Assembly (NCBI GenBank): GCA_044892525.1
Contig: CM097886.1
Span: 130,944,001 to 131,008,000, forward strand
Reading direction: 5' to 3'
Length of the DNA: 64,000 nucleotides
From: Schmidtea polychroa
Lineage: Eukaryota
Part shown: piece after piece, positions 1-64,000 of the stretch
How the letters are laid out: the number at the start of each line of letters is the position of its first letter
Position numbering within the stretch: the stretch's first letter is position 1
The notes under the pieces: generated by a model
Told to the model about the DNA's origin: nothing
The model's database searches: none
Seen by the model: the letters and a program-made list of their open reading frames with translations, nothing else
Program-made: the position numbers and the translations under genes

Positions 1-1464
1 CAACTGTATTGTGAATAGCAATATGTTACAATTAAGAATGAAATCTGAATAATGTATAAATGTGAAGTGTAGATAAAAAATTTACCGAAATTTACTGTAT
101 TACCAGTTATTCATTTGCCATTGTTTAATAGCAGATGTTTTATCAAAAAAATTTAGTGAAACCAGTTATGATACTTCTTGTTGATTGGGGTCCTGACGAA
201 AATCCTTGATACCAAAAAACCATTGAATACCAACTTGATGTCTTGATTGTTACTATAAATGTGATTGATGTGAGTGATGGTTTTTCCAATGTAGTGATTG
301 TGGCTGCGATACAGTGGATGAATTTAGTGATAAAAATTTTTCGGAAATCGATAAAAATGACATAATAAAGAAATCTGAGGAGTGATTTGCAAATCATGTT
401 AGACCATCTCAATATATGCTTCAAATCGTGAAATGTGTAAATTTGAGGAAATTATTTGAATGTCATCAAATCACGATTCCTTTCAGCATTAATTCCGTTA
501 TCTTATTCACCTTCAATTCAACTTATAGCTAGTGAAAAAGAACAAATCAAAGATACTTCATTATTTTAAAATTTATCTTTTGCATCACCATGATTTGCTT
601 ACAACAAAAATTGTACTAGTGTAAAAGAGAAAGTTATCAAACGAACAAGCAAAAAGTGAATATATATTTATCGCGTCTCTGATATTATTAAAGAATCACT
701 GTAAAATTCATAAGTGGTACAATAAACAACAAAAAATCAAAAATCAAACTGAAAAAGTTATTAAAAAAGGGGTAATGAGATGATGGTAATACTAGAAGAG
801 CAAACATGATTGGAAACATGTGAATGGATTGATAAACATGAATTGCAAGAATTGCTGCTACCAAATAATTCGTCACATTCGTCTAGTGGTCATTGAGTTT
901 GCGCACTGGGTGTTGCAATAAATCTTGAGATTTGAGGGGTGAATTTTTGCGTAATTGTAGTAAGATGAATCAAATCGATTGTTAATTTCACCGACTACCA
1001 TCAATTTTGTTAAGTGGTTTTATTAGGGCTATTTTGCCGGTTCTCATTTCATTGAACTGTTTTGTCGGGGCTACACCATACTTGTTTGTTTTCAATGACT
1101 CTCTTTATTTTTTTATACTGAAATAAATTTTCGATTTGTTTTGTAAGTGAAAGAGTATGGGACTTTTATTTTTGAATCAATTTTCTTATATTATAGAATT
1201 TATTCAATGTAGATTAATGATTGAAAGCCGGTCTATAAATTTATATAATTATATTTGTTTTTTAAATAATGCCAACATATTGATGAAAATTATTTTAGGA
1301 AAAATAGAAAAAATGACCGAATAAATAAAATGAAGCATAATCTTGGAGCTTAGGGGTGTGTCATTTTAAATGTGTTAGGGGTACTGATGGATTTTGAATC
1401 GACTCCTTCCTAAACGCCTTCATTATTATTGTATTTTATACCATCTACGTACCAATGGTGGTAA

Positions 1465-1581
1465 CCGCGTTGGTGCTGTACACAATGGTTGAAAATCAAT
1501 GAGCAGGTGAGATATAATGCTAAAACTACTCCTCATTGTATTTTCGTTTTCGGGTTCTGGACTGCCGATAGAAGGTCCTAC
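1465..1581 (-). repeat. Diverged copy (B) of a ~115-nt block also at 53489-53601 (+) and 48869-48983 (-); relic of the giant-retroelement upstream region
   Basis: The reverse complement shares ordered blocks with 53489-53601: GTA[A/G]GACCTTCTAT, AGAACCCGAA, AGGAGTAGT, CTCACCTGCT, CAACC, CAG[T/C]ACCAACG[T/C]GG. Confidence 0.8.
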
Positions 1582-2002
1582 GTCATTTTTCGTTATCTAT
1601 CTCTTTCTTAGATTGTTGTTATTGATTCATCTAATTATGGTCCTCATTACTGGATATTTTCAAATGCCATTTTCGCAAATTTTGCGCATGGATGTGCCTT
1701 TATTTCCCAGTTAATAAATTTCGTTCTATACTTATACAATACCTGAGGATTTTCGGCTTATTCTTTGAAAAATTTAAGCAGGGGTCTACCTATGTTTCCA
1801 CTTCTGTGCCCTACATCACATTTCTATCAAACTCCTGATACCAGTGACAAACTCGTTGGAGGCCCTACGAACGAAATCCAATCAAGTGAGTGCTGACATC
1901 CAACACGATGCAAATACGTGAGGTATCTGCATACAGCGAACGTACTCAAGTCTTATGACACTTTCTACCAAATAAAATCGAATAAAATAACATTCCCTAC
2001 AT

Positions 2003-2248
2003 CAGTGGTTCTTAACCTGGGGTCCATGGACCCCCAGGGGGTCCGCGAATGGGTTTCAAGTGGTCCGCGGCACTATTTACAAAAAAATATTATTTTTGTT
2101 TGAAGCTGAATAAACAGATTTATAAATAATTATTAAAAAATGTATGTGTTTTACTATCAATTTATTAATTTTTTAACATTTCAGGGGTCCGTCGGTACCA
2201 ATTATATATTTATGGGGTCCATAAGTTTGAAAAGGTTAAGAACCCCTG
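2003..2248 (+). mobile_element. hAT-type MITE
   Basis: TIRs CAGTGGTTCTTAACCT...AGGTTAAGAACCCCTG and an 8-bp TSD CCCTACAT (1995-2002, 2249-2256). A second copy lies at 36277-36503. Confidence 0.9.
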
Positions 2249-2853
2249 CCCTACATCGTTACTAAAATATTTTATTGGAACATGAACGAACCCGATTATG
2301 AAAACTTTAACTGTCAAAACTACTCAAACATAAAAATTAGCTTAGAAACAAACGATAAAAAGAACAAAAAAAATAACTAAAACTAAATTGAATATAAAGA
2401 TGTATTAACTTAGAACATTACATAAAATTACATTAGTCCAAAACAAGCTTACCACAATGGCATAGACCGAGAACCAAGAACCGAAAAATTGTGTTTTAAA
2501 ATTTCAGGAAAATAAAATGTTAGTTTCAAGCTCAAGTTTTAGTTCCAGTTCTTGAACTGAATTTGCAATCAGTATTTATACTGATTTTGATTGCATTCTC
2601 TGCCACTAGATCCAATCAGAATGCAGTACTGTTGAATTACGTTGCACACACATATGAGTATGTGCAATTTTTTATATTTAATTTAATTGATTTAATTAAT
2701 CAAATTATTTAATATTTATTAATTTTCACAATTTAATTTTATAAATTTTATAATGTAAATAATTTTAACTAATTTTATTTTAAATTTTATTATTTTATCC
2801 ATGTTAATAAAAATTTTTAGTTTCAGCTTTTAAATCTATTTATTTCTATTAAA

Positions 2854-2857
<4 letters not shown>

Positions 2858-2942
<85 letters not shown>
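2858..2942. repeat. (TA)n(TG)n compound microsatellite
   Basis: Direct reading of the sequence. Confidence 0.95.
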
Positions 2943-4816
2943 ATTGTGATTGTCTGCAGCTTCCTGAGCTCGGATATGTAAAATAGGTATGCTCTAAATT
3001 ATGTTGCAATATCAATTTCTGATTTTGCAACTCTTTAGAAGCTCTTATTTTTTGGGTGATTTGACTGAGAAATCAGTCGAATTATATATGAAATTTCTGT
3101 TGACACTCCATTTCGAATGTCAACACACTCTGTTTTCTTAAAGTCAATAGAATTTCTGTTTTTAAAAAAGTGCAGATTTTAATTGTCACTATTTTTGGAA
3201 TTATCCCTTTACCCAGCATCTTTAATGTATCTTTGTTTGTTATTTATAGACAAAATTGATAAAATATTATTAATGAATTCTAAGACAAATTCAATTGATA
3301 ACTTGAAGATTACATGTAAAAATAGTTCAGAAATTATATTTGATTTTAAAGTTTTAGCCGCTTTATATGATTGTTGAAAAGATATAATTTCTTTATTTTT
3401 TTTACTGTGAAAAACGTGGAATCAATTATTTATCAGAAAAGTCTCAAGGGAAAGTTTTGAGATTCAAGCACATTTTTATATTTATTTCTAAAGCTCCAAA
3501 AATTTATCTGTGTAACTCACTACAAATACTAATTCATGATTATATGGATTTTTACTATTTTATTATTTTAATATAATTTTATGATTTATTTTTTTCTTTT
3601 ATAATTTTCAAATAATTTTCCAATTAATTTTCATAACAAAATTCACTTAGTGCAAATAAAAATAAATGTAAAAACTTAAGAAATAAATAAGAATGAATAA
3701 TTATGTGCTATGAAAGGGAGAAATTTGGGGTTAATATAGAATAGCTTGTTGAGATGACTGGGAAATAATTGAAATGGAAAGATGAGATAAGGGGGATTTT
3801 AAAAATTTGTTAAAAGGTCTGAAATGCAGAAAAGTGCTAAATCCCATTTTAACCCTTTCTACTTACATTAATTTTACCATGTTTGTTTCTTCCACTCATA
3901 TTTAATTTAGAGAATTTTATGGTATTTCAAGAATCTATGTGGGAACACTTTCAATAATGGTTGATTTCTTCAATGGCATAACAAAGGCTTGGCATTTGGG
4001 CAGTTGCCAAAAGTGCCGGGTCGCGCTAGTTCAAAAGGGCACAGCTAAATCTCTAATTTCTATTTTTATGTATGAGTTAGTGAGTATGATACTATTGTTT
4101 TTATTTATAATACACGATACTTTAAGTATTGCTGTAGTCTGTATTAAAGCAACAATATCCAGTTTTATCCACCAATTTATTTAGTATTATTTAGTAAATA
4201 ATAAACTGTAAATTAGTATTGGTTCTGTGGTTTGCATTTTTGATATCCACGTTGTATGACTGTCACTGTCAGACTAAGTAATTATTGTTATAAATCAAAT
4301 AAGAGAAATTCAATTATTTTTTTCTAACAATTGAAAGTCACAAACCTGAAATTTGTCAATGTTTCAATGGCGTCAAAAATAAATTAGCCAAGGGCGTCGA
4401 AAACCCATTTACGCCTCTGGGTTTCTTGTCATGGGGAGTAATTGAAACAGTTTTTTAAGAATGTGGCAAACATTCTTGTCATAATGAGTGTTACAAACGA
4501 TTTAATATTTTGATATTGGTGAGAAATGGACGAATTCAGAAGAATCAGAGACTTCGAAGCTCAAATACTTTTGAATATGATACGGAACAGTCAGATATCA
4601 TACGAAATAAAATTGCAAATATCCCAGTTTTACTAGCATAAATTATCTTTACTGATGACTCTATTGAGACCTATGACATATCTAAGCACCAATCCTCCTT
4701 TAACACAATAAAAATGGTCACAAAATCTACCATGCCAAATTCACATTATTTTTAATAATCCACGACAAATAAATACAAAAACGATATAAAAATTAGATTT
4801 ATTATTTTAATATTAG

Positions 4817-7800
4817 TTCTTGGGTTAAAAGCATTTGATGATGATACAGAAATTGGAAGTGGAATATTTGAATGTGCTTCTAAATGCAAAGGATCTAGGA
4901 TGGATACAACGTTTGCTCTCAAGCGGATAAGGTTGATCGTTGATGATGGAAAATGCAGGGAAAGAAATATTAGTAATTTCCTGTTAAAACTGAAACATAC
5001 AAGAATCATTCAATATTTTGGAGTGATTCAAACAAAAGAACATTTATGCATTTTCATGGAATACCTTCCTAAGGTTAATTTATTATTTAATTACCTTTGA
5101 ATAATTTAAACAATTGATCAACCTTTTCTGTGGTCTTTTTTTCATTTTTTGAAGGTTTACAATATAAATAGAAATTAAATTTTATTGTAAATAGCTTGCC
5201 ATATCAAATTTATCCCCTCCAATTTATTGATATGTATGAGCCGCTCATTTTAACAATTTAACTTTGTTTAAATATTACTTTCTGAATAATTTAATTTAAT
5301 TTATCAGTAAAATAATTTTTCTTATCTTTCAATCTGTTTTGTTCTCTTAGAATTTCATAGATTTCGACTATAGATCAATGTCTATTCTATTTAACGCAAA
5401 TTTTCGGCACCACCTTTTTGAAGTGTTCTTTTACATAAATAGCACTTAAAAAAACAGAAACGAGCCAATTTAGATAACATCAAATTGTTTTGAATATATT
5501 TGAAATGGAAAAAAGTCAAATTTTGTTTATTAACCCTTTGAATCCTAAGGCGTTCATTGTATTAGCACTATATTCCTGAGCTCCTGAGCAATTTTTGACT
5601 AAAAAATGATATTTGACTTAAAATACAGTTTCGATCAAAAATCGATAGTCAGTATGAAAAATATTTTTAGTTCATTTGAATTTCAAACATACTGTTAGGG
5701 TATATGCCTCGGCAAAGCAGGCCGCTAAATTGGCCTTTAGGGTTCAAAGGGTTAAGACAATTCAATTCAGAAATTATATTCGAAATTGAATCATGGGAAG
5801 ATTTAGTAAAACAATCAAACAAAATAGATTATCTGTTTCACTTTGGTCAAAATATCGTTGAAAATGTGTACCGAGAAGTTATTATAAACGATTGCAATCT
5901 CAATAACGAAATACTCCGAAACCGGATGGCAATGGCTATAACCAATCTAATTTGGTAACACCAATGTTAATTACAGAAAATGGGGTGTTTGCCAGAATTT
6001 TCGGTGAAGCACTATATAGCTATAAATGTAAAGTGGTACCAGTCAAACTGACAGAGTACGACCAATGCACCAACGAGTTACCAGTAAATTTAAATGGAAA
6101 GTTGCGATTTATGGAGCCTGTGACACGAATCTTACTGGAAGAGGACGTGAAACCTAAAGTATTACAATGCAATAGATTGTTGGCACCACTATACAGACTA
6201 ACACCAGAATCGTGGATTGCGTTGCCAGATCATCAAGAAGTAAAGACACCGGAAAATTTATATTTGACAGAATTATAATATTTGGTGAATTTTACATCGT
6301 TGGAAAAATTGTCGCAAAGTGGAATTTTCTCGAGCGAAGATATTGAGGAAGCTCGCAGAAATTTGTTATTTCCGTCAAAGAAAGAAAGAGTAATAATGGA
6401 AATGGTAGATACAATCCTCTCAAGCGGAAGTGGGAAGGTCAACTACGAGTACCTGTTAACTCCAGATCATTACAAGAAAGCGAAATATAATACGATGAAA
6501 AAAATCTGGGGAAAATTTATGTTCATTGGACAAGCTTGTGACGGATTGATTGGAATTTATGTAATTGGTGTGGTAATCAAAGTTACAATATCGCTGGTCC
6601 TTTCAACACACAGGCTATACGCGATCACAGGTTGGTCATGGAAGCTAGTAATTGGCTGTATACCTTTTTAATGTTTTCGATAAATTGATCTGGAAAACAT
6701 TCGAATTTTCCACTGATCATCATGGCTTAGGCAAAGACAAAAGGTCCCTTTGACAACTTTAACTAAGATATTTAGTAAGTCATCAATAATGAGATTAGGG
6801 AATGATTGTAAAATATTAATTCTTTTCATGCTTAGTGCAGTAAATTTGGAAAACTTCTATTATTTTTGATTGTTTTAACAGATTTCACATGTTTTTAACC
6901 GATTTTGGTTTTAAATTGTGTGAAATGAGATTTGAGGTTGGAAAGTCTTTGATAATAAGCTTTTTCGAGGGATTTTGGAGGAATTGGTTTTTTCTTTTTC
7001 AATATTTCAAAATTTTCTCAATTTCGGTTTTGACATTAATTTAGTCAACTTTAGATTAACCCGTGCTTTTTTCTTGAAATGCACTGATTAGAAAATTTCT
7101 ATTATTTGGATATGCCTGCCTTGACAGGAAATCAATAACCGTAGCATTGATATTTTCATATTTTTCAATTAACAGAAACTCGTTTGCGTCAGCCCATGTT
7201 CTTCATCCGCTCCACGATGCCAATAAATCTTATTGAATTTAGATTTGAATAACATTGATTTTAATAGTTTGTAAACAAATAAAGTTTTTCCACTACCACT
7301 AGGATCAACAATTTGGTAAACTGCATCATTACTTAATTCCATTCTCAAATATAAATTAGTTAGAAATTGTTTATATTAGTCATATATATAGGTCAAATAT
7401 AACATTTTTCTAAACATATAAATATCAAATATAAATTCTAATTAGGTTGTTATGAGATCACGATGAGTCATCGCGGGGTCACTTCTACCTACTAGAATGT
7501 TTATATCCGAAAACGAACTGTTGATAGTCTAATTAGAAATGTCTGAAGAAATGTCTGGGTCGTTTAAAGTCTAACTTCCATCATTGTACCTAATATACAA
7601 AAATTTCTATAATATTTTCTAAGTCAGCTGGGGGCTGTTGTAGAAGACTACAATCTCTGGGGTACCTACTTTGTTAAACAGAATTAAACAATAAATGTGT
7701 GAATTAGGGATCTCACATTTAGCCGTTATAAGTTTAAATTATTCTCTTTTAAAAGTATATATTATTAAATAACTTAAATTTTTAAATTTGGAATTTTTTT

Positions 7801-9395
7801 GAGATTTTTGTATTTTAATGATATCATTTAATGACAAATTTTTTCAAATTAAATTACATTGAAATTAATCAGCAATAAAATAAAACTTTGTTTTAATTTG
7901 TGAGAGTTTAAACAAAAAACTAAAAACATATCCCCTAAGTTATGGATATAATAATTATAATTATTTTTAGGGCTCTCTTGGTGATAAAATTAAAAAGAAA
8001 AAATCCCTAGCAACTGATAATGTAATTCGGTACAGCAAAGAGATCCTTGAGGGCCTGGAATTCCTTCACGGAAATAAAATCAGTCATCGAAATATAATGC
8101 GTAAATAAAAATTATTGATAATATTTGTAATAAACTTACTCAGCTGCCAACATATTGTTGGACCAGGAGAATAATATAAAATTGGCAGATTTTGGTGTCG
8201 CACGATCATTAACAAGGACCATTACCAAATCAAGGAAAGCTGATACATTTGTTGGAACTGCCAATTTCACGGCTCCCGAAGTGTTAAACGCAAATGATGA
8301 TGCACCCTATACTGTGTCATCTGATATTTGGTCTGTAGCGGCCACTGTGATTAATATGATCTCTGGTTAGCAATATTTCTATAATTTATTTCTATTTATT
8401 TACTTCTTTCATTTTGATAATAATGTTGAGGATACCTAAATAACAATTTATAAATAAATAAATAAAATTACCTGGGGGAAGATCGTTATGACAAACAGGA
8501 CGATCTGTAGGAACTCAGAAAAGAAAGCGGAAGCTAAAAGAAATGAGAAATGAGGAAGAGGAAGGAAACAAAATAAATCAAACAGGAAAATAAAAATCAA
8601 GGTCAGTACTAATTAATTAGTACAAAAAGGAAAAGGAATTTCGAAATCGGGAAAACAGAAAGACAACAATATTCTTATCTCGACAGCTTGTCAGAGATAA
8701 GGGAAACAAAACAAAAACAGGCGGCAGCCACAAAAGGAAAAAAATTATAAATATTGCGACAGCTGTCAAAGATAACTCGGTCGCAGGAAACTGGAAAATC
8801 ATGTTGAAAAAATGGTGGAATTAAAGATAAACTGAAGTGCCACAAATCGACGAAATATAAAAGGAGGTGGCACAGCAGAAACAAGCAGAGAAACTATAGA
8901 GAAGACGATTTAAAAAAATTAAGAAGACGTGGGAGAATTGTACTAGCGAGCAGTTTGGAGAAGCCATTGAGTGAACAATTTAGAAGAAATAGTTGAATAA
9001 AATTGAAACAGAGAAACTAAAAAGAAAACAGAAAGAGAATCAACAAGAGTTTATTCAGTTGATAATAGAATAAAGTTAGGCGAGTAAAACCAAGTCAAAA
9101 TCAGAGAACAACCATTTAGAATTACCAATTATTACACTCCTCAGTTGTGAGAGATTCGTCAAATCAAAGTTATACGAGTGTGCTATTCCTCACCATAGTG
9201 TTGTAATAAGCACGGTATAATAGTTAGCTTGTTGAGTCAATTGTAACAGTGTGAAAATATTTGTGATATTCAATAAAGTTTACAGTGTTAATTGTTATTT
9301 TTGGGTCAGTCAAAGACACGCTTGGAGTCAGAGTAAGAATTCTAATTTTATCACCACCTCTATAACCCAACAATAATTGCAAAACATTTTATTAA

Positions 9396-9473
<78 letters not shown>

Positions 9474-11877
9474 AAACAATAAAGTGATAATTTAAGTCTT
9501 TTGCTGCGAATAATGTATTGAGTGAAAAAATTTTCGACTATAAGATAGTCCTTGTCAGTCCTTGGAGATTGACAGGGACTATCTTATAGTCGAAAGATTT
9601 TCACTATATACATTATTCGCAAAAGGTTTAAATTATCATAGAAGCCTGTTTTAATAAAAAATATTTTAAAAGATTTATAAAATAAAGCGTCCAATAACTA
9701 TTTATATACGCAATTTAAATATAATAATAAATGTGTCAATTTTGATTTTTATTCCTATTTCTTGAAAGCATATTTTCTAAAATTTCTATATTATTTTAAT
9801 TATAATTTTTAAAAATTTTTTTTTATTAACATTTATTCTCTAGGTCAATGACAGCAGATCAAATTGATGATTTCATTGATTATTACTATTGCTCAAATTC
9901 GAAATTTAATTACTTAAAAATTATTAATATTCCAAGGAATTTGTTGGGTTTTTATTTTTTTTATTTCTCTCTGACTCCTTGTGTTCTTATTCTAACAAAT
10001 AAGTCGAAACCCAACACAGAATAATTTTAATCAATTTCAATTAAATTAAAATTTTTCACTATTTGCACCTTTCGCTCAATCTTATCACTAGACTATCACC
10101 TTTTCTGGTACGAGTCTTAAACTTTTTCCGAATTACTAGATGTCTTTTTCTAATCACTGATTGTCTGATTTCTGAGCCTCTCTTTTTTTCTTCAGCCAAA
10201 TGGCGGCTTGTATGTTTTAAAGCTCTCTTTTTATACTGTTTCTGAGATGGCAATTATATACAGAATTGAAATTAATTTCTCTATTCCCTCTCTTATCTGA
10301 TCTATCGGGTCTCCAAGCGCATCTGGTTTCCTTCAGGGATCGGTCTTTCCATTACAGATTAATTAATTTTAATTAATTTAATTTTTTCGTATTCACTTTC
10401 CCTGTGAACACCTTATTAATTTTCATTATAATTTCTAAATTCGTCTATCAATTTGGCGTTCAACCATGCCCAATACCCCCGTTTCTTATTGATTTTTTTA
10501 TTTTTAACATGTTTTAATTAATTTTGCACTTTTATTGATTTTACCAATAATTGTTATGCCTTCCTTTTATATATAAATTTTTTTTGGTTTGTATAAACAA
10601 ATTTGTATAAAATTCTTAAAAAGATTCAAAACTCTAGGAAAACTCTTGGAACCAAAACTTTTTTTCTATGAATAATTTTATAAGACTGTAGATTTTATGA
10701 ACGAATTGCATTCTTCCATGAAACAGATTGTATGCCATTGACTTAGATAAACAAAATATAACTTAATTTATTCTTTTTTGAAAACTAAATATTTTCAAAA
10801 TAAATTTTTTAACAATATTATTTTATTTAAAATATCGCCGGGTTATTATTTATTAAAGTCGGTACTGATTCTGACTCCTGGAGCGCTTTATCTCAATTGA
10901 TCAAATAAAACCCAACACAAGATAATTTATTGAAACTCAATCAAAATTTTTACAATATTGTTAATCGGAGTTTTAATCTGTACGTTTTAACGATAACCTC
11001 ATGGTAAGAATCCCAATGGGAAACTGCCTTTATTTCTCTGTCAACTTTTCTTTTGTCTATTTGGTCCGCTCTTGCTTGTTGTTTATTTCGTTCTTTGACC
11101 TACTGGCAATGATTATTAGTGTCGTTCCTTTTTATAGGTTTCTCTCGTTCAAGTAATTCAATTAACCAACATTAAAATAATTTCATAAGATGTATTTTTC
11201 TAAGAACAAAATAATTAGGTAGGCGACATTTCGCCTTTATGCGAACAGACTCTGTGCGTAATTTAATTTTATGGAGAACGAATTATTTTATTTTGTCAAT
11301 TATCGTTCTGGTTTCCCACAGAGCTACTAAATTATTTATTTATTTTTAATTAATTTCTATTTTTGAATATCTTTTTCTAGGGAGCCCGTTGATTTAGGAA
11401 ATATTTGTATTTTTCTCATCATTTGCAATCTATATATACCCATTTCTCTTGGAGTATGTCAATTTGTAATTTTTCTAAATTTTTAATTAATTTTTTAATT
11501 TTTATAAGCTTTGCTTATTGTCGATTTCCACATTTCTTGTCATATCCAAATTTCTTTTGAACTACTTTATACGAATCCCAACAATACTATCTAAACCTTT
11601 AAATTATTCTACAATTTTTATATTATTTGTTTAAATGTATACAGCAATGAATGGGATTTATTTACATTCAGGCAAGCCTCCATATCATTATTGCAACCAA
11701 ATGACTGTCATTCACAAAATTGCCTTAGATAAAAAGCTTGAAATGCCAAAATCTCAATTGATGTCGGAGGAAATGAAAAGTTTCATAGAAGAAATGTTGA
11801 ATCCAGATCCCTATCAACGGCCGAACGCTGAGCAATTATTAAAATTGAAATTATTTACCAAATTAATTAAACCTTAA
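4817..11877 (+). CDS. STE11/MEKK-like Ser/Thr kinase domain, probably a pseudokinase or young pseudogene (5' part not resolved)
   Basis: Exons 4817-5073, 7971-8100, 8144-8365 and 11672-11877 join in phase at GT-AG sites. Motifs: IGSGIFE, ALKRI, CIFMEYLPKGSL, HRNIMPANILL, DFG, GTANFTAPE, DIWS, GKPPY, PDPYQRPNAEQLL*. Confidence 0.8.
5534..5751. mobile_element. piggyBac-type MITE
   Basis: TTAA flanks (5530-5533, 5752-5755) and TIRs CCCTTTGAATCCTAAGG / CCTTTAGGGTTCAAAGGG. Confidence 0.8.
5780..6671 (+). pseudogene. Decayed chuvirus-like envelope glycoprotein fragment (C-terminal half) inside the kinase intron
   Basis: ORFs 5704-5958, 5952-6278 and 6282-6671 align colinearly with the glycoprotein at ~62.8-63.7 kb. 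Examples: NKIDYLFHFGQ/NKMDFLFHRGQ, NDCNLNNEIL/NDCSLNKEIL, RFMEPVTRI/RFVQPVTRI, NYEYLLTPDHY/NYELLLSPDHF, WKLVIGCIPF/WKLIVGFLPF. One frameshift and one stop are present. Confidence 0.85.
8424..9372 (+). mobile_element. Solo LTR (copy 1)
   Basis: TGTTGAGGATACC...AACCCAACA termini, 4-bp TSD ATAA, and AATAAA near the 3' end. Homologous to 13163-14067 in opposite orientation. Confidence 0.85.
9395..9471. repeat. (ATT)n microsatellite
   Basis: Direct reading of the sequence. Confidence 0.95.
9471..9654. mobile_element. Foldback/palindromic MITE-like element
   Basis: Near-whole-length inverted repeat, e.g. CGACTATAAGATAGTCC / GGACTATCTTATAGTCG and GCGAATAATGTAT / ATACATTATTCGC. Confidence 0.65.
9942..11000 (-). 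repeat. Further diverged fragments of the same LTR family
   Basis: TGTTGGGTT...CTGACTCC...CAAATAA...CCCAACAC blocks at ~9942-10030 and ~10840-10930 resemble the LTR end at 13163-13260. Boundaries are uncertain and no TSD was found. Confidence 0.4.
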
Positions 11878-12259
11878 TCAATCTGAAAATTTTTATTGAT
11901 AATTTTATTATTTGAATTTATATGTGAATGTGATTGACTTAAACTATGCTTTTATTTCCGAATTTTTTAAATTTTTTATTGATTTTATTCAATCTTGAGT
12001 TCTTTTATTCTTGTTCAATTCTCTATCATTTATATACACCAATAGCAACAAGGTCAATACTACTATTGATTTTGTAAGTAATCTTGCTGCACTAATTGAG
12101 GTAGTGGCCGATAAATTTTGAAATCGAATAATTAATAAGTTATGCCGTAATATAAACATGTTTCTTAATAATCAGCAAAACCCGATTTACAATGGATTTT
12201 AAGAAATACAATTCTAAGGTTAAGAAAAATTTAATTTAAATTCAAGGTTGCACGTTTAA

Positions 12260-15200
12260 CCCTAAATACCCCTCGTATCTTAAAAGGTACAACCATTAAA
12301 ATCCATATTTCTAAGTAAATATTCAAAATTTCCCGCGCAAACTAATTTTATGAAGCGCAGCTAACTTAATTCTATTTTGAAATGTCATATATGATGTAAT
12401 CGTTGTTTTAGTATTTGAAGGAATTAATGTTTAAGTGTACATTATAATTTTTAATAAAATAGTCAAATCAATTTTGTGTGGTAATATCGTCAAAACTAAT
12501 CAAAACAAAGGTCATCAAAACATACAGATTAGACCAATAGTGTTAAATATGGCAAGCTGTGATATGTTTATAAAATATTTTGAGTAAGTTGTTCATTATG
12601 TGCAAATAAATGGTTATCTTTTTAATACACTGGGTATTCTGAACACATTAATGTTTCATGTATAAGTTGTTATGATTTGTTGATTTTGCCTTACAGATTA
12701 GCAACTGTAATCAAATATAATGGTCGTACAGCTACGAAAGATGAGTTTGAAACACTAATATTTGATTGTTATGATAGCACCAACGATTTGGATGAAGATA
12801 GAGATGAATTTTCCACTACAAGTTTCCACATGCATTCGCAAGACATGCAAGAAAACCTGTCTATCATTCAGTGTATCGTTAACAATGAAGATGTTCCAGA
12901 AAGTACAACTAGTGTCAACCATAATCGAATCAGTTCCATTCAGTTTTTCTGAACAATCGGCAATATCAAATCCTGATTCATAATGCTCATTTCCGTATGA
13001 ATTTTGAAATGTCGTAGTTGATCCTACATCGAATACCCAGTAAAAATTCTGTGGAAAAGAAGCAATTGGGTGTACCATGAAGAAGACATCAAATTCCAAT
13101 GGAACCGTAGCATTCCGGAAATTTTGAAAAAACTTCAAAAATCGTTTTAAGTATGGTCATATTGTTGGGTTATTGAGTTGGTGATAAATTTAAATGTTAC
13201 CCTGACTCCAAGCGTGTCTTTGACTGATCCACAAATAACACTTGACAACAGAAATCTTTATTGGTAATCACAAATAAACTTTCACTTTACACTGGCAATG
13301 AATTCAACACTACGTATACAATGCTTATTACAACACTCGATGAGGAATATCACTTGTGTATAACACCGGATTGAAAAATCACTAACTACAGATTGGTTTA
13401 TCGACTGGGATTTTGAGCTGGTAGTTTTCTTTGACCTTCTTCACAAATTTATTCAAATACTCAAGTAACTTCTTTCCGTTTAATTTTCAACAAATTTTTT
13501 CTGAAATCATCTCCAATAATTATTCTTCACAATTATTTTTCACAAATCGTTTCTCCAATAACGTTTCGTTCAACGTTGTCTAATTTTTCCAATAATTTTC
13601 TCCCAAGTTTGTCTCCCAAATTGTCTCTTAAATTATCTCTCAAATAGTCTTCCAAATTATCTCCCAAATTTTTCTGAATTTGTGTCCACCAGTTTTCCTT
13701 TATATAGTTATTTTATTTGTGGTACTGGCGACAGATTCTGTTTTCCATTTTCCCTTTCCTCTACGTCAGCCTTATCTCTGACAGATATCAAGATATTTTT
13801 CACTTTTCCTTTTTTGTTAAGCCACCTTCTCTCGGCAATTCCGCTATCTTTGACAAGCTGTCAAGATACGGCTTTTTCCCATATTTTGTTTTTCTGGAAT
13901 TTGAAATTCCATCTTCATTTGCACTTCTTAATTAATAATGGCTTTGTTTTAATTTCTTGTTTGTTTTCTTTTCTGAGTTCCCATAGATCGTCCGGTTTGT
14001 CATGGCGATCTTCCATCCAGGTAATTTATTTATTTATTATGTTATTTTCATTTAGGTATCCTCAACAATATTTATTCCCTGAGTCCTTGGAAAAATTGAT
14101 TGTAGAAGAAACGAAAAAATATTCAGGAGATATTACTCGTTCCCATTTGATTTATTTGACTTGTGTAAGTTCATTGGAATTCTGTTTTACATGACATATT
14201 ATAATCTTCCAAATGTATGGGACTATCCATCAGATAAAAATGACTGCTGCGTAAACATTATAAAGCAGCAAATGTCCAGAGCCCGGTTTGAAAAAACCCG
14301 TCAGTATCTTTATTTCAATGACAAAAGTAAGACACCTGCTAAACACGACCCTGCTCACGATAGTCTTTATTTGCTTAGACCGGTAATAGATACAATGAAC
14401 TATACGTTTGAGAGTATTTCGAAATTGGAGAGGTTATCAGTTGATGAACAAATGTGCTCAGCAAAAATTGGACATTTCATGAAACAGTATTTGCCAAGTA
14501 AACCCAAGAAATGGGGTTTTAAACTTTTCAATTTATGTGACACATTGAGATTTGAAACTTTTACTGGACAGACTGGAAACACCATTCAAGATGAATCTGA
14601 TTTGCAATCCTCCGCCAATATTGTTGTAAGATTACTTCGAGCAGAGCTACGCTTTGAAAACTATATTATATTCTTTGACAACTATTTTGCAACCGTTTTT
14701 CATTTATTATATTTGAATACTCAAGGAATTCTTTCAAAAGCATCTTTCAATAGAAACTGTTTCATCGAATTGCAAATTACTGGAAGAAAAAGTGATGCTG
14801 AAATACGAACGAGGAATAGATGTGACATCCTTATCGTGCAAAGACAATCGTATCATCAATCCTATTTCCACATACGTTGGTACGTAACCACATTCAAATA
14901 ACCAGTGACAATCTCTACAACAAACTGTAAAATGATATGATAAAAAGACACAGGAATTGAAAATGATCCCTTTACCTGAGATAATAAAGGAGTATAATTG
15001 CCATATGGGTCGTGTGGACTTAATGGACAGTCTAATGTGACGACACCAAGATCACGATGAAAAGTCAAATGGACAAACAGGATCATCTTTCATGTTTCAG
15101 ACATGACGTTCGTTAAAGCATGGCTCTTGTATAAACGAATCATTGGAAACCAGTTGCATAACAGACATATGAAATTGATTGATTTCAAATGTGAATTAGC

Positions 15201-15693
15201 GGACACATTATTTTCTTTCATTACTGTCCAGGCTACAGAGAGTGCCTGTCCATCTATTGAACCTTTAATTCATGCAAAAAAGAAAAAACCCAAACGCGTC
15301 ATTGGCTCCACCTAGAGATATCAAATTGCATTCAATTGATCACTGGCCAACGTTAAATTCAAAAGAAAGATGCAAATTCCCCAATTGTTCTGGTAAAAAA
15401 AATGTTTTGCACTAAATGTAATTTAAATTTGTGTCTTAGATCTGACAATAATTGTTTTTATAATTACCATCATAATTAAATAATAATAAGTAGATGAATT
15501 ATCTAGGAAATAAATATTTAGAATTACTTATTATAGCAAACCTACATTTATTTCAATTGTATACTAAGAAAGGGAAATGCCCACTCTATCTCAAAAGACA
15601 GCCGATCTTTTGGCTTAAATAGTTAAAAGTTTAAAAATTAATATGCGTAAATATTCACAAAATTATATATTTTTCATCCTTGGGTATTCAAGG
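12260..15693 (+). mobile_element. piggyBac DNA transposon with a decayed transposase, interrupted by a solo LTR
   Basis: TTAA TSDs (12256-12259, 15694-15697) and TIRs CCCTAAATACCC / CCTTGAATACCC. PGBD motifs: MSRARFEKTRQYLYFND, LSVDEQM, QYLPSKPKKWGFKLF, IFFDNYF, and a C-terminal Cys-rich domain to ~15479. Frameshifts and stops are present. Confidence 0.9.
13163..14067 (-). mobile_element. Solo LTR (copy 2) nested in the piggyBac transposase
   Basis: TG...CA termini, 4-bp TSD ATAT (13159-13162, 14068-14071), and homology to 8424-9372. Confidence 0.85.
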
Positions 15694-16778
15694 TTAATCT
15701 TAATAATATTATTTTAGTTGTGCTTAAATTGTTTAGTGTAGGCATTTCGGGTTCAAAACGCTATAGAATAATATTTAAAAAACAAAAATTTTTCTCGATC
15801 ATCAACTTAATATAACCTACAGTTGATTAGAAAGTCTCTTAATGAAGGAAGGGATAAAATTTTCTTATATAAATTTGAATAAATCTAAGTTTTATATGGG
15901 TGGCATATACAATTTGTAAAATAAATCAAGTTTACTAAGAAAAATTTATTTACTTTATCAGATGACGATTTAAAATCAAGAGCTTTGGGTTTTATATTTT
16001 AAACTATTCTAATATTTACACTTTTGATAAAACTGTTATATTTATACCATTCAACCGAGAAAAATGCTCGTCAATTTATCCAGCTATTTTCATAATTCTA
16101 AAATACTTGCTAGATACTGATAAACTATTTATTGAGAAAAATTTAGTATTCACCAATACCTGAAAACTTCCAGGCTATTTGCAGCGAACAGACTTTAAAA
16201 TTTGTAGAAATTAAATAAATGAGTCTTTTCAAAGATAATTAAAATGATGATTTCATTAAAGATTTCAATATCTATTGGAAATGTATACATCAATAAATAA
16301 AACGATTCCTGGAAAATTGAAATCATTAAAAAATTTTCTTTTACTAAATAGTAATTATTAGTCTATTTCTCAGCAAAACAATCAAAATTATACTTATTAG
16401 ACAGGCATCAAAATTCTTTTTCCAAGAAATCAATGAGGTTAAAACTATACCAACCAAAATTATTCAATTTCACGAACAATTGCATACAAATATTGGCACG
16501 CTAAATAGTCGATCTCTCTGGTTCCAAATTGCTGTGATATCCACAAGTAAAAAAATTAAACATCATACAAACTTCATTATTAAAAAATATGCATTTGTGT
16601 GTAAATTATAATATATGAAGCTCCAAAACGATTGGGCCAAATTTCATTATCCAATCACAATATTGATAAAACCAATTTGTTAATAACATTATTATGCAGC
16701 ATAAAAAATCCGTATTCACGTCACCAAACAACATTCATAAAAATAAGAGAATAATTATATTAATAAATAACAATTCTG

Positions 16779-18173
16779 TTAGTAGTGTTTCTTGTCCCTC
16801 TTGTCCACAGGAGATCTCGATCTAAATGAAATGATTCAGATATAATTACAATCAATACAATCAAGGCACACTCGAATGACAAATCAATGCACCCGAAAAC
16901 AATTTCGCTATCCCATCTTTTTACCCCCCAGCGCGGCATTCGAGTGGGCCTCGACGAGTCGCAGTGGCCACAAAGCTGCCATAGCGACGAGAAATGAAAT
17001 ATTATTATCAATCGTGACAGGAAATCATCACGGGATAATAGCAATGACAAATCAATGAGACAAAACATTATCCTGAACACAGGATGTCAGAAGCAAACCT
17101 TGACCGTTCCATCTTCTGTTTTCGTTGTTTCCGTGAATCTACATTATCGAATCCGTTGTCGACTGGTTTTCTATTGATAACAAAAAACGTTATTAACAAA
17201 CAGTATACAGATGAAAATAAATTCACTTTGGCGAGGATGACGACGATGATGAATCACTTGAATCTGAAGAATCACTCGAAGATCCCGAAGAACTGGATGA
17301 TGCAGATGAATTAGACGATTGAGACTTGGCTCGTTTTGGAGGATTTATTTCATTGGGCTTGTTTGGTTGACTCCCGTCTGCATTATCATCTCCCCATAAA
17401 TCATATTTTGATAAATCTCCATTATCGCTATCTTCTTCAGCATCATCAACTTCATCCTCGCCATTGTCATCTTCATCTTCATTTTCATCATTTTTATCAT
17501 CATCGTTTTCATCAAAATCGTCTTGATTTAATATCTTTTCATTGACTTCCTCGACCTAAAATTTGTTAAATATCATCTTTCTAATCATTTTTCTAAGCAC
17601 TTTGTTATTTTCAATTTCTTGATTATTGTGTCCACGGTATTTTTTTTTCTTCATTCCAAACTGAAGAAAATTTCAATAATACTGCTACTCTTAACTTTTG
17701 ACTACCTCATCGTATTCATCGTCAGAATCATTACGATCGATATATTCGACAGCCTCTTCTCGTTCGTAAAATCCTCCGCCGTAACCAGTTCGCTGGCCTT
17801 GTGTATTCACTTTACTAGTATTACAAATATTACAAGCTGTTCTTCTAGCCCAATTTATATTCCCACAACTTTGAAAAGTCATACAAATAAAAATCGAAAA
17901 AGACAGTGGATTTACCTTTTGCACATCCAATCATCTGCACTAAATAGTCCCTTGCTCTTTTCTGCGATTACTTTACCGATTTCTATACCAACTTTAGTTA
18001 CATCTTTTTTCTTTTTACCGCATCTATTACACTTATCCCTTTTAGGAAAATTCATATTTCCACAGCTAAAAAAATAGCGAAATATACATAAATGTACTTG
18101 TAGACAAAAAAGATAATAACCTTTCATCAGGGCATAACCAATTGCCTTTAGTTAATGACGTTTTAGAAGACAT
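16779..18173 (-). CDS. ZRANB2: Zinc finger Ran-binding domain protein 2 (two RanBP2 fingers, acidic and Ser-rich tail)
   Basis: Exons 18173-18121, 18065-17916 and 17868-17706, then further exons to TAA at 16779. Translation includes WLCPDESCGNMNFPKRDKCNRCG, GLFSADDWMCK-CGNINWARRTACNIC, RTGYGGGFYERE and DEYDEFG. Some 3' junctions are approximate. Confidence 0.9.
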
Positions 18174-21100
18174 TTTACAAATTCAAATTTATTTTAAAAA
18201 TAAACATAAATATAAACAACTTAGAATTATATAAAAGTTGAAAAATCAAATCCATATCATATTTTATATTTATGATTTTATGATTTCACTCCAAACTAAA
18301 GAAAATTTCAAAAAATAGAGCTTATTTTATTCTTTGTATTTTTTAAAGTGCATTAAAAAATAAAAACAGTAGTAGCTCTCAAATATAGTAAAATAAAAAT
18401 AAAAATGATAAATTTATATTTCAAATAAATTAATATATTAAGTAAAATTTAAATAATTAATGTCGATAAAAGATAATATTAATACTTTTTAATACGTCTT
18501 TTGAAAAGTCAACAAAATCGTAAAGCCTTATGATTTGTATTGGCGTTAAGGGTAGATAAATTACGTATAGATAGAAAAACACCGAAATGATTTTTGAATT
18601 AATTTAGACATCATATACCCATTGTAACTTTGATACTATAACTTGAAACTATAACTTTGTAACGTTAATTGGCAAATGCTTTTTTCATATTTTATTCGCT
18701 TGTTTACTTCACTCATAATACTTTGACAACCAAATTAGTACTGTGTCATTATGGTTGAGTTTCTTATTTGGTTATTTGGTTAATTTGAACTCGAAACATT
18801 GTAGTTGTCCTAATACTGCCAAAGCAATTTTTTTAGTAATTACTCGGCACCCGTTGCTAGGCAAAATTATAAATGTACCACTAGTAAGTTGGTGTCTGCA
18901 ATAGTTAAACCCATATTTCAACAATGGTATTGTCTCGTCTTCACAAGCTACAGATTGAAGGTCAATGTTTCTGTTGGGTATTTATGTAAGTCAATGTCTG
19001 ACTCCTTGGTGTCTTTTTATAAAGTTAATCAAGAAATCCAACGCAACAATATTTATTCAAAATTACTACAATTACACTTTAATACAAATATTTCACTTTG
19101 CATCCGTTTTAGTAATACTTTTATTCTGCACAATTTTCAATATCTATTTTTCTATGGGTTAAGGATACTTCTTCAGTTAAAACTCAACTTAATTTGGCTA
19201 TTACTAAGTTTAAAATTGCCTCTAATTACTTTTGAATTTACCGAGTTCTTTCTTCGACTAACTGACTTGGCTGCTTCTTTTATTCTCATCCTATAATTAA
19301 ATTATCTCCCAATAAAATTGATTTTGCAATTTTTGGCATTCTTCTCAATGAGCTTTCCTATGCTTACCCAATTTGATTTCAATTTTGAGGTTTAAGGTTT
19401 CGGACAATTCATTCATTTTTGTGATAATTTTTTCCGAATTTAATTTACAGTCGAGTGTTTCAACCAGTCAGAGGAGGGAATGACTTCTCCCTCTGACTGG
19501 CTGTATGAATTCGGCCTCGCGTCTGTGTGCAATTGTGATGGTTATTGTCTCAGGTAGACAGACGCAGACGGGGTCAATTTTTTGTCGTTTTTATCGCGTC
19601 TGTGCGCGCGTGATTATTAAAATTGTTTTTCGTATTGGTATGCGCTCACAGGAGCGGAATATGTTTTTTTAAAGAATGCATTGGAATTCATTTAACTGGA
19701 GTTTTCGTTTAAATTGTTTTTGTTTAAAAGAACCTTTTAAAATATTAAAGTTTCAAAGAAAGAATGGCTCAAGATTATGATTAAAAAGAAGACAAAACTG
19801 GGTTTCGATTTAAAGAGTTGACTCGAGAACAAGCTTTATTGACTTATGAACTTGTAGTCATGGTAAACGATATAAATAAAGAATTTTCTCATTTTGATTT
19901 AATCAGTAGGGCTCCCAATTTTGCAAGACTTAATTAAATGATTCTTTTGATCAATCAAATTTTCTTAAACTGCTCAGGTTTCCTATTAGGTAATTAATTT
20001 TTAGTTAATCTTAGTTTTTTGTAAATATTTTCTTTGATTTTATTTTATTATATTTGAACTCGTCTCATTGTTTGACATCCGGTCATATTAGTTTCCCTCA
20101 GAAATATTAATTTATATAATTTTTCGATGTTTAAGTAATATTTTTGTAATTTAATGATTACTGTGCATTTGATTTTTCTTATTAATTTTAACATTAATTT
20201 TGTGCCAATTACATCGATCCCCAACGCTTCATTTTCACTGGCCCTTTTCGTTTTATTACCACATTAGAATTCATTTTTCGTCACCGTGGAATTTTATTAC
20301 TCTATCTTAAACATAAATCAAATAAATGAGAATTTAAATGAAAATATTAAGCCTGTTTAACTGGTTAGTTTGAAGTATTTGCTTAAAAATATATGCAGAG
20401 TTTTAGTCTGAAATGTGGAATGACGGATGCTTATACACAAGTTAAATAAAATTGCGATAAATTATTATTTTTGTTTAAAATTCCTTTTTAATTAAATAAT
20501 ATGTTGTTTATTTTTAGTTTCAATCGACAGTGCGAACCGTGAAGCAAATTGAACAAATATCTTCCATCAACAGTCCGCGTACCCGCAAGAAATTATCTAA
20601 TTATAGTTCACAAGAGAGAGCTCTTTTTTCAATCACATTCACCCATTTAAACATTACCAATGTTGTTTATTCAACGGATGTCAATTATTAGGGAAGCGTT
20701 GTATTTTGGTTAAGCTGGAAGCAGTACAGAGGGATATGATTTTGTTTATCTGAAACCCACCAATATAGAATTTCCAAGATTTCTATCATAATTTTCAAAT
20801 TTAATTTTATATGTCCTTTTTCATATACACCTAATTTTGAAATTTAACATAGTCTATAATCTTAAAGAAAATCAATAAATTTATAGTAAAAAAACACACA
20901 AACTTACATGTGTGTAAAAATTCAATGCTCCGAAAGTTAACATATTTATTATAGGAGTCGAAAAAGTGCCAGAAAAATAATTAAACATACCAATACAAAA
21001 ATACATTTATTATCACGTTTTTCCCGAAATTAAACATTGATTAACATATTGTTAACATATTAATATTTTCAAATTATTAAAAAATTATGCACAAAAAAAC

Positions 21101-22654
21101 TTTTGATTCAGAATCGAAATGATTTACCTAGATATCTCACTTATATTTTATCGAAATAATTCCGAATAAATTCATAAAATATTATAAAATTCCTAAAAAA
21201 CACCTGAAATTTAATTACCAATATTTTATATTATATATGCTGGCTAAAAGTAATTTTTAAGAACTTGAATAATGATCTCATAATTATTTAAAATCAAAAT
21301 TCAAGTCTTAAAAGTTACTTAAAATTAAAAAAACTTACCTGAAAACGATTTTTCAAAAATAAAGTTAAGTAATCATTTTCACATAAATGGTGACTCACCT
21401 CAACTGGTGTGCACACCTACGTGCATTATAAGCAATGTTTAATTTTGGAATTGGGTGTATATGTCCTTTTCGTTTTAAATTAAATTTAAATTTGTTTTTT
21501 TAATTATTTTATTAATGTGTTTTTCTTACTTTCAATTATTCGATGTGGCTGAAGTAACTTCAATTCACATTTGATGTTTGTGCAGTGCGTGTGTTATCGT
21601 CCTATTAGAAAATCATAAAGATCCTCGATTTTGATCCAACACTAGTCATCATACGTTAATTGGCAAATGCTTTTTTCATATTTTATTCGCTTGTTTACTT
21701 CACTCATAATACTTATTTTTACAAAAAAATCAATGTTTTTGCATCACCTAAACAATTCTTTATTTATCTTCTTAATCGTTTATATTTTATTATCATACTA
21801 ATTAGAAACAATCTTTATTTTAGATTCAATTGACTGGTAATCCACTAAAATCAAAACCACGCTCTTACTAAAAAGTAAACTTGTCCAACTGGTCGAACGA
21901 TTTATAGTAAGCCCTTCCTGAAGAAAACCACCACTTGACTTCTTGCATTTTAAATTCAACTAGAGAATTGGATTCTTTATGGAGACTTCATAACTATATT
22001 TACAATGTCATTAGAAAGTGATTTATTGAAAGAATTTGAACAAAACATTTTCTCATTACCGAAATTAATTGTGCTTAGTTTCTCTAACATATTATAGTCT
22101 GCTTAGAGTAACATTATTAATAACAACAATTAACGGAATATAAGAACCAGGCGTGACACCATCCAGGACAATTATTTCACCCAGAATCAATCAACTAGTA
22201 CAGTATCAACATTACTTTTATTTTCAAACACTAAAAACACAGCCTAGACATTAGAATAAGCTCTTTTTGTAGTAGATGCACCTTTTATCTTATTAGCTTC
22301 TTACCATTGTTGACCACCAAACCCTTTGTTTTTACTTAGTCTAATACAAGGTCTTTATTAACTTTAAAGTGCATATTTATTCAACACTTTTTATTGATTT
22401 TAAAATAATTTAAAAAGGATATTTTTCAAATATTGAAATATTTTTATATTTCAAATTAATAAAAACTTGATTTATTGATAAAAATAATTTTGAGTTAAGA
22501 ATAAATGTAACATATGTTTTATTTTTTAAATGTAATTTAAAACATTTATATTAATTGAATTTTTCTTTTATAAAAAATGAATTTTTAATAGTGTTTTAAT
22601 ATTCAGATAAAGCTAAATATTATACAAATTATTTAAATATATTATTTTTTTAAT

Positions 22655-34631
<11,977 letters not shown>

Positions 34632-34689
34632 ATAAATCAATATTTATTATTTTTGTCTGACTTGATTTTTTATAAATTTATCGATAAGT

Positions 34690-34812
34690 TCTCAATAAAT
34701 AAATTATCAATTAATTATCAATAAATTATCAATAAATTATCAATTAATTATCAATAAATTATCAATAAATTATCAATAAATTATCAATGAATTATCAATA
34801 AATTATCAATAG
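34690..34812. repeat. 11-bp tandem repeat (ATAAATTATCA)n
   Basis: Direct reading; lies just 3' of the GCN5 stop. Confidence 0.85.
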
Positions 34813-36276
34813 AAAGTTTACAATTTATTGATTTATATTGATATTTTTGTAATGTTAATAATTTATTGACATTTTATTCAATATAATAAACAGGAATTAA
34901 TAAGGTCCGATATTGGTGATTGGGTTCCAGAACCGCTGCCGATATTCAATGAAACTAATCAGAAACTTTATAATTTCGATACATATTAATATTTCGCTGA
35001 ATATTAATATTAATTAAGCTGAAATAAGGTTTGAATTTACTGACTAAATGTCTTTTTGTTTCCGGACTAGAAATGTGTTTTTGATATTGCCTTACTTAGT
35101 CTAAATTATTAAAGTTCTTGGCTGTACATCTATTATCTAAATCGGGTTTCCCAAACTATGTTCCGCGGAGGCTAAATAGATATTTCGCAAAAATTTGGAG
35201 TAAATTTAGAAGATTGAACACATTCTTCTTCATAATGAAAGACGAGCGACGGTTAAACTTCATTGAGTTCAAGAACAGGCGAAGATTTTTAGTACCTAGA
35301 AGTTGGGTACAGCAATAAAAGTCTTTAACAAGTGCCAATATTTTTTAATGCGGGAGAAAGACTAACTCATCCTGTGCGCATGAAAGAGAGGTGGTAGATG
35401 ATTCGCTGAAGTCTTGTTAGTATGATCTTCAGTGCGCGAAAGGACAGTTAGTTTTTTCGTGTTTACACATCGCCCGGAGGCCAACCTCACGCAATCCCGT
35501 CCAGAGGCACAACTCACATTACCCTCAATATCTTTATAGCTAACCAAACCAATCACAATGATCAAATTCATTAGGAGTTTTATTTATACTTTTATGAAAT
35601 ACCCAACCTAAAAAATAAGCTAATAACTTTCGGATTTGCCAAGTATTCCGTTACTGAAAAAGTTTGGTAAACCCAGATCTAAATATATTTAAATGCGTGC
35701 ATCAATTGTCATGCGTATTTATATATAAAATCAATTCATGTATCTGTGTCATTTATTCTTATGTAATGAGTCCCAGAACAAGTAAAAAAATTGCTTGCTA
35801 ATCCAATCTGGTGAAATTACGCAAAGGACTGCAATTGGGTTCATAATGAAATTTTCAGGATTTTTACAAATTCTGATTCGCATAATATTGACTCTACAAA
35901 TTAAATTATTTTCACAATCTTTTATACTCTCGATTTAATCACCACTTTAGTAAATCACAATTTTCAAATTTGAAACCTCAAGTTCAATAAACTTTTCTAT
36001 TCTGGCAACCTGAAAATAATTAATCGTGAGATATTTTCATTTTCCATGATTAATTAGTGATCCTTTAATTCTGATTAATTTGTTAGTCCAATTGCGAGAA
36101 AATCTATTTCTAATACCTAAATATGAAGTCAATTTCTTTGTCAATAGCTAGAAAAGAAATGGCTGTTTAAGCACAGATTAATTCCAAAACTCGAAATGCA
36201 ATTGAAGAATAATCAGTGGATATGATGGTGACCAATAATATTTTACAGGATTATCATTATTATATTAGCTTTAAAC

Positions 36277-36503
36277 CAGGGGTTCTTAACCTTTTCAAAC
36301 TTATGGACCCCATAAATATATAATTGGTACCGACGGACCCCTGAAATGTTAAAAAATTAATAAATTGATAGTAAAACACATACATTTTTTAATAGTTATT
36401 TATAAATCTGTTTATTCAGCTTCAAACAAAAATAATAGTTTTTTGTAAATAGTGTCGCGGACCAATTGGAACCCGTTCGCGGACCCAAGGTTAAGAACCA
36501 CTG
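36277..36503 (-). mobile_element. hAT-type MITE (second copy)
   Basis: Same TIRs and interior as 2003-2248 in reverse, with an 8-bp TSD CTTTAAAC. Confidence 0.9.
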
Positions 36504-36882
36504 CTTTAAACCAACAAATAAGGATATTTTAAATACTAATTAAAAAACTAAATAGTAACTTAATTAACAATAAAATTAAATAAAATTTTAGTAATTCCAT
36601 AAATTATTAGCTGCAAAAAATTATACTATTGAATTATGAAATTTAAAATATTTTTCAAAAAAAATATAAATTAAAAAAAATAAAATTATTTTATAAAAAA
36701 CAAAAAATAATTATTTAAATTAAATATTTTTCTAAAATATTTTAATTATAAAAAATATTAATTAAAAAATAAATTCAAAATAAAAAATTCAAATTATATT
36801 CTATCTCCAAGACATAACCAAAGACATAACATACATTTCAATCTAATAAATCATCACATTTAAGTAAATAACTCCTCGACAG

Positions 36883-39800
36883 CTATTTCTTTTTGAAAAG
36901 TTTCCCGGATTGCGGCATCAGCGGTTTAGAACCGAACATTGGGCCCGGAACCGGAACCGTTGAAACGATAGATTTTGGTGAATTTCTCGGAGTCTGACTG
37001 AATATCCTCGGCGATGGTGTTCTGGAATAATTCTCACCGTGGGAAAAGTCTTGATTGGGCTTCAATTTCGGCTTGGTGTTATCAAGAGATGAAATATTGC
37101 CGCCAGTTTGCTGCGATAAGTGTTGTTGATATGGCAACACGGATCGATGATCGAATCCAGATAAAGATTTATCCACTGTCTCCTCGAATGGTGGCGATGA
37201 TGATTTCCAGATTGTCTCAGAAATTAACAGAGTGTTCTCAGATAACAGCTGTTGGGATTCATTGGCATTGTGAGATGAGGCGAATCGATTGCTCTCAGAA
37301 TCATCCAAGGCAAGATAATTACTATCAGTATTTGAAAAACCATAAAAATGGCTGTCAGGCTCAGGATTTATATCAAACACATTACTCGGCTCAGTGGTGT
37401 GACTTGTAATGATTTCTGAAGGCTGATTGGCTGACATCACTGATTGGTTATCATTGAAATAATCGGTGAGAAATTTCTGTTGATTGTCATTCAAAGAAAC
37501 AGTTTCCGGAAGCGTCGATGAAAATGGCTGGAAATAAGTCGACAAGTCATTCGGCTGAAAGTTTAAATGAGTAGAAAGACTAGAATTTGAAGATATTATC
37601 GATTGGAATTGCTCTATTAAAGGTGGAGAAGAAAGATAGTTAGTAAAGCTTAGCGGTTGAATTCCGACAGAAACAGACTGAATAGGTGGATTCGTTTCGA
37701 TATTTAACTGATTTGGAATGTGAAACGAATCTTGAGTGGATATTTGATATTCGATATCACTACTGCTTGATTCACTGGGATAGAATGTTGTTTTCGATAA
37801 TGTCGATAATGTTGGCAGTGAACTCTGCAAATTAATCGGCAGTAATTGTTTTTGTATTAGATTATTTGATGAGTTCAGCAAATAGTGATTGGTAGAGGAG
37901 ACATAACATTGTGAAGTTGTCGACGATGTGAATGCAATTGTCGCGTTATTTGGCATCATTACTGGTGGAGGAGGATACAAAGGCGGGTTATTATCAAATG
38001 CCATGGGCTCTTGTTTATCTGTTACGGTTAAAGGTTGAAAGTTGTCTTTATATTGATAAAATGGCGGCTTATTATGGATATCCGATAAAGATGAATTTTC
38101 AGTGCAATTATTGGATTCAAACTGCGACCCAGAGAAACTATTTTCATTTTGATAGGTTGGATCTAAGCAGTCAGAATTAAACTTATTTTCTTGAGTTGTA
38201 TCCGATAACTCATAGGCTGTTGAAAGAAGATCACTTGTAGACTGAGATTTTTTTTCACTTACACTGAATGATGACAAAGGTTCCAAATTTTGGCATTCCC
38301 TTAGAGCTGAAAATTAAAAAAAACCTTCAAAGATCTAATTGGAAAAACTATCACGAGAAATAATTTAATAGTTTTCTGTGACCATAGGACTTATGTAATT
38401 TATCGAAATGCTATAATATATTCAAGAGGCGGGAAATTACGCTATATGCTAATTCTAGATTTCACAATCAATGACAATGAGAGATTTCGGTAAGGACAAA
38501 TAAATTCGAAGCAAGCCATGCAAAATTTTAATAAAATTGTAAAGTGGAGGATAAAATATTCGCACGCTTAGAACTGCGACAATATTCAACAAATAAGTTG
38601 TAAGAAAATTTAGAAATAGATAAGGGTTTTCCATCATTATCAGAAAAATTAAAGATATGGTCTTTATTAGAAATTGAAGTTTGTTAAATTCTGTAACGGA
38701 ATTGCAAATGATTAAGTTATCAAGATTGCAACCAAGAAACAAACTATTATCGATGATTTCATTAAGAAATTTGATTTTACAATAGGAATTATACGGGAAA
38801 AGATTATTATTACTCCAGATGCTCAATACAAACAGGTCTGTCTCATTGTCTCAATAAAATCTTTGTATTATTTCCTTAATCCTGAATCTATTTCTAACTT
38901 TTCAATATCTAATATATAGATTATTTAATCATTGCTATTATTATACACTGACCATTAAATGATTAGATACTCAATATAATATTTATCAATCCGTAATGAT
39001 CAAATTTATATGATTTTGGACATTTATAATTTTATTGATGATAATATTTTTTATTGATTCATATATATTTGACAAATTTGTTTTAAGATATTCAAACATT
39101 TTATTAAACAGGGATAATTCTATTTTATCTGACGATAAGAAGATAAAGTTAATAATCTCCATTTAGAAATCCTCATGATTATCCTTCTGTGGATAACTTG
39201 GTGCGCATTTCATTTTCAGGCTCCACAATGAATGGTAAATTTCGACAATCATTGAAAATCCCAATGATAATTTGAAAAAATTGCCAATTTTACATAAGCA
39301 TTTCCAGTGCATAAAGTTGAATTTTAAAAACATGATGGACCATTTTTTATTTCTCTACAGATTTCACATTACGAATTGCAGATTTTAATTATTCGTCCCA
39401 AATCCGTATTAAATCTTAAAATATAACTTTAAAATTTCCAGATCGATCTACAATTAGATCAACTTTGACACGTTTCGTCCAATGATTCTTCATTTTTAAG
39501 AGATTTTTCTTAAATTCATTCCAAAATAAAAAAAACTTAGAAATCATCACATATTACATATTTCTATACAGATTAATCACAACATCTTGATAATATGTAT
39601 TTCAAAATTTTTGATAATGGAAAATTTATTGATTTTATATTTTATTTGTATAAATTTTTTAATACCTAAACAATTGAAATAAATTATTTTTAAGTTAAAT
39701 ATAATAGATTTCATGTCATCATTTACACTGGTTGATTGATTTCCCTTTTTCCTCTTTACTGTACCTCATAATCTTCTCTTTTAATCCCCCCAATGGGGGT

Positions 39801-42800
39801 TATTTTTTTGTAAAGGATTTTTCAAAAAATATTTGGGTGGGAATTATTTGATGTATTATTCATCTATTAAATGAATTTAAGCAAATTTTTATTCATCTAT
39901 TTCAAAAAAATTGGACTCCGAAACATCATATATGTGGGAATTTTTGAATCATTCTACGGCTTGAATTTTCAATTAATCTCATAAATTTTTATCCGAATTC
40001 TTCAACTTGAGCTATCATTAAATTTGCATATTTAGTTGAGAAAGCACTAATCAAAACTCTTTCTTTTTATATTTCTTATAAATCATAAAAGGATATTTAA
40101 ATGTTTATAATATTAAAACAAAAGCAAAAAGTGATATAGTTCTGCATTTTAAAACTATATGAACTTTTTAATATTTATTCAAATAACGATAATTCCCGAT
40201 GGGGAAGTATTTTTTCAGATTTTTTTGAGAAACTTTTGATTTGGCGGAGAATCATTTAGCGAAGGGGGATTAATTGGAGTTTTAGAGTATATATGGTAAG
40301 TTTTTATATATAATTTTCTGAAATATAAATAAATCCACACACACACATATATATAAAAAATCTTGAATCTATTTTTTAACTGTAATTTATAATAACATAT
40401 ATAAATACAGTCTTAATAAATTTCGGGAAAATTGATTTTAATTGATTATATACTAATTTACATTTAAATGGAGATTTTTGTTAAAAATGTGAGTAATTTA
40501 ATAATAAAATAAGTTTAGTCATATTTTTGTTTAATGATTTACATATAAATCTATAAATAGAATGATATAGACTGTCTTTAAACGGTTTCTTAAACTCTGG
40601 CGTTGTAATAGACTTTGTTTAAATGAAGACAAAAGTACTTCCTGTGGAAGTCATGTCAATTTGGCTGGGTGCTAGTTTTTTACCACTTCATTTAAAGATA
40701 AAATGTAAAAAGATTTTGACGCGAGGTTGGAAAATCATATTGAGCTCGTATTCTCCTTTTTGTGTATGATTTTTTTAGGCTTTTTATTGGCAACGAAATT
40801 TTTTGATATTTAATTTGTATAATTTTTATCCATGTAAACATTTTCCGAATATTTTTAAATCGGTGAGCTGTTAAAGCTTATTCCAAACAATATGAATTTA
40901 TTGATCAACACAATTACAGTTTAATCTCTACCCCATTGATTACAACCTCACAGAATAATTAGACAATTTAAAAGTTATCAGTGTTCATTACAGCACAAGA
41001 AATAGCATTATTCAATTTACGATCACTTGACCTCAGATTGCAGTTTTAATATCTGGACACAATTAGTATTATTTCTATCTTCACTTAAAGCTTAATTATT
41101 TCGCTTTCATCAATTGAAACTATATAATCTCAATGTAATCGGTAATTTCATTGATTTAGCACCATCAATTCTCACTTATTGATTCCATACAGTTGCAACA
41201 TCGTGTCCCCATTTTCCACTATTTCCACTAAAATTGGTGTCTATCACTTTCTTGGAAATTTACTTTTTTGTAATAATTTCAACTCAAGATACAAATCCCC
41301 TATTCTGCATTCAAAATATTTTATTGTACTATATTTTACAAACGATAAACTCAAGTTTGTTTTCGTCATTCTATTCGCAAATTTTTCTAACGATTCTCAT
41401 TGCTTTGGTTTTCATTGATATACAATCGTATTTTGCCTCTTTTTTCCTATCATTTTTATTCATATGCTTATTTTAATTGTAAAATTAATAATTAAAATAT
41501 TGATCTATAATTTGAAATGAAAATAATGGAAATTGATAAGCAATATATTATTTTGTCAATATAAATTGAAAAATATAAAAGCGTCATGATTTTTTTAATA
41601 ATTAAAAATTAACAAATAGTGAAATAATTAATTGGATTGAAATGTTTACCAATTTTCTATGAAGTTGTTTAAAAACACAAGGAATAAATAGGTTTAGAAA
41701 AATTAATAATAGATATAGATTACCAGTAAAAATCAAATATAAAGCTTACTGAGGTCACTTTGTTCATTGGCTGATTGGTCCAAGTTAAAATTAGGAATAA
41801 AATATTGTTTATTTTGGATGGTTGGAAAAGTTGGTGGCAAAGAAGAATTAGAAACAGTCTGATGCGATGAAACTAGAGGAATAATAGGAGGAAGTTGAGT
41901 TGTATTAGACACAGAGCGAGAATGGGGGTGTTTCATGATATTAATAGATGAATCGCTGGGTTTTGTTTCCGGATATATATTTAATGTCACATATATTTCC
42001 TTTAACATCATTAATACAGTGTCCTCGGAATCCCAATAACATGCATGACTTCCAAGAGCAAATAAATAATCATTAAAACTTTCCAATGGAGCTTCCTAGA
42101 ATTTCAAAAAAAATTCTTAAACAAAGTTGAAATAGATAAATAAACATAATAACTGTTTTTATGTTATGCTACAATAACTTTAAAAACCTTAGGATTTAAT
42201 TAATTTTTTCTATATTGTAATTTTAAATAATACACAGATTTAAGTTTATTGGATTAATTTTGTATAATTAAGCTAATAGCATAAAAAGATTATAGGGTTT
42301 TCCTAAATCTTTCATAGACTTTGTCCAAAAAATTAATAACTTTGTCAAAATGTTTAATAATTTTAATAAAATGTGTAATGATTTTATTATCATTAAATGA
42401 TAAAAAATTTATTAAACATTTTTTACAAATAAGTGCAAAATTTTAATTGCCTACATTTTCCGCAAACATAAATTTTTACAATTTTTCACAAATATTATTT
42501 GTTTTGTTATTACGGCAAAGTCGTACTTTTCATTTTATTACTGTAGTTTCTTTATATAGGACCCAAACTTTTATGGCAGCCAAATCTAAAACATTACAGT
42601 AAAAGCTGGCTCTCGTAGATGGCTCCTAAAATATTTTTTATATTTTCTGGTCATTTGATGACTCATAACTCCAAATTTTGTGCTATTATAAAATTTAATA
42701 GATTCCGGTAACATTTTTAATCACTTTTATCAATTTTCACAAATATGCTTAGAACTTAGAAGTTCCTCTTTCCCAGAATAAGGAAAACCATTCAAAATAT

Positions 42801-45800
42801 ATTTGCGGTTAACATCTAATGCAAGCCAGAATTCAATGCCAAATTTATTTGGTTTATTAGGTATATATTGCATAAACCTACACCTAGCTTTTATAAGAAA
42901 CATTTGCACATCAACTAATATACTTTGCCCTGGTTTATAGTCATCTTCATTGTTTTTAATGAACGTATTCCATATTTCTGAAATCAAGGAAAATTTATCT
43001 GTTTGTAAGCGCTTACTTCTTTTGTTTATTTTTTCAAAACGAATAAATCATAGAATTTGCATAAATATTTTCTCTGGTCATTGTTTTTCCAAAGAATTCA
43101 GGGTCCCATTTTCTTACAATAAATGCGACAATTTAAAATTTTTGACATACTAAGTTCCAATAAATATAAGTATTTCCAGTAATGATATTGTGCAATCATT
43201 CTTCAAAATTCTACAACCTCCTGCTTCCGTGCAATTCTTTTATGCCTTATAATATGGTTATATATTATCAACGAAAATGCATTAATATTCCTTTTTGCGT
43301 ATCCTGTTGGCCCTTGCACACCGCACTCTTCAAATTTTGATCACACAGTTTTGATATCCTGAAAGGTGATTTGAGCTTCTTCACCAGAGTCTGAAATAAT
43401 TTGCATTTTTACCTCTTTTCTGGGCATATTGATGATATTATCATTTTCATCCGTTTTCGATTCTTCATCGCTAACTTCCATTTCAGATGCTTCATTTTGA
43501 ATATGATCTGCTTCATCCTCAGATGATAATTCACAACTTAATGTATTTGATCCTATATGTTACTTATGTTGGTAAACTTTTTCAATAAATAATTTATATT
43601 CGACATTCCTTTTATGAGTGTAGGAATGAAGTATAAGACGTAGTTTAGAACTCTGAAATGCAACATATTGCAGAATTTATTTTTTATATCTATTATTAAA
43701 TTTATTTTTCCTCTTAAATTTTTTTTATCAATTCAATGTATTTTTGCATTAATCTATCGTATAATAATTACAACTATAAATTATACATTTTATTTTATCA
43801 GATAAACATTTTTGGCTTTCATTGACTAAATATTTCCATTTTCCTTTCAGTAATCACCTATAGGATGATAAGGTATTTATAACTTCTCATTTTATCAAAT
43901 AGATCTTACAAAATTAGGATTATTTTTATACAAATTCTCCAGCGCATTGTGCATTATCCAGAAAGAACTATTTATTGGCTTATAACTATTGTCTAACATT
44001 TTTTGGGTCTTTATCCTTCTCATTGTTATTTGTTAAATTTTATTTAAAAAACTTCAATTCGGTTTTAATACTACAAACATCACTGCGCCTAAAAATTATT
44101 TCCATAAAATGTGGAATAACGATTCCAAAGACCTTGTTTAATGCAAAATAACCGAAAATTTCTTAACGAGTTATATCGACATAACATTAAAAGAGGTGTG
44201 GTAATAATTGAATTTTAAATCTATATTTTGGATCGAAAGAATCATATTATCAATTTTAGTAGTACAAGATATAGGTCAAATTAAGGCCATTCTGGGGTTG
44301 ATTTAAGTTCAAAATAAGTTAAAGTCATGTAACAAATGATTGTAAACCTATATTTTTACTCATGGACAAATTTTCTCGTGAATAAATTTCCATAAACTTC
44401 TCAACTCAATATGTTTGGAACTTAAAATGGTATTTTTTGCTGTAGAAATTGCATTAAAAAGAAAAAGAAATGTTGATTGAGCAATCCCTACAAAGGTTTA
44501 ATAGATTATTCGATACTAGATACTACAATGTAAAGGAATTGGTGATAAAGATGAAGGAACATTAATGATTAGGATCATATAATCACAGACTGGAACTTTT
44601 AATGGAAATATGTAAGCTGGAGCTAATATTTTAATGATTAGTTAATTTTATGTTGGTTTCTGTTTTATTTGATAAAAGATAAAGTACAAGTTGTATCGAA
44701 TGAAGAAACCCAAAGTTGATATCAGAGTGTTTTATACTAAATTCTCATCACTAAACCTAGCGTTATTTAGTAGGGTTGAATGTGATTTCCCAACTGTCAT
44801 ATTGCATACTCGCCCTGTGAATATATTTTTTATTTTTTTGTTTAAATGAAGTGAACTTCATTCTTAGAAAAATGACTATTAATGTGACAATTAAAAATTT
44901 TGTTTTTATTACAGGAGTGGTTATAGAAATCGATAGTTGAGAAATCCGGTTACACCGGAGACTATTTTGTCATATTTTGATCCTAATAAACCGACAAGAT
45001 ATGTAGCAGTAAATAGAATAAATTTAAACCCCTGCTTAAACTTAAAAAAATCAATAAATTTTTCAACCCATTTTTTATATTTTTGTTCAAAATCGAATTT
45101 TTGATGAAGAAATGACATTTTCACCTCCAAATCGATATAAGCGTGAAATAAAGCCATTTTGTTGTTTAATTCAATTTTCTGCAGTGCATTTTTTTGTCTT
45201 GGAATAGTTTCAGTTACAGAATTCAGTCTGAGTTGCGACAATGTACAATAATCGAATAAGTCGTCGATTGCACGTTTTAACAACTTCGTTTCTTGCCAGA
45301 ATTAATTATTAACAAATGCTAAATTGAATTTATTTCTACTAAAATATATGGGGAAAATGTTGAAAATCATGCATTTCGATTTCAAACAATGAAATCGATA
45401 AAATAATGAAAACGCATTTGAAGCAATACTAGATGTGAAATGAACTGGAATCTCTTATAAATCAATTCAGTTGAGATGTCAATGCACATTGATCTATAAA
45501 TAAATTGTGCCGAATATCTGAAACTATATTATAAATGTGTGTATGTGTGTGTTTGACAACTCGAGTTTGAAAACAAAACTAATGTAAAGACAAGCTGATA
45601 TGAAGTATGTTGATAATTTCTTGAAGATTTGAGACAATAAATAATATGTTACACTCTGTAGCTCTCAAATCAATATATTTGAGAAGATCAATCATCATTG
45701 AAATTATCATCCGCAATAGCAACAAAATTTATTGACCAATTAGAATTAAATGCGTACAATCCAATAGATATTGATATAATCAATCATCAAATGATAATTC

Positions 45801-48191
45801 TCATTTTTGCATTAAATAATATTTCCAGCTCTCAATCGACAATATTATTCATTGATTTTTTATAGACTATCGACCAATATTTTGATTTATATTTATTGAT
45901 TAAGAAAATAATATTGAAATAAAAATAATTAAATTAAAAAAATTAATAATATTACAAAAATTATAAATAAAATAAAAATAATAACAATTAAATTAAAAAT
46001 TTAAAAAAAATGAATGAAATTAAAAAAATAATAATTAATTAAAAATAATCAAATAAAAAAATAATTAAATTAATTAAAAATAATCAAATAAAAATTATAA
46101 AAAATGAATAAAATTAAAAAAAATATAAAAATAATAATAATTAAATAAATTAAAAATTATAAAAATAAGAATAAAAAATAAAATAATAATTAAATTAAAA
46201 ATTATAAAATAATAAAAAGCAATTATTGAATTCAAAATTACCTGCAGCACATAATCGATCCTTTTGCCACCATTGAGCTGGCCCATTACTATTTCCATTT
46301 CATTGGCAGCTGACTCAACATCGTCCCGATCGTCGATGCTGCCATCGATCTTATTGAGCACCCGAATCATTTCATGGTCTCCTAGCTCGTCACCGATGTT
46401 TCCAGCATGCGAGGTTGCAAATTCCTGCAACGAGGTCCACGTGTTCCTCAATGTTTGCACGAGTCGTGATTTGATATCCTGGCTGACCCGGACGAGATTA
46501 TCCTTCAGTTCCAGATGGAGCCGTTTGCGTCCCTTGTGATGAGGGATCACTACCGGCCGGATCACCGTTGGGCACTCCGATACCAGCATTGGCTCCATTC
46601 GATAGGCGACCGGATCGAACGGATGGAAAATATTGAAGAATCCCCGACATCGTGATAGCTGAAAATCTTCACCGAGTACTGAGAGGCCTCGAGCGGTCAA
46701 CAAGAGGGAAATCGGAGAACCGAGCGCAAACAAATGCCCGACTTCGAACTCCAGTCGAGGAATCGCGGCAATATCGGTGATGGGAACGCGATGAACCGAG
46801 TCGCTTTCTGGATCCTGGAGCGAGATGAGATCGAACGCAATCATAGCTCCTAAACTGTGCCCGACAATCGATATCACACCGTCATATTGTGGGTTTCTCG
46901 ATACAAACAAATGACGTAATCGATTCATTTCGGCCGAGACAATCGTAAGAATTGTCTGGCAATATGTTGGGCTGGAATAGCAGAGCACATCGATCAGGGT
47001 GTTGTTGGTGAAATTTCTCAGTTTCGGTACACTTTTAAGGCTGATTTTTGATAGGTCCCGGTCGACCGAGCTCGTTTCTGAGTGGAGCTTGCTGTGCCAT
47101 GACACTGGTAGCAGCTCGACCCGGCCGTTGTGCCGCGGGAAATGAGATTCCAGCATTTTCCCACTGACATTCTTCATTATTTGGACACACTCGACAATTC
47201 CTCGACCAGCCATGTCACACACCGAGCCGATTCCGTGGATTACGAATATCACGTGGTCGATATTGTCACTTTCACCGGGTTCCAAGTGATTTTTGAACCC
47301 TTCAACTCCTCTGTACACAACTCTTCCCTTCATGACGTTATCCGCACCAGAAATATATCCATAGCGCCGGTATTCCACCATCGTATTCGGAGAATGAAAC
47401 ACGAATCGATCTTCTAAACATCTTTCATTAGGATTTACATTCAACTCAAACGGTTGATTCCATTTATTGTTTTCCAAAACATACTTGAATTGGGTTTCCA
47501 ATTTCTCGCATTCTATTTCCGAATACGGTATATAAAACGATTCATCTTCTGGTCGATAAAACCAGGAAGCTCTTCGAATTTCCATTGGAGCTTCATTCCA
47601 ATAAACGGATACTTTTTGCCGTTTATTAATAAAAACATCATACCGGCCACCGTCAGTTGGTACGCAATCATCAATTGAAATGAATTTGTTTTCATTATTC
47701 TCAATGATTTCAAAATATTTCATTTCAATTCTCTGTGAATCTTTTATTGAAAATGGTTTCCATTCGGCTAATCCATTGATAATAACACAATAAAACCAAT
47801 AATAAGAAATGTCCTCGTAAATTGAATTAGCCATTAAATTATTTCTATTGAGGGATGGTGAATTATTCGGGAAATTTGTAAATGTTTGCTCAAGCGCATC
47901 CGATTCATCGATATTTGTGTACTGTTCAATAAACATTACATTCGAACTAACTTCTTTTTGAATTTCAGGCGAGCTATCAACAAAATTTATCTTAGAATGA
48001 TATTCAGAACCGACAGTTGACTTAAAATTTAACAAAGGATCTAATGTTTTGTCAATAACATGTTTTAGTTCTTCATTTACCGGACTGTTTAAATGTATCG
48101 GAACTAAATCTAAACTATTACTGTCAAAATTGACATCACTAATGGAAAAAGTAAGGCCAGTTTTGTTGAAATTTCGATTGGAATTACTCAT
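36883..48191 (-). CDS. SEC23IP: SEC23IP/DDHD2-like intracellular phospholipase A1 (WWE, lipase GHSLG, DDHD) with a long low-complexity C-terminal extension
   Basis: Exons 48191-46242, 42095-41750 and 38306-36883 join in phase (3720 nt). Motifs: [77 protein letters not shown]|[26 protein letters not shown]. Confidence 0.88.
42560..43560 (-). mobile_element. piggyBac (PGBD4-like) transposase remnant in the SEC23IP intron
   Basis: [13 protein letters not shown]...[20 protein letters not shown]...[11 protein letters not shown], plus an acidic N-terminal segment at ~43.4-43.55 kb. Many stops. Confidence 0.8.
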
Positions 48192-48868
48192 ATTATTTTT
48201 ATAATTACTAGTCAATACGAAATATAGATTACTTCCTTATAAATAAAATAAATTTTAAATACACATCATCATAACAGCGAGTTTAAAATTGTGAAAATTA
48301 TTTTAAAATTATAACAAAAGTATGAAGTAAGATTAACTTTATTAAATTTAAAGTTTTTCAGGAAAGTACTTTAAATTTAAATTTAAATTCAAAAATTTTT
48401 CAAAATTTAATTTTAAAAATAAGTAAATTATACATAATAAATATACACATCAAGTTTTGTGATTTTTATAAAGCAACTTGATATTTTAATAATTTTAAAT
48501 TTGATAAATACCTAACATTGTTAAAGTAAACTTAATACATTTTTTAAACTACATTTTTTAATATTATTTTATCTTTTTACTTTTAATAACATAACATGAA
48601 GGATTATTGTTCCATGTTTTTCCATAATTTTGATATCAAAATGTTCATATAAATACAAAATCGGAATATGTTAAACTAATCTTTAAAATTTCACAAAGAC
48701 AAACTTCACAATGAGTTTGTAATGATATATGTTGAATTCGTTTTGTCCATCCGAATCTGTCAGGAATGACTCCCGGTGGGTTACGTGTGTAAAAATCTTT
48801 CACATCTGGATTTGTCTTATCCGATAACTACTTTCTCTGTATTCGCATTTCCTTCGCAACCACCCAAG

Positions 48869-48983
48869 CGACGTTAGTACTGTGCTTTAGTGAGTGGCTG
48901 TCAGCAAAAGATGAGTCATACAATAAGGACTGTTAATAAACTGACGGCCTCTGGATTCATGGTCTTACCGTAGAAGGTCTAGC
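48869..48983 (-). repeat. Diverged copy (C) of the ~115-nt conserved block
   Basis: Reverse complement GCTAGACCTTCTACGG...CAGTCCT...CTCATC...CAGTACTAACGTCG matches the order and spacing of 53489-53601. Confidence 0.6.
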
Positions 48984-49355
48984 GCCATACTTCCTCTTGT
49001 TCTTTCATCTTTTTATAATTCATCCTAACTCTTAGTCGTCGATATTTAATCTCAAAACTCGGTGTTTGGAATCATTGCTTAAAATAAATTTTGGACAGTT
49101 CGAAAATACGAAATTATGCGAAATAGATAGAATAATAATAAAGTTTCAACATTTCTTTTGGCCAGCTTCCGATTCATCTTCATGCCCTGATTCTCTTTCT
49201 TTCAACTTTTCCGGATCTGGGCTTACAAAATTTCTTGGTGACCGGGGTAAGTTTTGAGATTCTTGAAATTAGAGCTGGGAACAGCTTAGTCTCGGAATAT
49301 GATGGCACTCGCTCGACTCCGGCATCTGTATTGATTCTCGCGCGGAGTTCGATAA

Positions 49356-49590
49356 TTATTGATTCGATAATTGTGATTGCTCTCGAATTGTGATTTTGAG
49401 ATTTCGAATGATACATTGGTCCTCAACCCGGGATTTTTCTATTGTTTCAATTCGCTCATTCAGTTTATTTACATGTTCAGACCTGAACCAGATGACCTCG
49501 ATTTCCCTCCATTTTTGGACAAGCGCTTCGGCACTACTTTCAGCTTGTCGGGATGCTTTTGTTGGGCTAAAACGTGGAGTTTCGAAAAAC
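49356..49590 (-). pseudogene. Paralog fragment of the 52441-53205 ORF (frame not in the ORF track)
   Basis: WFRSEHVNKLNERIETIEKSRVEDQCIIRNLKITIREQSQ aligns without gaps to WFSPPQMKEEKSKILRLEHCRDSLLEESRCQRLTIKAQSE (10/40 identical plus conservative pairs). Confidence 0.55.
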
Positions 49591-52440
49591 TGGAGCGAAT
49601 AGAAAAGTAATCCTTGAAAAATAAATGAAATAAGATAAAAATATAAGGTACCATAGAAATCTCACTAGTAAATAGGAAGGAACAATAAAATAACAATAAA
49701 AGAATAAGAATAAGTAAACAAACTAAATAAAATCCAATAAACCCCTTGAGATTTAGAAATAAAGCGATTTAGGACCCAGCAGATGAAATAGAATAAAATA
49801 AGTAAAAAAGTGACAACAAATAAAAGAGAAATTTAAGAAATAAATAAAAAATAAAACTATCTTTAAGTCTAATTAAAACAAAAAAATTATATTACAATAA
49901 AGTAGCAATAAACCTACAAGAAAAATAGGAGGAAAATAATAAAAATAGGAAAATAAATAAAATAATAATAAGAAATAAGTTAAGTCATTAAAATCTAATA
50001 TATTATAATAAAAAACAGAAAAATAATAATAAATAGTAAAAATACAAGCAGGTAGCGTCCTGATTGGACGAAAAATACTATATATGTAACGTGAAAAATT
50101 AGACGACAACCACTTTTAATTTTTCACGATTACAGGTAAAATTTTAGAAAAACTTAACAACCACTTTTAATTTTTCACGATTACAGAGCATAGACTTCAG
50201 ATATTTCACCGAATTCAGGACTAGAATCGCAAACGCTAATTCGAGAGATTTTCAGAATTTACCTTCAATTAATTTGAAACCAGTTTAAACTCGATTTCGT
50301 TCCAGTTTTTGAAACTATCGGTAGGCCGATTGATTTATATGTATTAGTTAATTTATTAATGATGAAAGACAAAACTCATTTCGTAAAATAAATTTATTGG
50401 AATACAAATGGCCTTTTCTTCATGGTGCCGGCGACTGTACCATCTGAGAGCTCCCAGTATGATGTGGATGAGTTGGAAATGTACCACGGCAGAGAACACA
50501 ACAGTGGGAAGGTTGGCCCTCATAAGAAATCCCGAAGATGCTGAAAATGAGAATGTGATATTTGCAGAGAAGGATATTTATCATGTGAGAAATCTACCAA
50601 GGTTATGATGAGGCTGCGGTTGTGTGGAATGAATAACATCATACTTGGAGTCCAAATGATAGGGTCGCCGGGTGAGCTTTATTGATCCATTTATTTTTAC
50701 TGATTCATTTGCTACTATTTGATTCATTCATTCATTTTATTATTCATAAATTGTATATTAAATGTTGATTTTGTGAAAGACGAGTCAAACGGTCCCTCAC
50801 GACGATGCAAGAACGGCGGCAGAGATGATTGCCTTCTTGGGTGGGTCATGAGGGGTGAGGAGACTCCGCAGGTGGAATACTGTTGGAAGTAGAGTTTCTC
50901 ACATCGAGCGCGATCTGATAGAGGATCTTTCGTTTTCTTTTATGAAGTCCCGCTGAAGTTCCAGAATAAATAATGTAAATTTCCAAAGTCGGAGACAATT
51001 TTTCGGATTGAGATCAGTAGTTCGTTGTTGTTAGGAAAATTTGCTTTTCCGTCGAATATGGAAGGGTGTCTGAGTAGGGATGGGCGATGAATTGTTAGAG
51101 TTTTCACGGGAAGATCTGCTAAGCCCTTAAAAATTGAACCCCGAGAGGTACATTGCAGGGACATTAGCGAGTAAACCCATTCATTTACTAATTTAGACTT
51201 TAGCTTGACATTGAATATCTGGTAAAGTTTGGTTTGACGTTGACAGCGGCTCGTCTAAAAGGGGAAAGTAAACAAATTTTTGATAAGGAAATAAATCACT
51301 TGCCGTGAGTCCGAGTGAAGATATCAATAGCGATAGGAGAATCATTAGTTGCCCATGGCCAGATAAATTTCCGACGGGGAAAATCAGCTGATAATTTGAT
51401 AAAGTCATCGAACGAGTTGATTTAGAAGGCGGCAGTCGATCGAGTGTATTGAGTGGTCTTATCGTGAGTCGACCTAATATCGAAAATCCAGAAAATAGAG
51501 TAATTTTGATCTACTGAATCCGCAAGTCACCCACACAATCGAATTTCTTGAGTTTTGGACACACCAACTGAGTACCCGTCTCAACTAGAGCATCTCTCTA
51601 CAACTCTACCTCTATTAATCGCTCGCCCACATGTACACATGCATCACACTCAGATTAGGTCACAGTGCACATGTGGATATCATCATTACCTAATCATAGG
51701 GAGAGAGTCGTACACTTGTAACTGCTGGTAGACCACTGGATTGCGTCAGAGAACATGGCGATGCGACGAGAAATTTTTTTTGCCAGTGTGCAAGCCGCTA
51801 GTTAAATGCACCAACATGCATCGTAACGAACCCGTCGATAGTTGATGGTATAGATAGACAATCAAATGAACACATAACTGCGCCCGATTTAAGCGTCACT
51901 ATGACGATGTTTATGACGTTAAATTTGAAATAACTAATTTGTAATCCATGATAAAAATTTTAAGCGAGGGTATTATGATTTTCTTACAAACCCGAGGGGT
52001 CCACATACAAGACGGGGTGTCCCGGTAATTGCCGATTTTCCGTTCATCATATAGCACGCGTAGAATCTAACGACGTGGCAGCAAAATGAGTAAAATATAA
52101 TTGTTAAAATGTAATAACGATAATTAAGATAATAGCGTTCATAGTAACGAAGCAACAGTCATGCAGTAGTTAATAATAGTCAAACCCGTAAAGTAAACCT
52201 AAAAGCTAGCATAATGAATTGTTTTCATGAATCCCGTTTTCTTCTCATAAAGTAGTAATGATTACATGGGTTAGTTTGGATGTTTGAGATTGTATGAAAG
52301 TGGTTAATTGCCGACGGGGTAGATTGGTAGGCCACTCTTGGATAACTTGGTCGGGGAAATCTTACATTTCGTTTTCCGAAAATATGAATAATACCCCAGT
52401 AAATTTTTAATTTAAAAATAACAATTTCTCAACAATTTAG

Positions 52441-53205
52441 ATGAATACCTCAACCAGTTCCGGGAAAACCCTCAGACCTTGCTTTTCCTGTGCTGATAAA
52501 AATGCCGATATCGCACAGCTCCACTTGTACATCGGGGAATTGAAGAAGAGAATTGACCTCTATGAGGGAACGTGGTTCTCCCCACCACAAATGAAGGAGG
52601 AGAAGAGCAAGATTTTGCGTTTGGAGCACTGCCGTGACAGTCTCCTAGAAGAAAGCAGGTGCCAGAGGCTAACCATAAAGGCCCAATCAGAGGCACTGCA
52701 CAAGGTGTATTCCGAATCAGAACTAGCGAAGCGAGTTCGCGAGTACCCGATACAAGATGGGACTAACGTGTTCCCAATACACCACAAATTAGCTGAAACC
52801 TCATCAATATCCAGTTGTAAAGGGCATGGCCCACAAATGCCGCCAATTCCCGCCCCAGTTCTTTCGGGCGATCGACCTATGGCTGGCGGTTCATCGGACC
52901 CCATCTTGGCTCCAGTACTCGTGCCACACCTCCTTCAGTCCCCAGCAGAAGCTGCACTCCCCCATCGAAAGCGTAAGCGGCTGACGCGTTCTGAAAAAAA
53001 TCAGAAGCGTAGAAATGCCATGGCCGCGCTCGAAGCATCGTTATCTGTGGCCAAAGCAACTATCAAGGAAATTACAGTTACCCATTCCATTCCTACAAAG
53101 GAAGTATTCCGGGTAGTTCCGGCCGGCAGTATCAAATTCCTCGAAGATCGCCGGTTGCCCGTTGACATCGACGAGATGCTCGCAGAAGGAGAAGCATTCT
53201 CGTAG
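52441..53205 (+). CDS. Element-associated 254-aa protein: CxxC, coiled coil, Pro-rich segment, basic NLS-like cluster; function unknown
   Basis: Intact GC-rich ORF in an AT-rich context with CFSC, a heptad-rich N-terminal half and HRKRKRLTRSEKNQKRR. A paralog at 49.36-49.59 kb supports coding. Confidence 0.6.
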   Translation: MNTSTSSGKTLRPCFSCADKNADIAQLHLYIGELKKRIDLYEGTWFSPPQMKEEKSKILRLEHCRDSLLEESRCQRLTIKAQSEALHKVYSESELAKRVREYPIQDGTNVFPIHHKLAETSSISSCKGHGPQMPPIPAPVLSGDRPMAGGSSDPILAPVLVPHLLQSPAEAALPHRKRKRLTRSEKNQKRRNAMAALEASLSVAKATIKEITVTHSIPTKEVFRVVPAGSIKFLEDRRLPVDIDEMLAEGEAFS

Positions 53206-53488
53206 CCAATTCTCTCTCGGGTCTCGATTCCCCTGCTATTACGAACGAACTTGAAGAAGTGACGTTATCTCGTGACTAATCTTTAATGTTTCGCATTTGT
53301 TTAAACAATGCTGAATGTAATTTGATGTTCCGTTCTAATATAACTGTTCGATTTTCTTTGATTGTGTAAATTGTATGTATGATTTGCTACGGTTGAATTG
53401 CATGAGAGAAGGATCACGAAAATATAGTAGAAACTTAAATGTCTTACCTTTTGGACCAGGGTCGGACTGAATGATGCGTAAAGAATGG

Positions 53489-53601
53489 GTAAGACCTTCT
53501 ATGGCACCGTAGAACCCGAACCGAGAAAGGGTTAGGAGTAGTCCTAAGGCAGGGGCTCACCTGCTAACTCTTTCCAACCCGTGTGAGCAGTACCAACGTG
53601 G
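53489..53601 (+). other. Conserved ~115-nt block (copy A) downstream of the 254-aa ORF
   Basis: Homologous to 1465-1581 and 48869-48983; stops occur in all frames nearby. Confidence 0.7.
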
Positions 53602-54217
53602 AACATCACCACGGGCTCATATGTGGGAATATGCGAATGATCATTTGGAGTGCGTGAGGGAATAATCTGAGTAGAATAATGACACCTGATGTGTATGATA
53701 ATCATGCCTATATATTTTCTTTCCCCCACATACGCCAACATGATTTTTGGGGGCTCAGCCGGGATGAATTCGATTTGTTGATTACCTATTATTGTGTTAT
53801 GATGTGTTAGATTAACAATATAATTAATTATGATTAAAAATGGAATCGGGACTGAAACGAATCGATATCGTAATACAATAGAATGATGATACGAACTGAA
53901 AATAGAGCCTGTATGAATAAAGATGAACCTAAATGAGTATGAATGTATATGATAGAGTATGATGAGAGAAGGAAACGGGAATTAGTTACTTTGTTTAATT
54001 TTAATTTATTAAATTAAAAAGGGGAGACAAAAGAAAGTAATGACAATAAAATTAAAAGATTAAAGTCAAAAATACGACGGGGATTGTTAAAAAGACTAAA
54101 TAAAATACGAAAGCTAGAAACAATAACAAATAAAAGAGAAACGAATATTAAATACAACGTAATAATATTATTGCTAATACTAGTAAGAACAAATAATAAC
54201 AACACATTCATTTAGAT

Positions 54218-54697
54218 ATGTCAGACGCTAGACAACATCTACAACAGCTAAGCCGGTTCGTCGAAATAGAAAATGATTCAATAAAAACATTAAGGGAAAA
54301 ACTGAAACAAATAGAACTGCTAGAACAACAAAGCCACAACGCACCGCTGATATCCAAACAAAACTTTCTAACCGACAGATTAGGATCAACAAATACCGAT
54401 ACCGACTTGTCGATTCATTACCAATGGTTTCAGCAACGTCTCGACGACCCAGCGCTGAACATCGAATATGTGAGGATACGCGAACGAGTCAAAACTCTGT
54501 CTCAGCGGATACGAACATCAATAGTAGAGAAAGCAGCGGCCTTGAGAACTTGTAACATTTGCAAGATGCGACCTGTCAAAATTCTGATTCTACCTTGTGG
54601 GCACCTTAGCCATTGTGACGAATGCGCCGCCAGTTTAATCCGGTGTTCTATGTGCACATGTGTAATAAAAGAGAAGCACATAATCTACTTCAGTTAG
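54218..54697 (+). CDS. Coiled coil plus C-terminal IAP-type RING (C3HC4_3-like) protein, no BIR; putative E3 ligase
   Basis: CNICKMRPVKILILPCGHLSHCDECAASLIRCSMCTCVIKEKHIIYFS* matches the spacing and terminal F-x-S/aromatic end of XIAP/cIAP RINGs. Confidence 0.85.
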   Translation: MSDARQHLQQLSRFVEIENDSIKTLREKLKQIELLEQQSHNAPLISKQNFLTDRLGSTNTDTDLSIHYQWFQQRLDDPALNIEYVRIRERVKTLSQRIRTSIVEKAAALRTCNICKMRPVKILILPCGHLSHCDECAASLIRCSMCTCVIKEKHIIYFS

Positions 54698-55280
54698 GTA
54701 CGTGATCGTCGCTCGGTGAGAGAAATTGGATGGTTGAACAATTAAACTAAAATATTTTAATTTTTTTTGATTTGATTCATTAATATTTTAATAATGGTAT
54801 CATATATCATATGTAGCATGGACTGAATAATCAATAAATCATTTTTGTGTGTTTATTTCATTTTGCGAAGCTATAATTTGATCTGTTGTATCATAATTTT
54901 CACCATGAAGAAAGGGTATTTTAAAATTTAAATCGAGTACATAAAGTGGAGCTAGTCCCAACATAAGATTAAAGGGGGAATAAACCGAGCCACCTTCGGG
55001 AGGTACGATAATTGAAAAACCGTTCGGGAGGGGATAACCGATCACCCCGAGTAAGAGATGTAAGGCGAGGTACCATCGCGAATATTGAAAAGTTTCTGCG
55101 GTATGGCTGATCACCATACCAATGCAGAAATGGATCAATGCGATCGTTTTGCGTTTTAAGCAAGGGGGGAAAGGGGAAACCTTCCAAAGCGGTACAGATT
55201 AAGTCGACAAATAAAAGTAAAAATAGGAAGATGACAGTATAGAATAAAGACAAAAAGGAACGGAAGCATGCAGAGTTTAG

Positions 55281-55800
55281 AGATATTAAGGCCGAGCTGT
55301 TGAAAAGTCCAGCCGGTCAGGAAAAATTAAAACTGAGCTGTGAAAAGTCCAGCCAGTCGGAGATATTAAGGCCGAGCTGTTGAAAAGTCCAGCCGGTCAG
55401 GAAAAATTAAAACTGAGCTGTGAAAAGTCCAGCCAGTCGGAGATATTAAGGCCGAGCTGTTGAAAAGTCCAGCCGGTCAGGAAAAATTAAAACTGAGCTG
55501 TGAAAAGTCCAGCCAGTCGGAGATATTAAGGCCGAGCTGTTGAAAAGTCCAGCCGGTCAGGAAAAATTAAAACTGAGCTGTGAAAAGTCCAGCCAGTCGG
55601 AGATATTAAGGCCGAGCTGTTGAAAAGTCCAGCCGGTCAGGAAAAATTAAAACTGAGCTGTGAAAAGTCCAGCCAGTTCGGAGATGAAGAAGATTGAGCT
55701 GTCGAATAGTGCCAGCCAGTCGTAAGATCGAGTTGTTGAATAGTCCAACCGGTCAGGAGAAGAAGATTGAGCTGTTGAAAAGTGCCAGCCAGTCGTAAAG
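55281..55800 (+). repeat. 80-bp tandem array (5 near-perfect units) built from 40-bp subunits, followed by degenerate units
   Basis: Units start at 55281, 55361, 55441, 55521 and 55601. Subunit core is GAGCTGT(T)GAAAAGTCCAGCCRGTCRG. Confidence 0.95.
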
Positions 55801-56463
55801 GCCTAAAGTAATAGTGAGATAGCATTCAAGCTACAAGTTGATAACATTTAAATTACTAGTGAGATGGAATATTAAAGCTAGCTAGAAGCAAAGTGAGTTT
55901 GAAATATGGTATTTGAATTTAGAAAGGATTAAACGAGCTCGTGAGAAGTAATAATGAAATTTTTTTCAGTGGGAAAGAGAAACGGAAAAGGAAAATGAAT
56001 TAAAGAGATAATGAAAATAAAGAATAAGTGATGAGTAAAAGAGGAAGGTGATTAATTAATTAAAAAAAGGATCCCAGACAAGTAGACAAGGTTCGACAGA
56101 ATTTTTTTTTGGTTTAAACCGGTTAAACGAATTTTGTTTTGGTTACAGAGTAGAACCAAATAAGGGGAAACAGAGATGAAAGATTAAGTAAAATAGCGGA
56201 ACCGCGTAAAAGGATTAAGGAAATATGGGAGGTAATAAGCAGTAACTGACAACGACCTATCGATATTATAAATGCTAACTATAGATAATTTATACGACTA
56301 TATAGATAATTGTTACTACCCCAAATAGATAATTTAAAATCGACGAAAAATATGGGTTGATGGGTAATTATATTCCGCGAAGAAGTGTATGAGGGGAAAT
56401 GAAGAGAAGTATAACAGAGGCCCTAAAACGGTGTCTGTGCTTGAATGTGGCAAAAAGGAATGA

Positions 56464-59400
56464 TTGATTCGTGTAAGCAAAGGCAACACGATATCATATT
56501 TTCATTGTAGACATCCATCCAACCAAGTCAATTCAGAACCAGCTCAAGAGGAATCCAGAGAATATACAAACAACCCAGGAAAAGCAATTCAGAACCCGCA
56601 CAAAGGAAGACAATATCAAAACCGAACTCGACCAATTCAGCAGACGCTAACCGTAGAAAATCCACGTGAAAAGACAGAAAAGAGTAAAAGGAAAATCACG
56701 GATAAACCCAACCTTAGATCTTCAAGTAAGCCAGGAGACGTATTATTTTCAGGAGACGAATTAGATCAACTCAAAAGAGGACGATCATTTAGGCAGCAGA
56801 GAGGAATATCACAAGGAGCAAAAAGACCCCACAAAACACCGATATACGATCAAGAAAACCCCACAGCCGGACATACGCCCAGCCGATCTAGAAGTAGAGA
56901 AAGTCTATCCGATATAACAAACAACCTAACCGGGTCAACAGAAGAATTATCCGTCCATAGCTTAGCTACATCGCTGGAAAATTTAAAAGAAATAATAGAG
57001 TTTCAAGAACCAATTAAGATGAATGTGGTAAAAACTGACGAGTATAAGGAAAAATTTAGAGGCGAACCATTCAACGGGAATGCGAACAAGTTGGCAACGT
57101 TCATAACCAACTTTGAAGTCTATATCGATGTGTGTGGATGGACACCCGAAGCAATTAGTAAACGAATGCCTCTGTTTTTGTGCGATAGCGCACTCGAAGT
57201 ATATCTGGAAGCAAAAGAAAGAAATACGAAATTAGACAATTGGGAAAACATCAAAACATTTTTGAGAAAAACATTCGGAGCCAGCAAACCAATAAATCAA
57301 GCGTTAGGTGAACTGGCAAGTAGAAAACAAAGAGCAAACGAGTCAATTACGTTATACGCAAGTGAATTGCGAAGATTGGCAAAGAAGGCCATGAACGGAA
57401 ACTTGCCGGAGGAAAATTTAATTGGTTACTTCATAGAAGGACTACGCCGAGAAGAGGTAAGGGCCTCGGTGGGATGTCAAATGTGTAAAACACTAGAAGA
57501 AGCCATAGATTGGGCCACAAGATGCGAACTACACCTCCCAGCACAAATGAACGTCATGCAAGAGGAGGGAAGAATCGCAACAGCAACGGTGAAAACGGAA
57601 AATGGGGATAACAATAATCATGAACCCAAGATGAATCAGTTTATACCAGGAGCACATCAAATTTTCAAACCACCACAAGGACGATCAAACGGGAATAACA
57701 GTGAACGCAACAACTCGAACAATGGGAACAACTTTAATAATCGACGAAATATGAACGATAACAAACAATGCCGAACATGCGGTAAACCAGGACATTGGGA
57801 TAGAGATTGTTACCGAAACGCAAATTGCAATAGGTGTGGACGACGAGGACACACGGAAAATATATGCCAATCAAGAGGATGTTTTAACTGCGGGCAACTA
57901 GGTCATATCTCAAGAGACTGTCGAGAAAGGAGCCAACAGCAACGACCACCACAGCGAAATAATAACTATGCACCAAATCCGCAACGACAAAGTAATCCTA
58001 GTGAGGGAAAGCAAATGAATGTGATGCAAGAAATTTCACAAATGAAGCAGATGATGCAACAAATGATGAGACCGAGACAAGAGCAAGTACCACAACCAAC
58101 CCAGAATATACGCATGATGAGAAGCACCGAGAATCTTAACAATTATGAAGTGCAACAACATGCACAAGAATGGCAAAGACTACAAGCTGAAGAAGAAAGG
58201 ATAAAAAGAGAGCGAATTCAGCAGCGACAAGAACAACCACTACGAATAAATATGATGAGGATGGTAAAGGAGATAAAGGAGCAATATTGTTACAATTACG
58301 GGAAAAATCCAAGAGTTGTACCTATGAGCGAACCAGAGAAACCGAAAGAAACAATTACAGCAGCAAAAAAGGAAAATTCAACAACACCACTAAAAGGAAA
58401 TCAGAGAATTCAGAAAATATTTTGGAAAAAGATAAAAGATAAAATCGAAAGAGAAAAGGAGCAAACAAAAACAGAAGCAGAAGCAGAAAATAACGAAAAT
58501 GAAAAACAGATTAATCATCTAAAGCATAATATGATACGAGAATTAGACTCAGAGGAGCTAACGATACTCGAGAACAACAAGTTAAAGAAAGTACCAAGAA
58601 TGAGAAATTTACGAATTAATATGATGAGGACAACAAAGAAGGTGTTGTCAACAGATGACGATGAGGATTATGTGAGTAGCCTTGGTGGAGAAATGTTACA
58701 GTTAAATGAAAATATCGACCAACTAAGAGAAAAGATCGGAGCAGATGAAGATGAAAGAGAAAGCGACGTGACAAGCGAAAGCGACGTGACAAGCGAAAGC
58801 GAAGACGAGAATATCGAAATGAAATTGAGAAAAGAAAGAGAAGAAGCGATAAAACAAGTAAAGGAAATACTTCCAGTGGTGGTAAGAAACCAGGAATTCA
58901 TTGACATCATACCATACCGACGCTTCATACAAAAGATAATGAAACTAGAAAGAAACGAAAAAGACCTAATACCAAACGAGGAAAAAGTGATAATAAAGAA
59001 GTATATGGAAAAAATGAAACAAGCGGAGACAACACGCTATGTAATAAAAATCGGAACGAGTAAAGGACTCGAGAGAATATGGATAAAAAATGCAGTCACA
59101 GACGACCTTTTCGATTGGATAAGAGAACATTTGGGCAGCTCGAGAAAGAAAGAATATCTGTATCAATATCAAGGAGAACAAATCAAACCAGACATGCACC
59201 TAATAGATGCATTGATCTGGCCAGGAGAAACTCAAATATTGAAATTGTATAAAGAGAAACAACCAGCAAATATTCACGAATGGGCTAAAGACGCCAAGGC
59301 CGAGTACGATTTTAGCATCAAGCTGAAGCTGGAACAAATAAAACAATGCACCTTGCGACGAAATCTAGATAAATTAATCAAACAAATTCAAGAACAAGTC

Positions 59401-62400
59401 GAAGATAACTGGGATTTACTCATAGCAAGACGAACTCCAGACATGCATGAGCTAATGAGCCGATTACGAGATACAGAATTGCTCAGGATGAGCGATTGGA
59501 GAACCATAAATTTGATCCACAAATATGGCAGGTTGAAAGAAACGCAACCGCAGAAATTAGAAATAACCATATGGTTACCAAACGAGGAGAAACGACGAAT
59601 AAAGATGAGTAATCAGAGTACGGTAGATGACTTAGTAACCAAGATAAACCAAGAGATAACGGAAAAAGTACGAAGCGAGAGTAGCGACGGGATGATAGAT
59701 GACGTAGTCATGATGTACGATAAAATAATATTACGGGCCGAAGACGACACCTCGCTAAGCGAAATGGGAATGTGGGATAATCATCAAATCATCAGAATAT
59801 TGCCCATGGACGAATTCCGAACAAGAGATATAACATACCAGAAAGAAATACGAGACAGGATGAAAACGCTATATCAAAAATCAGTAGAGATAATTGAAAT
59901 TCATCAACAGTGGTTAAAAGAAAAAGAGCTTCAAGGAAAAATAAAGAAACTAAGTGTGAGATCCTGCAGACGAACCCCATGGGAAAGGACGTGGAATGCG
60001 GAAAACAAAGAATGGAAAATCAGGAAAGGGATTTTCGTGGAAACAGACATTGGTGAGATAGAAAGTGAATCAGAAGAAGAGGAAGATGAACCTCCAAAAT
60101 ACGAAGAGGACGAAATAGAATCGACATCGGACGACGAAAGCGAAACGGATGTTACATCAGAAAGTGAACCGGAAACCAGACATATTCACGCGATGAGAAA
60201 GAAAGAGCGCGAATATGCCGATATGGATAGCGAAGAAGCGATGGAAGCTCGAGAACGAGAAGAGAAGGAAAGATATAAACAATTAGGTGATATCTTAGCA
60301 ACGGGAACAAAAAATCAAAAACGTCAAGTAATAGCATTGGCTAACATCATCCTAAAGACATCAGAGAATATCCACAATCTAAGAGAAATGGCGAAAGCGA
60401 TTGAGGAATACAGACAATATAACGAATGGTACCCAGAACAGCTAGAACAAATTATTAGGAAATGGAGAAACCAAGAATGGGCACAAGATACCCAGGAAAG
60501 GTATCGTATCCGAGTCAAGTATCCCGACAAAAGCATTGAGGATACAGAAGTACATCCAACAACAAAGATCAGAGAGTTAAAAAAGAAATTAGCATACGAA
60601 ACTCCGTTTCACCTACAACTATTCGGAAAATCGTTGGATGATAATGCAGATGTCGGAATAACACCCATGAGATTGGGGGAGATCAATGTATTGACAATGG
60701 CAGAAACATTGGGAAAACCGATTAAAAGGAAGAACAAATCCAGTAAACCTACGAAAGGTAGCTTGAGTACACCAAGCCCTAACAAAGTGGCAAGTAAAAC
60801 GAATGAAACCGAGGAAATCGAGGAAATTATATTGGAAGACAGCGATGAAGGAGCTGGAGAAAGATCACCAATTCTGGTAAGATGGCCGACGGGAGCCGAA
60901 ATATGGACAACAAGCCAACCGTCAACTAGCTATCAGCAGCCAAATAAGCTGAGTATCGAGGAGATTATCGATAATACAACAGAAACCGAAACCGACGAAC
61001 AATTCCAACGACAGAAAGGACCAACGAAAGCAACACCAGAAGGTCAAACGGACAAAATAATAGACGAATGGAACGAATGGCTAAGAAATAACGATAGTTC
61101 ATTGCCAAGAACGGATAACGAGAGAAACCCGAATTATGAAAATACAAGGGAAGCCGGAACAATGATGGAAAAACGGGCAAAAGGGAGACCCAAGAAGCAA
61201 GGAGAAAAACCGGAATTTAAAACTAGAGAACAACTGAAACAAGAACAAGGACAAGTCAGATTAGAGAAACTGGATAAAATAGTGTGGGATCTAAAAGAGG
61301 CCCAGCCAACTATCGAAAGAGGCGAAAAATGGATACGAGAGCTAGTGAAAGATATGCTAATAATAACGAACCCACAATTGCGACGGTTATGGCAACGAAA
61401 AGTAGCAAGCGTAGACGCCAGACAACTATGGAATACAATATCCGGAATAATTCCGAAATTAATCAAAGAGAAGACAAAAACCACTAAAACCGATTGGGAA
61501 GAGACAAGAAGAATAATTGAACAATTAACTTTAAACGCAAACGACGACGAACATCATTTAGTAGTATTAACGTATCTAATGTACAATTTGATGGGATTAG
61601 CAGCAAGGAAAATACCTAACAAACAATTCGCAAATCATGTAGAAATGACCGTCACAATCATTGAAAATACAATCGAACCACATATCATCCGCGCCGGTGG
61701 GTGGAAAAGACTCATACAAGCGCCACGAAAAAACGAGCAAGAGAGATCAATGCAAATTCGGTTGAAGAAGTTACTACATGAGCTAGAATGGGAATTGCCA
61801 TCGAAAGACCCAGCCAGCAGAAAAGCGTCGATTAATTCACTAATGATGACCATGATGATATGGATGCTCTGCACCAGTGGAGCCGCGGGATTTACTATTT
61901 ACGACTGTGACAATTCGATAATAGGAGAAAGATACTCCCTGAGAGATATAGAGGAATGTAGACAGGCGTCTCCGAATAAATTAGATATAGTAAAGAAGAA
62001 AGTCTCCTATCACGTATACCAAGAATCAGATTTCATTAGAACGCAAGCTAGAGAATGCGTAGTATCAAAGAAAGTGTTGGCATATTACTGTGGACAATAC
62101 TCATATTCAACCCTTATATTACCGGGATTAGATAAAGAAATAGTACCTATACAACGGGAAGACTGTAAAGAGCTTTTTAGAACCGGAGCAATGAGAATCA
62201 GGGATGGAGTAACAATACACGGACAAAGCGGAATGATCAAGACGGAAAGTATCTATGTCGCTGGACGAGTAAAATCAACTGATGGATCATGTAACGGAGG
62301 CACATATACGATCAGAGGAGAGGTGATATCGGGAGTAGTAGTAATTGAGTCCTACACAGTGGAGTTGAAGGAATACGAAGCACAATTCGACGCGAACAAC

Positions 62401-64000
62401 TATCAAATGAAAACCAACCCAGCATGCAGAGCTACGGAAAACGTGTGTAGAACGGGAATTTTGACTATAATATATGAAGCTAACACCCAAAAATGCCGAC
62501 TCCAATTGTTAAAAAGTGCTCTATTCAATGAAGTAAAAGGAGAAATTTACGAAAACGAGGATGACGATGAAGAGAATGGAAACGTAAGGATGCGAAATGG
62601 GAAACCAGTTCCGCCATCCCCCAAAGAAAAGAGACTCACAACCCAAAAAACACCAACGGCATTAATTACAGATGACCCAGATATCGGCATGAGATTCATT
62701 AGAGAAAAAGAGACCACCAAATGTGACAGCATAGTATACCGGACGAACTACGCAGGTATCTACATGTCCAGGCAAGTAATAGACCGAGCAGTGGGAAAGG
62801 TAGCAACAGAGGACGTAAAATTGTACCTGTACGCCAATAACAAAATGGACTTTTTATTTCACCGAGGACAAACGACAATGCAAAAAGTGTATTACGATCT
62901 TATACAAAATGACTGTTCATTGAATAAAGAGATACTAAAAACAAAATTAGCCATCGCAATAACACACCCAGATAACACAATGCCATCACTCCCGTTACCG
63001 GATGGACATTTTGGTAGAATGGTGGGAGAGGTAATGTATACATATGCATGTACCAAGACATTTGCGCGACTGCCAAGAAAGCCCACAATTCCACCAGGGA
63101 AATGTGCAAACGAGTTAGAAATTAGTTACAAAGGGCGAAACAGATTCGTTCAACCCGTCACTCGAATAATGAACCCAATTGGATTTTACCCGAACACCTT
63201 TAACTGTTCAAATGCATACGGACCGTTATATGAAAAACCCGATGGGAAATGGATAATGTTACCGGTAAAAACCGAAGTACAAGAACCTAAAAAGTTTGGA
63301 CTAATAGAACTCGCAACAGAACAAGATTTCAAACCAATTGATGTGTCAAAAGCAGGTATGTACTCACCGGAGGATTTAGAAACGGCACGATTAAACGTAT
63401 TATTCCCAGCAAGACGGGAATCCATTCTATCGAATATGGTTACCATAACTGGGGGAACGAATTTCCAGTCAGGCCCCAATTACGAACTATTATTGTCACC
63501 TGATCATTTTCAACAAGCCACGTCAAACATGATGAAAGCAATGTGGGGAAGATTTCTAGTGTTCGGTCAAATGATGGCAGGAATATTGGGAATCATCTTA
63601 ATTATTCAGATCGTCAGAGTAATATTAACTCAAATGTTAGCGTGTTTTGATATCTATAAGAGAGAAAAGAAGGTAAATTGGAAATTGATAGTAGGCTTTC
63701 TACCATTTTTGGCGAAAACAATGGTGTTGCACGGTCATTCTAAAGACATACACAGAATAAAACGATTGATCAAAATACTGACAAAAATAAAAGGAACTGA
63801 CGAGGAAGTCGGTAGACGATTTCGGAAAACGATGTATGATGAAGCAACAAGGACGCAACTGAAAAAGAACAAACCAAAATTCTTAGACAGATTTAGGAAT
63901 CGATCAAACAGCAGCGATAGTGATGATGACGACAACGGGAATGACAAATACCCATATCCAAGTAGAAACCCGAATGAAAAGCCAATAGAAACAGCACCAT
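56464..64000 (+). CDS. Giant retroelement polyprotein (open at the window end): Gag - accessory domains - chuvirus-like Env
   Basis: Frame 1 read codon by codon has no stop from 56464 to 63999 (2512 codons); first in-frame ATG is 57019. Gag capsid-like region ~57055-57530; three CX2CX4HX4C at 57769-57921; UBL-like ~59035-59250, ~59554-59810 and ~60499-60705; Bcl-2-like ~61260-61725; signal peptide ~61831-61890; glycoprotein from FTIYDCD at 61891; TM ~63553-63650. Confidence 0.9.
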   Translation, partial: MIRVSKGNTISYFHCRHPSNQVNSEPAQEESREYTNNPGKAIQNPHKGRQYQNRTRPIQQTLTVENPREKTEKSKRKITDKPNLRSSSKPGDVLFSGDELDQLKRGRSFRQQRGISQGAKRPHKTPIYDQENPTAGHTPSRSRSRESLSDITNNLTGSTEELSVHSLATSLENLKEIIEFQEPIKMNVVKTDEYKEKFRGEPFNGNANKLATFITNFEVYIDVCGWTPEAISKRMPLFLCDSALEVYLEAKERNTKLDNWENIKTFLRKTFGASKPINQALGELASRKQRANESITLYASELRRLAKKAMNGNLPEENLIGYFIEGLRREEVRASVGCQMCKTLEEAIDWATRCELHLPAQMNVMQEEGRIATATVKTENGDNNNHEPKMNQFIPGAHQIFKPPQGRSNGNNSERNNSNNGNNFNNRRNMNDNKQCRTCGKPGHWDRDCYRNANCNRCGRRGHTENICQSRGCFNCGQLGHISRDCRERSQQQRPPQRNNNYAPNPQRQSNPSEGKQMNVMQEISQMKQMMQQMMRPRQEQVPQPTQNIRMMRSTENLNNYEVQQHAQEWQRLQAEEERIKRERIQQRQEQPLRINMMRMVKEIKEQYCYNYGKNPRVVPMSEPEKPKETITAAKKENSTTPLKGNQRIQKIFWKKIKDKIEREKEQTKTEAEAENNENEKQINHLKHNMIRELDSEELTILENNKLKKVPRMRNLRINMMRTTKKVLSTDDDEDYVSSLGGEMLQLNENIDQLREKIGADEDERESDVTSESDVTSESEDENIEMKLRKEREEAIKQVKEILPVVVRNQEFIDIIPYRRFIQKIMKLERNEKDLIPNEEKVIIKKYMEKMKQAETTRYVIKIGTSKGLERIWIKNAVTDDLFDWIREHLGSSRKKEYLYQYQGEQIKPDMHLIDALIWPGETQILKLYKEKQPANIHEWAKDAKAEYDFSIKLKLEQIKQCTLRRNLDKLIKQIQEQVEDNWDLLIARRTPDMHELMSRLRDTELLRMSDWRTINLIHKYGRLKETQPQKLEITIWLPNEEKRRIKMSNQSTVDDLVTKINQEITEKVRSESSDGMIDDVVMMYDKIILRAEDDTSLSEMGMWDNHQIIRILPMDEFRTRDITYQKEIRDRMKTLYQKSVEIIEIHQQWLKEKELQGKIKKLSVRSCRRTPWERTWNAENKEWKIRKGIFVETDIGEIESESEEEEDEPPKYEEDEIESTSDDESETDVTSESEPETRHIHAMRKKEREYADMDSEEAMEAREREEKERYKQLGDILATGTKNQKRQVIALANIILKTSENIHNLREMAKAIEEYRQYNEWYPEQLEQIIRKWRNQEWAQDTQERYRIRVKYPDKSIEDTEVHPTTKIRELKKKLAYETPFHLQLFGKSLDDNADVGITPMRLGEINVLTMAETLGKPIKRKNKSSKPTKGSLSTPSPNKVASKTNETEEIEEIILEDSDEGAGERSPILVRWPTGAEIWTTSQPSTSYQQPNKLSIEEIIDNTTETETDEQFQRQKGPTKATPEGQTDKIIDEWNEWLRNNDSSLPRTDNERNPNYENTREAGTMMEKRAKGRPKKQGEKPEFKTREQLKQEQGQVRLEKLDKIVWDLKEAQPTIERGEKWIRELVKDMLIITNPQLRRLWQRKVASVDARQLWNTISGIIPKLIKEKTKTTKTDWEETRRIIEQLTLNANDDEHHLVVLTYLMYNLMGLAARKIPNKQFANHVEMTVTIIENTIEPHIIRAGGWKRLIQAPRKNEQERSMQIRLKKLLHELEWELPSKDPASRKASINSLMMTMMIWMLCTSGAAGFTIYDCDNSIIGERYSLRDIEECRQASPNKLDIVKKKVSYHVYQESDFIRTQARECVVSKKVLAYYCGQYSYSTLILPGLDKEIVPIQREDCKELFRTGAMRIRDGVTIHGQSGMIKTESIYVAGRVKSTDGSCNGGTYTIRGEVISGVVVIESYTVELKEYEAQFDANNYQMKTNPACRATENVCRTGILTIIYEANTQKCRLQLLKSALFNEVKGEIYENEDDDEENGNVRMRNGKPVPPSPKEKRLTTQKTPTALITDDPDIGMRFIREKETTKCDSIVYRTNYAGIYMSRQVIDRAVGKVATEDVKLYLYANNKMDFLFHRGQTTMQKVYYDLIQNDCSLNKEILKTKLAIAITHPDNTMPSLPLPDGHFGRMVGEVMYTYACTKTFARLPRKPTIPPGKCANELEISYKGRNRFVQPVTRIMNPIGFYPNTFNCSNAYGPLYEKPDGKWIMLPVKTEVQEPKKFGLIELATEQDFKPIDVSKAGMYSPEDLETARLNVLFPARRESILSNMVTITGGTNFQSGPNYELLLSPDHFQQATSNMMKAMWGRFLVFGQMMAGILGIILIIQIVRVILTQMLACFDIYKREKKVNWKLIVGFLPFLAKTMVLHGHSKDIHRIKRLIKILTKIKGTDEEVGRRFRKTMYDEATRTQLKKNKPKFLDRFRNRSNSSDSDDDDNGNDKYPYPSRNPNEKPIETAP

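Follow-up and report, generated by a model that had tools for sequence, protein, structure and literature searches.

The window analysed here, a stretch of 64,000 nucleotides, carries towards its end a gene for a glycoprotein of viral type (Env) downstream of a retroelement Gag, and the question raised by this locus is to what this gene belongs and what its product does. In an earlier note it had been read as the complete Env of a Gypsy-type Gag element, independently captured from an RNA virus. We propose, at a rough probability of 0.8, that Env belongs to a Burro-type Ty3/Gypsy element, young, multi-copy and 30.6 kb long, in which it lies in frame between Gag and Pol, and that its product, a predicted class III fusion protein, likely coats particles for entry into new cells.

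Structure, carrier and copies of the element

When the neighbouring genome beyond the window was read, Env was found within an element of 30,601 bp from LTR to LTR (Table 1). The polyprotein is encoded by a single frame that spans 4,817 codons from stop to stop without an internal stop, in the order Gag, ubiquitin-like and Bcl-2-like spacers, Env, protease (PR), RT (reverse transcriptase), RNase H (RH), integrase (IN), ankyrin repeats, and a second module consisting of a signal peptide (SP), an ectodomain and a transmembrane helix (TM). The Pfam matches that follow that of Env (PF24664) were RVP, RVT_1, RT_RNaseH, Integrase_H2C2, rve and Ank, with PR, RT, RNase H and IN all encoded past the window end in the same frame as Env. 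The glycoprotein of the earlier note was found intact, and its frame continues past Env into Pol. The three canonical CCHC knuckles previously reported for Gag were confirmed (CX2CX4HX4C, at 57769, 57826 and 57880). The matches to the ubiquitin-like units (the third to ubiquitin, E 0.013; the second to Ubiquitin_4, E 0.18; the first none) and to the Bcl-2-like domain were all below the Pfam cut-offs; the Bcl-2-like domain was also visible in the L047 family of the same genome, and reached E 0.001 in the relative P0005.

Table 1. Features of the element. Extended coordinates continue the numbering of the window past its end.
Feature	Coordinates	Strand	Remarks
5' LTR	49560..53740	+	4,181 bp, TG...CA, 4-bp target-site duplication
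254-codon ORF within LTR	52441..53205	+	Present twice per element; without Pfam match
Primer-binding site	53748..53765	+	18/18 complementary to tRNA-Pro(TGG) 3' end with CCA added
Accessory ORF, C-terminal RING finger	54200..54697	+	zf-C3HC4_3, E 3e-8
Tandem array in leader	55280..55759	.	80-bp unit
Polyprotein frame, in-window part	56464..64000	+	First Met 57019; ends at extended coordinate 70914
Gag	57019..57960	+	Retrotrans_gag E 7e-12; Ty3_capsid E 5.5e-5 (below cut-off); three CCHC knuckles
Ubiquitin-like units, up to three	59029..60720	+	Weak matches only
Bcl-2-like domain	61330..61740	+	Weak, E 0.019
Internal signal-peptide-like segment	61831..61890	+	By hydropathy; hydrophobic stretch before Env start in 12/12 aligned polyprotein Envs
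Env ectodomain, predicted class III (gB/chuvirus-like)	61891..63570	+	560 aa including membrane-proximal helix; mean pLDDT of model 89
Variable loop with KEKR at its end	62545..62640	+	pLDDT 62-67; KEKR at 62623-62634
Transmembrane helix	63571..63636	+	Strongest hydrophobic segment of polyprotein, KD 2.5
Second hydrophobic segment, weaker	63673..63726	+	Aligned also in chuvirus G and BEL-linked Env
Second module: signal-peptide-like segment, ~250 aa, TM	extended 69916-70773 (L011:6916-7773)		Very end of polyprotein, after integrase
TRAF-like accessory ORF, complete	extended 71484-72920 (L011:8484-9920)		RING, zf-TRAF, MATH E 2e-25
3' LTR	extended 75980-80160 (past window end)		4,181 bp, identical to 5' LTR

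By profile and PDB matches, the carrier is placed as Ty3/Gypsy-like, not BEL/Pao. The best PDB match of RT-RNase H was the Ty3 RT (E 2e-90), with caulimovirus-type enzymes next (1e-58), and the domain order PR-RT-RH-IN with an H2C2/rve integrase (Pfam) is as in Ty3/Gypsy (Metaviridae). The Ty3/Gypsy hallmarks of TG...CA LTRs, a target-site duplication (TSD) of 4-6 bp and a tRNA primer-binding site (PBS) were all present, the LTRs and TSD in 7/7 copies. The markers of BEL/Pao are Peptidase_A17, DUF1759 and DUF5641; no BEL/Pao marker domain was found in the polyprotein in Pfam scans, and the knuckles are canonical and not variant. The earlier assignment to a Gypsy-type carrier was upheld by the Ty3 RT match and by this lack of BEL/Pao markers.

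Seven copies, 30,419-30,746 bp in length, were followed end to end. All seven had TG...CA LTRs, 0-1 base apart, and a 4-bp TSD, and the polyprotein frame was whole in six (the window copy and five of the six others). A 23-mer of the Env start occurred 82 times in the genome with at most one mismatch, and the LTR start had 95 exact occurrences, mostly paired; the element is therefore present in at least 82 copies, at dispersed sites. As the LTRs are identical and 57 of the 150 copies scored (from 383 candidates in a protein search) lie in frames of at least 4,700 codons by hand count, the family is young. In one young copy (L022-L024, G000:C3, ~68.70-68.72 Mb), Env was intact and the frame was broken in the RT-RNase H region, leaving two frames of 3,172 and 1,669 codons. 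Of four contig sets aligned to the element, three of which were only presumed to be RNA, X1 covered 30/30 bins; such contigs carry neither strand nor level and hence are mute on expression and splicing; no GT-AG joint isolating Env was listed in the alignments of these contigs.

The PBS lies 7 nt downstream of the 5' LTR and its target is a tRNA-Pro(TGG) of the same genome. The usual distance of a PBS from the LTR is 0-3 nt, and the offset of 7 nt was present in 7/7 copies. Genes for tRNA-Pro(TGG) were seen in tandem, repeating every 475 bp (L061-L065, G000:C1:130.90 Mb onward), and the tRNA-Pro 3'-end pattern had 2,164 matches genome-wide. An identical 5-mer stands directly 3' of the 5' LTR and directly 5' of the 3' LTR. 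No polypurine tract adjoins the 3' LTR, the 25 nt before it not being purine-rich in 7/7 copies. In all seven copies the polyprotein frame is also open for 185 codons 5' of the first methionine (56464-57018), where a spliced leader or a non-AUG start may be at work. The TRAF-like ORF is followed by three ORFs (347, 234 and 217 codons) that lack a significant Pfam match, and these four ORFs were present in 7/7 copies. In the ORFs scanned with Pfam, the cargo seen consisted of MATH and two RINGs, and no BIR domain was found.

Predicted fold of Env and selection on it

The glycoprotein (61831-63726) matched Pfam PF24664, Monjiviricetes_fusion, with an E-value of 5.5e-74 (250 bits, cut-off 27). 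The internal signal peptide that had been placed before FTIYDCD was borne out by hydropathy, and this motif, at 61891, is the predicted start of mature Env. The cysteine-bearing motifs of the earlier note were likewise in place, in an ectodomain of 560 aa (and not ~570 aa) with 14 cysteines and one N-glycosylation sequon. Eleven of the 14 cysteines (C23, 56, 67, 92, 134, 202, 278, 342, 387, 405 and 439) showed at least 90% conservation across an alignment of 124 rows. The AlphaFold2 model of Env built on this alignment (pLDDT 89, pTM 0.67) contained a long central helix (311-358). When the model was compared with the PDB by Foldseek, the best match was HSV-1 gB (E 4.7e-13) and herpes gB was found in 33/33 of the rows listed, with TM-scores to solved gB of only ~0.4; among viral models, the best match was the G of a chu-like virus (E 1e-37, TM up to 0.70). 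Identity in the structural alignments was ~20% to chuvirus G and 11% to gB, and a search of the PDB with the ectodomain sequence gave no match (best E 1.1). Judged by its modelled structure, Env is a predicted class III fusion protein of the gB/chuvirus G type, and the fold proposed in the earlier note withstood this comparison.

The topology of Env was derived from hydropathy and alignment. Both the TM and the second hydrophobic segment described previously are present, but the second is probably not a TM: this assignment was rejected on account of its low hydrophobicity and because a second crossing would place Pol in the ER lumen. As Pol must be cytosolic, the segment probably lies along the membrane as a helix of the cytoplasmic tail. 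The KEKR sequence, for which a role as maturation site had been suggested, was rejected as a conserved furin site, being present in only 1 of 12 aligned polyprotein Envs. The furin consensus is R-X-K/R-R, which KEKR does not fit, and the loop that it ends varies, was modelled with low confidence and is lacking in the two named chuvirus G proteins. Cleavage at KEKR might still occur in the present family alone.

Selection was assessed in a young set of 26 copies, taken out of the 40 best DNA matches, and in an older set of 15 copies chosen for long frames; three copies were shared, giving 38 distinct copies overall. Env had neither a stop nor a frameshift in 26/26 young copies, an intactness that is overstated because copies were picked as best matches or for long frames. 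Among the variants of these 26 copies, 6 were non-synonymous and 121 synonymous in Env (pN/pS ~0.014), compared with 29 and 144 in PR-RT-RH, and with 154 and 273 in the spacer. Within the subfamily Env was more constrained than RT (Fisher p 0.0016), but this is not general, because the older copies reverse the order: compared with these 15 copies, Env had a dN/dS of 0.034, RT-RNase H one of 0.007 and the C-terminal module one of 0.13. Purifying selection on Env is strong, with a dN/dS of ~0.01-0.03. In one copy (L108, of the set L104-L118), the synonymous distance to the window copy was 0.14 in Env, 0.44 in integrase and 0.57 in the module core; such unevenness between domains of one copy suggests recombination between subfamilies.

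The selection on Env could partly reflect a folding need of the Pol-carrying precursor. In an alternative reading, Env would be a conserved membrane anchor or passenger that tethers the Gag-Pol precursor and must fold within it, and the element would move only inside cells. We consider this reading improbable. It is favoured by the sharing of one frame by Env and Pol, because selection on Pol alone then removes stops and frameshifts from Env, by the lack of a conserved cleavage motif, and by the fact that the available text of the two reports on comparable elements (PMC6431247 and PMC13524379) holds no particle or infection data. A mere anchor, however, needs no constraint tighter than that on the spacer, the ankyrin repeats and the second membrane module, as is seen in Env, where a 560-aa ectodomain with a whole class III fold and its conserved cysteines has been kept at the dN/dS values given above. 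No in-frame copy with Env deleted was present among the 38 distinct copies, all of which were chosen by Env or frame quality.

If Env serves entry into new cells, as we prefer, the single frame suggests how the parts might be sorted. Gag and the ubiquitin-like/Bcl-2-like spacer would be synthesised in the cytosol; the ectodomain would then be directed into the ER by the internal signal peptide, and signal peptidase would free its N-terminus there. Transfer would be stopped by the TM of Env, returning protease, RT and IN to the cytosol, where they would stay tethered to the Env tail until the protease cuts, with the second hydrophobic segment lying on the membrane and not across it. The element protease would cut Gag and Pol free beside Env trimers, at the same membrane. 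Reverse transcription would be primed by tRNA-Pro, and the RING, TRAF and Bcl-2-like cargo may counter immunity or cell death in the host. The potentially infectious element of the earlier note stands in so far as Env is intact and conserved, infectivity itself being a prediction from sequence.

A module of signal peptide and TM after integrase was also present in family L094 (L094:2403-3560) and in P0002, P0006 and P0013, and a broken third family (L101:4034-5098) had a signal peptide after integrase without an in-frame TM. No sequence similarity of this second module was detectable between most families, and a profile comparison between families gave no match (probability 0.1). The model of the module had a pLDDT of 42 and no Foldseek match at E 0.001. 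An FN3 domain, suggested by a motif that visual inspection picked out in 5 of 6 sequences, was not supported, with no match in Pfam or the PDB. Burro-type elements might be functional viruses with an envelope and a pair of entry proteins cut from one polyprotein, in which the class III fusogen before Pol would be joined by a faster-evolving type I membrane protein after integrase, acting as attachment protein or trigger. This proposal, modelled on gD and gH/gL, which serve herpes gB, is tentative and we hold it to be rather doubtful; the second module is a concrete candidate for the partner that a gB-type Env would lack.

Relationships and origin of Env

Word-based homolog searches, at near and longer lengths, gave no match to Env at E 1e-5; this blank marks a limit of sensitivity, because a full HMMER search with Env found 968 relatives at E 0.001. 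Among the matches listed, the closest relatives were long polyproteins (29-47% identity), compared with 22-29% for stand-alone proteins of ~650 aa. For the Env tree, 109 near-full-coverage sequences of the 150 listed matches were combined with the present Env, L047 and P0070, giving 112 rows. These trees carry no root, and for most rows no host is named. Thirteen polyprotein Envs formed one group with a support of 99, and the same group was recovered with a support of 94 in a 32-row IQ-TREE subset; 8 of 11 polyprotein rows carried protease or RT after Env, and 3, in which the stored protein lacked Pol, were assigned by the length of their N-terminal part. Names were sought for thirty proteins, giving two clusters named as chuviruses, two insect genomic proteins and one mislabelled MAG protein. 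P0006 (HBK71150.1), a Gag-Env-Pol polyprotein deposited as a Flavobacteriaceae MAG hypothetical protein, is likely animal contamination of the MAG bin.

AU tests, for which the companion rows were picked after the tree was seen, rejected three groupings of Env: with the G of Tacheng tick virus 4 (p 3e-5), with the Yichun mivirus cluster (p 4e-28), and with P0070, the BEL-linked Env, together with its neighbours (p 2e-40). The last result agrees with the separation from BEL-linked Envs expected in the earlier note; P0070 was called BEL-linked by DUF5641 alone and is at most a putative Anakin Env. Identities of RT and of Env were correlated (rho 0.67) over 21 pairs of 7 elements, which are not independent pairs, and the RT and Env trees of these 7 elements had the deepest split in common and differed in their inner branching. 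The trees place Env in an old clade of polyprotein Envs, apart from two named chuviruses and one BEL-linked Env. As Env groups with other Gag-Env-Pol polyproteins, a fresh capture is not indicated, and the association of Env with Pol appears to be old and inherited, not newly acquired from a known chuvirus. An ancestor of the polyprotein Env clade may anciently have captured it from an RNA virus, or transfer may have run the other way.

A second Gag-Env-Pol family of the same genome (L031-L060, L092-L099) was shorter, at ~17.5 kb with 1,060-bp LTRs and 3,334 codons, and dominated the PF24664 matches of the genome (2,581 candidates, 68 scored). The layout of this L047 family is that of the present element, and the two Envs are 36% identical. 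By eye, only 4 of 251 printed Env residues differed between the L047 family and Smed_errantivirus_2 (~98% identity), which suggests that the host is a dugesiid planarian. If the host is not S. mediterranea, this near-identity raises a question of horizontal transfer.

These relationships bear on the independent capture of a chuvirus glycoprotein by a Gypsy lineage that the earlier note had put forward, taken as a recent event. It is favoured by the chu-like G proteins that head the structural matches to viral models, by the Pfam family, Monjiviricetes_fusion, and by a carrier that is not BEL/Pao. However, the closest sequences are polyprotein Envs and not stand-alone proteins, both named chuvirus groupings were rejected by the AU tests, and a second family with the same layout is present in the same genome. 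An in-frame Env had moreover been reported for Burro in 2019, and gB-type GAG-ENV-POL gypsy elements have been published, in the available text of Chary and Hayashi 2026 (PMC13524379), from flatworms, nematodes and bryozoans. As a recent event the capture is largely refuted, and we regard it as very unlikely. Solo chuvirus-like glycoproteins do occur in arthropod genomes (PMC7642597; Dezordi 2023, as far as their available text goes), but a host-domesticated viral glycoprotein (EVE) merely adjoining a Gag is refuted and carries practically no weight here, as Env shares a frame with Gag and Pol inside an element flanked by LTRs, which is found at no fewer than 82 dispersed sites.

Comparison with known systems

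The comparisons in this section refer to the available text of the papers cited. Planarians harbour giant LTR retrotransposons of a gypsy-like kind, Burro and GYPSM1 (Arkhipova and Yushenova 2019, PMC6431247, citing Grohme 2018 and Jurka 2007), the Burro type having a single ORF of ~4,800-5,100 aa. BURRO1 is reported to rise in animals after piwi knockdown (Li 2021, PMC8532177). Burro1 exceeds 30 kb and has one ORF of 4,873 aa with Retrotrans_gag, three CCHC knuckles, and ubiquitin-like and BCL2 units; its Env lies in frame between BCL2 and protease and matches mononegavirus fusion glycoproteins, and the Burro cargo includes ankyrin repeats, MATH/TRAF, RING and BIR (PMC6431247). The present element is alike in its length of >30 kb with LTRs, its ORF of ~4,800 aa, its order Gag-Ubl-BCL2-Env-Pol-ankyrin and its MATH/TRAF and RING cargo. 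It differs in that MATH/TRAF is found in a separate downstream ORF with RING and zf-TRAF, whereas it is within ORF1 in Burro1 and upstream in the Dugesia tigrina element, and in the lack of BIR in its scanned ORFs. By the published description the present family is Burro-type, and it may be one of the named families Burro-2, -3 or -4, or already be named in Grohme 2018. The available text of PMC6431247 does not mention, for Burro, a second SP/TM module, a tRNA-Pro PBS or selection on Env. Literature searches gave no account either of the second module or of how selection acts on Env in Burro, which Grohme 2018, its supplement, Repbase entries or figure panels may cover.

Six S. mediterranea elements, Smed_errantivirus_1-6, are described in PMC13524379, where an ancient association of Env and Pol is argued and cell entry by gB-type errantiviruses is stated to be unknown, as herpes gB needs partner proteins. 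They share with the present family a Ty3/gypsy Pol, a gB-type Env, the order GAG-ENV-POL, a multi-copy state and a flatworm host. The present family matches no member of this set and is closest to Smed_errantivirus_5, with 106 of the 187 first aligned residues identical (57%, hand count). No PBS is listed for these elements in the available text, and the LTR search of that paper left out spacings >14 kb.

Anakin comprises BEL/Pao elements with a chuvirus-like glycoprotein (Dezordi 2020, PMC7642597), and is alike in being an LTR element that uses the same Pfam glycoprotein family as Env; here, in contrast, the carrier is Ty3/Gypsy and Env lies upstream of Pol in one frame. With the G proteins of Chuviridae/Jingchuvirales and herpesvirus gB, the present Env shares the predicted fold, the cysteine pattern, a membrane-proximal helix, a TM and a juxtamembrane hydrophobic segment, but it has an extra loop, which the two named chuvirus G proteins lack, and is made within a retroelement polyprotein. 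Troyka elements have CG...CG termini and a 3-bp TSD (Kojima 2025), whereas the termini here are TG...CA and the TSD is 4 bp.

The placing of Env between Gag and Pol is therefore a design already known from Burro, to which the present analysis adds the evidence for selection on Env, the primer site and the second module. These additions make the question of infectivity testable, and a young family with Env under purifying selection is a good natural subject for the study of movement between cells, for example into planarian stem cells.
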